A stretch of 64,000 nt of DNA, taken from NCBI GenBank assembly GCA_010093815.1, contig ML996573.1. One strand, written 5' to 3'. Made by a program: the position numbers and the translations under genes. The DNA is from Pseudovirgaria hyperparasitica. Its lineage: Eukaryota. Under the pieces are notes generated by a model. The model ran no database searches, was not told the DNA's origin, and saw nothing but the letters and a program-made list of their open reading frames with translations. This document shows positions 1 to 64,000 of this stretch, one piece after another; the stretch's first letter is position 1; the number at the start of each line of letters is the position of its first letter.

Positions 1-18
1 TGGCGATTAGCGAGGAGG

Positions 19-166
19 GTGTGGTGTGGTGTGGTGTTGTGGATGAGAAGGAAGGAAGGAAGGATTGACGGGTGGATGGTGTGGTGGACAGACAAGGAAG
101 GAAGGAAGGAAGGAAGTAAGGAAGGAAAGAAGGATGGTGACGAAATAGCATAGCATAGCATAGCAT
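19..166. repeat. Microsatellite cluster: (GTGTG)n, (GGAA)n, (ATAGC)n
   Basis: Direct reading: gtgtggtgtggtgtgg, ggaaggaagg runs at ~50-62 and ~96-130, atagcatagcatagcatagc at ~145-166. Confidence 0.85.
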
Positions 167-403
167 GGAATTTTGCATAGCGAGTCATTGGACAGCGAAC
201 CCTCATCATTTTATCAAACCCCCTCTTTCTCCCCCATTCTTTGCATGATATGTTAGTTCTGATTCGATATGTTATAAGATGTGGTATTCATTATGTTGAC
301 GCGGCATACTAGTAGCGTGGTTTGAGCATTCTATGATGGATGGAGTAATTTTACTTTTGGACGTATTGAGAGATATGAGAATATATATGAAGATTTATAT
401 ATA

Positions 404-485
404 ATATTCAAGAGAGATATTCAAGAGAGATATTCAAGAGAGATATTCAAGAGAGATATTCAAGAGAGATATTCAAGAGAGATAT
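404..485. repeat. Perfect 13-bp tandem repeat (ATATTCAAGAGAG) x6.3
   Basis: Six identical head-to-tail units 404-481 plus partial ATAT; no spacers. Confidence 0.95.
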
Positions 486-1063
486 GGATACCAGCTGGAT
501 GGCTGGCTAACTGCGTCATTTCATGGTGTTTTTTTGGATTCCGTTGTCGTTGCATTTGTTGTGCTGTATGTAGCTGTGTTGTTTTGCGACGATCGCCTCG
601 GATACTGTCTGTCTGGTTTGGCATGGCAATGGAATTGGTGTATATATATGATAAGGAAACAGTATGATGGTTTTTGGAAGACGACGTATATATATATATT
701 TGATTCGAGTTTGAGTTTGAGTTTGAATTTGAATTGAGATTGATTGAAGAAGAATAACTCGCTAAAAGGGCAGCAGCATAACAGCAGTCAATGAGGTATG
801 AGAATCTTATCAAAAAAAAAAGGGGACACACTCTCGTGTTTGAGTGTTGTTTCGAGTTGAGCTTGTGGGAATGGTAATTTGGTGGTTCTTTTTGTGGTAT
901 CGTATTGCACGGAATCAAGTCAGAGGTGGAATTTCGCTTGCTTGCTTCCTTCCGTCTTCATGGTTCGTGATCCATCCAGTTCCTCCAAAAGAGATGCGGT
1001 GGTGTTCCCGTGGTCGTTGCATGTTTATCTCCCCCGATCGTCCAGCTGCCCCGAACGTCCTTC

Positions 1064-1794
1064 TCACCACGCATGTTTATCCCAATTCGGATCTATCACC
1101 AGCAATAAAAAGTCAGCCCTCAACTCAACCACCATCACCACCACCTCCTCCTTTGCCCCCCCAAAAAAGAAACACACACAAACTCACCCTGCACAAACGC
1201 CGCCAGCACCTTACTCCCCGTCTGCAACAGCGGATGTCCCACGACAATCTGCAAGAACCGCTGCAGGCCCTCCCGCCGATGCTCAATCACATCGTCATTA
1301 AACCGATTCGTGAATATCTTCCCCGGCAAGGGTGGGATGGTGACGCGCGCGCTCTCGCGCTCGAGGATGTCGCGGAAGGCTTCAAAGTCCGAGTAGCGCC
1401 GCCGTACGCTCGAGGATTTGAGCTTGAAGGCCGGGATGTTGGTGCGGAGGGCGATTTCGTAGGTCGTGTAGGTGCCGCGTGTGCTTCCGGTGCCGTGCGT
1501 GAGGGGGTTGCGGACCTGGTTGGGGGTGTTAGTTTGGGGAGGGGAGAAGAGGGGGGGGGTTGTATTGCGCTCTTCTTCGTGTGTATGATCGTGTCTCGCG
1601 CAGTATACATGGCAGCATATGAAGCAGAGGAAGGAGATGGCACGCGAGCGGGTGCTCAGGAGGAGATGAGGACGGGAGGAAAGGGGGGAGTGTAGGCAGG
1701 CTGTGTGCTTACTTACCTCGATCTCGAGGAAGTTCTCGGGTGGGCCGTAGAGTTCTTCGAAGCTCTGGCTTCGACTTTCGGGTAGGGTCTGCAT
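1064..1794 (-). CDS. SNX3: Sorting nexin-3 (PX domain)
   Basis: Exons 1794-1717, 1515-1188 and 1092-1064, with GTAAGT/GTGAGT donors and CAG/TAG acceptors. Protein: [21 protein letters not shown]...[30 protein letters not shown]...[26 protein letters not shown]. Confidence 0.95.
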
Positions 1795-2352
1795 GGTGTG
1801 TTGTGTGTGTGTGAGAGTGTGAGAGTGTGTTTGTGGTGATGTGAGTGTGAGTGTGAGGGGGAGGAGGACTTGGCAGGTGGTCGTGAGGAGGGTGATGACT
1901 AGCGCGGTGGTGGGTTGATGTGATGGATCGGCGCACGAGGTGTGGCGCGGGGGGTGTGGCGCGAGCGTGGGGGTGCGTGGGCTGCGCGTTTGCCGATTGG
2001 AAGAGAGGATGTTGTTGTTTCTGTGACTTTCAACCCAGATTCACTTTACTTCACGCATTGTTATAACTAGAAATCAACTTCTGGAAAGACTCCATAATCT
2101 ATATTTATATGTTTATATGTATCTGTATGCAGGAATTGACATGCAGCCTGCGCTAGCGACGTCCGATTGTTCCACGAGGTCGGCTCCAGCGCTAAGGATC
2201 ATTAGGCCGTCGCCGACGATGGAGAGAAAAGCCATGGTGGGGAACATCGTGAGAAGACTTCTCGCCGCTCTTCTTCTTCTTCTTCTTTCACTTTTGCTTC
2301 TGCTTCTACTACTACTGCTACAGCTTCAGTCTTCTCTGCTACAGCTTCTGCC

Positions 2353-4628
2353 ATGAGTGTTCCATCCACGCAGGCATCCAATGCCATCATCTACACCACC
2401 TATGCACTCTTTCTGTAAGTTGCGACGGAGGTGGTCCGCAACACTGGACACAAGACTGACTGTGCTCTGTCAGGGTTCTGGGTCTTTACATCGCATGGCG
2501 GTTGAGGAATCAGTCCAAGGGAGAATGGCTCTCTAGCAATCGGACACAGAAGGGTTAGACTATTCGGCGTGACTTGAGCGACATGCCATGCATTCTGTCA
2601 TCGTGCATACAGCTAACATCTCTATATAGCGATACCGCTCGCTCTCAACTTCATCGCGTCGGGTGAGTCAAGACTCGCAAGCATCAATGCGCGGCAGTGG
2701 CACCGTCACAACATCATTTGCGACATATCTTGAGAGAGAGAGAGTGTGTGTGTGTGTGAGCATACACGAGCCCGAGCTCCCACGACACGCAACATGATGG
2801 CATCACGAGAACTTGCCCATGACCAGGTTGGTACTTAAGCTTCTCTGCAGTAGGTCAGGTTGAGGTTCTTGTAGTCTGAAAACGACAACCAAGCACTTTG
2901 ACCTGGCTGGACTGCACGGCAACACTACGGGCGCTGAGCCGGCATCAGATCTTTCATTCCAGATCTGATTGCTTGGCGACGCTGAGATGTACCGTATGAA
3001 CTCGATCAAGATAATGCTTGCGTGAGGAATGTGCTGCCGCTGTCCCCTCCTTCTTTTCTCCTCTGTCTCACGATCCGTGGCTGACCTAGGACTTTCTGAC
3101 ATTTAGCTATGGGATCTTCCATCCTCTTTACGTACCCTCAAATCGCCACTATTGCCGGTGTTCAGGGGCTTGTTGTCTACGCACTCTCGGCGTCGTTGCC
3201 ACTACTCGTCTTTGCATGGCTTGGGCCGATCATCAGAGAGCAGTGCCCTGAGGGTTTCGTGCTCACGGAATGGACCATCCAGCGATATGGACTTGTCACT
3301 GGCTTGTATCTGAGTCTCTGCACGTACGTGGTATCATATGAGAATGGACAAGGAATGACACTAACAAGCCAAAGACTGCTCACATTGTTCCTCTACATGG
3401 TCGCCGAGCTCTCCGCTCTTCAGCAAGTTATCAACGCTCTGACTGGCCTGAATGGCCTACCCGTCGTCATCGTCGAATGCTTCGTCACGACCGTCTACAC
3501 ATGTCCGTCCCCTATCTTCCTCCTCCGTCCCGAATCCTAACTAACATCTCCTCCACAGCTCTTGCCGGCTTCAAAGTTTCTTTCATCACCGACAACATCC
3601 AAGCAGCAATGGTGCTCGGCCTGCTCATCATCTCCGTCGCTGCCGTCGGCTCCAAAACCACCATCGACCGGTCACTAATCCCGGAATCTGGCCTCCTAAA
3701 CTCCTCCCTCCTCGGCTGGCAACTCATCTACATCCTCCCCGTCGCCATCCTCACAAACAACTTCTTCCTCTCCGGCTTCTGGCTGCGCACCTTCGCATCG
3801 CGCTCCAACCGCGACCTCTACATCGGCGTCTCCCTCGCAACCGGCACCATCGCCGTAATCTTTACCTTCGTCGGCGCCACCGGCCTCCTCGCCGCCTGGT
3901 CCGGCGTCTGGCCCGGCGCCGACCCCACCACCGACGGCTCCCTCTCCTTCTTCCTCCTCCTCGCCCAACTCCCCACCTGGCTCGTCGGCATCATCCTCGT
4001 CCTCACCGTCGCCCTCAGCACCTCCGCCTTCGACTCCCTCCAATCCGCAATCGTCTCCTCCGCCTCAAACGACCTCTTCCGCAACCGCCTCAACCTCTGG
4101 CTCATCCGCGCCTCCGTCGTCGCCCTCATCTTCCCCGTCGTCATCGTCGCCCTCAAATCCCCAAACATCCTCACCATCTACCTCATCTCCGACCTCCTCT
4201 CCGCCGCCGTCATCCCCGTCCTCGTCATCGGCCTCTGGCCCAAAGCCCACGCCTGGCGCGGCTGCGACGTCGTCGTCGGCGGCCTCGGCGGCATCTTCTC
4301 CGTCTTCCTCTTCGGCCTCGTCTTCTACCAAGGCGACGCCCGCGCCGCGGGCAATCTCATCTTGCTCAAGAACGGCCTGTATGCGGATGACTGGAGCGCG
4401 TTTGGCGCGTTTGTGGCTGCGCCTGTAGGGGGCTTGTTGTGGGGTGCTGCGTCGTTTGGCGTGCGTGTTGCGGTGCTGTGGGTGTTGGCTAGGGTGCGTG
4501 GCACGCCGTTTACGGCGCTGGATAGGCCTGTGCGCGGGGATGAAGGGATGGTGGTGGAGGACGAGGGTAGGTTTAGTGGGGAGCAGAGTGTCGAGAGGAG
4601 GGATGTGAAGAATGGGCAGTTTTTCTGA
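2353..4628 (+). CDS. Sodium:solute symporter (SSS)-family transporter, putative thiamine/thiamine-precursor transporter (N. crassa NCU01977-like)
   Basis: Six exons assembled in frame: 2353-2414, 2474-2553, 2630-2662, 3107-3323, 3375-3502, 3559-4628. MSVPSTQASNAIIYTTYALFL...AIPLALNFIASAMGSSILFTYPQIA...SFITDNIQ...; many TM helices. The TPP aptamer in intron 3 supports a thiamine-related role. Confidence 0.88.
2917..3039 (+). ncRNA. TPP (thiamine pyrophosphate) riboswitch aptamer in intron 3 (2663-3106)
   Basis: P1 CGGCAACAC 2917-2925 / GTGCTGCCG 3031-3039; P2 ACGG 2927-2930 / CCGT 2992-2995; P3 extension GCCGGCATCAGATCT..AGATCTGATTGCTTGGC; conserved CTGAGA 2982-2987; P4/P5 GAACTCGATCAAGATAATGCTTGCGTGAGGA. 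Confidence 0.95.
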
Positions 4629-4908
4629 TGCTGAAGGGGGGGTCTGGTTGGCTAGGCGAAGGTGAAAGGAGAGGGACGTATGAGATAGGGGGATGTATGG
4701 GACTAGCGATTATTGTGTAAAAAGTTAAAGGCGGTCAAATCATATCGCGAGCAGCGCAACCCGTCATATTAGACCAAATATCACCAGCAGCAGAAACACA
4801 TGAAACATACAAGTCTAGGATCTATGTTCTGTACTGTTTAACCCATAATATATATATATATATATACAAAAACCCCCCTCCCCCCTCCATTGCCGCCCAC
4901 ACGCACAC

Positions 4909-7055
4909 TCACCTCCCACCCGCCAACCTCCAAGCCTTCAACGGCAGCGCCTGCAGCTTCAGTACAGTCGGGCGAATAAACGCCACAAACGTCAGCGCGC
5001 CAATAACGACACACAAGATATTAACAATATAATACCCGTCCGTCGAGATGGTGCAGGCGCCACCCCCAGCCTTGCAGCGAGCCTTGTCCGGCTCCGCAAC
5101 ACAGGAAAAGGGCGCGTCGATGACGTCGACAGACTTCATGTCTGACGGGTTGACGGTGGGCGGGTGGCACGTCGCGACGGTGAACCAGTCGACGAATTTG
5201 AGGACGAAGATGCGGGGGAATGTGCCGCCGAGGTTGGAGACGCTGGGGTGTTTGGGTTAGCGTTTTATTTTTTATTTTTATTTTTACCTTGTATAGGTGT
5301 GTTTTAGTAGGACGGGGAGGCAACTTACGTAGCGAGCAGCGTCATGTACGTGCCGCCGATGACGGGGTCTGAGATCTTGGCGTGGAAAGCCGAGATGGCG
5401 ACAAACATGACCGTGTTCATGAAGGTGCTGAAGACGTGCTCGACGATGACGAGCAGGAGATACCACGTCGTGGTGTCGCCGGCAGGGAAGATCATGACTG
5501 TGAACTGCGCAAAGACGGCTGCGAAGAGGCGGCCGATAAAGGCCCAGGACCACACGCTCATCGGCTGGTACTTCTGGCTCCACTGGCCGGCGTAGTAACC
5601 CAGGCCGATCTCAAACGGGAAGTCGATGAGTACAGTCAGCGCGAGGTCTTCTTGGCTGAATCCCTTGTCGAGGAGTTTGAGGTTCGTGACGCCGTCGTTG
5701 GCCTGGAATCCAATCTTGGCGATGAGGTGCACCACGATGAAGAGTTGGATGTTGCGCAGCTTGAGAATGCCGCCCATGACCTTGTACACGTCCCACACAC
5801 CCTCCAGATTGCGCGCGCGGTCTTCGCGCTTGAGTAGTGCGAGACCGATAGTTGCGACCAGGTATGCCCAGCCCCAGAACCATAGATAGCTGGGCAGCGT
5901 GAGGAGACCCTCGTCCAGGGGCGCGTCGGCGGGGCGGAACCATTTGTTTGCAAAGTCTTTGGAGTTGAAGGCGAGAAATACGGTGTATGAGAGGAACTGC
6001 CCGGCGGTCAGGCCGACGGTTTGGGCAGTGGAGGCGTAGGAGAGATTTTCAGGGGAAAGGAGGGTTAAGGCCCAGCCGTCAACGGCAATGTCTTGAGTCG
6101 CGCACATGAACACCAGGGAGAACCACCACCAAGTGAATTCCCAAACACCACTGGAGGAGGTACCGGCATCCTTCATGAGACTTGAGACGCGCGTGGAGAG
6201 GTACAGCATTCCAAAGCCGGATAGAGTCTGGATAGGGAGGATCCAGCTCTTCCTGCGACCGACTTTGGGGCTCCATATCGCGTCGACGAGGGGACTCCAT
6301 AGAAGCTTGAGTGAATATGGATATGATGCTAGCGAGAAGATACCAATCTCACTGTAGCCAACGAATGGCTTCAGCAGGAACGGCACAGATCCCATAGCTA
6401 AACCCATGGGTATTCCCTGTAAAAAGTACAACCCCACCAACAGTAGGAAGTTTCTCCTGTCCTGCATGGGCATATCAAAGAACCCTATGGCCTCGCCCTC
6501 ACCCTTCTTCTTCTCCTCCGGTATATCATCGTCTAAAGAAAATGTGTCTCGTCCCATGAGATGTTGTGCCTGTGATGCCGAAGAGGGGTCATCCAGTGAA
6601 GAATGCTTGCGGCGATGCTCGAGTAGCCCGTTCATCTCGCCGTTTGCAGACCCGTTCGGACTTTCCGCTAGATATGTAGACGAACTTGCGCCGCGGTCAG
6701 GCGTACTATTGCCTGCGTTTTTGCGGGACTTCTTGGATGGCATCTGATCGTCGCTGTCGGAGTCGAAGTGCGTCGGCGAGGGAAGGGACGTCGAAGAAGG
6801 GTTGGGTATATGAATGGGAGGAACCCGAGGATTACGTTCTACAGATTGCCGAGTGCTCCGATAACTATCAATATCCTGTGTGGAATGTGGAAGGTCTTCA
6901 AGTTCGTGTCCGTTTTCAAGGTTTTGGTGCCTTTGTTGTGTGAGTAGGTTCTGGCGGTGCTGTGCTTCGTGGACAGGGACAGTAGGAAGTAGAGTTGAGG
7001 TCAACGAATGGATGTGAGCACCGGAATGAAAAGAGCCGTCAGGCGGTTGAGGCAT
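4909..7055 (-). CDS. ER acetyl-CoA transporter (SLC33A1/AT-1 family, MFS)
   Basis: LLVGLYFLQGIPMGLAMGSVPFLLK, YPYSLKLLWSPLVDA, ATQDIAVDGWALTLL, DPVIGGTYMTLLATVSNLGGTFP. Intron 5328-5243. Start could be 7055 or the downstream ATG at 6743. Confidence 0.92.
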
Positions 7056-7507
7056 ACATATAAAGGAATGGTAGCCAGCTGTTGCAGCAGGCCGAAGATT
7101 CTGAGGACGCTTGGTATGAGATCAGAACGTGGCCTGTTTGGTGCGCGGCAAGCTAACGTTAACGTGCGAGGGGGTGTGGAGACTGGAGTGCAGGGGATCG
7201 ACAAGCCCACGTCGTTCGTAAGGCTACGGATCGAGTCCGACAACGAGGCTGGAGTTGCGGATTCAACCACGAACTTGACAATTGTGAACAAAGTCTGTAT
7301 ATGTAGATCCAGGGTTGTATGAGAGACTATCTCCGATCGTGCAGTCAGTCCGGAGGGTGCCCGCACGTGTTTCCGCGTTTCCGTATTCGTGTAGCTTATC
7401 TTATCAATCTCCCGACGCGTTCTCGGCCCTACAGCATCACATCAACACCACATCTAACCTCACCATCTTCAAAGACATATTAATTCTCAGGTATCATTCT
7501 CCCAGCC

Positions 7508-8428
7508 ATGTCTATAGAGGCCCTCCGATCCGAAATCACCTCACTGGAGTCCCAACTCAAAGCCCTCGAATCCCTCCTCCCACACGCCCACAGCACCCTC
7601 CTCTCGCTTCCCTCCATCGCCGCCGCTCTCAAACGCAGCACATCCACATCGCCCTCCATAGCCCGCGCTCGCGCCCATCTCACGCGCCAACTGGCCCACA
7701 ACACGCATATGAACTATCGCCTGACCTCCGGCATAACCGCCTTCCGCGTGCAAGACCCCGACCCCTACGCCGTCGACTCCGGACGCGTGCTCGGCCTGCG
7801 CATCGAGCTGCCCCAGGGCGCCACGTTCGGGACACCGTATTTTGTGTTCCTCGTCGCCGTGCGGGTTGCAGGCCAAGGAGAGGAAGAGGGTGAGCAGCAG
7901 AGCAGGAGGAGGTTGTTGAAGGTGCATAAACATACGGTTCCGCCTGCGGTGCCGATCGATGCTCTTGCGAGGCGGTGGCTTGCGCTGCCTGGGAAGACGG
8001 GCAAGATGGTACGGAAGCAGGATCTACATGCGTTTGGGCGAGCGTTGAGGCATGCTGTTGTCTCGTTTCATGCGCGGCTGGCAGCCGTGGAGAAGTTGCG
8101 GGTAGATGCTGGGCTTGAGGGGAAGGGCGAAGGGCGAGATGCAGAAGATGGAGAGAAGAGGAGGAAGGGAAAGGGTGGCATCGTGGCTATTACTGCAGAT
8201 GAGGCGGCGCATACAGTCGATATCACCTTTAAGAGCGGCCTTGTTGGGAGACTGCGGATGAACAGAGCTGGTGCTATCGAACATGTCGTGGTCAAGAGAG
8301 CTCTAGACGCAAATGCGGACGACGAGACCGCGCAACGCAAACGAAGAGAGCTGAAACGGAGGATTACAGGAGGTGATGGAAGGATCGAGGGTGTCGTGGA
8401 CAGGATACTGGGTAACAGTGAAGGTTGA
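7508..8428 (+). CDS. Kinetochore protein, CENP-O/Mcm21/Mal2 family
   Basis: N-terminal coiled coil, then YRLTSGITAFRVQDPDPYAVDSGRVLGLRIE...PYFVFL...VHKHTVPPAVP...QDLHAFGRALR, as in fungal CENP-O proteins. Confidence 0.85.
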   Translation: MSIEALRSEITSLESQLKALESLLPHAHSTLLSLPSIAAALKRSTSTSPSIARARAHLTRQLAHNTHMNYRLTSGITAFRVQDPDPYAVDSGRVLGLRIELPQGATFGTPYFVFLVAVRVAGQGEEEGEQQSRRRLLKVHKHTVPPAVPIDALARRWLALPGKTGKMVRKQDLHAFGRALRHAVVSFHARLAAVEKLRVDAGLEGKGEGRDAEDGEKRRKGKGGIVAITADEAAHTVDITFKSGLVGRLRMNRAGAIEHVVVKRALDANADDETAQRKRRELKRRITGGDGRIEGVVDRILGNSEG

Positions 8429-8723
8429 AAGCACCTAATTCGAGCTACGAAGCCTCATAAGACGAAGCTGGTCTTTGTCATCACACATTACCATCCATGC
8501 ACCAAGCTTCCAGCGGCGCTCCCACAAAGCTAAGACAATATGGCACGTGAGCATCCTGGTAGAAGCAGAGGAGAACTAGGCTTGGTCTAGCTGTTTATCA
8601 TACGCTACAACGGTCAATACCTTCCAAGCTACGCAGATAAGCCATAGCAGCACTAAGCGGCCGTCGAGGGCACTGCAGCTCCGGCACCTGTCGAGGAGAG
8701 ATTGCGCTACAGTCTGTTCGTGA

Positions 8724-10810
8724 TCATAATTCATCTCGGTCCTCCCACAGCAGCCCAGTGTGTGATCCATCCACGCGCCCATCAAAATCAAAGCCTGGAA
8801 GTGTGTCTGAAGGAGGTGGGAGATTGAACATGGAGCTTCGCCCACTGACTGAAGGGGCGAAATCAAGGAACGAAGAGAGACTAGGTAGGGCTTGTGAATT
8901 CGACGGCTTGCTCGTTGCCCTCATGCCTGAAACACTATCTGGCTGAGCCGACTTTTGGACTGTAGGTGCCGGAGGGGGTGGCATCGAGTCGTTTGTCATC
9001 AGCATGCTCATTGTAATGCCATGACTTGTGTTTGTGGTGGTCGCAGACGACGGTACGAAGGATGCAGACTCGGGGGCCAGAGACATCGATAAGGATTGCA
9101 GTGGTGGCAGAGGTGCATTAGCATCGGCCCATCCAAATATATTTCTGTTAAGGGTGACGGGGCTATAGTCATCTCCAGATTCCTCCTCATATGCGGTAGA
9201 TGGGTACACGTCGTGAAAGTTGGTCATTAGTGTCAGTGATCTAAGAGAATTCGTAGATGTGGTTATCCCTGCATTCGTCGGGAGAGCGACACGTGCCGGT
9301 GTAGGTTCTGATGTCTCCACGAGCTCCTGGGGTTGGCTTGAGGTACTATCCCGATTCGCAGTGGCTACTACAGAGTCGGCTTGAGCATTACTAGACTCCT
9401 CAGCAGCGGTAATACCGTCGGCAGCCTTGGATTTTAGGCCAGATTTGACATACAGATCCGAAAACTTTGTCCGAAATCGATCTCTCAGATCTCTTGGACT
9501 TCGATACCGGGTGTCGAATTCTGGACTTTTGAGGATAAGATGCCATAGGGAGCCATGCTTCTCATAGCCTTCGAGTATTGCGCGATCTTCGCTCTCGGTA
9601 AATGGCCTGCGCGTGCGCCGTGTGCTTTTGGCGAAGGGCTCTTCGATGCCCATTTCTGCTAGTGCATCTGCGTCCTTGAGAGAGGTAGCCTTGCGCGGAT
9701 TGAGTTGCTTCTTGGGTACATGCTTAGGTGCCTTATCCTTTGCCACAGCGGCTGGCTTATCGACAATTCTTTGTGGAGAGTAATCCCTTGGTCTGCAGGA
9801 TCGAAACCTATCACGTGTTAGAGGGTTGGATGGGGATGACCAGTAACAACTACTGTCAAGGCATACCGGTCTTTCAAATCCACAGATGTGCGGCATTCCT
9901 TGAACTCATAATCCTCACACTCTAGTATCTTCTTCCATTTGCCAATACCAAACCTGGCCACTCCTCGGAGCAGGTGTGCTGTCTCCTCATCGGTCCACTT
10001 GTTTCTCTTTGACTTCTCTTTACCAGTCGTTTTAGGCTGCTGCTCTGAGCTTTCTATCTCCTCCGCACTTTGTCGTGGAGATGGTGCGCGCGATTCCTTT
10101 TCAGGCAATAATTTCGGAGCAGGCAGAGAGTTCCTGGTTTCTTCTTCCCGCGCATGAGCGCTCACAACCCTATCGGTACTCTCATCTTTCTCTGTGATCC
10201 TAGGAAATAGCCCGGCATCAGGAGGTGGCTGATGCAAACCCTGTAATAATGGTGGTAGTCGTTTGGACGCCTTCTTCCTTATAGAGTGAGGTCGAGGAAG
10301 CGTCAGCATTCCATTGCTACCTGAACTAGTATTACGCTCGACAGCAATACCATTGGTATCACTGTCGTCAACCCTACGACGCTTCAAAGCTCCATCTCGT
10401 AATATGTGATCCAAACCACCTCTCGCCGAAGGCTCTGTAGTGTCTGGTCCGTTGAGGACCTCAGCTATTGGAACGCCGTGTTTAGAGCGAGACGACTTGT
10501 TTGGATGACTAGTACTTCTCGAGTCATCATTACCCTCGGTCCCACCTAGTCCTGGGCGAGGCTGTAAAGTGGGAAAGCGACTACTATCTTCTCTTCCAGT
10601 ATGATGATCCGATTGCTGGTACAGAAGCTCACGTCCATGGAAGTGTTGCCCATGTCCGCTTTGCAGGTCATCTGTAGCATTATAGCTTGGTTCTACTGGA
10701 GCAGGTCGTTGCGAAGCTATCGAAGGGAGCGTGAATTGGAAGGGAACCTGGCCATTCGTACGATGATCAAGAAGGTCCGGGTTGATCAAGGAATTGATGC
10801 GGGGCTCCAT
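8724..10810 (-). CDS. Two-Myb-domain (telobox/TRF-like, Tay1/Teb1-like) DNA-binding protein
   Basis: ORFs 9818-10810 and 8724-9896 join through intron 9866-9808 (GTATGC..CTAAC..TAG). Myb1 KWTDEETAHLLRGVARFGIGKWKKIL...RTSVDLKDRFR; Myb2 RPFTESEDRAILEGYEKHGSLWHLIL...DLRDRFR. Confidence 0.88.
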
Positions 10811-11094
10811 GTAGCGGAGTGAGATCCATGAAGCGCAACGAAGTCACTCGGCAGTTCTCTATGTCGAATTGAAGTATGACAAAGAATGACAACTCGATGG
10901 TAGAAAGCTTGCTATGTTGTGCGGGTCGATACCTGGGTGGGTGGTTAATAGATAGGAGGGTTTCTCAAGCATCCGTCCATCCACAACCATTAATATATGC
11001 GGGGCCGTCGCGTACGCGCTCAGTGAGACTATCACAAGCTACATCGACATCATCACCCCAACATGACGATCAAATCAGACTATAATGCACGCTG

Positions 11095-12636
11095 ATGCCT
11101 CCTTATGACAGCTCTTTGCCGCCTACGGCACACCATACGAGCTCTCTCTACCCGGAGCCTCCCTACCACCTACCCTCCGATCCGTCGCGTCTCGCTCCCG
11201 AGGACGCATATTATACACAGCCTCCGCCTCACAGATCACGCCAGCCTGCACTTGGCAGTGTAGGAGCCACTACCGGATCAGTAGTGAGACCGTTGACAGA
11301 GGTCAGACGAAAGATCAAAGAGCGAAGTCGGAGCAGGAAGAAGACGGCGCAATGGAAGAAACTCCTTTGGGTCGAGCAACAGTGTACGTGGATTTGCGCA
11401 CGTCAAATATATACTTTAGCTGACTGTCTCAGACCCTGATAATTACACTGATGAGCAGACTTTCCTCCATGAATTGAAACGAAATCCTTCCTTTCAGCAA
11501 TATGAATTCTGGCCGCTCATGGCAGATGCCACGGTCATAGTACAACATCTATCTTCTGTAGCGATCTTCATCTGTTGTTTTGTCGGCATCATCCAAGAGA
11601 GAGTCTCGCCTGTCACTGTGGTAGGATCTGGCAGCTTGAGCACATTCTTCGGCTGGCTGTTCTGGGACTATTGGGTCAGTCAAGAAGAATTAGCAGAAAA
11701 GGCCTCATTCGTCGCAACGGAAGCCATAGATGAAGCCTCATCCGTAGACGAGAGGGCCGGAGGTCTTGAGAGTACAAGGACAGCTCAATCGGCCGATAGA
11801 GAAGGTCTATTTCTCAACACAGACCCCAGTATCACTAAGATGCCCGGCCAGACCTACGAATACAAAGCGAGTACTGCTTCCGAGGGCTCAAGTATCTCCA
11901 CAAAGTCAATGCTGACTACTGGTCATCCCACGGGAGCGTCAAGCTTCGCTACGTACAGTCACTTCCCACCACCCGGAGACTCTGTATCCTCGTTGTCTCC
12001 GAGGAACCAGCAGCGTCTCGCAACCGCGAAATCGGCCACTCTAATATATTGCGCACTTCTTGGTCTAAGTCCCATTCTCAAGTCTCTCACAAAGTCAACA
12101 ACGAGTGATTCCATATGGGCAATGAGCTGCTGGCTCATGTGTATAAATGTGTTCTTTTTCGACTATGGGGGCGCGGTTGGTGCAAAGTTCGTAACAACAA
12201 TCTTCAAAACCTGAACGGGAAGCTAATATCCGGGAACAGATTCACAGCGTCTCTTTCCACTAATGCCGCTCTCATGGCTTCCACAGTCCTAGCATCCCGG
12301 CTACCATCCACAACGCACGTGTTCTCATTAACTCTGTTCTCCATTGAGGTTTTTGGTCTGTTTCCTGTCTTTCGACGCTACCTCCGTCACATCTCCTGGA
12401 AGGGCAACTTTGTGCTCACGATCGTCCTTGTTGTCGGCGCTAGTGGTGGCGTAGGGGTGACTGTCTCAGGTGGTGCGTGGACAGCAGCATTCGTCGGAAT
12501 CATCCTTGGTGGCATCACCACATTCTTAACGATGGGTATCTGTAGCTGGTGGCTCATCGGGCTGCAAAAGTATAAAAACGAAATCCATGGACCTTGGGAC
12601 CCTGCTCGACCGATAATCCGGCGTCGTTGGGACTGA
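11095..12636 (+). CDS. GPI2: GPI-GlcNAc transferase subunit PIG-C/Gpi2
   Basis: WKKLLWVEQQYPDNYTDEQTFL, LSPILKSLTKSTTSDSIWA, SLSTNAALMASTVLASRL, LQKYKNEIHGPWDPARP. Introns 11384-11432 and 12187-12239. Confidence 0.95.
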
Positions 12637-15134
12637 GCCGATCATGTTATGGAGCCCATATTTATATTCCTGGAGTCAATGCAAGACATTGATTCTACAA
12701 CACCCATTCGGTGATGGCGCCCCAGGAAGAGTTGACTCACCACACTACAATATTGTGTAGAATTCTCGGCATGTGAGAATCCGTTGCCACATCCGATGTA
12801 ATCTTTCTAGCGTTTCGACCCCAGATGATCATCATGTCGCCATGATTGCATTATCCGCCGACTGTGAATAACATGATTTCCACTAGATCATCTTTGCCGG
12901 CATAATTTAAACCGACGTAATGAGTACATGACCAGAGCCCTTGGTTTTCCGTCTGAGGTGCCTTCCCTACGCCTATCATGAATATGGCATAAAAACTGCA
13001 GACGCATTTTAGTATGCGGCGCGTTGTTCCCCACGAAGTGAAGGTCTGCCTTCGAAATGTTATTTAGGACTGAAAGTCCAGCCGAGAAGTCTTCAGACTA
13101 GGTGCGTCATGCGAAGGAACTCGAGCGTAGCAGCACATATTGATTTGTCTTAGCAAAACACCAAACCAAGATGGTGCAAAGCCTCATTTTTAATCTCGCG
13201 CACAGTGAGCTCTACATCCTAAATCAACATTTTGCGTCGCTCTAGGAGCTGTTGAAAGAAAGAAAGCCTGCGCGATGGTAGGGCTGGTAAAGCGAAATCT
13301 GCTCAGAGAAGCAAAATGTAGAGGTCAACTTCAGCATAAGTTTAGCGACAAGTCCGAAGTAGAGCCTGTCAACAAATCATGTCTTGCAATAGGGAGACTG
13401 TTCCGTCGTGTGTGATGTTCAGTCGCGGATACATTGACAACAAGTGTATACCGGCAGACGCAATAACGGAACACAAATGCAGCGATAGGATTGTACACAG
13501 TCGAGCCACTATAAGTCGACTGTCTATTGCAAACAATGGGGCAAGCCTTGAGACTCGGATATCAAACTATACTGGTCAGTAATGCAGCGTCGCAAGGTCT
13601 GCAAACAAGTCCCCAGAGACTGGATATCCGAGGCGGTTCTTCGTTCCCTGGTCCGAGTATACACTTATCCACCCAATTGAGAGGCGCTCCATGCAATCAC
13701 CGGGCGACCACACAGGTCAGCATAGCACAATACGATGTGGATGTTCATTATAGAGTGTTTCAATAACTGCTATGTGACCTTCAGCTCATGCTTCTGGCAT
13801 CTTATTCGTTGGAAATCTACTACGGCGTCCGACCTAATGACTAGCAAGGGTGTCTGTTCTAATCAGCTTATGCTGGTCCCTAGTAGGCCACAGGGTCTGT
13901 TGCCAAACTTTATATTCGATCAGGCCATCCTCTACCTAGCACACACTCATGCTTAGCCATAGCAGCCTTGCGAGGAAGAACACCCGTAAACATGGACAAC
14001 TATAATCAGCCGAGCATGATTCAACATCTCAAATTTTGCGCGCGCTAGCGATGAGTACTGCAGGCTAGGCAGAAGTAATGAACGAGCAAGATGGTGAAAA
14101 AGGACCGATGCTGGAAAAAGAAACCCTTTATGATATGACAGATGCAGACGCAAATGCAGGGTCCGTCCGTCCCGAGGATTCGGTCAGCGCGCGAGACGGG
14201 AGCGCCGGATCGGGGGATATTTACACTCCAAATACCACGTGTTTACGCCCGCGATTGGCTGTTATACGCATAGATAGGGCTGAATACAGGAAATGATGCC
14301 ATCTGGCGACAACGACCGTTTGCATCGTTTTATGGGTCATTAACGATGGTACGTTTGCGCACCGACGATGGATGGATTGTTAACATGACGGAATACTACG
14401 ACTACTGCGCCGAATGTACTTTTGATATGCTACTTAAATTCGACTGGCAAGTAGCAACACATTTAGCTCTCGCGATGCGTATATATGAGCAAAAGCAATC
14501 CACCGCATACACCAACCATATCGAACCTGTTTACATCCACTGTATAATCACTGCGTGCATTGAATGTTCTACTATTCGTTGATGAGTTGTTGGCCTGGCA
14601 GCCTTAGCATTCGAGCCTGGCTGAGTGCGCGGACGCTCGTAAACACCACGTCCTTTCGGACTTTCACTCACCGCTACGATACCTTACATGAAGCATCATG
14701 CTACTCCGATAATCCATATATACAAGCCAAGACGAGCACATTGTCGGCCTGCCATGCCACAAATTACAAGTGCCACATGCAGTCGTGCGCCGTTCCAGAC
14801 TCCTTTGGCCCCCAGCTACAGAAAATTTACAGTTAGCCTGTCCTTTACACGCACACACACACATAGCATGTGGAAACGATTGTTGCCTGAGCAGCCTTGC
14901 GTCGCGTACCAAAATAGGCGCGGCTGAAAGGCTGCCCGCCTGCTGGATCATATTTTCTCGCCCTGGTCGTATTTCACACTTTTCCACCGCGAAGACGTCT
15001 CATCAGGTCTTCTGATCCAGATCGACGGAGCTGTGTTTTTCTCGAGCCTTGTCGTGTCTTTGCCAAATCAGAGCTCATAATTGGTGTCTTACCCCACTCT
15101 CCGGCTAGCCCGCTGCCAATAATACCAGGCTGCC

Positions 15135-17383
15135 ATGTCTCTACGTCCAGATGACCGCAAAGGCCGCTCACGTTCAAAGTCGCCAGCTGGGAGATCTAGA
15201 GATAGATCTTCAAGCAACGTACGCGTTCCCAAGTCTGACGCATTAGCCTACGGTCAACCTCCGCCAGGCGGTTTTGAAACGCGAACTCCAACTCAGGCAG
15301 CTCCCGGTCTAGCAAGCTACGCAAATTCGGCAATGAATATGATGAGTGGTGCTTTGGGAGGGAGTGATCCTTCGCGAGATGATTCATATACGATGGGTGA
15401 CTATGCCGACCTTCCACCGCACGAACGGCCAGGATATGTGGCGACTGCTACGCCTGTAGCGGGTGGTAAAGTGCCTTATCAATATGCTCCGAATGCCGGA
15501 CTAGCAGGTCAGCCGTATCCGCCTCCCGTGTCAAGGACAATTAGCCATGGTTCATCTGCGAGTGGCAGTGCTGGTGGATATCAGTATGCGACTACGCCAG
15601 GTAACATCACATACACTGCAAAGTCAGTTGTGCCGCAGCCAGGCTCTTCCAATGGACATTCAAATAAGCATTCGTCAAAACATGGGAAGGAGTCTCCTCA
15701 GCATCAAGCCTTCTATACCCAGCCAGACCAGTTCTATCCTCAGCCTCCTCCAAGTGGGCCACCGCATGGACACCATCACATGCCAGGAGGATTCCCCGCA
15801 GGCAATGTCGTGGAAGTCATTCCAGGAGGTGGCAGGATCGCATCACCTCCGTCTCCTGGGAAGCGACCGCATTCGATGTCTCTAAGTACCCCCGGCCATG
15901 GCCCCGAGCTGCGCGCTCCCTCACCTGGATTCGGACTAGGGAATCGTATGGACAGACTGTCAGTCAGTGGCAATCGACCAAACATCCAGACTTTGGTACC
16001 TGGGGGTATGCCATCGGGAGGCGGAGGCATGCTTCCTCCACCGAGTCCCATGCTTGAAGCATACCATGGCGTGTACCAATCCATCTCACCTATGCCCTCA
16101 CCCATGATGCATGCATATCACCCACACGACTCCGACCTCGAAGACCTGCCTCCACTATCCCCACGGTACTCGCACGCTGGGCACCACCGTACACTGTCCG
16201 CCTATAGCCGCGAATCGTCGCCTGCGCGCTCCACACGAACCTCCAGGTCCAAATCGTCAAAGTCCAAGTCCTCAAAATCCAGCAAAAAGGATGATAGAGA
16301 TAGAGGCGAGCGCCGCGTCAAGATCTACGATGCAACCGAAGACGCCCATGCCATCGTCGCCGCCATGTCCCACCGCCAGCCTGACGTATTCCCCCTAATT
16401 GACATCCTCCCACAGCTCAACCACGACCAAATGCTTGAACTACGTACAGAGTATAAGCGCCACTGCAAAGTCCAAGGCCATGGCATTAATGTGGCCAAAC
16501 ACATCAAGATGAAAACCTCGGGTAATTTTGGTAAGCTCTGCTACGTCACCGCGCTCGGCCGCTGGGAGTCCGAGGGATACTGGGCAAATACGTGGTATCA
16601 ATCTGGAAATGCGAGACGCGAGTTACTGGTGGAGTGTCTGATGGGACGGGGGAACGTCGAGATGAGGGAGATCAAGGCCGCGTTTAAGGACAAGAGATAT
16701 AATGACGACTTGGTGAGGTGTATGGAAAAGGAGCTCAAAGCAGACAAATTCCGCAAAGCTGTTCTATTAGCGCTAGAAGGGAGGAGGCAAGAGGAGCGTG
16801 AGCAGTGGCCGATAGAGTACCGCAACCGCGACGTCGACACGCTGTACACCGCGCTCAAAGCGCGCGAGGGCGGCGAGACTGCGATTCTGGAACTTGTCAT
16901 CAAGCGCAGTGATGCTCATCTGAGAGACGTCTTACGGACGTACGAGGTCAAGTTCCAGGAGAACTTTGCACGCGAGGCGTTGCGGAAAAGCAACAATCTA
17001 GTAGTACGTCTCCCCCCCTTTGCCCCTTATTCACATTTCCACCACCACCCAGAACCTCACAATCCTAACTTCACACCACACAGGGCGAAGTCGTAGCACA
17101 CATCCTCAACGGCGTCATCAACCGGCCCGCGCGCGACGCCATGCTGCTACACCACGCCATCGAAGACCTCTCCGACCGCACAGACTCGCGCAACAGCAAG
17201 CATGAGCGCCAACAACGCTACGAGCTCCTGATCAGCCGCATCGTGCGTCTGCACTGGGACAAGATGCATATGATGCGTGTCAAGGTCGAGTTCGAGAAGA
17301 AGTACCGCTTGGCGGTTGAGGAAGCCCTGGAGGATTCTGTTAGGGAGGACTTTTTGGAGTTTTGCCTAGCGCTTGTGGAGTAA
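15135..17383 (+). CDS. Fungal annexin of ANXC4 type with long Pro/Ser/Gly-rich N-terminus
   Basis: C-terminal helical repeats INVAKHIKMKTSGNFGKLCYVTALGRWESEGYWAN.WYQS...RRELLVE, ELKADKFR, REGGETAIL. Intron 17004-17083 joins to GEVVAHILNGVINRPARDAMLLHHA. Confidence 0.85.
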
Positions 17384-17756
17384 TCGGGGCGGGTGAGTCT
17401 GGAAATACGTGGGTTTGACGACCTAAACGATAGCGACATTATGGCCTGTGTGCAGCTGTTTGGTGGTTTTTCTACGCGGAGATACCACAAATGCATTTTT
17501 GTTTGGCTTGGAAGTCTGCATGTTCCCGACGGACGTACGGCATCTCAGCGTGAATTGGCGATGACGCGGGAGGGACTTATTATCAAGGCGGCGAGAATCA
17601 CTATGTTCTTAGCAGTCTATGCTGGAGGATCGAACGACTACTGTTCTAACGCTGGCACTGCACATGTAAACAACTTGAAGACATGAACCTGAGCACAGCA
17701 AATCACCCAGCACAACACCACACAACGCAACAGCTCCATTCACAGCAATCAATATC

Positions 17757-17810
17757 TACCACCCCTTACCAACTCATTCTCACCACCCCTTACCAACTCA
17801 TTCTCACCAC
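17757..17810. repeat. 24-bp tandem duplication (ACCACCCCTTACCAACTCATTCTC) x2
   Basis: Two consecutive copies in the C/A-rich spacer between convergent genes. Confidence 0.8.
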
Positions 17811-17884
17811 CTCCTCCCACCACCATCCCCGCAGTCCCAACCACCCCCAAAACCACATCCCACCCCCAAGTTCTCTCTCATCTC

Positions 17885-18260
17885 TCACAACAACCCAATC
17901 GTCACATCCCCCTTAACACGCGCATAAATCTCCACCTCAACCTCCAAGTCAAGATCAATCTTAATCTTCAAACTACTATTGACGTTCTCCCCGATCTCAC
18001 CCTTGCGCTCGCCCAGGCGCGACGCGTGCACAGGTACCATGCGGCGACCGACACGGCCGCGCGAAGGCGTGACTGGCGGGAGGGATTCTTCGGTGTCGGA
18101 TTTGGGGTCGGTGGTTTGGGGGCCTGCGAGGGCTTGGTGGTCCTGGCGGTCCTGGCGGGTGGATGAGGAGGTTGTTGGGGCGCTGTGGGGATAGTTAGGG
18201 AGGTGGGGGATGGAGAGGGGATGGGGGGACGGACCGGGTGGTTGTTGTTGCGGTGGACAT
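17885..18260 (-). CDS. Small (107 aa) uncharacterised protein with C-terminal LKIKIDLDLEVEVEIYARVKGDVTIGLL motif; not in the ORF track
   Basis: ATG 18260 in AAAATG context; exon 18260-18235, intron 18234-18183 (GTCCGT..CTAAC..CAG), exon 18182-17885 ending TGA; 324 nt in frame. Confidence 0.85.
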
Positions 18261-18853
18261 TTTGGGGATGGATGGGTGATAGGGTCTGTTGATGAAGTTT
18301 TGTTCTGGATTGTGCTAGGTTTGAGATGATGGATGTTGGTGGAGAAGTAAATGGAGCGTCTTCAAAGCATGCTTTTATGTCCTCCGCTACGTTGCCGTCT
18401 CCGCCCTTCAAGCCTTTCTCCTGGGACGCTGACACCTACAACGAAAAGTCTCGCATCTGCTAGATGCTGTCTGATTTCACACAATATCTAGTCATGTAAC
18501 GCGCCCATCCGCCTTGCCTACGTGTCCAGACAGATCGCGCCATCATCGCCTGACGACCTGGACATGCATGCGCCCACGGGTCGCGCAGACCAGACATGAT
18601 TCGAGCAAGTCCAACGACCCAGAACCGCATTTCGGAAACGGGCATGTTGGAATGACCTGATTGTTCTGCGCGAGGCTTGCTTTGCGGGTGCACAACGACG
18701 GGTTTGGGCGGGTGGACCGGTCCGCCAAGGGGTTACACGGTTTCGGGTCGAAGCGTCGGGACGCACGGCGGGGGGGAAACATGGGTGGTGTGGGTGAGAT
18801 TGCTTACGGAACAGCGAGCGCTGTCTTTGTATGTGTCTATAAGGTTTCATATC

Positions 18854-19529
18854 ATGGTGTTGGGCATTCTGACGTCCATTGCGGCATGTCCTGCGATTAT
18901 TGGCACGACCGAGGCTATTCGACAGGGCCAGCGACAGAGTGCGAAAGAACGACACCGAGGCGTGAAGTCTGGACTCGTAGTGCAGTGCTCGACGAGGTCA
19001 GCCGCAGGACGAGAGATCAATGGGTGCGAGGTGGTCTTGAGTGATAACAAGGTGCGCGCTGTCCACATTGGGCCACTGCATGAAGACTGATGAACACCAG
19101 TTATACTTGTCAGTTCCAACAGATGAGTTCCCTGACGGTCAGCCTGACGACCATCCATTTGCGGGATACTTTCTACCTTTCCCGGAGCGGTCTTGGGGCC
19201 GATTGGGGGAAGGCTTCGTGTCTACGATCTCGGATGACCCGCCGCAGCTAAACTGGATATACGTGGATCAGGACACATTTGAAGTCAAGTATGGGCTTCG
19301 CGCTGATGCAGAGCCGCATATCGTTGGGCCATGGGATGTCACTCCGGTCGACAAAAGAGTAACCTTGGAGGGTTGGGAAGGATTCATCGCCGTCAAGTAT
19401 GGACCTGGGGAATGGGCATTGTACTTCGATAAAGAGGATGATGACCTTAAAGGGATTTTGGATCCGGAAATGCGGAGAAAAGAGGTTGAGCTTGTGAGAA
19501 AAGAACGCAAACAGCGTAGGCCAGGCTGA
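18854..19529 (+). CDS. Conserved-looking uncharacterised fungal protein (MVLGILTSIAACPAIIGTTEAIRQGQ family)
   Basis: Exons 18854-19051 and 19101-19529 (intron GTGCGC..CTGAT..CAG). HPFAGYFLPFP, GEGFVSTISDDPPQLNWIYVD, VGPWD, TLEGWEGFIAV, WALYFD. Hydrophobic N-terminus. Confidence 0.85.
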
Positions 19530-19914
19530 CTAAAGGTGTGAAGAAAGACACAACTATCGGATTTTAGTTCACAAGATTGTATATCATCTTATCGTAGTAC
19601 GGAAAAGATGTCATATATTTTCCTGGGTGGACGACTTATCTACAAGACAGAGTCGGAATGATGCAGAGTGAGACAAGAGTGTTGTCGTTAGGATCTTAGA
19701 GCGCCAGGCACCAAGGCTGCAATTAGATACCTAAGATGTCCGTCCCGGGGTCGGATGTCTTGCTCCTACGGCGTTTGCTCTCGATAGTTGTGCTTATTGT
19801 GTATGGAGGTTGATTCTACATGACGCTGAGTATGGGCTAGCAATCTTTCTACATCCCTCTGAAAGTATTAGAGTTCATACAAGCACACCTGCATTCTGCT
19901 AACATAGACTCACA

Positions 19915-20649
19915 ATGTCGCGGGAAGCATTGATTGCGAATCCCCCATTCCATCTCACACCAGTCGATATTGCAACGCTGAGGCAGAATGATGATGAGTG
20001 GGAGTACTATACATGGGACTTTCTAAAAGATGTCATAGGTGCGCTATCCATGCCGCCAACGCGATCAAAACTAAATCTCTCAGCAGAACGCAATGCACTA
20101 GACACCCTCACACGTCTCCCATCACACCTCGAAAATTACATCCACTTTAACAACTATGTCAAGCAAACCTATGGCTCCATGCTCAACTTCCTCATGCAAC
20201 ACAAAATTGGCTGGATACCAAAGTCTGTCGCTCCGGCCGACATCCCCGCATTGCTCCCTCTGAAACCCACAAGTATGATTCCGTTCGCGTCACCAGAAGA
20301 CTATCGCATCGTGCGAAACGACTGGCCGTACGGGACATTTCCGGAGAACAAGCATCTCGTGGTCTGGCTGAAGAGCCGCATTCCCGTGAACGAGGATGGC
20401 GATCCGACAGCCGAGAGTAGAGCGTTGATTGACGATTTCGTGGATACAACGTTCCGATCAAATGTAAAAGAAGGTACAGAGATCATGTGGTTCAAAAACA
20501 GAACAGCGTGGCAGAGTGTGAGAGCTCTCGAACATATCCACGTCCTTGTGCGTGGCGCCGAGGAGGCATTGATAGAGGCTTGGACAGGACAGACTGAAGC
20601 TGATATGGAGGCCAACAAGTGGAAAGATGGTCGACGAGTCGCGGACTAG
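19915..20649 (+). CDS. DUF3605 family protein (HIT-like; GIG1/YLR118C-unrelated, function unknown)
   Basis: Motifs RNDWPYG, HLVVWLK, WFKN..WQSVRALEHIHVLVR. Probable in-frame intron 20039-20083/20086. Confidence 0.8.
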   Translation: MSREALIANPPFHLTPVDIATLRQNDDEWEYYTWDFLKDVIGALSMPPTRSKLNLSAERNALDTLTRLPSHLENYIHFNNYVKQTYGSMLNFLMQHKIGWIPKSVAPADIPALLPLKPTSMIPFASPEDYRIVRNDWPYGTFPENKHLVVWLKSRIPVNEDGDPTAESRALIDDFVDTTFRSNVKEGTEIMWFKNRTAWQSVRALEHIHVLVRGAEEALIEAWTGQTEADMEANKWKDGRRVAD

Positions 20650-21497
20650 ACCCAATCATTTCACTCACCATACTACGATTGAAGCACACTGGTCAACGTC
20701 CTATGGCGGGCTGTGTCTCTTGTTAAGATTATGCGGTCAGGATCACAGCTCGTCTATCTAACTCGGGACCGAGGATCGATGAGAGAGTCTTGCGGGAGCA
20801 AGGCATGACATTCACACAGCGCTCAAATCAAATTGGAGTAGTTATCACGGATCATGTTTCACATGAAAGGCTTTTTCGCTCAAGCTTTGATGCAGTATAC
20901 TTGGCGATATCGATAGTGTCGGAGCACACTTCAGAAAGCAGCCGCTCCATCGGATATAAAATATTTGTAGAGTCAATTTGGTGGTTCGACGACTAAGCCA
21001 ACCTACGACCACGCTTCATTCGAGGGAGTGGAAAGCAGAAACACGCTGGCACTATGAAAACCCTGTTGGCGTCCGGGCAATGTTCTCGTGACAACGACCC
21101 GAGTCTCACTCAATAGAGTTATTCGAAACACTGCTTCCTAGACTGGTGAACTCCAGACAAGTACGACCGAGATGATACGAGCACACAGAGACTGGGATAC
21201 TGTGGAGTATTTCATCCATTGTTACTATTCACAGCCAGGTCAGCAATACGCATCGATGACTTCGTAACGAACGCACTTTATCTTCTTGTGGACAAAGTCT
21301 TTCCGGTCTTGAGATGGCTATAAGAAATACATCCATATATTTCTACTAGGTGAGGTCGATCTGCACCTGCAAGAGTGCCTTGCTGCCTGGCCGGGAGATT
21401 TCCAACGCGTCAGACCGCGCTCACGCCGCGTCCTTGGTCCTCTGTCCACTGCCTTTCATCGTTCTTTGTTCGCGAAGACTGCTTACTTCCGGTATCG

Positions 21498-23416
21498 TCA
21501 GGCTCGCTTCCAATCATCATGTTTTGAATGATTGACGACCCCATGCCAGATCATGTCCCCCAGATTCCGGAAAAATTTGCGGTATCTTTGGGTCTCGATA
21601 GCCTCGTGCATCTCAACGAGGTTGATCGGGAGGACTTTGAAATACATCCACAGCAAGACTCGCCGCACAGTGACACGATCATCACGAGACACGTTGTCTA
21701 ATATTCTTCATAGGCCTCATACAATCCTTTGGGAAGAGCATTCAAAGCCATACGAATGGTTCTCAGGGCATGGACGCTGGATATCGATTCGAATTGGCAT
21801 TGTACCCAATGAGACCTAACCTTTTAGCAGTGATTCTCGACACAAGAGTCGCAGATACTTACATTTCTGCAGACTTATTGACCAGAGACTGAACAACGTC
21901 TGCACGCGCCGCATCCGAGAGCCAATGTAGTCTTTTGTGTGTACGCTATCGACGGCCGATATAGAGTCTGACATCCTGATCCACTTCTTTTGAGAATTTC
22001 TCTCTGATTCGATTCTCCTGAGAATCATTAGTTGATCTTAGAGTATAGCATCCTCATGGCCCGTTCTCAATATACCGATGAGCACACCGCGTTCTTGAAG
22101 ATTTTGAAAGAAATTTAGCAAAGTCTCACTCCATTTGCACTCATCCAAGTCGTCGAGAAGTAACATATTCTTCCGTTCAGATCTCATGGCCACGGTCATG
22201 TCGAACAATTCCACATTCGAAGGCTATTTGCCATGGGCGCCCCCCGGTGCATCTTCTGAGAGCTTCGTGCATCTCGAAAGGGGAATGCCTTGAAGTCACA
22301 CAAAGTTGCGCTTCGAACGATGATACTGCATTAGAAAGATTCCGGGTATCGCCGCGACGTAAGTGGCGGTAGAATTATGCTAGTGCTACATCATTTAACA
22401 TATCACACACGGCTTCGATAGTGTGTGACAGAGCCTTGGAGCTGCAAAACGTTGAGCATACTATAAATGGAACCATGGGGCGCAAAACGTACGAAAGCGC
22501 TATCTTGCCTAATCCAGCTGCAAATGCATCTACGAGTCAGTAGGGCAGATGATCGGGATAGTTTAGACGATGCTCAGAAAAGCCGCTCAACCACAGACCT
22601 GCTGTTCTACCAGCTACCCGATTCGCATACACTCGGCATCCGACGAACCAACCGCTCGTTGATGGGTCATGCAGGAGAGAAGCAGGCTCATGCTACTCGT
22701 ATAGGTCCTTTGTAGACAGCCATTGGACGACGATATTCTCCCTGCTATCTATACACTCATCAGTAAGCCTTCGATAAGCTCAAAGGATGTGTTAAAGACT
22801 ATCTAATTTTGCGGCACGCATCTTTGCGCTCGGTTGCTGCACGTCATCTCTGATACGGCTGAGAATACCAGTGAGGGCCGACGTCATGTTCTGGATGTCG
22901 CGTCAGAGATATTTTTGATACACCTAGTGTTAAGGTTCATTATCTTCCAAGACCACTTACCTCTCATCCACAGTTATGGCAAGTCTCAACGTAGACTTAC
23001 ACTGTTCGATGCGCTGAAGCGAGGTCTTCACATCTTTCTCATTCAGTGTCCAACAAATAGCTCGCTTGAAGGCACGTTGCTGAACGCCAGCCTCGCCTGA
23101 CCACGCTGCGCTAACTGTCTCCTCGAGGACTCTTAGCTCTTGGGCGTACACCACCAGGGGCCGTGCTCTTTGCATAGCATCTCAAGCCTGGATCTAGCCT
23201 TGTCGCACCCAAGTCTGAATCACTGGACACGCGCTCAGTAAGGGCGTCGAGCTCCCCGAGGACGGCTCGCAAGTCCCGGACCTACTCGATAGTCTGGCTT
23301 AGACCCCATGGGTCGTTCTTTAGTGCAGCTTCAAAGTTATCATATACTTCCAATGCCTTGTTCGTTGCTTGCAAAATTGCTATTACTCCGGCCGCGATAC
23401 TCAACGGGTCAGCCAT
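21498..23416 (-). pseudogene. Decayed fungal NLR (HeLo-like/STAND N-terminal domain + NACHT + winged helix)
   Basis: MADPLSIAAGVIAILQ start at 23416; premature TAG at 23284-23282; frameshifts. AICWTLNEKDVKTSLQRIEQCKSTLRLAI; Walker B LLLDDLDEC at ~22166-22137; IRMALNALPKGLYEAYE / VRRVLLW at ~21760-21640. May extend to ~20800. Confidence 0.8.
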
Positions 23417-24407
23417 ACTGGGTACAAGTCAATGCTCAAGTCCCATCATCCGGTTGATCGAAGACGAACGGTTTCCAGTCTTTAAGATGGTATTGAAGTG
23501 TGGTAGCAGGTTTGAGATGACCATCCAGTCTCAGCCTAGTCGTGGCAATGAGCAATTCGCCTCCCTGTCGTTCTATTTACGTCCCATGAGGCACAGTAGC
23601 CTTAGACCTAGTATACTGCACACACGGTCTGCTACACTTAGCTCATAGACTTGTGGTAGCGACGAATATGGCGACTATATCTGTCACGTTGAGCTAGCCT
23701 TAATTCATGGAGCAGAGCAAGGCTGAAGCCTAAACCTGTTGTGACTCGTCTCAGAGATGCAGCCACTAAATTGGATCTCAAACGGTGTTCCGCGCCGCTA
23801 CTGTCCGCTTTGGCCAGTCATGTGCTCCATTACATCTTAAAATATCGGGGATATGCTCCCTTATGGCGATTGGATGGGACCAAATCAATATGATGTTGCG
23901 AGCCTTCGGGGGTCACATTATTGTGCCGTGTAGCCTGATCACCATGTAAACATCATCACAATAGCCTCATCCATACTAGAGCAAAAACAGCGATCATGTA
24001 CACAGCCTTATGACAGCATCCTGATCTAAACCCGCGCGTAAGTCCCTGTAGGTCCCGGCCCTGTTGCTACTCGCGTGCATATGCCTGTGCTTCTCTCAAT
24101 CTCTCTCCAACGGATACCCCCCTCATTGTACGAAGCCTGGGTACTTGAGGTATTCATGAAGGGTTACAACACCATGCCGCAAATGGTATACGGTAAATCT
24201 TGTCCGTCACTTGGAGCCATGTCAGGCGGCATCAATGCAGCCCTGCCCCATTTCACGATTCGAATACATAAGAAGTCGGTCATACCAATAATTACTTGCT
24301 TCGCATCGCAAATTTTGCATCGCAACGCTCATTTTGACATCCTACTCTGATTCCTCTTATTCTTGACTTTACAGGTCAGAGGGCCTAATTCTTGGTAGCC
24401 TTTAACG

Positions 24408-27017
24408 ATGGCACTTCAAGATAACGATCCTTTGGATTGTTTCTCGAAGCCTCGGAAGACAAGAGCAAAGCCAACTCCTGTCAAGCCAGCAAAGTCTGAG
24501 GATGCAGAAATCCCGACTAACCCAAGTCAACTCATACGATGGCGTGATGCTTTCGAGAAAGCGCAAAACAAGTTCAAGTACGACGACATCGACGCAGAAA
24601 AGGAAGTTAGACTACTTCTCCTATATGCAGGCAAAAGTAGTACTCCTATTCAGGTCTCACTTAGAACGATTTCCATGGACCTTCTCGGAAAGAAGTTCCA
24701 TTATGACGCTTTATCATATTACTGGGGTGATGGGCCACAGATCGACCCAGTCTTCATACGACCAGTCAAAAATCAGCGTGATGGCAAGGATATCAAGATA
24801 TTCGAAGATGTCTATCGCGCTTCGACTTTTCGAATTAAAGTGAAACGGAACCTATATTCGGCTCTTCAGCACCTTCGGGAAGAGAACGAAGATGTGATTC
24901 TGTGGATAGATGCTATATGCATAAATCAACAGAATCAACAGGAAAAGGAAGCGCAAGTTGCTCGCATGGCGCACATATACCGCCAAGCATCTAATGTGTG
25001 CATCTGGCTTGGTCATTCGAATGAGCGCTGCTCTAATGCAATGGATTTCATAACGAGGATATTAGGAACCCCAAACCTGGATGATTTTGTTCGAAAAAAA
25101 GAGCACGTGCAGCGCTGGCTTGATCTTGCACATCTGATGCGAAGTGACTGGTTCACTCGTCGCTGGGTCATTCAAGAACTTGCCCTTGCCAAAGAGGCCG
25201 TGGTCCACTTCGGCGACCGAACAATCAGCTGGGACGACCTCAAAGACGCCGTAGGACTTTTCAGTCTGCATTTTGATACTATCCAGCAGAACTTCGCTGA
25301 CGCCGATCAACGCGACATGCTTCAGGAAATAGGAGAGCTCGACCTATTAGGGGCACAAGTACTGGTGGACGTTATTGGAAATGTGTTTCGCAGGAAAGCC
25401 GACGGAACGATATACGAACCAGTCGCTGGACTAGAGACCCTCGTCTCCTCTTTGTCGACCTTCAATAGCTCCGATCCTCGCGACACAATCATCGCTCTTC
25501 GGAACCTTGCCAAAGAGACCTCTGGAATGTTTTCAAGAGGAACGACCAGATATGCGCCACCACCGCCACCTGACTATACCAAAAGTGTTCTTGTCGTGTA
25601 CAAAGAATTCGTAAAATGGGTAGTTACGACTTCCAAGTCTCTTAACATAATATGTCGTCACTGGGCCCTTCCGCCACGCGTCGCAGAGTCTACACTAGAT
25701 CCGAATCAGCTTGCTATGAGCACTGAACTACCGTCGTGGGTTAAAAAGATCTCAGAGAGCAAATATGGTGCTATGCTTGACGGCCGAAGTGGGCGTAAAT
25801 CGGCGGACGACTTTGTAGGATTGCCAGGCCACTCAGCCTATAACGCATCATACAACATAGAAGCAGAAGTATACTTCGGCGCTACTGAATATAAGACAGG
25901 CCTAAAGCCGCGTACGCCTCTATTGCCGCACGGGTTCGTGAGTCTCTCTGACCGTACAAGACAACCAAGTATACCAATTCGTAGGGAAACAGAGAATCAT
26001 ACCCAACTATTTGGACTATTCGGGGAACCGCTCTCAGCATCAGACATGGCAGATCAATCTCCTTGGGCTGATCAATACATTCCAACTTCGAAGTCGCCTC
26101 AGTCTTCACAGTTTCCTTCTGTCAAAGATGGGACAACCATGCAACCAATCAACGGAACTCAACCTGGCCGACATGCTCTGCTGAACGGCACTGCAGAAGA
26201 CGAGGAAACACCACAAGCCGAAGCAGGGGCGCAAGAAGTGAACATGAATGGCCACACATCGCACATCCCCAAACCTCTCGCGAAAGCTATACTTCAAGTT
26301 CAGAAACAGCAGCCCAATAAGCACGACGCAGCACCAGTAGACAGTGACATGACTAAGAAATGTGAGCCTTCCAGTGTAGAGGCTGTTGAGGCGGAGGATT
26401 CTTCTATTTTCGCCAGAGGTATTCAAATAAGCACTATCACTTTTGCTACCAATCCCATAGCGGATGGTGTAATTCCGCAAAAAGCGATTCATTTAGGAGG
26501 CTATAACAAGAATAGCGAATATAGTCAGATCAAGGCACCAGACAAGCTTTGGCGCACTCTAGTCGCTGATCGAGGGCCAGATGGAGGTCCCACCCCGGCC
26601 TGGTACCATCGTGCTTGCTTAGAGTGCCTCATCAACGATACTGTAAACGGCCACATCAACGTCAAGCAGCTCTTGGAGTCGAAGAAGAAGCTCCAGCACG
26701 TTCGGAAATTCCTAGAACGTGTCCGCTCCATTGTCTGGGAACGGGTCATCTTCGAGGCAGATCCTATGTCCAAACAGTCCAATCGGGAATCGCTTTTTGG
26801 ACTTGGACCTGCGACGACCTTGACCAATGACATAGTATGTATTCTCTTTGGCTGCACCGTGCCTGTCATACTGCGAGAGCAGAAGGATGAGCATGACGAA
26901 GTGTACTACGAATTCGTCGGCGAGGCTTTCGTCTACGGTATGATGGATGGCGAAGCTGTCACGAGCATGAGCGAGGAAGAACTTCAGGAGAGAGCAACGT
27001 ACTTCAGACTCATGTAA
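24408..27017 (+). CDS. HET-domain (PF06985) protein, HET-6-like
   Basis: VRLLLL, YDALSYYWG, NLYSALQHLR, LWIDAICINQQNQQEKEAQVARMAHIYRQA, WFTRRWVIQELALA, SSDPRD, C-terminal DIVCILFGCTVPVILR..VGEAFVYGMMDGEA. Confidence 0.93.
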   Translation: MALQDNDPLDCFSKPRKTRAKPTPVKPAKSEDAEIPTNPSQLIRWRDAFEKAQNKFKYDDIDAEKEVRLLLLYAGKSSTPIQVSLRTISMDLLGKKFHYDALSYYWGDGPQIDPVFIRPVKNQRDGKDIKIFEDVYRASTFRIKVKRNLYSALQHLREENEDVILWIDAICINQQNQQEKEAQVARMAHIYRQASNVCIWLGHSNERCSNAMDFITRILGTPNLDDFVRKKEHVQRWLDLAHLMRSDWFTRRWVIQELALAKEAVVHFGDRTISWDDLKDAVGLFSLHFDTIQQNFADADQRDMLQEIGELDLLGAQVLVDVIGNVFRRKADGTIYEPVAGLETLVSSLSTFNSSDPRDTIIALRNLAKETSGMFSRGTTRYAPPPPPDYTKSVLVVYKEFVKWVVTTSKSLNIICRHWALPPRVAESTLDPNQLAMSTELPSWVKKISESKYGAMLDGRSGRKSADDFVGLPGHSAYNASYNIEAEVYFGATEYKTGLKPRTPLLPHGFVSLSDRTRQPSIPIRRETENHTQLFGLFGEPLSASDMADQSPWADQYIPTSKSPQSSQFPSVKDGTTMQPINGTQPGRHALLNGTAEDEETPQAEAGAQEVNMNGHTSHIPKPLAKAILQVQKQQPNKHDAAPVDSDMTKKCEPSSVEAVEAEDSSIFARGIQISTITFATNPIADGVIPQKAIHLGGYNKNSEYSQIKAPDKLWRTLVADRGPDGGPTPAWYHRACLECLINDTVNGHINVKQLLESKKKLQHVRKFLERVRSIVWERVIFEADPMSKQSNRESLFGLGPATTLTNDIVCILFGCTVPVILREQKDEHDEVYYEFVGEAFVYGMMDGEAVTSMSEEELQERATYFRLM

Positions 27018-27689
27018 GTCAAGTCGATAGCGTGGGTGGTACACGTACCAATCGTTCTGTGTACAAGGGGGGCTTCACATTACTTGCTGTGGAAAGCACT
27101 CTAGCCCATCAAGCTATCGTTGACACTTAATGTAGCTGCAGGGATGCAGATCGAAGATTTTTCTGTAGTTGTCTGATAGGTTTCGGGGTGGGAATGGAGT
27201 TGGAGACGTAGAACAGCGGGGTGGAGTAACGGGAGCTGTCAGATTATGCGTTCTGCAAAGGAGTGTTTGTTGTTTGGCGCGCAGAGGCGTGCTTGTCTGG
27301 AAGCTTCCTTATGGGTGAGATATCGAGATGATTGTTGTCAAGGTGTTGTTCGGATGGGATTTAGGCTATGTGAGTGGAGAGATCGGGAGGGAGTTCTTGT
27401 GAGAGGCTCTATACCGTTATTTTGGTTTCATCGTAATATCTCAATTCATGTATTGGGTAGATATTTTTCTGGTGTTAGTGAAGTCTCGTTTTCCATTTCT
27501 CTCTTTAACGCAGGGGAAAATTTTGATTTTTCTCTGCCAGAGGCAGAAATGCGTCGTGCCTAGAACTCATGCACTTTGATTAGTGTAGCACTAGTGACTG
27601 CTACAAGTAAGGCTCTACAGTCAATTAATACACAAACAGCCGCCAGAGAGCTCGGTGGAAAGGACTATGTAATATGTAAAGTACACTGT

Positions 27690-28904
27690 TCACGGAGCAT
27701 CATCGAAATCTGCTCCGACAGATGCTCCGGCGTCTCGTTGTGCGATCAAGTACTTTTGATGATAGTAGATGACAAACGCCGGCCGATTGATCATGGCGCG
27801 AGCTTGATCTTCAGTTATAGCCTTCTCTTTCAGATACATTCCCTGATTGTGGCCCAGAATGGGCACCACTTCCTGATGTGCATAATGACATATGGACTCC
27901 ATATGATGTGGCCACAGCGGCTTCATGTCCTGACGAACGACAATTACATTGCCCACAGTCCCATGCCAATCTTTGTGGGCATGACCGAAACCTGAGCATG
28001 CAGAGCCTTCGTGCGCCTGGTTTTTGGGATGGAGGCAGCTGTGAAGATGACGTGCGTACTGATTGTCTGTAGGGCACTCAGTCGCGAACAGGACCGTTCC
28101 TCGAGCGATGACAAGACGGGATAGGGTGGGAATACCGATAAGCTCCGCTATATCTGAGGACTCGCCAAGGTTGAAGATAGGATCTCGTGACGAAACCTTG
28201 ACGCTCTCGAACCTTGGCTTTTCAAATCTCTTGTGGTAATCATCGTTGATCCTGACGCCGTATACTGTCGTGATGGGCTGTTGTGGCTCTTTTCGGACGG
28301 CGGCTGGTTTATAGACGTATGAGCGGAAGAAGTCGACGACGTGCTTGAAGTCGCTCATACGTATGTCTCTGCAAAGACTGGCATCCCGGTCGAGGCCACA
28401 TTTGCCGTACACGACAATTGGTCCTCTCCAGAGAAAATTGTGTCCCACTGATCCTGCAGTAATACTCGAAACGCTGCTATTAAGCAAGGAGGGGTCGATT
28501 TCGAACGTATCGCGGACACAGACAGTGATCAACTCTTCAACCTCTCTCTTCAACACCTTGTTGTACTTGATATTCTGTCGTTCAGGGCAAGCGTCTTCGC
28601 CCAGATACGACTCGACTTTGGCATACTGGAATTCACCGAACGTGGCGCCACTCCACTCACAGTGTAGCCAGATGAAAGTGGGAGAGGATTTGTAAGGGTC
28701 GAGCAAGATGGCCCGCTTGTGCTCGTGTGTTGGACGTTCCGAAAGATCGAAATCCTTGTAGGTCTTGCAGATTAGTTTGTGCGTAGACAAGTCTGCGATT
28801 AGACATTTCTGAGAGCAGTAACGAGCTGCTTTGCAGGTGTGGCACCACATGATGCCGACATCATCGCAGGACGTGCATGGCGGGATATCAGAGGGGTTCT
28901 CCAT
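27690..28904 (-). CDS. MYND-type zinc finger protein
   Basis: CTSC..WCHTCKAARYCSQKCLIADLSTHKLIC near the N-terminus; WRGPIVVYG and GNVIVVRQDMKPL motifs. Likely ATG at 28904 (ORF track starts 29003). Confidence 0.82.
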   Translation of the reverse strand: MENPSDIPPCTSCDDVGIMWCHTCKAARYCSQKCLIADLSTHKLICKTYKDFDLSERPTHEHKRAILLDPYKSSPTFIWLHCEWSGATFGEFQYAKVESYLGEDACPERQNIKYNKVLKREVEELITVCVRDTFEIDPSLLNSSVSSITAGSVGHNFLWRGPIVVYGKCGLDRDASLCRDIRMSDFKHVVDFFRSYVYKPAAVRKEPQQPITTVYGVRINDDYHKRFEKPRFESVKVSSRDPIFNLGESSDIAELIGIPTLSRLVIARGTVLFATECPTDNQYARHLHSCLHPKNQAHEGSACSGFGHAHKDWHGTVGNVIVVRQDMKPLWPHHMESICHYAHQEVVPILGHNQGMYLKEKAITEDQARAMINRPAFVIYYHQKYLIAQRDAGASVGADFDDAP

Positions 28905-30394
28905 ACTCTTAGGCCTGCCAATGTCCGTAGCTTGTGTTGTATGAGCGATCCGGCTGAAGTGAATGGAGATGTGACTTGCCTCAGGTGTAGGATATAGAGG
29001 CAATGGAAGAGTCGAGTGAATTCGCTGGCGAAGAACGTCGAATTGCGAGGTGGTATGAGGTTTTCAAGGCTCTGCTAATGAAGGAAGAAAGGGATGCTAA
29101 CGATTCTCTTTCTCGCGCCTTAGAGCTTTGATCTTAACATGTTTGTTGGGGTCAAAATCGCTTGACGGCCACGAACGATCGCAGCCGATTCACTTCCACA
29201 AACACAAGTATATTTCAGTCGCAATGCAAGGGAAGCAACTGAAAGCAGGTTATACGAAATATTGAGACATGATGAAGAAACCTTAAGACGGCGACGCGTT
29301 GGTCGACTGTAGAAAATCGGAGCTCTTTCAGTAACATGATAATATGAACTGAAAAATGGAGAACCTTACGCAATTGCCTTGCTAAACGAATTCACGTATG
29401 TATGATTGGGAGTATTGAACATGTGTTGCAACAATACTGATAAAATCAGATAACACCGTCTACTGGATCCCTCCATCTGTACAGCATGAGGTAAAATGAT
29501 GCAGATGACGTCGCGTAGATTGTTCTTCGAATCAAGATTCAGCGTAAAACTTGCGAGCAAGGAACAACAGGCGACAAATGCAGGTCCATTGAACGTTGAA
29601 AACTGCCTCTTTCTTGAGCACAGGCTCTAGTTCATGATCTCCCAATTGATGAGCCAAGAAACACACCACTCAATACGAAAGTACTCGCACCCGCAGACCC
29701 GCACTTACGCTGACTAACAGAGAATTCTTGTCTCGCGCTTCCTGGCTACATGCCAGCGTCACCCGAACTTTGACGAATTCCGCATGTTTTGAGACCAACG
29801 TCGTGATGAGCTGTTGTATCTCCGCTCCACCGACGCCGTTTCGTAGAGTAATTTCAAATACTGGTTCAGATACTTTGTTACGCGCCTACAGCTGGCGCCG
29901 CTGTGCCTCTATCTTGATGCATGCTGCCTTGCTTGGCGATGATACTATGCAAGTTGAGCACTTGATTCAGTGTTGGTAGCAGTTGACTTCAGAACCAAGG
30001 GGCCTATCAGGGCTTCTGGTTAGGTATTAATCGTAGCATATATACATCGATATGCCGATTAGAAGACACCCACTGGACCGCCGCGATGTTTGATAGCGAT
30101 ACCCTAATTGATTGTCATTAGCTCAACATGCTTTTTCATCGGCTACTCACTACCTACAGTACCAGTACCTACATAGCACTACTAGCTTTGTAGGGATTAG
30201 CGTTGGTTTACCCGGGCGATCGCGCAGATCGATCTACCTAGACACGCCAAAAGTCATGACGCACTATGTTCTCAATCGAGTACCTTACAATGTGATCATC
30301 CTCCCCTCGTGAAGCACGTTGATGCCGGTGGGCTCATTGCTACTTCACTTTCGAAGACACGCGTCTCACCATCCGAAACTATACTACGCGTAAC

Positions 30395-32205
30395 ATGCCG
30401 AATGAAGAGCCACTCCTACCAACGAGCAACATGAGCCAGAATAGCCTCAAGAAAGATGGAGGACAGAGGAAGAAGGTGCTTGTAGTGGGAGCTGGTGCTG
30501 CTGGTAGGAATCACTTTGGTTCAATATTGAGCATTGCTAATTTAGTCATGCAGGCATGTCCTGCGCTCATCACCTTGCCGAACATCCAGATAAATTCGAA
30601 GTAACACTCATCGAGTCGCAGAACTATTGCGGTGGTCAGGCCTTCTCTATACCACTCGATAAGGAAAAACATGGTGCAAGCTGGTTGAATCAGGGTGTAC
30701 AAGGTGGAAGCTACATCTTTCATCACACCATGACCATGTTCGCACGACAGGGATTTGCCGCGAACCCAGTCGAGTTGCAAGTCTCGTTTGGTAAAGACGA
30801 ACAGTTCTGGTCCAACGTCTACCCTAGTAAGCTGCTAGAGAAACACCAGAAAGAGGTGAAGCGATTTGCAACTATGCTCAAGATAATCCGAATGTTTGAG
30901 GTGTTTTTGGGATTGCTGCCCATCAAGATCATTATGAAGCTCTTCTGGTTTTCTACTGAATTTGCCAACTGCATTGCTCTTCCTATGGTAGCTTTGTTCC
31001 TTGGAACTGGAAACTATACCCCGGAAGTACCAAGTATGATCATGGAGCGATTGAGCACTAGCCCTACATATGGAATGTGGTATCCACCCGACAAACAGAG
31101 TATTGCGAGCAATGAACCTCCTATGGTAGTCTTTCCGAAGTTCGCCGACTTCTACGATACATGGCGAAGGAGCTTGATCTCCAAGGGCGTCAATGTGCGC
31201 CTATCAACAGAGGTCACAAGCGTCGTTAAGCGTGATAGCACCGGAGCCACTGTTCGACTCATACAGCGAACTCCACAGCCCGACAACCACAACCCAAATA
31301 GTGTACACACAGATGATCCGACCTCAAACGCTGACGCCGGCGCCAAGGAGACAGAAGAACATTACGATGAACTCGTGCTCTGTGTATTGGCTGATACCGC
31401 GAAGCGTATCCTTTCTGAAACCGCATCCTTTCGGGAGAAGAAGGTTCTAGGATCAGCTAAGTTCTCAAATGATATCACCGTCACCCATTGGGACAGTGAT
31501 TACATGAAAAAGAACTATGAAATGTTCTTTAATCCTGACCAAGCTGTCACGTCCCTCTCAGGTGTCGACCAATCTTCCCGCGTAAAGAAAGCCAAGGATA
31601 GCTTCAAACCAATGTATCTCATCAAGATGTACCAGCAGGATCTCACGAAACTCGAAATGTGTTTCGACTGTACCAATTACCAAGCGCAATTTCCTCCAGA
31701 AGTTCCATTCGAGAAGCATGTGTTCCAGACCATCTTCCTCAACCATGAGCGCGATGGCCACCTTTGGAGTATCGATGACATCGATCAGAGCAAAATCATT
31801 CGCAAGGACTGGTGGCATCAGCTTTGCCATTCATGGACACATTATGTGTTCGTAGTGCCATGGATGTGGCTCCTCCAAGGCCGCAAACACACGCGATTCG
31901 CCGCCAGCTGGACGATGGTGAATGCGCATGAAGTGGCTTGCATGAGTGGTATTGCAGCTGCTGTCGATTTGGGCGCAAGGTACCCAGAGGATCTTGAGCG
32001 AGACAAGTTTGCACTACTGAGCTTTAGGCTGTACTATTTGTTGGCATACGGAAAGTGGTACAGTAGGCAAGCGACGAAGAAGACCAAGGAAGGGGAAGGC
32101 AAAGACTGGGCAAGCGGCTTGTACGGAAGTGTCTACAAAGGACCTGGTGTCGTTGCAGAAGAGCGACTAATGTGGAAGCGAGAGAATAATATTGAGTCCA
32201 TGTAG
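30395..32205 (+). CDS. FAD-dependent oxidoreductase (flavin amine oxidase-like), substrate unknown
   Basis: KVLVVGAGAAGMSCAHHL Rossmann motif across intron 30504-30553; YCGGQAFSI, WLNQGVQGGS, VNAHEVACMSGIAAA. Confidence 0.9.
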
Positions 32206-32697
32206 ATATGTGACAGAAGTAGTGGCAGGCCTCCTCAGTCATGTGACAAGAGTGATGCAAGGGATGCTCCCCGCAGACCTCAACCACATCACCTTCTGCT
32301 GGGATATTTACGGCTGAACTTTTCCAATTCACCCCAGCCAGCTTCTCCTTGTTCATGATCGAACGCAACGCCGGGGTCATCCAAGTCACTCCGAGTTGTT
32401 CATTGCACTGTACATGTGAAGTGTGCCAGCGAGATGCAGTATGTTCACAGGGAAGGCTACGCGAGAACTCGGGGAGGGAATACACGAGGAGCTCGCGATA
32501 TGATCTGGGAGAATGGTATGTGATGCTTTAGTCAGATATTCTTAGCAGTGAACGTGTTTCAACCAACCAGAATAGCAAACTTTTCTAACCGGAAGCGTGA
32601 GCTACAACGTATATTTTTCGTTATGCTGCAGTATACTAACGACTCATTTGCAGAAATATTTTATCGGAGCACGGTACCAGAAAACGATTTTGCCGAC

Positions 32698-34179
32698 ATG
32701 CCGTGGCATTTTCCACTATTTCCACCAGTTATCAATCCAAACTTTGTACACAGCCGCCCTCCTTCGCCAGTTTTAGATGACTCCAGGAGTACTGCAACAT
32801 CATACTATCCTACGTCTGCTTTTATTCCACCTCCGCCAGCTCCACCTCTACCAATATCATGTCCACCGCCTTGGACGAGCTACCAGACCAGCCCTTCACC
32901 CCAGCGCTGTCGGAGCCCAGGGTACGTCGTTGACATAACGATGACCCAATCGGGGTTCCCAAGGCAGATAGACTGGGCGGAACGTCCACAGACCCCTCCT
33001 CCACCGTTAACTCCTGTGTCTCGACCTGATACCCCACCGGAAGAGAGGGCACTTATGTCCATGGCAAAGCAGCAGTCTATTGCAGATCAGGCTAAGAAAG
33101 AGCGGGATGACAAAGAAAGGCAAGAACTCACAGCAGAAGCAGCGCAAATCCAGAGGGCATTGGAGGAGAGTCGGAGAACGGCTATTGAAGAGGCCAGGAG
33201 AGAGCAATTCAAGAGAAGCAGACAAATGTCGGCTACTGAAGATGCTCAATTGCTTAACGCGATAGAAAACAGCCGAGATACGGCTGCAAAAGAACTCCAG
33301 AATCGCAGAAGCCTTGAGCAGTCGCGAGAGCCAGTTCGTGGGAGGGTGGTAGCTCAAAAGCCAGAGACACAACCGTCACACGACTTTCACACTCAAACAA
33401 CGGATCGAGAATTAAAAGCTGCCCTCGCTGCTTCGAACGAAGAAGCATCTCGACAGAGTTTCGAGGACGACAAAGACGCCAGAGCCCTGCAGAGTACTAT
33501 AGAGCAATCCCTTGCTTCTATTGCAATAGATAGCAAGCGTGCTGTTCCAACGCAAGGTTGGCAGGGGTATGAAAATGCCAAGCGCAAGGAGGTTTTCGAA
33601 GCGGAGTGGGATGGGTACCGCCGTGCGGAATTCAATGCTGGACGTGCAGATCCAGAGGTAATGTATGCGAGAGGTCCTTCTATTCACTCTGATGGACAAG
33701 ACTCCGATGATGAGTTTGTAAGGGTGAATCCTAGTATCCCACCTGGACTACGACACCACCTTGAAGGCAGGAACGAAGTGCAAGCAGCAGGGGCATTGCC
33801 AGAGAACCGGTCTGTAGCACGAATGTTCGCTAACGCACGAGAAACGGAGGAGGAGAATAGGCGTGGATGGCGCCCTCAGCTAGAGCAGCGTAGAGTGCGT
33901 GAGAACGTGACGCGGCAGGTAAGTACAACGATAGATAATAGACCAAAGCGACGAGTCAGGTTTTCAAGTCCTGCGGATACAAGTAGACTTAGGAGAGCAA
34001 GTTCGCCAGCACCAGCTTATAGACATTGGTCTCCAGGGCCGAGAGAGCGACGAAAATATGAAGTTCAAGAGCCGACGAGAAGACGTGCGGTCTCACCGCA
34101 CGTGACCGTTAGGAAGGAGAGGGTCAAAATGGATATAAGCAGGGGAAAAGGGTTTAGTTATGTGGTGACGAAGGAGTGA
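32698..34179 (+). CDS. Hypothetical protein, Pro-rich N-terminus with 3-4 UIM-like helices
   Basis: Long uninterrupted ORF; QIQRALEESRR, DAQLLNAIENSRD, DRELKAALAASNEE, RALQSTIEQSL. Confidence 0.7.
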   Translation: MPWHFPLFPPVINPNFVHSRPPSPVLDDSRSTATSYYPTSAFIPPPPAPPLPISCPPPWTSYQTSPSPQRCRSPGYVVDITMTQSGFPRQIDWAERPQTPPPPLTPVSRPDTPPEERALMSMAKQQSIADQAKKERDDKERQELTAEAAQIQRALEESRRTAIEEARREQFKRSRQMSATEDAQLLNAIENSRDTAAKELQNRRSLEQSREPVRGRVVAQKPETQPSHDFHTQTTDRELKAALAASNEEASRQSFEDDKDARALQSTIEQSLASIAIDSKRAVPTQGWQGYENAKRKEVFEAEWDGYRRAEFNAGRADPEVMYARGPSIHSDGQDSDDEFVRVNPSIPPGLRHHLEGRNEVQAAGALPENRSVARMFANARETEEENRRGWRPQLEQRRVRENVTRQVSTTIDNRPKRRVRFSSPADTSRLRRASSPAPAYRHWSPGPRERRKYEVQEPTRRRAVSPHVTVRKERVKMDISRGKGFSYVVTKE

Positions 34180-34815
34180 TAATGGAGATAGGATGTAGTG
34201 GACGGTGATTATTTGAGTGTTCTAGGGGACACAATGAGATGGAGGACGTCTGACGAGGTATGGTGTGGTATGACTTATGAAACGACATGATGCTTTGTTG
34301 AAGCGCATAGCATGGAAATATAGACTTACATGAGACAAGGATCTAAATAGTAGTCAGATCTAAGGCCGTTTTGTAGATGCTATCAATGGAGAAGCCATGG
34401 GATGTGGGAATTCGCCATAGCGATGCTTTACGATGTGCTACAATACATGAGCTAGATGATAAGGTCACAATGCCATTGACTTCTGTGCTCTTCCTCTGAC
34501 TTCTACTTTGACGTCTGATTCCATGTTTTGAGTACGTACGCCGGGAAGGGCAGCGCCGAGGTCGAAGGCTAAGCGGGCACACATAGTTAACAAAATTGCA
34601 CGGTCCACGCGACCACCGCTCCCAGGCGTGCAAACCTTATTAACTACTACGCAGAGTTTTCAAGGTCCCGTGAGCTCATCTGAGGTTACCGGTCAATCAT
34701 AACATGCCCATCGCCATCATGAACACTCTCTTCACATACTCCATGGGGTATATATTTTCATAATGTCAGCCCATCGCCATCAGAGCACCAAATGCTTACT
34801 TTGGTTCTTGAGCAA

Positions 34816-34888
34816 GCCCGGTTAGCTCAATCGGTAGAGCGTGAGACTCTTAATCTCAAGGTCGGGGGTTCGAGCCCCCCATTGGGCT
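34816..34888 (+). tRNA. tRNA-Lys (anticodon CTT), intronless
   Basis: GCCCGGT/ATTGGGC acceptor stem, D arm GCTCAATCGGTAGAGC, anticodon arm TGAGA-CTCTTAA-TCTCA, T arm GGGGG-TTCGAGC-CCCCC; Pol III T-run at 34893-34897. Confidence 0.97.
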
Positions 34889-35524
34889 GATCTTTTTGGA
34901 TTCGCACTTGAGCTTCATCTTTTGGTTTTGCATTCTGCGGCGCAAGTTCTGCAGAGTCGAGCGTCTATTTTAAGCCACCAGAACGGTCTAGCGGGAGTGG
35001 CCCGTGTGATACAAAGCTAGAACACTAGTCTGGAAACGCTCCGGAGTTTGGCCGCTCGACCAAGGACCGAGGGATCGATAACTACCAGATGTATGAAGCT
35101 ATAATATGTACACGAATGTAGCCACAATGAAGCATGTAATGCGTACTGTGATTGTGAAAACTGTCGTTGACCTGCGACGATTACCTTAAGATTAAACCTG
35201 TTATGCGATTTGGGTTGAGCTTGAGTAACAGGAGAACAGGCGGCGCAGACGTATGTCTTTTCCAAAGTATTCTGACTATAATTATGCTATCTAGTAGAGA
35301 GACAGCTGCTAATTATTGCGTACTACATCGCGATGTTTGAACTTGAGCGAATTAACATTTTGTAACTGCTCCGCAAGACGCCTAGGCTAGCTTCCCGCTG
35401 GTCCGAGGGTCGCGCCCCTCGGTTCGGTACCCGAATTGACGCTGACGCTCTTGCTCTGTTGATAACTTCAACTAGACCAACCTCACAAACAAACGACTCT
35501 TGCCTCTGTGGTGCACCTGTTAAA

Positions 35525-36682
35525 ATGGAGCAGCCTCCAACGAGCAGCGGCTTCGAGGCTGCAGAGAGCTACTACTTCACGGAGAATCCTCCTCCAAAGA
35601 ACTTAAAGTCAAACATGGTACTCGCCCGCGAGTTTATTAACAGGCATGCAGACAGCGACCGGAGAGTGGTGCTGGTGACCTCTGGTGGGACTACGGTGCC
35701 TTTGGAAGAGCAAACCGTTCGATACATTGACAATTTCTCCGCTGGGACCCGAGGCGCAACAAGTGCTGAATATTTCCTCGAGAATGGATATGCTGTCATA
35801 TTCCTGCACCGGCAATTCTCCCTCCTCCCATACTCTCGACACTATTCACACAACACAAGGTCGTTCCTTGACTACATGAAAGAGGAGAACGGAAGGGTTG
35901 TGGTAGAGGAGCAGCATCAGGAAGAGATGGTCCGCGTGCTAGGCCAGTACAACGCTGCTAAGAATGAAAACAAGTTGTTGATCCTGTCGTTTGTGACGAT
36001 TACAGAGTACTTGTGGATGCTGCGCGAAGCAGCCATGCTTATGCGTCCACTCGGTCCAAACGCCATGTTCTATCTTGCTGCCGCAGTCTCAGACTTCTTC
36101 GTGCCCAAAGACAGAATGGTCGAACATAAGATCCAGTCGTCCGAGGAGTTTGCGCAAACACATATGAATGGCAAGGGGGAGGTACAATCAAAGACTCCTG
36201 CAGCACGAACGGAAGGCAAGAGTCTGATCATCGATCTCGAACCAGTCCCCAAATTTCTCAAGCAGCTTGTCGACGGCTGGGCTCCGGACGGCATGATTGT
36301 AAGCTTCAAGCTCGAGACGGACCCCGCCATCTTAGTCAAGAAAGCGAAACACGCGCTCAACAAATACGCCCACCATCTTGTCATTGGTAACCTCTTACTG
36401 ACCAGAAAATGGGAAGTTGTCTTCGTCTCCAAGATGGACGGCGAGCAGTGGATTCGTGTTCCATCGAGACGCCGAACGAGAAGTGCTACTGGCATTGAAT
36501 CTCTTATTGGAAAGGCTGCGAGCCAGAAAGACTCTGTGGAAGAAGACGGTCCATCGGATCCTGATACTCTACACGGCGAGCCGGCTATTGAGATCGAGTC
36601 ACTGATCATTCCCAAGATTGCGACCATGCATACAGAGCTCATAAGGCAAACTCGTGAGTCAAAGGAGAGAGATGGCTCATGA
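35525..36682 (+). CDS. CAB2: Phosphopantothenate--cysteine ligase (PPCS)
   Basis: [64 protein letters not shown]. Confidence 0.95.
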
Positions 36683-38880
36683 GCGAATTGAGTCGTAGAT
36701 AGTCGAATCGCGGATACCCAGCGCCTCTCCGTCTGTTTGACTGTTGTTGTCTTGCAGATTTACAGGCTACCGGCCACGAAAATTTTATCATGTGGATCTT
36801 CGATGGCAGAGGTACGGATCCTTAGCAAACGCTTTTCATCACATTGCCTCTCACATCCAGACGAGTTTCGGCAACGGTGTATAAGGTATTCGGCCCGTCA
36901 TATACAGGGGCGATGCGCATTGAGAGCGTGCATTGCTTGCGCGGATGTGTAGGTCTCGCAACCGCCGTCGTAACGTATGAACCCATCAGACTTTGATTCT
37001 ACAATGAATACCGTTTCAACATTGAGGGTAGCCTCTTTACCGCCACCTTCATTGGAAGGGGGATGCATCGGAGATACCCTGTAGCTCCGAGATGACGGCC
37101 ATCTAGAGAGCATTAGGTGTATTGTGATGGTTCGCATTAGTACTCTTCGATGATATTGAAACGAGTGTTGGCTGTATTCATCACATCCTGCGAAGAAAAG
37201 CTATGCGCATAAGTTTACTCTAATTATCAACATCAGAGCCGATCATCGCTATGTATATACATGGCTAATTTATGGTGACAACTATATTCTTACAAACACG
37301 ATGCATGCATTCTCGTGCTAGGAGAGCTCATATCACTCCTTTCTAGAATGCGATGTCTGGTGGCGGACTTTGACATCTGTCCGCCTTTCATTATTCACCG
37401 ACTTTAGCGGGCTTCTGTACTGCGGGCGGAAACCTTGCCTTTGCCTTCCACGGCTGCACATCTACCCTGACTCGAAGACTTCGATTTATGTTTATGCCTC
37501 TTGCTTTGAGACTGCACTCTGCGAACTGTGCACCACCAGCTGCAAACTACTCGGAACGTGACCGCCACCCCTCGTGGCATGGACCCCGGTTTTCCATTCT
37601 ACCAAGCTGTTGGGCCATCATCTTACAGTACCAGGACGAATCGAAACATCTTCCGACTCGTAACCGTCTGCCCTCGATATCACTCATGATCATGTCAAAG
37701 CAGCGCTTATACGATCTGTGATCAGGCAGTTCATGCGACAGACACCAGAAGTCATGATACCTTGAAAGTAGTTTGTATTCGCCCGACGCATGGCGTGCAG
37801 CGATCTACTGTACCCAGCAAGCATGGACACCGGGGCTTTCACACCTGCATCAACTCCTTAAAACAATCATCGTCCTCCTTACGTACTGTACTACTGAAGC
37901 AGTACGGGTATCCGCCGTACAAACAGGGACAAGTCAAGGAGTAATATGCTATTTCTACCTGGATCACGTGTCGCAGCACAAGGAGGCGTTTCGGAACGAT
38001 TTCGAATCAGCAACTGTGCCTGCGCCTCTCCCTGAACGACAATGGAGCATCCACTCGAATATCCCTGGCCAGTCTTGGGCGAGGGATTATGAAATCTTGC
38101 TGGTCAGACTTTGCCGTCGCACTTGTATTACGAATCATGCCCGATCGAAGAAAACTTGCCATCATCATCGCCCAAAGTGTATCCTTGCAGTAGCAGGCTT
38201 TCCACTATGCCATCTAGCGAAACTTTCTCGGATACTGTCCCAATGGCTCAATCGCACAGCCTAAGCTGACCAGTTTTGACGGTCTTCCAGCGCATGCAAT
38301 GCATGTTCACGCAGCGTATCAACTTCGAATGTTGTCGAATGACCGATCGCGCTGATTAAACCAGAGGAGGAATATCTGACCATACAGATGCGCTTATTTC
38401 TCGGATGCCATGCTTACGCAAAATACCCGTACCCCTTTGTCTTTAATCACATCAGGCTTACCTTGCTGCACTCGAAACTAAACAAATGTTCCGTTTCGAT
38501 CCAGTATAGGTCGGACCTTGTTCCAAGACAAGGGCAAGGTAATTCATGCCGATGGTGCGTAGGGCTAATCGAATTCGGCAATTTTTGATCCAGTGATCTG
38601 GGTGTTGTCACTCCATGATTGCCACGACTTGCATTGGCTGCCATATGAAAACATAGCGCTAAGCACTGCAGCATTTTCATAAACAATATCTGTCTCCTCA
38701 GCAGCCGTTGCGAAGGACTAATAATCTTCCTCTTACATATATCGACGCTTCTGCAAATCAGCGAACGTACGTGCCTATCTTTATCATTCGGCCAGACTGT
38801 CACACGCACCGTCGTACGCGGAGCTCAGGACATCGACAATTCATTTCGATAGTAATAAACTAGCACAAGCGTACAGGACG

Positions 38881-40137
38881 ATGGAGGGATTCACACCGTT
38901 GGAGAGACCAAGAAGGTCATCACTCAACACGCTACCACTGGACGCACAAGTTTTGATGCTTCAAAACTCGCCCTCTTCGACCTATCTTATCAGTCCCACT
39001 TCACCAAAGTCAGTCGATCAAATCTGGGACGAAGGTGTTGACCGAATTCGTGAACGGGAAAAGTATCGCGACCAACGATTGTCACCAGCAGCGAATGAGA
39101 GACGTGTGGAACGAGGATCGGAAGCCACATTACTTGATGTCATTGCTGTATATCAGAACCGAATCAGCTCAATGGCGTTTTCTCCAAGGCTAGCATCACA
39201 ATTCAGCCCGAGAATGGTGCACAGTCCGTCTTTCACTGAGGCTATACCTGAGGAAAAGGAAAAGGTTCGCTCAGATTCTGCCGTTTCTGTCAATGAAGAG
39301 ATGCAAGATCGCGAAAGACCACGGACAGATTCTCGTACGATCCCGTCGCCACAGGCTTTCGCCACACCGAAAGAGTCTGATACATCAACATCGACGAGAA
39401 GCGCTCGTCCTTGCTCCGCTCATAGCAATCGCGCCGTACAACGGCCATGCTCATCTTTCAGCCAACCCATCCCACCACCACTCAAAACTGCGAAGTCCTT
39501 TCCCGCACCAGCTCCAGTCTTCGATCAAGCCGAGCGCTTACCACGAACCTCGTCCCGCTACGCTCTCGCATCACTCTCACCGCTACCATTCCCACCACCA
39601 GGCCCTCTACCAAGCCTCCCAACAGAATTCCAAAAATCAACTCCAAAGCTCCTCCCATCAGCACTCGCTCCTCAAGACAGTGTATTCTCGACACCATTTT
39701 CCTCTAGAGAGAACACCCCTCTACCGTCACCCAAAGACATATTCTACTTTCCCACCCCTCCAACTTCCTCCCACAGCCACCATCAATTCGTCCTCTCATC
39801 CGAAAATCTGGCATCTTCCCCACCGTCAGGTTCGCCTCTCGAGCATTCGCCGCTAGCGCTCATGCAACCCATTCATCTCGTGCGCAGCGCGTTTGACGAT
39901 GATGACGACGAGGACGAGGACGATAGCCTTGGCGATGAAGGGCTGGTGGAGAAGTGGAAGAAGAGTCTACAATTGCGACGAAGCACGAGACGGACGCCCA
40001 GTGGCGACGTGCCAGTCAAGATTTTGAGCGAGGAGAAGGAGAGGGTGTTGAGAGAGAAGCGAGAGAAGCGAGAGCATGGGCGCAAGAGGAGTTGGAGAGA
40101 GGGATGTGGGTGTTTTGGGCAGGCGGACGACGAATAA
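38881..40137 (+). CDS. Hypothetical Ser/Pro-rich protein
   Basis: 418-aa uninterrupted ORF, low complexity, acidic tract, ends KRSWREGCGCFGQADDE; no family recognised. Confidence 0.65.
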   Translation: MEGFTPLERPRRSSLNTLPLDAQVLMLQNSPSSTYLISPTSPKSVDQIWDEGVDRIREREKYRDQRLSPAANERRVERGSEATLLDVIAVYQNRISSMAFSPRLASQFSPRMVHSPSFTEAIPEEKEKVRSDSAVSVNEEMQDRERPRTDSRTIPSPQAFATPKESDTSTSTRSARPCSAHSNRAVQRPCSSFSQPIPPPLKTAKSFPAPAPVFDQAERLPRTSSRYALASLSPLPFPPPGPLPSLPTEFQKSTPKLLPSALAPQDSVFSTPFSSRENTPLPSPKDIFYFPTPPTSSHSHHQFVLSSENLASSPPSGSPLEHSPLALMQPIHLVRSAFDDDDDEDEDDSLGDEGLVEKWKKSLQLRRSTRRTPSGDVPVKILSEEKERVLREKREKREHGRKRSWREGCGCFGQADDE

Positions 40138-43009
40138 TTACTTCTACTTGATGGTTATGGACATGCTGGATATGTGTTCCCCGGACCAGACTGAATTTCC
40201 TTTGTTTTGATGGTTGGATTTACATGGAGCGAAGGATGGGATTCGACGATACCACTGCCGCTACAGGGCGTAATGATCACGCATAATGGACTGGCCCGAC
40301 ATACACGAACGACTTCGCTGCGGTTTCCTTTGTCAGGCGCTCATGCCCCGAGTCTTTACCTAAAATTGTTTGTAATCACATGACTTGTACGCATATACGC
40401 ACAATGAAGTCACCTAATCAGTTTCTCGATCGACTTGTCACTTCGCTGCTCTATTTACAGTCGCACCACCCTCAGCCTTCCCTCTGCCTCGATCAAGTCT
40501 GCATATCATCCCTTCTCTCGATCTCCGTCACAGTCGCACACGGGCGGCGCCGCGATATGCTGCGATAGGCGCCGCCGCTTGGAGCTCTGTATGTGCTGGG
40601 GTTCCTCGTTGTTTCACAAGAACCCGATGGAATATCCTAGTACGAGGCCAGACGTCCGACGGACCAGGCTCTCGGAACACAGGTCGGCGACGTTGAATTC
40701 AGAATCGAGTACGTAGGGGCACGACATTCAGCGCATGCACGATGCAAATAGTTCTTAGGGTTCTGTGATGGCTAGGGCGAGTGTACCAATCTAGGTTTCA
40801 AAGTTCTGATGCCCAAGAATGTACTGATTGCAGAGTCCACGGCAAGAGGCAAGGAAGGATGATCGGATTGCGTGGACGCAAGGAAGCCATCATGCCTGCG
40901 CCAGTCTCCACGCGCGAAATCCTGCCTCATCTCATGCCGCCGACCAGGCTGAGGCCAGACCAGGAAACAATTCTGTCGAACACAAATTCCTGTCTTGTGT
41001 CTGACGTAACGTGGTACAAAACGCCACACTGCAGGGCTACATGCGCAGCGCTCCAAGAATAAGCCCCGGCTCGCGCACTTATTCGGGCGCGAGGTACGTG
41101 GTGTTGACAGGCGTTGACGCACGGGACGACGGGTGTGTCGCTGTTGTGGACAGTGTGTGATGGCTTGCTATTGTCGTCAAGGTCACGTCGTCATACAATA
41201 GGACTAGGGTAGTTCTGTGGTACAGCTAGAGATGAGATTTCGGGTTCTGGTCGTGGGATACGGGATGAGTGCTCGTCCTAGTCAGTGGCCACGCGGCGCC
41301 GTTGAGGGTTTGTTATGGGAATCTGGTCTTGTCGAAGGTAATCTTGGTATCAATGTGTATCTTTGTTCTGGAGACCCATTGGTGGACTGAGGCTCGGTCG
41401 ATGGGAGGTCTGTGGAAGGATGTGTAACGACGTGAAACGTAACATAGGACGTTGGATTGCAGATTAATCACTGAATTGATTTGGAAGGCCAATCATGAAC
41501 GTCACCTGTATTATGTGACGGTGAAGAGAGATGATTGGAAGGGAACATCGCTTGGACTTTCTTCTGCTGGACGTTTACCTTGTACCTGTTACGGTCACGA
41601 TCCTGGATGTCTTGTCCTAATCACGTGAGCAACAGCATCAGACTCCTTGAACTTACCTGTTTGTTTGTTGGGGCAATATTTTTCGCATCATCCAAGGAGT
41701 TCCTGAATGTGTCAACACCAGTGCAAGTACGATCTCGATCGCTGACAGCAAAGTGGTTGAGGATCTCGATCGCACACAGCAAGCACTGACACGGGGAGGC
41801 AGGGTCTCGTGGATTTATTATATTCGAAAAGGGGTTCATCGGCCTCAGGTACCCACAGCCCTGCATAAATATAGCAGAAATCCACGAGATTACGTGAAGC
41901 GCTGGAAATGACCACGGAGAAATAAGAAGGTTGCAGGATGCAGGTTTGAAGTTGCAGAGTGCAGGATGCAGCTGGCGGGAAGAAATTGATGGAACGTTTT
42001 GTGTGTTCTCAAGCAGTTCTGGCAAGTACGGATGCCTGAGGCATAAATTCAGGACCACGCCACGTCCTTCATTTTGACCCGTTCCGTTGCTCATCTCATT
42101 ATACTCAAACTGTCATTACATTCAATCGTTCGCTGCCAGTGTAAACTCTACAATCTTGGCTAGAATATCAATCTTGTGTGGTCCAGGTTCCCGTCCATGA
42201 GCAAGCATATGACTGTACCGACATTAAGAGCGAGGATGATGGATACCTAAGGGATTAGTGAAGCGCTGTTCCAAAATTGACCGTTCCAAGGTAAACGTCA
42301 GTCTGAGCGATAGCATGATATGTCAGATCAGACAATATCGTACGATAATACCTTGTCTGAATGTGCCAAATCACAGAATTCGCAATCGGGCGCCTTTCAG
42401 CTTTGGATAAATCAATGCCTTCACGGTCGAGACTTGTGTTCAGTTCAATCACACCTAAAACTGCTCAGACCGTATCGAGATCTGGATGAGCCCGATGCAA
42501 CTGATGCCATGAACTTTTAGCCGGTGACTAGATACGCCTTCGCAGACACCATGTGCAACGCTCTTGCTATGGAGTCGACCAAGCTGCCTCTTACAGTGAG
42601 AAAGTGAGCACTACGTCTATGGCATTCTGGAACGAAGTGTATTCAATGACTTGGCGATCCTCTTTCATGGATGATGAAGAGCCATGATCAAATACTGAGG
42701 TCGCTACGTGTCACCCAAATCATTCGAGCCTGCCATTGAATCCGGTATGATGATGCATCTGTATCGACCAACGCGGAAACGGCAATTCTGAAGAAGCATG
42801 TCAGGTGCCACACGACAATGTGGTCGTACGTTTGCACCGTCCGTTACTGCCGAATTCTTGCTTCAGCGTTAACTACACGTAGCACGTTCGGCACACACTT
42901 ACAATCAATCTTCTACCCATTATATCTTTCTTCAACAGCCTCAATCGGCATACTTTTGGTGCAAATAAACTTACACACTTAGCCCATAGACACTTTTGTC
43001 TCATGCGCC

Positions 43010-45626
43010 ATGAGAGTTTTGCATATTCTCGGTCCCCTCTTCGCGGGCTTCTCGGTTGCCAATATCGTGTTGCACAAGGCACAACCCACATGTGATTACG
43101 CTGCAGGCACCTATCATCAATGTTTACGAGGCCAGCGGTGCACCGAACGAAATGAGTATGGGATTTTATGACTCTAGATGGGGTATAGCTCACAGCTACT
43201 AGATGTGAAGCCGCTCACGTTCGCAATTATCCACGGCCAGTATCTATAAGAGGAGACCTTACATTACTGGCCCGAGCGCCACGAGACGACGGAAGATGCG
43301 GAGCGGCATTTGAGGGCACACTATGTAATAGACGCGGGCCATTTGGGGGATGTTGCAGGTTAGACTTCAACTGCAAGCACTGAATATCATACTAATACCC
43401 TGGTAGTAAGACTGGCTTCTGTGGCAGGTCTGACAACCACTGTATGCAATCGAATGGATGTCAGAGCGGATGTCGACTTTCGAAGAACGACGCAGAGGAC
43501 GAGAACCACAATGATGACGGACCTACACAGACATCACCCCCTAGAGATGATGGGAGGTGTGGGAGATTCTTCGGCGGAGCGATTTGCGATCCTAATGGGA
43601 AGCACGGGGGATGCTGCTCTGAATATGGGTTCGTGGTCCTGTATCAGACAGGTTTAATGACTAATAGCATACAGCTATTGCGGTAACACTGATGGTCATT
43701 GCTTACCTCCTTCCTGTCAAAGTGGATGTAGGACTGCTACAGCATCAGCAACTGGGCCAACCGATACGGGCGAACCAGTGCTGGCTAGACCAACCACAGC
43801 CACTGGACCTCAACCTACAGGCGCAATAACAACCGATGGTAATTGCGGCGTCGATTTCAACTATACCATGTGTGGGGACTGGTACAAAGGTCGTTGCTGC
43901 TCAATGTATGGGTATTGTGGAAGCACGTAGGTCATTGCTAGTTGTGGCCACACAGTGCTTGGCTAATTTCCATAGGAGTTCCCATTGTGGAGAAGGTTGC
44001 CAGAGACAATCCGGCGAATGTGAGGGTGTTGAACCTGCTCCCGGACCGCGGCCTGCGCCAATACATTCTAATCCTGGTTCTTTTAAGCAAATAGCGGATT
44101 CAGGTGTCCCAGCCATGCATGCAGGACTTTTACCCAACGGAAAAGTGGCTTTTTACGATAAAGTGGAGAACTATACCCAATTGAAACTCGATAATGGGCA
44201 GTACGCTTATGCTGCAGAGTATGACCCATCGAATGGAAGGGTTACTGGTCTTTCATACAAGACTAATGCATTTTGTGCTGGAGGCGTTTTCTTGGCTGAT
44301 GGGACTTTCCTTTCTATCGGCGGGAACGGGCCTCTGGAATTCATCGACAGAACGGTCGGCGACGGTTTTCGAGGCTTGCGCTTCTTGCGCAGATCAATTG
44401 ATCCCTCCAACCACGACGACAAAGACTGGGAAGAACCTGGCAAGAAGCTCAATACTGCTCGTTGGTATGCAAGTGCTCAGATAATGGCAGATGGCAGAGT
44501 GTTCGTTGCATCTGGCTCATTCAATGGGCTCAACCCATCCGTATCAGCAAACAACAACCCAAGTTTTGAGATATTGTCCCGTGAGGGTGCTCCGACTACC
44601 CAGTCTATACGAATGGAGTTACTCGTCCGGGCTCAGCCCTACTACATGTATCCGTTTATCCACCTGATGCCAGACAGTAATTTGTTCATCTTCGCCTCAA
44701 AGTCGAGTGAACTCTTCAATTCAGGACTTAATCGGACCATCAGGGAATATCCGGATCTTATTGGTGACTATCGCACCTATCCTAACACTGGAGGCTCTGT
44801 ACTTCTTCCCCTATCATCTTCAAATAACTGGGCAGCAGAGATCCTGATCTGTGGAGGCGGCGCCTATCAAGATATTGTCTCTCCGACAGAACCATCGTGT
44901 GGCCGTATCATGCCTTTGTCACAGGATCCAAAGTGGGAGATGGATGCAATGCCGGAGGGCCGTGGCATGGTCGAAGCTACACTTCTTCCTGATGGCACTG
45001 TGATATGGCTCAATGGATGCAACTATGGTGCTCAAGGATTTGGTCTTGCGAAAGATCCGACAACAGAAGCGCTCATATATGACCCAGCAAAGCCACTTGG
45101 GCAGCGATTTAGCCGCGGTGCAAGAAGTCCCATTGCTAGGCTCTACCACAGTGTAGCACTTTTGCTTCTTGATGGTACAGTTCTAGTCGCAGGAAGTAAT
45201 CCCGTGGAGCAACCAATTCTTCGACCCAGTGCTCAGAATCCATTTGTCACAGACTTCAGAGTCGAGATCTATACACCGCCCTATCTATCAGGTGACAATG
45301 CGCAGAAACGTCCAATCAATGTCCATCTTGGCTCGAAGAACTTGGTAGCAAAAACGAATTCGAAATTCACAATCACCTTTTCCGCTGTAGATGGTGCACG
45401 AGGAGCAAAGATTGCGCTATACCACGGTGGATTCGTGACACATAGCTTACACATGGGCCATCGGATGCTTTTCTTGGATCACACCGGATGGTCACAAGGA
45501 GGTCGAGATCAGACGCTCGAGGTCAGCATGCCCGACGACAAGAATCTCGCGCCACCCGGGCCTTATGTGGTTTATGTGCTTGTGGATGGGGTGCCAGCAA
45601 TCGGGCAGACGGTGCTGGTGAGCTAA
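43010..45626 (+). CDS. Secreted copper radical oxidase (AA5_1, glyoxal oxidase-like) with three N-terminal CBM18/hevein chitin-binding modules
   Basis: Signal peptide MRVLHILGPLFAGFSVA from ATG 43010; four short introns; three DGRC/DGNC..CCS.YG/TG.CG..HC modules. Catalytic motifs NAFCAGG, RWYAS, RTYP, RLYHS, FVTHSLHM, APPGPY. Confidence 0.9.
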
Positions 45627-45907
45627 AGCTCCTCGGAGGATATATTTTGGAAGAATAGATTGCATCGAAGATAGAAGGGAATGTTATATGCGATACATAC
45701 CAGCGCTGCATATCCGATCAGGCCACAAGTGCGCTGTTGGCCAGAGGCGCAAAGGTATGTCGAGGTTTATGTTGTATCATACGTAGCAGCTTCTAGCGGA
45801 GGACCACAAGGTGAAAATCAGGCGTCGTTTGGTTGATTGGAGAATGGAAATCGTCTCCTTTGTCAAAATCTTGCATTGCATTCTGCATTTGACTGTGTAT
45901 GTCGCTG

Positions 45908-47180
45908 CTATCGACCGGCACTCAGCACATACTCCCTCGTCGCCGTCAACCCTACCCAAACGGCTTCCTCCGTTCTCATAGTTCTGCTGCCCTGCCCTGG
46001 TACGAGATTCACCCAAGCGTCGAAAAGGGAGGAGACGTTCGCGCCTGTCACACCGCTTGACTTTAACTCTGTGTCAAACGCAGCGGCGACTTCCAGTCCT
46101 GCTACACCACCAAACACTAGTAGGAGATGCTTGAATGAGGGAGGCAATCTTCCTTCTTGGCTCACACTACTGTTTTCTGAACCTGTCGGAAGTATGCTGG
46201 TTACACTCGCACCCCTCTCACTCGTTCCTATGCTCACATCATACCCACCCTCCCACTCTGCTTCCGTGAACACTGCGCTCAAACTTGGCGCTGACCGCAC
46301 GCTGTATCCCCAATAGTAGCCCCCTTCTTCCCTTGGTGCAGCCGGGGAGACGGGTATGGCCGACTGCGGATGCGCCAAAGAAGGCGGCGGGGTGGCAGAC
46401 GCATACTTGAGAGTTACTCGCGTATTCGGCGGTATGGGCGGGTGTATGGATAGGGGCGTCGGCGTAGGCAGACCTGTATGAATAAGAGTCGTGTGCTGTT
46501 CCTCGGCAGAGCTTGAGGAAGAATCAGCAGTAGGAGACAGTGTGACGCCCTCGCGATACTGACACCACTCGTCGGCCTTCATGTGATGCGGCATGTCTAG
46601 GCTGGGCAGAGCGCCTGCGTAGCGGAAGTTCTGGTGGAACGGCATGAGGGCTTTGCGTAGGTGGGCCGGGCATTCGAGGTACGAGAGCACCGTGGCGAGG
46701 AAGTGGTTTGGGTCGGTGAAGCCGGTGTGTTTGTGCTCTGGGCTGGCGTCTTCGGTGTGGGCGTTGTAGGAGCGTGGGCGTTTGGAGGCATTGGATGGGT
46801 TGGGTGAGGCGTGGGTATGGCCGTCGTTGTAGACGACGATTTCATCGACGCAGAAGACGGCGGCGGCGCGAGCGATTGTGCCGGCGAGGATGGTTTGGAG
46901 TTCGTGGGTTTGGGCGCTGGGTTGGGTTAGTATGCTGTTGGTGGTACGCTTGTTGGGAGGGAGGAGGACGGACTTTGCAATTATGCTGCCCGGGAGAGCG
47001 ATACTGACGGTGTAGGCGCGGCCTTTGGAGGGCTTGAAGACGGCGGTCGGTTTGGTTGTATCGGGGATGGAGTCTTGGGATTCTTGGTGGAGTACGACAT
47101 TGCGCTTGCGTTTCTAAGTCGATTGTTAGCTAGATTAGTGATGGGCTGATCTAATGTACCTTGGAGTTCTGATCCGACAT
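45908..47180 (-). CDS. SPOUT-class RNA methyltransferase (SPOUT1/C9orf114, YGR283C-like)
   Basis: Exons 47180-47160, 47113-46974, 46916-45908. TVSIALPGSIIANAQ, IARAAAVFCVDEIVVY, YLECPAHLRK, GYYWGYSVR, SIGTSERG, PGQGSRTMRTEEA. Confidence 0.92.
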
Positions 47181-48739
47181 TATGCGTAGCTGTAAAGTGT
47201 GTATAGACCTATGGGGTTGAGAATGCTACAAGCTGTTGAACCTCTTGTGCTTCGCCGATGAAAATTCCGGCCCGTATAGTGCTAAATTTTAAGGAGCTGC
47301 ATAGGGCTGATCATGCGCCACCAACAGTCCTAGATGTGGCTAAATTTAGGCAGCTGCCGCAGGAGTCAAACGCCAAAATCAACATCAGACCTCACTCTAT
47401 ATTTCTCCATAGCTGCTGTTGTCGCGACGTTGCGATACCCACGACCCATATTGAACATGGCCAACAAACCTGCATACGTCGCGAATGGCGAGATCAAGAA
47501 GAGGTCAGCTCCACATTACTCAACGACTCCGTATCCACGCGCTAACAGTCTACAGCGCGCCCGTCACAACGCAGCTGTCGGGAGCTGCGGGTACTGTTGT
47601 CCTCTTCATAATTCTCTACTTCTGGTCTCTGTTTTCCGTATGACTCTTATATGATCACATTCGAGCCATGCTGGCGCTAAGACGTCCCTGTAGCTCGATG
47701 CCTTCCAAGCCGCTCGCGAGTGCCCGTATCGACATGCCGTAACGGATGACCGACCGCAACGCAACGAGGACTGGGGTATTGGGTACCGCACAAATGAATT
47801 CAGACGCCCACGTGGAGCGAGAGAAGGAAGACTGCATCTTGATGGTCCCACAATGCCTGGACCTGCGGTTCCGTGCCGCGGTTGCGGTGGTGGATTCATC
47901 TAGCCTTGCTCTCGGCAGGTAATGGAAATGACACCAAGAAGTGATGAACGCTGCACTTATAAGGTCGATCGATTTCACTCCCTGGATTATAGTGCTCCCT
48001 GGTACGCTAGAGTGAAACATATATGTCTTTTTGTTTGGGATTGAAGGAGGTATGTTTGATACAGAATGGTCGAGATTGTCGTACCCTTGTGGCACATTTA
48101 TCTCTTTGTCGAAAGTTCCGGTCTTGGACTATGTTTGTATTTGCTCGTAAGACCGATGGCGGAAAAGATATGATCAAGAAGATGTGCTCTTGATTGCCCC
48201 AAATGAAGTTAAAGACAGGTAACAACCGCAAAATACTGAAAAGCCTCCACGCAGCAGATACCTTTGATTTCGGACGAATGTCATGGGAGTCCAATTACTC
48301 TGGTACCGCATATTTTGACCTCGCAACCCTTTTCGTCGCATTTTTTGTCTCACATAATACTCAGCTTTCCGAGCCTTTTTGCTCGATGTCGAAGGTTTGA
48401 CCTAAGGACAGTGGCAATCTTTCTTTATAACCAACGCTGTTATCATACCATAGTGCGACCAGATTGTTCTTGCTATGATCACTTAGGAAAGGATACATCT
48501 ATCAGTCCACTCTTATTTCTCTTTTATCATAGCCTGTCGTTTACCATTCACTGTTTTGTTTCCGGCTTTGTTCTTTCCTGCTCAGCAATAGAATGTCATG
48601 CAGATTCTATCTACCTCAAAACCACAGTTGGGCTCACAGCACATTCATGACATCCAAAATAAGTACTATCATGAATTCAAGTATGTACTAGTCCATATCA
48701 TCTTCCGGACCCTGGTCGCCATTTCGACACTACCATCGC

Positions 48740-50803
48740 TCAATAAAGCTTGAACTCAACTAACCTCACCTTAACCCCATCCTTCGCTCTGAAGACCAGC
48801 CTCACCATATTCGCTGTCGCTACATTCCAACTCGCATTCGTAATCCCATTCGCCACTGCACTTGCATACTTCGCGCCACTAACATCCACCCAAGCACTCC
48901 CGTTGTACACCTGCACCTTATAGCTCGCAGGAACATCAAAACCCTGCGCGGTATCTACGAAGAACGCGATCTCCGTACGGGATGTCGACGTCGACGCGCC
49001 AAAATCAATCTGGTACCAGACATCCACGCCGTTACCGGCGGGTGAGTCCCAGCCATTTGCAGCGGTAGATTGCGGCCAGAACATGACTCGGCCGTCGATA
49101 GCGTCGTGTACGCGTGCAATATCGGCATTGGTGACAGATACGCTGCCAGAAGGGTAGCGAGTGCTGGACAGCGCCTGTATGCTCTTCGCAATGGGAGTGG
49201 AGTAATTGGGGAGTTTGTTGCGACTGACAGCGACAGTGAGCCGGGTTAGTGAGTTGGACGATGCGACGATACGGCCGTCAACTTCAACAACTAGGCCTTG
49301 CCGGCCATATCGCGACCCGGTCTTGTCCCATTGCACGGCGATGTCGTGGCCGTGGTATGCGATTGTGTCGGCTCGGAAAAAGGAGATTTGGGATGGGTCG
49401 GCGAGGGGGTTCACTTCCAGGACATCGTCTGCACGGGCGCGGATGCCAACAAGACCTGAGAGGATGTTATCGATATAGCCAGAGTGGAAGTAGTGATTTG
49501 AGCGATCAAGGCCGACGATGCGGTCGCCGGTGGCTGGGTCGTAATTCTCTTCGAGATTGAGGCCGCCTTGGACATTATTAGTGTGTAAGTTGGCGTATGT
49601 GATGAATGCCGAAGTGTAATCGGCGATGTTGATAGAGGAGCGAGTATTTGGGTAGTGGTCGAGGACATTGGCGAGAGCGGTCAGGACTTGGGTGAATTGA
49701 TATGGCCATACTGGACCATTCCACTGGCATTCACGACGGGTGCCTTCGTAACGGTATTGGCGCATATAGTATTGGTAACTCGGCTCAACTGTGCGCAGGC
49801 CATGCTCTCCTTTGAGCTCGTTGGTGTTTAACATGTGCTTCCATGCAGAAGCGTAAGTCGCATTGTCGTCAGGAAGATCGTAACCCCAAGGTGCGTAACC
49901 GACCAGCTCGCGACCGCGGATAAAGTTGTAGTACTTGACGTAGTCATTGTTCTGATAGGATCGGTCGACAAAATGCTGGAATTGAGAATTCCACAACTCT
50001 GACTGGACACGCTTTTTGAGGTTATCCGCGAGTCCGTTGTACTTATCGACTACGCTTTGACTATTGCCTTTCAATGTTGCGATCTGAGCGATAGCCCTTG
50101 CATTCGCATACTGATAGCTATTGATGCTAGGACGAAATGCCTGACCACCTCCAAAGCCATCCTGGCCGTTGCTTGCATCGATACTGTTGATGGTGTACTC
50201 GGTAGCCTTTCGAAGGTTAAAACGATGAACATTCACTACGACAAAGGAACTTACGTCACGTAATGGTTCAACCCAGTACAGTCCCTTTGACTGGTCCAGC
50301 GCATCGTTCCACGCATCCCACACATTCTGCATGTCTCCCAATCTTGCGATGGCAGCATCCACATTTCCATCGACCAGATATGTCTTCCAGATACTATCCG
50401 CCATCCATTCCGTATATTGTCTGGGATTACTCTGCGAGCTATACATGAAACGGGCATAGTCCTCTCTGAACCGCCGGTCTCTACACCAACGCCCCTCAGT
50501 CAGATGGAAGCCAGCTGCATCGTTCAATGAGCCCCATGGTCCGGTCTGCCACCCGACATCATCGAGAAACTCAGTCGAGATGAAACCCGTAGAGCCAGTA
50601 TCCCGTTGATGAGAACGGTATATTTGCCAGCGGTAGTAATACACGTCAGTGAGCTGTTTGTTGCTGGACTCAAAGAATGGAATGCGAGATAAGTACCAGG
50701 CTGCATCATTACCGAAGTATTGCTGCGATAATGCAGTTTTATCTAAAGCTGCAGAGGTAACGTGAAGTGCCGCCAGCAATGTGATACAGGAGTTTGCTTT
50801 CAT
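48740..50803 (-). CDS. Secreted six-hairpin (alpha/alpha)6 glycoside hydrolase (GH63/MGH1-like) with C-terminal discoidin/F5-8-like module
   Basis: Signal peptide MKANSCITLLAALHVTSA; VYYYRW, EGRWCRD, DATEYTI (intron 50254-50207), FRPSINSY, CQWNGPVWPYQ, EENYDP, HYFHSGY; C-terminal WYQIDFG beta-sandwich. Confidence 0.85.
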   Translation of the reverse strand: MKANSCITLLAALHVTSAALDKTALSQQYFGNDAAWYLSRIPFFESSNKQLTDVYYYRWQIYRSHQRDTGSTGFISTEFLDDVGWQTGPWGSLNDAAGFHLTEGRWCRDRRFREDYARFMYSSQSNPRQYTEWMADSIWKTYLVDGNVDAAIARLGDMQNVWDAWNDALDQSKGLYWVEPLRDVSSFVVVNVHRFNLRKATEYTINSIDASNGQDGFGGGQAFRPSINSYQYANARAIAQIATLKGNSQSVVDKYNGLADNLKKRVQSELWNSQFQHFVDRSYQNNDYVKYYNFIRGRELVGYAPWGYDLPDDNATYASAWKHMLNTNELKGEHGLRTVEPSYQYYMRQYRYEGTRRECQWNGPVWPYQFTQVLTALANVLDHYPNTRSSINIADYTSAFITYANLHTNNVQGGLNLEENYDPATGDRIVGLDRSNHYFHSGYIDNILSGLVGIRARADDVLEVNPLADPSQISFFRADTIAYHGHDIAVQWDKTGSRYGRQGLVVEVDGRIVASSNSLTRLTVAVSRNKLPNYSTPIAKSIQALSSTRYPSGSVSVTNADIARVHDAIDGRVMFWPQSTAANGWDSPAGNGVDVWYQIDFGASTSTSRTEIAFFVDTAQGFDVPASYKVQVYNGSAWVDVSGAKYASAVANGITNASWNVATANMVRLVFRAKDGVKVRLVEFKLY

Positions 50804-52375
50804 CGTGGATGACAACTGGGGTTAGGAAGGCTGGAAGTAAGGGATTAGAATCTTGCGAGGTTATGCTAGAGCTTAGTATACTTATAGACTCATATGCATC
50901 ATTTTTGGATTTGAAGAGGTTCTTCCGGATAGACGGGAGAGACACGTTTGACAACACCCGGAGCACCACCCACCGCCCAACAGCATTGACTGCACATTCG
51001 ACCTAATCCATGATCGGAGGGACATCATGAATAATGATTGGGTTTGCAGATCTATGAGATCGAAGCGAAGTTTGGCTAGTAAGGGTTCCCATGTGCTCCG
51101 GTGGGTTCCCGGTTAAGTTATGTCGGTCATATGATAATGACTTCCCCGGATCGTCTATTGACGGATCGTCATCTAAATAGCGCCAGGATTCCACATATTT
51201 CCCCACATTTAGAAGACTATCCGGGGAATCTATGGAGAACTCGTGGTGTGCATGCATTCCTTGCGCACACAGTCAAGACTTGTTCTTTGGTAACAACTTC
51301 TTCATCCTTTAGCCATCATTCAAGACGCCAATATGAACGGCTCAATTTGTGTATCGTTGCTCGGCCAATGTTACATCGTATTATGGTTAGCACTGGAGCA
51401 GGAGTCTTCTAAGGCACTCACCCTTTCAGACTTGCTCGCTTTGATACAATGAAAGTCTCATGGAACGGCGATTAGAAGCGAGCTGATTCTGCTAACTTCT
51501 AATACGATATTACATGAACTCGAAGGTCTTCACCTTTGTCAAGAATTAGGATATTGGCATGAGGTAGGAAGCGAATCTGGACTGTAGAGGCATTAAGCCG
51601 GGTACACTTTCGCACCACACCTAAATGCTTGGGGTTTCTGTAATACCCCTTCGATCTACTCAAGATCAGTGGAAGGTCATATTAGAGATATTCACGAGGT
51701 CAGACTATAGGATTTGTCAGTAGAACCTTTGCTGACCATCGAAAGGCTGAAACATTTCGTCCATCCCCTGCATCGAGGTGGGACCACCTCTGACAATCGA
51801 TAAACATGGACATGTTGGTGCTCCGTTCACTGGAAAGAGCTGACAACGGTGCATCCAGGCAATGCTCCTGATTGGACAGCCTTGTTCAGCAGAGGTCGTG
51901 CGCCTCTTGCCTCAATATATTTACGATTCACAGCCGCTGCATGATCCTGGCTATTGTGTTGAGCATTCGTCGTAACCATGCAACGATGGCTGAAGAGGGA
52001 AAGAATCAGCGGTTTCGCGCCAGAGGAATGTCGGATGGGCGATTGGGATGCTTGGATCGACGAACAAAGTGGATGCTGTGCCACAGACGAGGCTGTAGGA
52101 CGCTATGGTCTGTTCAGACATCAATCTCCTGAGGTAGATAAAGACTGCCCCGTAGCAGTCCGCTAGGCGTTCATGAACGGTAACGGATTTTTTTCGAGCC
52201 AATGCAAATCCCCTGCATATGAAAACCTGTCGAAGAACTACCGCAAGCTATCAAAACAGGATCTGCGACAGCAATAATACCAAACAACAGACCTCGAAAC
52301 TCTGTCCTCTCATCCGCTTGCTACGATAACAAGGGTCATATAGACCTAGATGTCGATTTGCTGTTAGAAATCGAA

Positions 52376-52753
52376 ATGAGCTCCACCCGACCTTCAATCG
52401 AGATGCCACACCTTATGACGGCCTTGTCGGAAGAGAAGAGGCGAGGGTCAAAGGGGACGACTCATGACGACCAAAACACAGAGCCCCAGGAACAGCAAAC
52501 TGTCGCCAATGCAGACACAAGCATGGGCAGCTCTAGCTACGAGAAGTCCCGGCACGGCAAGAACAAAGTCAAGGCCAGGGAAAGAGAGATATCTGCTGAA
52601 GACGGTGATGACGATGATGCCGATTCCGGTCTCATCAAGAATTTGTTTGGGAAGGGCAAAGCAATAAAACGAGTCGTAAAGGTTACAGGCAAAGGTGTAG
52701 GATATTGGGTGAAGAACAAGCTAGAAGATATGTGTTGCTGCTTCAATGATTAA
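52376..52753 (+). CDS. Small hypothetical protein ending in Cys cluster (MCCCFND)
   Basis: 125-aa ORF, hydrophilic, basic amphipathic C-terminus; no family recognised. Confidence 0.45.
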   Translation: MSSTRPSIEMPHLMTALSEEKRRGSKGTTHDDQNTEPQEQQTVANADTSMGSSSYEKSRHGKNKVKAREREISAEDGDDDDADSGLIKNLFGKGKAIKRVVKVTGKGVGYWVKNKLEDMCCCFND

Positions 52754-52951
52754 TGTATGATATGGGCTGGCAGCCCGTAGTGATCAGATATGTAGCTAGT
52801 TGTGATAAGAACAAATTGGCCATCCGGATGATAATTACTGTCCATCCATGTATGCGAACACTAGCGCGGTGCACGGCCCAGCTCAGCCCTAAATGTTCAC
52901 CTCGAACAGCATGAAGCTCGCTGGACTTTCAAATGCTATACGACCTTTGTC

Positions 52952-54579
52952 ATGGCTGAGATTGCAGCAGTCTCACCTGCTACGGTCGAGAGGAAAAGAA
53001 AGAACCTCGCAACTACAAATGATGGTTCAGCCTACAACAAGCGTCCGCGCCCAGATTTCCTATACACGCGCGAACCTCTCACCGACATAGCGCATCTTGG
53101 GCATCCGGAGCTTGAAGAGGAGGATGTACACGTGAAAGGTCCGGAGCGAAAAACGACACACTCGAGGAGCACTATTTTTGACCTACGAGACAGGACAACG
53201 AACGTAAACCGCGGAAAAGTCGATGCGGGTTCGGGCCAAAAGTTCAGCCTGCCTATTCCTGAAGGTGAAGGCAGCGCCTCCGACGAAGACACCGATGCAG
53301 TATGGAAGTACATGAGAGCTGTGAGGTAAGCTTTATTGCACCCGGTCATGATCGATATTTCTGTTTGACACGATATAGTTCCAATGTTGGTGGGACTACG
53401 TTTTAAACTAACATGTGCACTAGGTCTGAAGCTGCTCGACTCCCCAGCGTAAAACGCGCTCCCAATGCAACTCGGGTTGAAGATCAAGGTGACGAGTACA
53501 CGATAGATATCAACGATGAAGGGTACTTTGAGGATGGGGCGTTCGTTGCTGGCAAGCGAAAGCAATGGCAACCAGATCGCCTCGAAGGTGAAACCGACGA
53601 GGATTATCTCGAGGACAAATCAGAGGAAGAGGAAACTTCGATATCGCCACAAGAGGCATACTACGAAGACCTGAAAGTCAGATTCCTACAACACCGCGCG
53701 CTTCTCAGCACGACCCCTCCTCTACCACGTATCTCTGCTCTCAAAGCATCTCAGCCGATATGGATACCGGACCAGGGCCAATCGCTACAATGTCAGGCCA
53801 TTGTAGAAGAAAATGATCCTGTCCCTGCCCAGGTAGCTTCTATGAACATTGAGACTATCTTTAGACTGCTTAATATCGTCGCGAGATCGTTGGTCCCAGG
53901 AGGTAACATCACTAAGAGACAGAGCTTGTGGATCTGGAGCTTGCTGGCGCGTCTACCGGATGCTGGAGTTATGGATAACTGGAATGTACACCGATGGAGA
54001 CAGAACATTGGCAAAAGAGCTGTGATACTCCGGGCTGTGTATGATGAGCGGTGTCATCAATTGGCACGGAGATACCAGCTTTTGGACGAGAATATCGCAT
54101 GGGACGATGCAAACTTCAGTAACAGTGCTGAAGTGGACCAGGTGTCAGAGAGAACTACCGTTTCTGGTGATGCCATCAAAGAGGATTCATGTGGAACTGA
54201 AATGGTGCCGAAAGATGCTGTTGATGAAGACGAAGAGCAAGCTATGGACCTAGAGTCGTCTGACGAAGAAGGAGAAATCGACGAGCTAGCCGAAGCAAAA
54301 CAAGAATTACTACAAGCTCTGAGTGCATCCGAGGAGGCCACACAGTCGTTGCAAATGGAGAGCGAGAGCCTGGGAAAACAGGACACCGACAGTGAGCTCA
54401 AAGGCATGTCATCTACCTCTAAAAAGTCCGCGCCTGCCGAAGACGAGGAGCCATTTCCGAACCTTAACACACGCGTCACTCTCGACATGATGATCACAGT
54501 TATCGGTGATCTGTATGGCCAGCGAGATTTACTTGAATGTCGAGCGGACTGGGACGAAGACGAAGAATCGTGTGTATGA
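52952..54579 (+). CDS. Gemin2/SIP1 (Brr1-like) SMN-interacting snRNP assembly protein
   Basis: YMRAVRSEAARLP across intron 53326-53423; PQEAYY, WIWSLLARLPD, TLDMMITVIGDLYGQRDLL. Confidence 0.8.
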
Positions 54580-54923
54580 TTTAATGCAGATACCCTCGAC
54601 GACGTAAACGATGTATTAGCAACATTTCATTTGAAGCAGAGCTTGACCTTCTATGTTAGTGCAACGTTATGAGTCTATTCATACAACGATGTTGGTTCTC
54701 GAACGTCCACTTCGCCACATTATCAGACATGCAAAATATGTTTGCAATCATTCACACGTTCGCAAGCCACCGCAAAACATCGTACCCCACACCATATCTA
54801 TCCCTTGAACAAGGGCAGATCAATCTTCCAGATCTGCAAATCATCGTATCTGTTCTCTGTTGCCCATCAAGACAAAGTGAACGTAGTACTCTCAAGCGGC
54901 ACGGAGCAAGAGCAGCGCCCTGT

Positions 54924-56766
54924 TCAAGCATCAGGAACATCACTCTCTAAGATCCAATTTTCTCTCGGAATCTCTACTTCTACCGCAGTCCGACCCTTGC
55001 GCGGTGGTGTCTCAGCCACAATTCCCACATTACGGAGTGCTTCTTTGCGTTTGCGATTTGCATCGCGGATAGCTGAAGGAGACTTGGTGAACTTTGAGAT
55101 CCTGGCGATGGGGCGGGGAGCCTGAGCCCGTGGAACGCAGAGAGCGTTTGCTTGAGTGCAGCGGAGGCAGGACATTGTCGTGGCTGACCCTGACAGTCCG
55201 GATAATACAGACGGGCGCTGGCATCGCACGTGACGATTATGGCAGCGCTGACATGCAGCTTGGTGCTTTTGGGAGGTGTTACATGCTGGAGTCGGTGCAA
55301 AGATGTTTTCGGGGTCTCCCGCTGTGACGGTGCCCGTGAACGCCAAAGTTTCTGCCATTGGACTTCCAGAAGGCCTAGATTCGATAGCAACGTGGCTGAG
55401 GATTCGACGAAAGGTCTGAGGCTTGGTATGATGCAAAACTGGAGACTGGCTCACTTCTTCTTGTTGATCGCCCAACATGGATGCTCCGATATCCTCGAGG
55501 CTCGCACTCAGGGCTTGCCCAGAAGGCTTCTTCGGGGGAGGAGGGTCACAGGGAGATGAGTCGCGCCTAACACTGGCTCCAGTAGATGGTTTATATCTAA
55601 TTGAGACACCATACGGCTTGAATATGGAGCTAGTTAAGGGGTCAAGACCTTGTTGAGCGTTAGCTGTGGAGTTTCATCATACACGTGCGAAGTTTACCTT
55701 GTCCGGCACGCCAGTTCATGAAACCTGGACTGCCTATGAGGTCTGCGATTGTGGTGGTGTTACGAGTTGCTCCAGAACCTATTTTCGTACGAGCTATTTG
55801 CGTTTGCAGTCCTTCAGCTTTTTCCGTCTGGATTGATTCCCGCTGGCCAAAGCTATTCTGTGCCGCGTTACTGAGTGGTGTAGACGATGTATTTATACGA
55901 GTATCTTCCAATATGGTGGTTTGATCAGAAACACTTGACAGGATATCATCGGTCTCGCTGTCAGTAATGGTCAATTCAAGAGACCCAATGGGCTCTACCG
56001 AGAGACGCTCAATAAATCGATTAAGAGATTTATGGCCACTTGTTCGAGCAGCGTTGATCCCACCGGTATTATCACGTTCGTCGGTATTTATGTATTGATC
56101 ATGCTGTGAGGCATTTGAGTTGACTGGTCTAAAGGGATCGTCTTCATGATCTGTGGATGTATTATAGCTCGAGGGCAGCTGTGTGAGCTGGGCGTGACTA
56201 TGGCCTATGTTTGTTCGATCAATTACTAGGATATACTTGAAAAACAACCTACTGTGCGCTTCATATGTCGGGAAAGTGTGACTGGCTCGCCCTGTGTTTG
56301 ATTCTGCCCGCGCCCTGAAGCCACGAGATTCTCTCGCGGTTGAATAATTCTGTTTCGGGTGGAAGCCCTCATGCCTTTCAAGTATTGGGGTATTTTCTCC
56401 AATAAGGGTTCCTGGAGACACAATTTCTAGATCGCTGGCCTCCCAGGAGTCCGGTACCGGGGTAAAGTGGCGCGAGCTCGACGCGTCTGAGGCTTTGGTG
56501 TCCTCAAACATCGGGACAATGGATCTTGATTGAAGGCTTACTGCTGATGTGGTGTATCTTGGATCTATGCTGCGAGACTGTCTCTTATTCGTAGAGCACA
56601 CCCCTGACGCCGAACTCAATCGCTGAAGCAGTCTAGCCTTTGCCTCAGGGCCGTAGCGCTGAGCGAAGCTTTCAAACTGTACCGCCAGGTCATCAGAATC
56701 ACGAAAGTATGTGCTGAGCTTGCCTGGTAGGGGAGGCGGGGCCATGGAGCCGCGATCGAGCACCAT
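54924..56766 (-). CDS. Protein with C-terminal Zn(II)2Cys6-like cluster
   Basis: ORFs 55660-56895 and 54924-55478 join in frame via intron 55697-55649 (GTAAAC..GCTAAC..AAG). ACQRCHNRHVRC-X17-CLRCTQANALC near the C-terminus. Start uncertain (56766 or 56745). Confidence 0.7.
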
Positions 56767-57381
56767 CGAAATATAGTGAATCGGAAGGAGGCGCCGGTGG
56801 AAGAAAACAGAATACAGAGATTTGTGGTTGTAAAAGGCTTTTACGACGCGTACTCTCGACCAACTACTACACGTGATTGAATTCGTAAAATCCAATCTGG
56901 TGCCCGGGCCTTAGCGCTATGGGAAAGTGAATGAGACTTGTTGTGTCGGGTTATTAAGTGTTCATTTGGACTCGGCCGTTCTATGGTATGACAGAAACAA
57001 ATCGGTTTACGAGATCTGTTTGCCACGAGGCTGCTCGCAATTCCATATCCTGATTGCAGTCAAAGCTCAACGCACGAAAACTACACATCGGCGTGCCCTA
57101 TGGTGGTTATTCTGGAAGTCTACGCTCTAGATTGGAAAGTGTGACGCCACACATGAGCGGGTAGGAATGTCGTGCATCGTTATCACTTCATGCCTGATCT
57201 GAACGAGTTTTGAAGCATATCAGCATCTTAAATACACTCACCACTACCAGGATGACCGTGAATCTGTCCAGATTCCCAGCGCCATGCTTCAAAAACACAT
57301 ATTTACAATGCACGTATGCATACCCTGCAAGCCTCCATAGTTATACAACGAGTCGTTAAGATCTCTTCAATCTTCATGTCA

Positions 57382-57880
57382 TCACGCCGTTTCTTGTGCA
57401 CGCTGCCACCGTACGTGCTGTTGGGGCATTATAAGTGGTCGTTGGTAAGCTCTTGCGAAAGCTCGATTAGCTTGCAAGGACGAGTCTGTTCGAATAACGG
57501 ATCCTATTGACATGAAGAAGCTTTTCGAAGAGTCAGCCCGGTCCATGTGAGCGGAGGGATTCAGTACCCAAACGTGGCTCCAGATCCAACCATGTATTGT
57601 CCCAATGTTCTTAGCATTCCGTTCGGACCAGGTCCAAATCGAATTATGTTGGTTGCACCAAAGATAAAGCCAATGATCAATCCGACAGCTATAATCCATG
57701 TCAGGAATTACAGAGGATATGCGCTCGCAATTGAGTACGTACAACCCCCCATCATGCCTCCCATCTTCACTGCGCGAAGTTAGCTCAGCAAGTGAATAGC
57801 TAGCGAGCTCATCGATTCCTACGTTTATCGAATGTTGACGGCCCTGCTTGCCCGCCTGCGTTCGATGGCATTGGAGGCAT
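57382..57880 (-). CDS. MGR2: Mitochondrial TIM23-complex subunit Mgr2 (Romo1 family)
   Basis: Four exons give PSTFDKLKMGGMMGGSVGLIIGFIFG...[37 protein letters not shown]. Confidence 0.93.
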
Positions 57881-58758
57881 GGCGGCGGTTGATAGTTGAT
57901 GAGACTCAATGTCAGTCTGGAACAAAAGGGACAACAAAGTTTATGGATCCAAGATGCGGCGACGCAGAGTAAATGCGGGCTGAAGCTTTGACATCGCGCT
58001 TAAAGCTTCCAGCATAGGCTACATCAGACGACGCTATGCCTGAGCTGGACAGACTGCACGTGATATATACCTGCAAGCACGAGTTTCGAACAACAAAGTT
58101 TGTGAGAGTGGTGCATTCACAACATGCGCAGTCATACCAAAAAATCTATAGCAACTCGACTTCACTTGAATTCCCACAACAAGGCCAGGTCGTTGTGAAA
58201 ACTCGCGTCCATCCGCTCAGGCGTCTCTGTAACGTCTTGACAGGTGACTGGCGCTTCACTTTAGCCGCTCAGCGTTAGCGAGCCCGACTCCTCAGACCGA
58301 CCAGGCCAACATATCTCATTCCTAACTTTCTCGCCATAATCCCTCCTCTATCCGCATCGACATCCTCACTCTCCCCTACATCCGTCGGTATTTGCTTCGA
58401 TTCTATAGCTGACACTGTGTGTCCTGCCTTCACCTAGGCTGCGTTGTCTACATCCTCGTCGCGCTACAAGGCACTGACGTCGCACCTGGCTGACACGGGA
58501 CAGCACACGACCGTCTCGTCCACGGCGACCTACTTCCTCCGATACAAAAAAAAACTTAGTCGCATATTAATATCCTGTACTCGCTTTGGTCTATGGTAGA
58601 ACGACGGCATCGCTTTCGCTTGTCGACGTTGTTATTGCTTGATTTAAGGGGCGTCGTGTCGACGATACACACCAAGCGACGGTGCTAAACGAGGGCTCGA
58701 GGCACCTGTACAGTCCCGAATATACCTTTAAGAGCCGTCGTAGTTGCCAGTCTTGCAG

Positions 58759-61065
58759 ATGACTGCAGTTGCTCCTCCGCCAAATTTCCAGCCCATTTCC
58801 CGAACAGGATGGAGCGCCTCTAACAACTCGAATGGAGTAAACCCTGACGACGTGTCGAGGATGTTTATGCCCCCGGGTGGAACTCGTCGAGGCGTTCAGC
58901 GCACGCCTTCATCATCCTCTATATCATCCACTGCATCCAATGGAACCATCACCTCAACCTCCCTAACGACTAATGGCATATCACAATCCCCGGCTACCGA
59001 AGGTCAGAACTGGACAGCAAAGAAGAAACCTACCCGAGGCCTTTGGCCCGCGTCAGAAGCAAAGCCAGTGGCAGGACTGTCAACAGCGCGTCCACAGCCG
59101 ATTGCTTCTGCTTCATCCGGTCCGTCTGCAGCCTCCGCGATGAATGCGCTTCATTCTCCATCTCCACACATGCTACCCTCACAAACCAATGGGCAGTCAC
59201 AAGTTCAGACAAATGGGCAGCCGAGAACTTCTCTACAACCTGAAAATACCGCGGTACTATATCTCATTCCCATGAACGGTACTTTTGAACGGAAAACAAT
59301 CACAGTACCGTTTTTCCCCGAGGTTTTAAAAATTGGTCGCCAAACGAATCAAAAGACACAACCCACTCCTTTGAATGGATATTTTGACTCGAAAGTGCTG
59401 TCAAGACAGCATGCTGAAATATGGGCTGAAAGAACCGGCAAGGTCTGGATAAGAGACGTGAAATCTTCCAACGGTACATTTGTCAATGGACAAAGACTGT
59501 CTCCAGAAAACAGAGACTCAGAGCCACAAGAACTTCGAGAACAGGACATGTTGGAGCTGGGTATTGATATTGTTAGTGAAGACCAGAAAACGATTGTTCA
59601 CCATAAAGTGGCTGCCCGTGTTGAACATGCTGGCTTTTATAACACAAACGGTCAGAACATGCTGGATCTCAATTTCGGAGATCTGGATTCTCCCAATGCC
59701 AATGGGCTTATGGGAGCAGGTTTCGGGCAGAACATGGGTCCAATGCGCTCGCGACAAGGCAGTCAAGGAACCATTGGCAGCGCAAGGCTTGGTTCTGCAG
59801 CCAACAGTATGGCGAACAACAACATGGGCGCTATGGGTCAACAGCGCCAAAACACTTTCTGGCTACAGCCTATCTCCATGGAACAAGTCGTCAAAAAATT
59901 AAACGTAAGTCAAGGTGTACGACGCCAAGATATGAGTCTCCTAACCCCTTATCAGGCCGAACTCAAGCTTGCAAAGCAACAAACACAAGATCTACAGCGA
60001 GCATCCCACTCTATCGAAACCATGCTGACCACCGAGCCGAAAAAAGAAGCAATCAAGTCTCCCCAAGCTTCGCATAATCCCCTCATGAAGCCCTCCCCCG
60101 TCAAAGGGGACATCAAGGCACGCTTTTCAGATCCACCTGCACCACCACCACAGCAACCGCTCCCGGAGAAGCCTGATGCGGCGAGCTATATTCCTTCCTT
60201 CCGGAGGACTGACACAGAGAAACCGAAAAGCTCAAACAGCTCACCAAGCCGGTCTGGGCGTTTCGAAAATTTCTCACCCATCAGTTCGTTGGTTGATCCA
60301 CAAAGCGCTGCTTTAGCCGAGGCATTGGCCGCCGCAAAAAAGGATCTGGAAGCGCAGAACATTAAGTTGAAGGAATTGGAACAGATCATTGAACAAGAGA
60401 AGCGTGCCAGGGAAGCGGCTGAAGAAAAAGCTCTTCGTCTTGAAGCCGAACAAAGGAAGGAACTCCTATCACAGCATGGCTCTGTGGCGACGTCTGAGAT
60501 ACCGGTCAGGATTGCGGACGACGCGCAAGACGACGAAACCCTAGTTGACACTGAGTCCGCGAAGGCATCTATGAGCTCCTCTCCGATTGAACCAATTGAC
60601 CACACCGATGCTCTGCAAAAGCGACTTGACTCTATGGTTATTGAAATGTCGGAAGTTCGCCAGCAAATGGAAAGATACCGCCAACGCGCTGAGGCTGCAG
60701 AAGCCGAGAGCACGAGAGATCGCGATACACTCGCCGAAATGGTTGACAAGCTCCGGGATCAACAGAAGAGCAAGGGCGGTGTTATGATGAAACGACTACG
60801 GAAGACACAGTCAAGCAGCAAAGAGAAGACCGAAAGCGGGGAAGCGAACGGCCATGTTGCTGGCACCACACCCGCGAGCGAAGTTCAGAGAGCAGAAGAG
60901 CTCGCACAAGAATTCAGTGAAGCCCTTCAGCAACTTATGGCACAGGACTCGAGGCGAGACGAAATTATGGTTCATAAAGCCCCAGTCGCAAGTATGGTCA
61001 GTATCGTGTTGATCGGCGTTGGGCTCATGGCTTGGCTTAATAGCTGGCCGAAGATTGAGCGTTGA
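58759..61065 (+). CDS. VPS64: FHA-domain, coiled-coil, tail-anchored protein Vps64/Far9 (SLMAP/STRIPAK)
   Basis: LKIGRQTNQKT.PTPLNGYFDSKVLSRQHAEIW, IRDVKSSNGTFVNG, ELGIDIVSEDQKTIVHHKVAARVE; C-terminal TM ASMVSIVLIGVGLMAWLNSW; intron 59905-59955. Confidence 0.93.
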   Translation: MTAVAPPPNFQPISRTGWSASNNSNGVNPDDVSRMFMPPGGTRRGVQRTPSSSSISSTASNGTITSTSLTTNGISQSPATEGQNWTAKKKPTRGLWPASEAKPVAGLSTARPQPIASASSGPSAASAMNALHSPSPHMLPSQTNGQSQVQTNGQPRTSLQPENTAVLYLIPMNGTFERKTITVPFFPEVLKIGRQTNQKTQPTPLNGYFDSKVLSRQHAEIWAERTGKVWIRDVKSSNGTFVNGQRLSPENRDSEPQELREQDMLELGIDIVSEDQKTIVHHKVAARVEHAGFYNTNGQNMLDLNFGDLDSPNANGLMGAGFGQNMGPMRSRQGSQGTIGSARLGSAANSMANNNMGAMGQQRQNTFWLQPISMEQVVKKLNVSQGVRRQDMSLLTPYQAELKLAKQQTQDLQRASHSIETMLTTEPKKEAIKSPQASHNPLMKPSPVKGDIKARFSDPPAPPPQQPLPEKPDAASYIPSFRRTDTEKPKSSNSSPSRSGRFENFSPISSLVDPQSAALAEALAAAKKDLEAQNIKLKELEQIIEQEKRAREAAEEKALRLEAEQRKELLSQHGSVATSEIPVRIADDAQDDETLVDTESAKASMSSSPIEPIDHTDALQKRLDSMVIEMSEVRQQMERYRQRAEAAEAESTRDRDTLAEMVDKLRDQQKSKGGVMMKRLRKTQSSSKEKTESGEANGHVAGTTPASEVQRAEELAQEFSEALQQLMAQDSRRDEIMVHKAPVASMVSIVLIGVGLMAWLNSWPKIER

Positions 61066-62484
61066 ACTGCTGAGCCATCATTGAAGATACTACGAACGCC
61101 AAGGAACACATCCAGCGGCGAATAAGGACGTGTGGACTGCTGTGTCAACACAGACACACCATCCCAGACCCGCCGCAGCAGCAGCAGTCATCTGGCAGAT
61201 ACCACACTGCTAAGATGACATAAATGTCGAAGCATTATTGCTATCAGCAGCAGCGTGGATTCTCGGAGACAGGGCATAAAATCCTTCTCCATCATCTTGA
61301 CCCGCTCACCCGTACCACCAATTTAATCTGGGTCAGACGCTTTGGCGGCATTACATACGGCATAAATCCGGCGCCGAGCACACTACATTCTTGGGGAACA
61401 CATTTTGGCGTTCTGGTCTTGGTTTTTAGGGTTTGGAATTGCGAGGTTTGGGCTCGGGTTCGCAAAGGTCGAGAACGAGCGGATTGTACTATCAAACAGC
61501 TACAGGCTCGTCGTCGCGAGAATACCAACTTGGGCGTTGCGGCTCGAAGAACAAGCTAGAACGAACATTATCTTGACGATCGCCTGAGAGTCAAGAAGCT
61601 TTTCTTTGTTATTCTTTTCCTTTTGTACGGATCGAGAACGGATTCGACGGGTGCTTGGGAGAGGATAGGACTGAAACACATGGTAGACGAGTTGATGAAT
61701 GGGGCAGAGGTTGATACTTCATGATAAATATTCTTCCGTCTGTTGTGACAAATTGATGATAATTCTTCTATTCTGGCGCATTCTTCATGGTGACTTCGGC
61801 CCTTGCTATGTACAACCCACCACATGATTCACCGACGTAATACTGATTACACCCCGCGTTGAGAACCCAGGACACTTACGACGGACACGTTATTTCTCGA
61901 GTTGTGGTCCTTGTCCCCATCCGTTATGTGTACCCAAGATTTCGAATGGTAGCCCAAAGTCCACCCTCAAAAGCCACGAAGACAACCAGAATTGTCAAAG
62001 AGTGACATCTTGTACATGCCCATAAGCTATAATGGGAACGTCGATATCTGACTAATGCTGTGAAATCGCCTTCTACGAGTCATGATGGATATGCGAGTTA
62101 GTTAGATATCACGATCCTTGGTGTGACATTTGAATGCTACGATGGCTGACGAGATTCTCGAAGCCTGATTCAAAGTAAGCTCTCCATCGGTCATGATGTA
62201 TATGCGAATCACACGATATGAGACTACAGGGCAGATGTTAGGGGCTATAATGGCAATGGAGGATCGTAGTCGCTACATGTCTCGATATCTGTATTCCCAC
62301 GACTGAGCAGTGAGATTTCAAACCCCTATTAAACGTTCATTTTGTGCATCTACAGGATTCTATGTGATGCCTTAACGCTCCTGTCCAAACTACAACGTCT
62401 ATTTTCACATGCATATCTGCTGACCCGTTGGTTGTGGCGTGTCCGTCCTCTTCATCCTGCACATGTGTGAGCAGGACCGGAAGT

Positions 62485-63502
62485 CTACCGCAGGCCTGTT
62501 GCGATGGTATTCTTCTTGGGTGCAAGAATGCCGACGTTGCGGAGCTGCTGAACCGTTTTTTCGCTAGTGTCCTTGTCTTTAGCTTTATTGCGTGCGGCTT
62601 TGGAAGCTGTGCTGTCAGGGTTGATGATCAGGGGTGTGTCGGTGACGGCTTCAAGAGTTAGTAGAGCTACAGAGAGGTTAAGGGGTGTGTGGTACCTGAA
62701 TAGTCAGACGCGATGTTCAGAGCTGATTTTGAAGAGAGCAGGCCCTGCTTGAAGAGGTTCTGGTTGATGTTGTCGAGGGCGGCTTGTTTGCCTGCAGCAT
62801 ACCTACGAGCGGTGCTTGCGGAGGTACCGTGTCCGACTGAATTTCTCGTGGGAGAGGCTTTCGTGGTCAGTTATTTATCTTTGGAATAGGAAGAAGAGGT
62901 GTCTCATCACCTTTATTGCCATACCCATCGTCTGCAACGTTGGGGGTGTCGAGTCTGGTCTTCGCTCCATAGACACCAATTGGAGGAAGTAGCCCGGCTG
63001 CACGAAGACGGCCAACATGCTCTTGAGCCTTTGATTTCACAGTCTTGTTGCGTTTGGTGTCCTTCTGATCTTGCTCGCTCAACATACGAGGTTCGTGTCC
63101 CGATTTAGAAAGCAGTCCCTCCTCACGAAATTGCTGCTTACGTGCGTAGTCATGGTCAAATTGATTCCTGTCGATGAGGCGGGTGTTGACAGGCCCAACA
63201 TCACCATTGCAGTTGGCTAGATTACTTGTGTCAGGGTTGGCAAAAGGGCCACGATTGGAGAGACCGTTCGTCTTGACTTGAGTTTCAGTTGAATCTCTGC
63301 CTACTGGGAAGACGAAAGGAGGAAGTGGAGGTACATTCACCGGCTGGACATTTTGTGGAGCGGCCAGAGTTGGTCTCGGGCAAAGTATGGCGTTGTTTTG
63401 CTGTGAAAAGACAGAGTCTTTGCGAGAATCCGAATTAACGATTGTGGCGCCAGGGGGGTCAGTGTCGTGAAAGCAGGCGAAGAGGAGACTGAGAAAAGGC
63501 AT
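62485..63502 (-). CDS. Hypothetical protein with an internal two-fold repeat
   Basis: 211-aa ORF 63502-62867. It is extendable through two ~50-nt introns (first with weak GTGATG donor, CTGAC branch) to a stop at 62487-62485. The extension is tentative. Confidence 0.55.
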
Positions 63503-63712
63503 CTTCTAGAAGCCAATAGCCGTGTATCGGTCTCGTGGTTAATCAAGTAGAAGTGTGAAGATGCAGCGTTGGATCGCTCGGTGAGCCTGAAAGACAAATT
63601 AGCTTGTTGGGAGATATCTTTTGTTTTGTTTGGAGGCACGTGCACACAAATTGCGTTGTGAGAACCTGGTAGGGAAACAGGACTAGCTTGAGTGAAGGAT
63701 TGTCCTATGGAA

Positions 63713-63970
63713 TCAATTGCGGATTGGCAGAATCTCAAGAGAGTCTCTACCAGGCCGCGAGTACTGTAGTATCGTTTCTACTTTACTGACAGCTTGTGAC
63801 TGTTGGTGAGATGGCTTCGAAACTACGCGAGCAACAGCGGAACTTTCCTCCGTCCGGGTGTAAATAGTGTGTCGGCAAGGTTTTAGTGCTGGGGGCTTGA
63901 TATGCCTAGGTGGATCATGAAGTGTTTGATTATGGGGCTTGGACGTGCAGCTTCTAAAACATGAGAACAT
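63713..63970 (-). CDS. Possible small hypothetical protein or first exon (MFSCFRSC...)
   Basis: ATG in CACGATG context, 85-aa ORF; N-terminal FxCF resembles that of the downstream gene. Confidence 0.3.
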   Translation of the reverse strand: MFSCFRSCTSKPHNQTLHDPPRHIKPPALKPCRHTIYTRTEESSAVARVVSKPSHQQSQAVSKVETILQYSRPGRDSLEILPIRN

Positions 63971-64000
63971 CGTGTGGTTACAAAAGTATCTGGTGTTAAA

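Follow-up and report, generated by a model that had tools for sequence, protein, structure and literature searches.

The closest described counterpart of the element reported here is the TPP riboswitch of N. crassa NCU01977, in which mutations and compensatory changes demonstrated the alpha/alpha' mechanism; in the sections of Li & Breaker 2013 (Nucleic Acids Res 41:3022; PMC3597705) on which we draw, the alpha/alpha' helix comprises no fewer than 11 uninterrupted base pairs in nearly all species. The portion of Donovan et al. 2018 (PLoS Genet; PMC5997356) used here treats Candida DUR31 as a homolog and ortholog of NCU01977 that behaves as a thiamin transporter, and in the excerpted text of Mukherjee 2018 (PMC5882874) 'Type II' regulation is reported solely for the 'urea transporter family'. 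The locus analyzed here lies in a 64-kb stretch of Pseudovirgaria DNA (the window). As in NCU01977, as far as the sections of PMC3597705 used here describe it, the aptamer is found within a long intron separating coding exons. The locus resembles Candida parapsilosis DUR31 (CPAR2_502100; Donovan et al. 2018, PMC5997356, same portion) in carrying a TPP riboswitch in a 5'-proximal intron, and NMT1/THI4 (Cheah et al. 2007, as cited in the same sections of PMC3597705) in combining an intronic RF00059 aptamer with alternative 5' splice choice. We consider it highly probable that the intron-3 element is a 'Type II' TPP riboswitch of the NCU01977/DUR31 kind in an SSS-family gene, most likely one for a thiamin importer. 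The riboswitch class is well known and the Pseudovirgaria locus is a new, previously mis-annotated example; our literature search returned no paper with both 'Pseudovirgaria' and 'riboswitch'.

Host gene and TPP aptamer

Spliced as listed in Table 1, the transporter gene forms a single open frame of 529 aa with introns of 59, 76, 444, 51 and 56 nt in order. The preliminary description had placed a 444-nt intron, much longer than most of the others, inside the coding region, and the spliced model confirmed its exact interval (2663-3106). This intron 3 is 6-9 times longer than the other four (51-76 nt), the removal of which was confirmed by GT..AG joints in contigs. In alignments of 529-539 columns with four full-length orthologues, 363-374 residues of the predicted product are identical (about 70%), and the junction 2662/3107 reads ..NFIAS-A-MGSSILFTYPQ.., matching ..NFIASALGSGILFTYPQ.. 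of the orthologues. The deposited protein (P0017, "urea transporter", 470 aa) corresponds to residues 60-529 of the spliced model. Its start falls just past the 444-nt intron and the 59 N-terminal residues are missing; the earlier statement that annotation overlooks the element is thereby borne out, as the deposited model omits the exons upstream of the intron. PF00474 (SSF) matched the full-length orthologues P0021 and P0041 at 29.5 and 36.2 bits (cut-off 22.8) and the N-terminally short P0017 at 18.3 bits, under that cut-off. The last exon by itself matched 0 Pfam families, NCBIfam gave far-sub-threshold superfamily and PanF matches only, and a search for longer protein relatives returned fused gene models only. 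The PF00474 matches of the orthologues and the UniRef label agree with the previous assignment of the host as an SSS transporter labelled a urea transporter, and by its sequence the gene product is classed as a divergent SSS-family transporter.

Table 1. Positions in the window of the transporter gene, its riboswitch intron and the elements within it
Feature	Position	Strand	Remark
Transporter gene CDS span	2353..4628	+	6 exons, 529 aa
Exons of the transporter CDS	2353-2414, 2474-2553, 2630-2662, 3107-3323, 3375-3502, 3559-4628	+	spliced model
Riboswitch intron (intron 3)	2663..3106	+	444 nt, phase 1, GTGAGT..TAG
Productive 5' splice site (S1 equivalent of NCU01977)	2663..2668	+	G|GTGAGT kept in relatives
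Alpha element GCGGCAGUGGCA	2691..2702	+	8/9 positions of RGCGGYRRY; 28 nt past donor 2663
First in-frame stop (TGA) when donor 2663 is unused	2731..2733	+	reading-frame test
Alternative 5' splice site cag|GTTGGT	2827..2832	+	used in contigs
TPP aptamer (RF00059)	2917..3046	+	long P3 (46-nt insertion), P3a absent
CUGAGA motif (CTGAGA)	2982..2987	+	invariant in 16/16 aligned aptamers
P4/P5 arm CUCGAUCAAGAUAAUGCUUGCGUGAG	3001..3027	+	nearly invariant in 16 aligned aptamers
Alpha' (P1 3' shoulder and bases just past it)	3032..3044	+	can pair with P1 5' strand (2918-2925) or alpha
Candidate branch site GCTGACC	3080..3086	+	20-26 nt 5' of acceptor; inferred from sequence
3' splice site AG	3105..3106	+	common to productive and alternative isoforms
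ATG opening the P0017 model	3109..3111	+	Leu at same place in orthologues

The RF00059 covariance model matched 2917-3046 on the plus strand at 47.0 bits over model positions 1-105 of 105, with an E-value of 7.1e-8 in a 1-kb search and of 4.6e-6 over the 64-kb window, where the aptamer is one of two matches at E <= 0.05. All strongly conserved consensus blocks were matched across the full model length, among them GAUC..UAAU..GCG and CUGAGA, which are invariant in the 16 aligned aptamers, and GATCAAGATAATGCTTGCG was found at 3004-3022. The CUGAGA and GAUC..UAAU..GCG motifs would contact the TPP ligand; we take CUGAGA at 2982-2987 to be the pyrimidine-sensing junction and P4/P5 at 3001-3027 to be the pyrophosphate-sensing arm. 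Between the 3' end of the aptamer (3046) and the acceptor (3106) lie 60 nt. The complete P1-P5 aptamer with CTGAGA that had been noticed near the acceptor is present over the whole model. The RF00059 match put forward as a check on it turned out significant by E-value at the level of the window and fell below the 54.3-bit gathering score, so that the outcome of this check depends on the threshold. The default Rfam scan is consequently silent at the aptamer (47.0 bits), a gathering score being an operational cut-off and not a biological feature. The stand-alone MFE of 2900-3050 forms all five helices, P1-P5, and the folding energy of this segment is unremarkable (z = -1.32, with 17 of 200 shuffles folding equally well), so that the support for the aptamer comes from the covariance-model match and the conserved position and not from folding energy. 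Compensatory change within the aptamer subfamily was seen at 0 of 18 predicted pairs in 16 aptamers, the 3' half of which is nearly invariant and the variable P3 and 5' halves of which were misaligned by MAFFT in this covariation test.

Related loci share this arrangement. The intron position (..NFIAS-G|GT .. YAG|C) is the same in 44 of them, and the 35 distinct orthologous introns (34 relatives and the window's own) measure 364-742 nt, with a median of 467. A TPP-like core was present 5' of the same exon in 60 of 80 related loci; when 19 of these 60 were submitted to Rfam, 15 returned RF00059 at E <= 0.001. These 15 orthologous aptamers score 38.1-49.4 bits and all fall under the gathering score of 54.3, as do all 16 aptamers scored when that of the window is included. 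Being common to 15 of 15 orthologues, the low score would be a trait of a subfamily with a long P3 and no P3a, and not decay at this locus. We file 2917-3046 by sequence as a member of RF00059 despite its sub-gathering score, in view of its E-value, its conserved motifs and its common position in orthologous introns. The stretch around the candidate branch site, GCTGACCTAGG, is common to the window and one relative (L053); L053 is a genomic contig.

Predicted pairing between alpha and alpha'

The alpha element reads cGCGGCAGU at 2691, with C instead of a purine at the first consensus position, and is the sole GCGGYRRY in intron 3. When alpha' was paired with 647 tiles covering the whole upstream pre-mRNA, alpha was its top partner at -20.9 kcal/mol (background -8.8, sd 3.5), while pairing of alpha' with its own P1 5' strand was weaker (-17.9 kcal/mol). 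The contiguous helix of 9-10 bp, including two G-U pairs, can form in two registers, either with 10 contiguous pairs (2693-2702/3035-3044) or with 9 (2691-2699/3032-3040). It is present in the unconstrained MFE of 2640-3130, which beats the aptamer-enforced fold by 7.8 kcal/mol. An unrestricted RNAduplex comparison of 2655-2760 with 3015-3106 was uninformative, with 923 of 1000 shuffles equally good.

In 34 of the 35 distinct introns, a partner ranked first or second for alpha' begins no more than 60 nt from the 5' splice site. In 32 of the 35 RGCGGYRRY is found at most 100 nt from the donor, and GCGGYRRY, at a background rate in the window of about 0.025 per 100 nt, lies 28-82 nt from the donor in the relatives (median 36). 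The likeness to NCU01977 that had been proposed for this gene extends to the layout of alpha and alpha' in the intron, with alpha the best of 647 tiles and the arrangement recurring in 34 of 35 introns. The duplex of the window (-20.9 kcal/mol) lies toward the weaker limit of the relatives' range (-17.6 to -30.7). Cognate alpha/alpha' pairs average -25.0 kcal/mol vs -22.8 for swapped pairs, and 0 of 5000 permutations reached the cognate mean in a test that ignores the relatedness of the introns. In only 3 of 32 cases did the cognate alpha' rank above all other partners, which indicates that the pairing signal is mostly that of a conserved core. The 3' half of the aptamer together with alpha' is nearly invariant across the 16 orthologous aptamers.

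Two further pairings were considered and rejected. An extended anti-aptamer pairing of 2705-2730 with the 3' strands of P5/P4, suggested by the MFE, was at background level in the window (z = -0.01), with z below -1.5 in 10 of 34 relatives only. Folding of a freed alpha back onto donor 2663, seen in the aptamer-enforced fold, was not above shuffles in the window (z = +1.08); its median z was +0.5, and 2 of 34 fell below -1.5.

Transcript forms and splice choice

Among the 26 GT sites within intron 3, the full-length frame is kept by 2663 and 2705 only, while intron retention or the use of any of the 22 GT sites 3' of 2731 leads to a stop at codon 81. The contigs examined come from runs X1 and X2, which represent one sample of one study, are not on record as RNA and have no growth condition given; they reveal isoforms from this one sample and not a response to thiamin. 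A joint 2826>3107, skipping 280 nt with GT..AG ends, was found in one contig in each of the two runs. Upstream of it, a contig is continuous from 2629 to 2826 and reads through donor 2663, and an unspliced contig spans 2797-3134. Both non-productive forms, made with donor 2827 or with the intron kept, stop at the TGA at 2731. The alternative joint was covered at depths of 74.4 and 198.9 and the unspliced piece at 27.5 and 55.1, values that cannot rank parts of the gene and from which no ratio is drawn. The productive joint 2662>3107 appeared in no X1 or X2 contig; contigs drop rare variants, and the existence of this form is not decided by them. Of the productive and non-productive splicing of intron 3 that the preliminary description had anticipated, the non-productive side was recovered directly, both as spliced 2826>3107 contigs and as unspliced sequence.

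Similar forms were encountered in relatives. Two of them (L002 and L003), judged against their genomic twins (L058 and L063), keep only the riboswitch intron; in another (L019) splicing proceeds from an alternative donor some 140 nt inside the intron, and in L001 the first donor is joined to a cryptic acceptor 46 nt on. The alternative donors are located at differing positions among the relatives. Every classifiable transcript-derived contig, from the window's sample as well as seven environmental ones, has a non-productive isoform. Three other contigs were set aside from this count. L007 opens with 53 nt of non-coding sequence ahead of the exon, containing an in-frame stop, and could not be assigned to an isoform class; L006 and L009 keep the intron and have no genomic twins by which to decide between a transcript and a genomic origin.

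Alongside the aptamer, the intron, the conserved alpha/alpha' complementarity and the non-productive isoforms observed here, the work on the N. crassa and Candida orthologues suggests by analogy that TPP drives the splice choice. At low TPP, alpha' (3032-3044) would pair with alpha (2691-2702), 28 nt into the intron. This pairing would loop out about 330 nt and bring donor 2663 close to acceptor 3106, favoring the splice 2662>3107 and with it the 529-aa frame. At high TPP the ligand would lock P1-P5, leaving alpha' occupied and donor 2663 without its advantage. Once disfavored, donor 2663 would give way to downstream donors, or intron 3 would be left unspliced, and the resulting read-through molecules (donor 2827 or intron kept) would meet the TGA at 2731 after 80 codons and yield no full-length transporter.

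The observed use of donor 2827 could also be accommodated by a TPP riboswitch acting mainly in the manner of NMT1/THI4, with P4/P5 masking this donor without TPP, TPP unmasking it and alpha/alpha' being secondary. A residual TPP response after alpha deletion and a possible pairing of P4-P5 with the proximal S4, both mentioned in the sections of Li & Breaker (PMC3597705) used here, point in the same direction. When the donor region 2815-2842 was paired with 667 tiles, however, its best partners were sequences just 5' of the aptamer, at 2891 (-16.3 kcal/mol), or at other places, and P4/P5 was in none of the six best. Moreover, alpha/alpha' is kept in 34 of 35 introns, whereas the alternative donors shift between relatives, and we regard such a mode of action as distinctly improbable.

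It is extremely improbable, in our judgment, that the aptamer has decayed into a relic, or has otherwise ceased to regulate, and that the isoforms merely reflect an unusually long intron being spliced inefficiently and with errors. Consistent with such decay are the 47.0 bits below the Rfam gathering score, the lack of a productive junction among contigs, which drop rare variants, and an alpha helix shorter than in most species. Against it stand the full-length match of all strongly conserved RF00059 blocks and the near invariance of the 3' aptamer half and alpha' in 16 orthologous aptamers, as well as the equally sub-gathering scores (38.1-49.4 bits) of all 15 detected orthologous aptamers. 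The upstream exons, in addition, hold an open frame that matches the orthologues, which implies selection acting on the productive splice.

Transported substrate, annotation and comparison with known systems

By analogy with its orthologues, the protein probably carries thiamin. Two Candida species became pyrithiamine-resistant when DUR31, not DUR3, was deleted, and the DUR31/NCU01977 clade has only a remote kinship with the Dur3 urea/polyamine clades (PMC5997356, portion used here). The last exon is 54-60% identical to proteins of Fusarium, Podospora and Verticillium, and this identity together with the shared alpha/alpha' riboswitch intron indirectly suggests that the transporter belongs to clade V (DUR31/NCU01977) of Donovan 2018. 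The same riboswitch might instead serve a transporter of a thiamin precursor (HMP, thiazole), urea or polyamines. 'Urea transporter' is the UniRef label, C. albicans Dur31 entered the literature as a spermidine transporter (PMC5997356, same portion), and such transporters may be multifunctional according to the excerpted text of Mukherjee 2018 (PMC5882874). We consider a cargo other than thiamin rather improbable in view of the pyrithiamine data and the distance between the clades, to which it may be added that a gene with a TPP sensor is in keeping with a thiamin-related cargo and that the general SSS models match weakly (Pfam SSF at 29.5 and 36.2 bits on full-length orthologues; NCBIfam far-sub-threshold superfamily/PanF only).

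For the annotation of this locus, the corrected gene model has 529 aa instead of 470, the first 59 residues being regained, and we propose to relabel the 'urea transporter' as a 'probable TPP-regulated thiamin transporter'; the change away from the former label has already been published. The riboswitch would account for the observation that the transcript forms seen do not encode the full protein, while the understanding of how such riboswitches work is unchanged. Two annotation traps emerge. This whole subfamily of eukaryotic TPP aptamers escapes detection at default Rfam thresholds, and non-productive isoforms mislead RNA-guided gene callers, an error made once for N. crassa NCU01977 as well. 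With non-productive isoforms present in RNA, pipelines would call N-terminally short proteins such as the 470-aa model, and perhaps many database entries of 360-470 aa are short in the same way. It is conceivable, and we suggest it only tentatively while leaning slightly against it, that this family of riboswitch introns is systematically under-detected and is itself corrupting gene models. If this held generally, filamentous ascomycetes would use riboswitch-gated thiamin import more widely than censuses suggest, and would keep it mostly switched off both in nature and during ordinary growth.

Compared with the known systems, the locus differs most visibly from the NMT1/THI4 riboswitches (Cheah et al. 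2007, as cited in the sections of PMC3597705 used here), which occupy 5' leader introns of biosynthesis genes, whereas the present one lies between coding exons. In these genes P4/P5 masks the proximal donor and uORFs are created (PMC3597705, same sections), while no such complementarity to donor 2827 was seen here among the six best partners from 667 tiles. As described in the portion of PMC5997356 used here, CPAR2_502100 likewise gives the full protein from the fully spliced form only; it is a single-intron yeast gene for which thiamin transport was shown by pyrithiamine resistance, while the cargo of the present transporter is inferred. With respect to NCU01977 and its relatives, as covered by the sections of Li & Breaker 2013 (PMC3597705) used here, the intron is shorter (444 nt vs the frequent 550-650 nt) and is the third instead of the second. 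The alpha helix has 9-10 bp, two G-U pairs and two registers vs at least 11 bp, and alpha matches 8 of the 9 positions of the consensus RGCGGYRRY. The placement of alpha, 28 nt after the first donor, is that of the 'Type II' class (less than 60 nt). Judged by the same sections of PMC3597705, the two loci have in common an alpha near the first donor that can pair with the P1 3' shoulder, an acceptor about 60 nt past alpha' and several downstream donors leading to stop-containing products, as well as an early annotation that missed the upstream exons and the start codon.

Gene model and deposited annotation

The gene model was built from the three-frame translation compared with the full-length orthologues, and its six exons join into a single open frame of 529 aa. 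Aligned to four orthologues (525-532 aa) over 529-539 columns, this product has 363-374 identical residues. The introns measure 59, 76, 444, 51 and 56 nt, and the third is exactly the interval that the preliminary description had singled out as an unusually long intron; its description of the region also agrees with the sequence on inspection. Joining 2662 to 3107 restores ..NFIAS-A-MGSSILFTYPQ.., where relatives have ..NFIASALGSGILFTYPQ..

P0017, the deposited 470-aa protein, matches the last exon at 100% identity; it corresponds to residues 60-529 of the model and is labeled a hypothetical protein of Pseudovirgaria hyperparasitica by its source and 'Urea transporter' by UniRef. The orthologues carry Leu at the position of its start Met. 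With Pfam SSF, P0017 scored 18.3 bits, under the cut-off of 22.8, compared to 29.5 and 36.2 for full-length orthologues, while NCBIfam returned SSS-superfamily and PanF matches alone, far sub-threshold. Reading through donor 2663 leads to TGA 2731 and leaves the ORF from ATG 3109, the deposited model, as the longest one, which explains the truncated annotation. The preliminary description called the riboswitch invisible to ORF annotation; P0017 begins right after the intron. According to sections of Li & Breaker 2013 (PMC3597705), N. crassa NCU01977 was formerly misannotated likewise. Many orthologues in the databases have 360-470 aa rather than ~530 aa, which would fit if they too were cut short N-terminally at the riboswitch intron, and several longer entries are fusions with a neighboring PX-domain (sorting nexin) gene. 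Coding-looking sequence flanks the gene on both sides on the minus strand, and a CAT at ~1793-1795 suggests, from the sequence, a divergently transcribed upstream neighbor.

Features of the transporter gene, its surroundings and a related isoform
Feature	Position	Strand	Remark
Transporter exons	2353-2414, 2474-2553, 2630-2662, 3107-3323, 3375-3502, 3559-4628	+	six-exon model
Intron 3 (riboswitch intron)	2663-3106	+	GTGAGT..TAG, 444 nt
P0017 start ATG	3109	+	three bases past riboswitch intron
RF00059 match	2917-3046	+	model positions 1-105 of 105
Possible donor hairpin	2663-2678	+	6 bp
(GA)n(GT)n microsatellite	2732-2757	+	in riboswitch intron, directly past first in-frame stop
uORF	2219-2356	+	45 codons, Leu-rich, CTT/CTG/CTA repeats
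Coding-looking flanks	1700-1800, 4900-5500	-
tRNA gene	34816-34888	+	RF00005, 68.1 bits
L001 cryptic-acceptor isoform	L001:195-260 vs L054:2463-2560		acceptor immediately before alpha

The aptamer and its predicted pairing with alpha

The default Rfam scan of the window reported the tRNA alone and RF00059 was absent, while a permissive scan yielded a full-length RF00059 match of 47.0 bits (E-value 7.1e-8 in a 1-kb search); the 64 kb contain one other match with E <= 0.05. The TPP aptamer of the preliminary description was thus recovered with an E-value of 4.6e-6 over the full 64 kb, but its score falls under the Rfam gathering score of 54.3 because the insertion in P3 is 46 nt long, against 11 expected by the model, and the 11 P3a positions are deleted. 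P1-P5 appear in the stand-alone MFE, as had been claimed. Since the folding energy is ordinary (z = -1.32; 17/200 shuffles equally stable), the case for the aptamer rests on the covariance model and the conserved position. Covariation inside the aptamer subfamily was nil.

When metagenomes were scanned with an alignment of 28 proteins, 250 stretches matched, 160 of them encoding relatives. Among the best 80 of these 160, a TPP-like core was present in 60, and wherever the corresponding exon was identified, the core preceded it. In a 19-locus subset of the 80, 15 loci gave RF00059 matches with E <= 0.001, all of them (38.1-49.4 bits) below the gathering score, and the remaining four were absent from the listed matches. 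The entire aptamer subfamily lies under this score and misleads RNA-guided gene callers. The window and 44 loci having both exon ends and the core provided 35 distinct introns, 364-742 nt long with a median of 467, all with an AG end.

In NCU01977, the alpha element (consensus RGCGGYRRY) is located <60 nt past the first donor, as described in sections of PMC3597705. The sole GCGGYRRY of the window's riboswitch intron is at 2691, 28 nt past the donor, with 8/9 consensus positions matched. When alpha', the P1 3' shoulder, was taken narrowly as 3028-3050 and tested against all 647 20-nt tiles of 2353-3019, its top partner was 2692 (-20.9 kcal/mol), followed by P1's own 5' strand (-17.9 kcal/mol), against a background of -8.8 (sd 3.5). 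The contiguous helix comprises 10 bp (2693-2702 with 3035-3044) or, in the canonical register, 9 bp (2691-2699 with 3032-3040), each including 2 G-U pairs. This long-range helix is present in the unconstrained MFE of 2640-3130, which lies roughly 7.8 kcal/mol below the aptamer-enforced fold, a modeled gap that ligand binding could plausibly overcome.

Among the 35 introns, a top-two partner of alpha' begins <=60 nt from the donor in 34 and at +72 in the remaining one, RGCGGYRRY occurs <=100 nt from the donor in 32, and the spacing from alpha' to the acceptor is 53-73 nt (66 in the window). Swapping alpha' between loci, with relatedness uncontrolled, weakened the pairing from -25.0 (cognate) to -22.8 kcal/mol, and 0/5000 permutations reached the cognate mean; the cognate alpha' was the single best partner in just 3/32. 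We take the swap result to mean that the core is conserved and the flanks covary modestly.

The long-duplex test of intron pairing was no better than shuffles, and neither was a fold-back of alpha onto the donor; for an alpha helix extended into P4/P5 the window was not above background. In eight relatives (L036, L038, L040, L043, L045, L047, L062 and L072) the 30 nt that follow alpha pair much more strongly than background with the 3' strands of P5/P4 (z -4.0 to -5.5). This signal, from the initial ~80 nt of the riboswitch intron, points to an extended anti-aptamer helix in some lineages, not in the window. The donor GUGAGU and ACUCGC (2673-2678) may form a local hairpin, seen in the unconstrained as well as the aptamer-enforced fold; the donor regions of the relatives compared show no evident equivalent.

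Splice isoforms

Two public runs, from one sample of one study and not recorded as RNA, contain 83% of the words sampled from 2300-4700. The skips in their contigs (2414>2474, 2553>2630, 3323>3375 and 3502>3559) are all GT..AG and all match predicted small introns, so the contigs were taken as transcript-derived. One contig per run is unbroken from 2629 to 2826, across donor 2663. A short contig in which 2826 is joined to 3107 places donor 2827 (cag/GTTGGT) in use, and a further contig is unspliced across 2797-3134. Molecules reading through 2663 encounter TGA 2731 as codon 81, in line with the non-productive splicing proposed in the preliminary description.

The transcript contigs start at 2042 and 2087, giving a 5' leader of at least 266 nt. 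They include the uORF, whose TGA overlaps the main start codon (ATGA, 2353-2356). The microsatellite produced a spurious RF00490 S-element match (E 4.1) and was skipped as a repeat in read placement.

Among the relatives, L002 and L003 have lost all small introns present in their genomic twins L058 and L063 but kept the riboswitch intron whole. In L019 the normal exon follows a donor situated ~140 nt inside the intron, as placed on its near-twin L053. L008, L010 and L079 contained 239-291-nt inserts starting with the unused donor and including alpha, with the aptamer absent. L001 splices from the first donor to an AG 46 nt further on, a cryptic acceptor, and the rest of the intron was kept together with the aptamer; the sections of the papers examined yielded no description of this isoform type. 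The productive junction was found in 0/7 of these relatives' transcript contigs.

Proposed mechanism, cargo and known systems

Without TPP, alpha-alpha' pairing would favor joining 2662 to 3107, which would yield the 529-aa protein. In the presence of TPP, P1 would close, and use of donor 2827 (perhaps others) or no splicing would result in truncated reading frames; we infer that the splice choice depends on TPP. Masking of donor 2827 by P4/P5 was unsupported in the pairing scan. By analogy, thiamin is the most likely cargo, because deletion of DUR31, described by the authors as an ortholog of NCU01977, confers pyrithiamine resistance in two Candida species (sections of PMC5997356).

The riboswitch class, its mechanism, the gene family and the move away from the label 'urea transporter' are already published. 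This particular instance is new to print, and the literature search found no paper mentioning both 'Pseudovirgaria' and 'riboswitch'. The practical additions are the corrected gene model, direct isoform evidence, and the recognition that this subfamily falls under the Rfam gathering score and misleads RNA-guided gene callers.

We conclude that the element is a 'Type II' TPP riboswitch, a term used in sections of Mukherjee 2018 (PMC5882874). For NCU01977, sections of PMC3597705 describe that alpha pairs with alpha' in the absence of TPP, favoring the productive donor, and that several downstream donors are used with thiamin, generating mRNAs containing stops. The preliminary assignment to an NCU01977-type splicing riboswitch is supported: as in NCU01977, alpha lies within 60 nt of the first donor, and here it is the best predicted partner of the P1 3' shoulder, over a contiguous 9-10 bp.

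Follow-up and report, generated by a model that had tools for sequence, protein, structure and literature searches.

The locus studied here raises the question of whether a short segment just inside an intron of Pseudovirgaria hyperparasitica can compete, over some 340 nt, for one strand of the P1 stem of a TPP aptamer and so influence which 5' splice site is used. The intron lies in a window of 64,000 nt (the whole stretch of DNA analysed, contig ML996573.1), and the original prediction proposed that the long-range pairing favours the donor at 2663 and is disrupted when TPP binds. We give a probability of about 0.82 to the reading that this segment and its partner strand represent alpha and alpha' of a fungal TPP riboswitch of the NCU01977 type ("Type II"), which chooses between splice sites.

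The gene that houses this intron encodes a DUR3/DUR31-like transporter, and the aptamer lies inside its third intron (444 nt, 2663-3106). A homologue search, on which the family name of the transporter rests, showed the product to be 100% identical to a "urea transporter" of P. hyperparasitica and to share 60-70% identity with many Pezizomycotina proteins; neither of the two largest reading frames matched a Pfam family. The position of the intron, after ...LNFIAS+G, agrees with that in the homologues and in the Neurospora crassa gene sequence (PMC3597705 supplement). Judged by intron position and family identity rather than by a tree, the gene appears to be an orthologue of the NCU01977/DUR31 family of riboswitch-bearing transporters and probably encodes a thiamine transporter. 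According to Donovan et al. (2018, PLoS Genet; PMC5997356), DUR31 of Candida, which are budding yeasts unlike P. hyperparasitica, is orthologous to NCU01977, and a riboswitch in its native intron controls thiamine-responsive splicing; these data support thiamine transport by the family.

The coordinates of the gene and of the elements discussed below are collected in Table 1. The public protein model (470 aa) lacks exons 1-3 and with them the first 58 residues, and starts at the ATG just past the riboswitch intron, an error of the same kind as the misannotation that first misled work on NCU01977. Contigs from two sequencing runs (X1 and X2, both from one sample in a single study, with no record of the kind of library) lack five GT..AG introns and are therefore read as RNA-derived. 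They contain the joints 2414>2474 and 2552/3>2629/30, as well as joints near 3323>3377 and 3502>3559.

Table 1. Features of the transporter gene and of its riboswitch intron, in positions of the 64,000-nt window; a slash within a motif or peptide marks the splice junction
Feature	Position	Strand	Remarks
Exons 1-3	2353-2414, 2474-2553, 2630-2662	+	First 58 residues; spliced translation fits N-termini of full-length homologues
Distal donor S1 (GTGAGT)	2663-2668	+	In-frame join to 3107 restores ...NFIAS/A(M/L)GS...
Alpha	2691-2702	+	Register 1, 2691-2699 (GCGGCAGUG, helix of the original prediction plus one G-U); register 2, 2693-2702 (GGCAGUGGCA)
In-frame TGA	2731-2733	+	Reached if S1 is unused
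Proximal alternative donor (CAG/GTTGGT)	2827-2832	+	Homologous to AG/GTTCGT and N. crassa S3
TPP aptamer (RF00059)	2917-3046	+	cmscan 47.0 bits, E 5.7e-7, full model positions 1-105
Alpha'	3032-3044	+	P1 3' strand (3031-3039) and 5 nt beyond; register 1, 3032-3040; register 2, 3035-3044
Likely branch site GCTGACC (A3084) and acceptor TTTAG (3105-3106)	3080-3106	+	Acceptor used by 2826>3107
Exons 4-6	3107-3323, 3377-3502, 3559-4628	+	DUR3/DUR31-like transporter

At the riboswitch intron, contigs of both runs show the joint 2826>3107 (GT..AG). Where both upstream introns have been removed, the contigs are unspliced across 2663 and then joined 2826>3107, and translation of this isoform, the one expected of the OFF state, ends after 81 residues. 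The same isoform appears in another species, in an RNA-like environmental contig (L019, compared with L053). The productive joint 2662>3107 was not among the RNA-derived contigs of X1 and X2, which is uninformative on donor use because rare variants are lost from such contigs and no growth medium is recorded.

The aptamer scores below the gathering score of RF00059 (54.3 bits), as do 11 of 13 orthologous loci (38-49 bits); such scores fit the subclass, whose P3 carries a long insert. The match to the model includes P1-P5 and the conserved cores (CUGAGA, ACC..., GCG..GGA), and every aptamer column without variation across the 36 orthologous introns described below is retained here. TPP binding is predicted for this aptamer and was demonstrated for that of the N. 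crassa orthologue (PMC3597705). The cmscan placement puts P1 at 2917-2925 with 3031-3039 and P4/P5 at about 3001-3026, with a long P3, and so confirms that the downstream partner of the proposed pairing is the 3' strand of P1. The A-C mismatch attributed to the native P1 is real (A2922-C3034).

GCGGCAGT (2691-2698) pairs antiparallel with GCTGCCGC (3033-3040) through G-C, C-G, G-C, G-C, C-G, A-U, G-C and U-G, which are the seven Watson-Crick pairs and one U-G claimed in the original prediction, and a ninth pair is available (G2699-U3032). The claimed distances are right too: alpha starts 28 nt after the donor, whose GT stands at 2663-2664 (G/GTGAGT), and some 335-349 nt separate the segments. 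As a duplex, the helix reaches -14.6 kcal/mol with 8 bp and -15.4 with 9 bp, against -10.2 to -12.5 for P1. A ligand-free fold of the whole intron is predicted to contain the alpha-alpha' helix and not P1, and forcing P1 costs 7.6 kcal/mol. The core cGCGGCAGU (2690-2698) agrees with the published alpha consensus RGCGGYRRY at 8 of 9 positions, the exception being position 1 (C2690, not a purine).

If these segments are alpha and alpha', then under scarcity of TPP the 3' strand of P1, a weak and interrupted stem, would pair with alpha and close a loop of about 340 nt holding the alternative donor and the aptamer. This looping would bring donor 2663 near the branch site and acceptor, about 40 and 66 nt past alpha' respectively, the whole intron would be removed, and full-length transporter would be made. 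Bound TPP would keep P1 closed and alpha' blocked, so that the weak proximal donor at 2827 would be used or the intron retained; either outcome would expose the in-frame TGA and give no transporter. We take A3084 to be the branch point from its agreement with the CTRAC consensus. By eye, GCTGAC occurs near the intron end in most orthologues, and several have CTAAC instead.

The roles given here to the helix, as promoting use of donor 2663, and to TPP, as reversing this, are carried over from experiments in N. crassa. In NCU01977, alpha is fewer than 60 nt away from S1 and has the 3' shoulder of P1 as its pairing partner; use of S1 is lost in deletion mutants and in mutants that disrupt the pairing, and it returns in M3 and M6, whose changes are compensatory (Li and Breaker 2013, NAR 41:3022; PMC3597705). 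This paper bears out the statement that long-distance pairing was described as the switching mechanism of NCU01977. The switch model of the original prediction is the published alpha-alpha' mechanism, and the locus is orthologous in family, intron position, core and P1 shoulder. The two introns further resemble each other in that alpha stands just past the first donor, in the core itself (GCGGUAG in N. crassa, GCGGCAG here) and in proximal donors that lead to premature stops, including AG/GTTCGT (S3) in N. crassa. They differ in length (444 nt here, 684 nt in N. crassa as derived from published product sizes) and in the separation of the segments (about 340 against about 530 nt). In N. crassa a 17-nt alpha forms at least 11 contiguous pairs, whereas here 9-10 bp form with no pairing of the alpha flanks, two registers are possible, alpha is closer to the donor, and the element is predicted from sequence. 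Alpha' commonly lies less than 60 nt from the 3' splice site (PMC3597705), and the 66 nt found here (AG 3105-3106) is slightly more.

Orthologous introns were drawn from 80 metagenomic loci, 57 of which have the aptamer 3' half together with GUGCUGCCG; 36 distinct introns also have the donor. The occurrence of GUGCUGCCG in 36/36 is the selection filter and no independent measure of conservation. One locus (L001), in which the donor is absent and a 47-nt piece is missing, was excluded from all counts. A GT follows NF[IV]AS+G at the S1 place in the 36 introns, and an alpha element follows this donor in every one. Its core GCGG[CU]AG is intact in 34, 28-82 nt after S1, and carries one mismatch each in L018 and L042; the 28 nt of P. 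hyperparasitica is the shortest distance among the 34. The span from S1 to alpha' ranges from about 290 to 660 nt. The original prediction had named conservation and covariation of both segments as its check, and alpha proved to be conserved.

Covariation was found in part, modestly in the flanks and not in the core, where the only variation consists of single wobble-compatible changes. Pairs were counted in a re-alignment (A3) anchored 12 nt before the alpha core, in which L018 is still one GCA repeat off; a whole-intron MAFFT alignment (A2) was left aside for these counts, as it places alpha 3 nt out of register between two sequence families. Over a 17-bp helix, 77.8% of the cells pair, compared with 24-60% when the partner is slid. 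The sequences are related to one another, and the following shuffle and permutation figures are accordingly not probabilities: covariation scores 0.159, compared with 0.117 +/- 0.009 in shuffles (reached by 0/500), 28 cells are changed on both sides (reached by 2/500), pairs with double changes are no more numerous than in shuffles (190/500), and flank pairing occupies 151/272 cells against 127 +/- 5 in permutations (0/2000). A +3 slide scores equally on covariation (0.164), an effect of the GCN periodicity of the sequence. Alpha-alpha' is predicted to be stabler than P1 in 36/36 orthologues (medians -24.9 and -14.1 kcal/mol), where the P1 energies of L003 and L017 are unreliable owing to misplacement of the P1 5' strand by the motif search.

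P. hyperparasitica has the fourth weakest alpha-alpha' helix of the 36, without flank pairing, and its 9 contiguous pairs in the homologous register, or 10 in the slipped one, fall below the at least 11 of nearly all species, which was stated as a tendency and not a definition (PMC3597705). The helix of the original prediction is thus real, yet shorter than the published norm, and predictions give a register slipped by 2-4 nt equal or greater stability. In that register 2693-2702 would pair with 3035-3044 (UGCCGCUGUC) in 10 bp including 2 G-U, and the mechanism would be the same. As an isolated duplex it reaches -16.3 kcal/mol compared with -15.4 for register 1, and in whole-intron folds its pair probability is 0.69-0.996 against 0.003, with forcing of register 1 costing 3.3 kcal/mol; it would also substitute for the flank pairing missing in this species. 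Against it, the homologous register is register 1 in all orthologues, where by eye register 2 cannot form, and the error of nearest-neighbour models covers differences of 0.9 to 3.3 kcal/mol. The species has a GGCA-GU-GGCA duplication, which, like the short helix, may be a lineage trait. That register 2 forms instead is a serious candidate to which we give a little under even odds. The slipped register still occupies the outer five P1 pairs (3035-3039).

A switch of mainly NMT1-like design (Type I/III), with the unliganded aptamer (P2 end, J2-4, P4) masking the 2827 donor, TPP unmasking it and alpha-alpha' minor or vestigial, is unlikely. In its favour stand the proximal donor, which is conserved in 36/36 orthologues and is also the donor observed in use, and the short alpha-alpha' helix. 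By eye, 2826-2834 can pair with 2994-3002 at 8/9 positions, and Li and Breaker (PMC3597705) reported that some response to TPP persisted in the absence of alpha and suggested that P4-P5 masks a proximal site. The donor motif is near-invariant, but its proposed aptamer partner is variable (GAAC, UAC, AUAC...) with frequent mismatches, and the pairing is unconserved; no conserved helix between this donor and the aptamer was found in the orthologue set, in which RNAduplex partners differ by sequence. In N. crassa, moreover, single S2, S3 or S4 mutations left regulation unaltered, and alpha mutations altered it (PMC3597705).

The class of the switch bears on the same alternative. Regulation through alpha-alpha' was generalised as Type II by Mukherjee et al. 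(2018, Sci Rep 8:5563; PMC5882874), and the class shares with our locus a gene of the urea-transporter family, an internal intron, alpha between S1 and the next donor, and RGCGGYRRY. Its length range is 650-900 nt, and the 444-nt intron is closer to that of Type III (200-400 nt, short internal introns). Type III is further described by just two donors with a stop between them, and two donors and a stop are present here, and by an aptamer that masks the proximal donor, for which the orthologues showed no conserved helix. Alpha, being present, speaks for Type II. Because the 36 orthologues span about 290-660 nt from S1 to alpha', all with alpha, our data suggest that Type II reaches shorter introns than PMC5882874 describes.

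Two further explanations would deny the pairing its role. Alpha could be a single-stranded splicing-factor site, an intronic enhancer of the first donor with incidental complementarity to P1, for which the conservation of the core without compensatory double changes and the tight distance from the donor might speak. We hold this to be very improbable, as M3 and M6 of N. crassa left the alpha consensus and worked once pairing was restored (PMC3597705), the flanks of alpha and alpha' covary, and alpha resembles the P1 5' strand, as expected of two competitors for one partner.

Within the window alone, the match is modestly beyond chance. Among dinucleotide shuffles of the first 100 intron bases, 110/2000 equal it by helix length and 120/2000 by energy (about 5-6%), and 1.4% of 9140 windows of 25 nt sampled from the 64 kb match equally well. 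There are 20 8-mers able to pair with GCUGCCGC (pattern GYGGYRGY) on the + strand, and this GC-rich class is common on both strands of the window (45 matches compared with 26 expected). The strong evidence that the pairing is not chance comes from the orthologues, and a functionless coincidence is scarcely credible given a core at the same place in 34/36 introns, with the remaining two one mismatch off, and an alpha that pairs better with alpha' than any other stretch of the upstream pre-mRNA (2353-2889).

The alpha-alpha' switch can be set against other TPP riboswitches. NMT1 and THI4 of fungi (Type I) and plant THIC also combine an intronic TPP aptamer, a choice between two donors and a non-productive OFF isoform; there P4-P5 masks the proximal donor, whereas here a distal element pairs with the P1 3' strand. 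In bacterial TPP expression platforms (anti-terminator or anti-sequestor) the P1 3' strand likewise switches between two exclusive helices, but here the competitor lies about 340 nt upstream, and what is read out is the choice of splice site and not transcription or translation. Three distant metagenomic homologues (L014, L025 and L033) have the aptamer near the intron 5' end, without a GCGGCAG alpha.

The mechanism is already known, and P. hyperparasitica is one further species. The case shows that the expression platform of a validated eukaryotic riboswitch can be recovered by a reader from the letters of a genome alone. The orthologue set stretches the alpha-alpha' design to the spans given above and maps the constraint on the helix, with a near-invariant 9-bp core and covarying flanks, and the helix of P. 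hyperparasitica, the shortest of the set, lends itself naturally to testing how much pairing the switch requires. The practical value is small but real and includes gene-model annotation. A literature search for Pseudovirgaria together with riboswitch found nothing.

The set also uncovers a near-invariant weak alternative donor, judged singly dispensable by mutagenesis in N. crassa, where the Sp3 primer is given in Table S1 of the PMC3597705 supplement. The motif GUUCGU/GTTCGT is absent from the text of PMC5882874. We tentatively raise the possibility, which we hold to be doubtful, that the OFF state uses one dedicated weak donor, AG/GUUCGU (S3 of N. crassa; GUUGGU at 2827 here), and not several redundant cryptic donors, so that two donors would compete with alpha between them. 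The suggestion is based on the presence of the motif in all 36 introns, among distant Pezizomycotina, and on its use in the RNA of two species. On the same reading, the alpha helix of P. hyperparasitica would have shrunk to a 9-10 bp core able to slide between two registers, which may set a different TPP threshold. This donor may already have been described by Moldovan et al. in 2018 (Fungal Genet Biol). In one environmental contig we observed a further isoform, which lacks a 47-nt micro-intron that begins at S1 and ends with an AG right in front of alpha; it could represent a third outcome, a decoy that uses up S1.

The segment alpha (GCGGCAGT, 2691-2698), which follows the first donor S1 (2663), pairs antiparallel with alpha' (GCTGCCGC, 3033-3040) over eight positions; seven of the pairs are Watson-Crick and the other is a U-G wobble, as read directly from the window and as the original prediction described. 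A ninth pair (G2699-U3032) extends the helix and takes the predicted energy of the isolated duplex from -14.6 kcal/mol for 8 bp to -15.4 kcal/mol. The sole Rfam element in the first 8 kb of the window is the TPP aptamer (RF00059; 2917-3046, + strand; 47.0 bits, E 5.7e-7, whole model covered), which scores below the curated threshold of 54.3. Across the whole window, the sole Rfam match at gathering score is a tRNA gene (34816-34888, +). In both the Rfam alignment and a direct reading, the aptamer stem P1 joins 2917-2925 to 3031-3039 with a break at the mismatch A2922-C3034. Placing the 3' segment on the 3' strand of P1, and an A-C mismatch in the native P1, is therefore correct on both counts. 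P1 reaches only -10.2 to -12.5 kcal/mol in the window.

According to the accessible text of Li and Breaker (2013, PMC3597705), the N. crassa transporter gene NCU01977 carries a GC-rich alpha (consensus RGCGGYRRY) less than 60 nt past S1; its pairing partner alpha', some 530 nt distant, is the 3' shoulder of P1. Deletion or mutation of either segment abolishes most S1 use, compensatory mutants bring it back, and thiamine moves splicing to the proximal donors S2-S4, yielding products with stop codons; long-distance pairing as the switching mechanism of NCU01977 is thereby borne out. The same text reports alpha in 16 of 18 further riboswitch-bearing species, and the available part of Mukherjee et al. 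(2018, PMC5882874) generalises the mechanism as "Type II". The exon end of the N. crassa gene (...AACTTCATCGCTTCCG/GTGAGT; slash, splice junction) is the same as here, and its alpha is of the GCGGTAG type (supplement, PMC3597705, as far as available), which is also found in four metagenome loci (L009, L015, L017 and L074). The window's cGCGGCAGU matches eight of the nine consensus positions, and by this sequence match the segments are identified as the alpha-alpha' element of an orthologous riboswitch. That TPP would stabilise P1, disrupt the long-range pairing and so disfavour the 2663 donor, as had been proposed, corresponds to the published NCU01977 model and is supported by this likeness. 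Our literature search found no publication pairing "Pseudovirgaria" with "riboswitch"; this is a known riboswitch kind in one more species, previously unreported there. The observation is thus confirmed and its interpretation supported, and slightly beyond the literature consulted go the alpha design in all 36 orthologues compared (S1-to-alpha' spans of about 290-660 nt), one weak alternative donor almost invariant among them, and a window copy with a short helix and two possible registers.

The aptamer sits inside an intron of a protein-coding gene with its ATG at 2353. Over its last exon, identity is 100% to a protein of 470 residues from Pseudovirgaria hyperparasitica (Dothideomycetes, Acrospermales) and 60-70% to many Pezizomycotina proteins (source label "urea transporter", Pfam PF00474 on some). 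The spliced N-terminus (MSVPSTQASNAIIY...LALNFIAS/AMGSSILFTYP) aligns end to end with the N-termini of full-length homologues. The public 470-residue model begins at the ATG at 3110, directly past the riboswitch intron, and omits exons 1-3, whose 58 residues include a hydrophobic stretch resembling a first membrane helix; a misannotation of the same kind was reported for NCU01977. DUR31, the orthologue in Candida, transports thiamine according to the available part of Donovan et al. (2018, PMC5997356). Two public sequencing runs (X1 and X2; library kind not on record), both from a single sample and study, gave contigs without four constitutive introns, all GT..AG: the two before and the two after the riboswitch intron. 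These contigs are therefore RNA-derived. Their joints agree with the gene model, in the case of 3323 within 1-2 nt, and confirm it around the riboswitch intron. The upstream neighbour (1135-2040, - strand) resembles a PX-domain sorting nexin, which we take to be Snx3-like. In the protein search, two homologues bear annotations that fuse a PX domain (PF00787) to the transporter; these are probably merged gene models.

Features of the transporter gene in window coordinates (slash, splice junction)
Feature	Position	Strand	Details
Exons of transporter gene	2353-2414, 2474-2553, 2630-2662, 3107-3323, 3377-3502, 3559-4628	+	own gene model
Riboswitch intron	2663-3106	+	444 nt, G/GTGAGT ... TTTAG/; own gene model
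Alternative donor CAG/GTTGGT	2827 (motif 2825-2832)	+	used in 2826>3107 joint

One RNA-derived contig has the two upstream introns removed and then runs unspliced through 2663 up to 2826, a second joins 2826 to 3107 (GT..AG), and a third is unspliced over 2797-3134. The 2826>3107 isoform keeps alpha, and a TGA at 2731-2733 ends translation after 81 residues; it is the form that the model predicts for TPP-replete cells, seen here in contigs from unspecified growth conditions. The intron carries a (GA)n(GT)n microsatellite (2732-2758) downstream of alpha and ahead of the alternative donor; reads are cut at 2723-2768. The donor aligns with a motif in 36/36 introns (AG/GTTCGT in 34, GTAAGT in L074, GTTGGT in the window), 73-204 nt upstream of the P2 start. 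The primer with which Li and Breaker mutated S3 (PMC3597705, available part) shows that S3 in N. crassa is this same AGGTTCGT site. Judged from these alignments, AG/GTTCGT is a weak, unusual alternative donor, nearly invariant among orthologues. The environmental contig L019 (190-360) lacks two upstream introns relative to the 96% identical L053 (785-1225), and also a 270-nt stretch that runs from its GTTCGT donor to the acceptor. This contig looks RNA-derived and shows the same non-productive (OFF) isoform in another species. L001 (193-226) lacks 47 nt of L054 (2812-2892), from the S1 GT to an AG directly before alpha. It is RNA-like (other introns removed) and keeps the remainder of the riboswitch intron; the gap may be either a strain deletion or a micro-intron isoform consuming S1. 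The aptamer may add to the regulation by masking the 2827 donor in an NMT1-like way, as the accessible text of Li and Breaker suggested for S4 (PMC3597705). No conserved pairing of this donor to the aptamer was found in the 36 orthologous introns, where the donor is invariant and its putative partner variable.

For the alpha-alpha' pairing itself, an alignment of 18 family members served as the query against metagenome contigs and matched 80 loci. The aptamer 3' half followed by GTGCTGCCG was found in 57 of them, and the upstream exon end NF[IV]AS was also located in 51 of these and in the window. Collapsing identical sequences left 37 distinct sets, and dropping L001, which lacks a donor, left 36 with the window included. 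GCGG[CU]A lies 28-82 nt past the donor in 34/36 introns (the window having the shortest distance), and L018 and L042 have the same element with one core mismatch, so that the segment is conserved in related introns.

In the alignment re-anchored 12 nt before the alpha core (A3), 77.8% of the 612 cells of the 17-pair helix are paired, against 24-60% with the 3' partner slid by 1-3 columns, and each of the nine core pairs is formed in 32-36 of the 36 sequences. Covariation is modest in the flanks and absent from the core, where the only variants are single changes that keep a wobble pair: C>U at one position (4 sequences), C/U at a second (12) and A/G (4). Seven flank pairs (28 cells) changed on both sides, reached by 2/500 shuffles; covariation scores 0.159 where shuffles give 0.117 +/- 0.009 (0/500), the number of double-change pairs is not above shuffles (190/500), and a separately anchored count pairs 151/272 flank cells against 127.4 +/- 5.4 with partners permuted (0/2000), all figures that are not probabilities because the sequences are mutually related. 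Alpha (GCAGCGGCAGC) and alpha' (GCUGCCGCU) are GCN-periodic (A3 columns 8-24 and 706-722), and a partner slid by 3 keeps 55-60% pairing; alignment programs therefore misregistered alpha in the first whole-intron alignment (A2), and slipped helices are possible. Owing to this period, the +3 slide reaches an equal covariation score (0.164, 60% pairing), which speaks against the covariation reading, as does the count of double-change pairs. Predicted stability favours alpha-alpha' over P1 in 36/36 (medians -24.9 vs -14.1 kcal/mol), with P1 placed wrongly in L003 and L017, and predicted structures, not tallied, have P1 broken by an internal loop in most orthologues. That alpha is a protein-binding site without pairing is contradicted by this flank covariation and by the published compensatory mutants.

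On the window alone, the match exceeds chance only modestly. When the first 100 intron bases are dinucleotide-shuffled, 110/2000 shuffles equal the helix length and 120/2000 the energy; of 9140 25-nt windows sampled over the 64 kb, 1.4% bind the alpha' region equally well, and 45 8-mers on both strands (20 on the + strand) can pair with GCUGCCGC, against 26 +/- 5 expected. Within the pre-mRNA 2353-2889, no other segment pairs as well with the alpha' region as alpha does. Chance complementarity is excluded by the orthologues.

The window copy is a minimal version of alpha-alpha'. Its helix has 9 contiguous pairs, whereas the accessible text of Li and Breaker gives at least 11 in nearly all species (PMC3597705); the alpha 5' flank does not pair with the alpha' 3' flank (C-U, G-G, U-U), and its energy is the fourth weakest of the 36. 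Because alpha reads GGCA-GU-GGCA, a slipped register 2 (2693-2702/3035-3044; 10 bp including two G-U, -16.3 kcal/mol) is possible beside register 1 (2691-2699/3032-3040). The ligand-free fold of 2655-3115 (MFE -162.3 kcal/mol, z -2.2) gives pair probabilities of 0.69-0.996 for register 2, 0.003 for register 1 and 0 for P1, and forcing costs 3.3 kcal/mol for register 1 and 7.6 kcal/mol for P1. The energy differences between the registers lie within the error of the model, and either register may form. Both occupy 3035-3039, the outer five P1 pairs and the source of most P1 stability, and therefore either register excludes P1.

The other 23 loci have the upstream part cut off or are more distant homologues. 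Among nine of these that were examined, five carry TPP aptamers of other sequence (L004, L013, L014, L025 and L033) and four gave no aptamer match. Distant homologues with about 47-57% identity (L014:3417-4001, L025:3179-4001 and L033:3643-4001) have TPP aptamers in the same intron, near its 5' end, and lack the GCGGCAG alpha. In L014, a different segment about 35 nt past the donor is complementary over 9 bp to the junction and the inner part of the P1 3' strand, which may be an independent version of the alpha-alpha' idea or chance.
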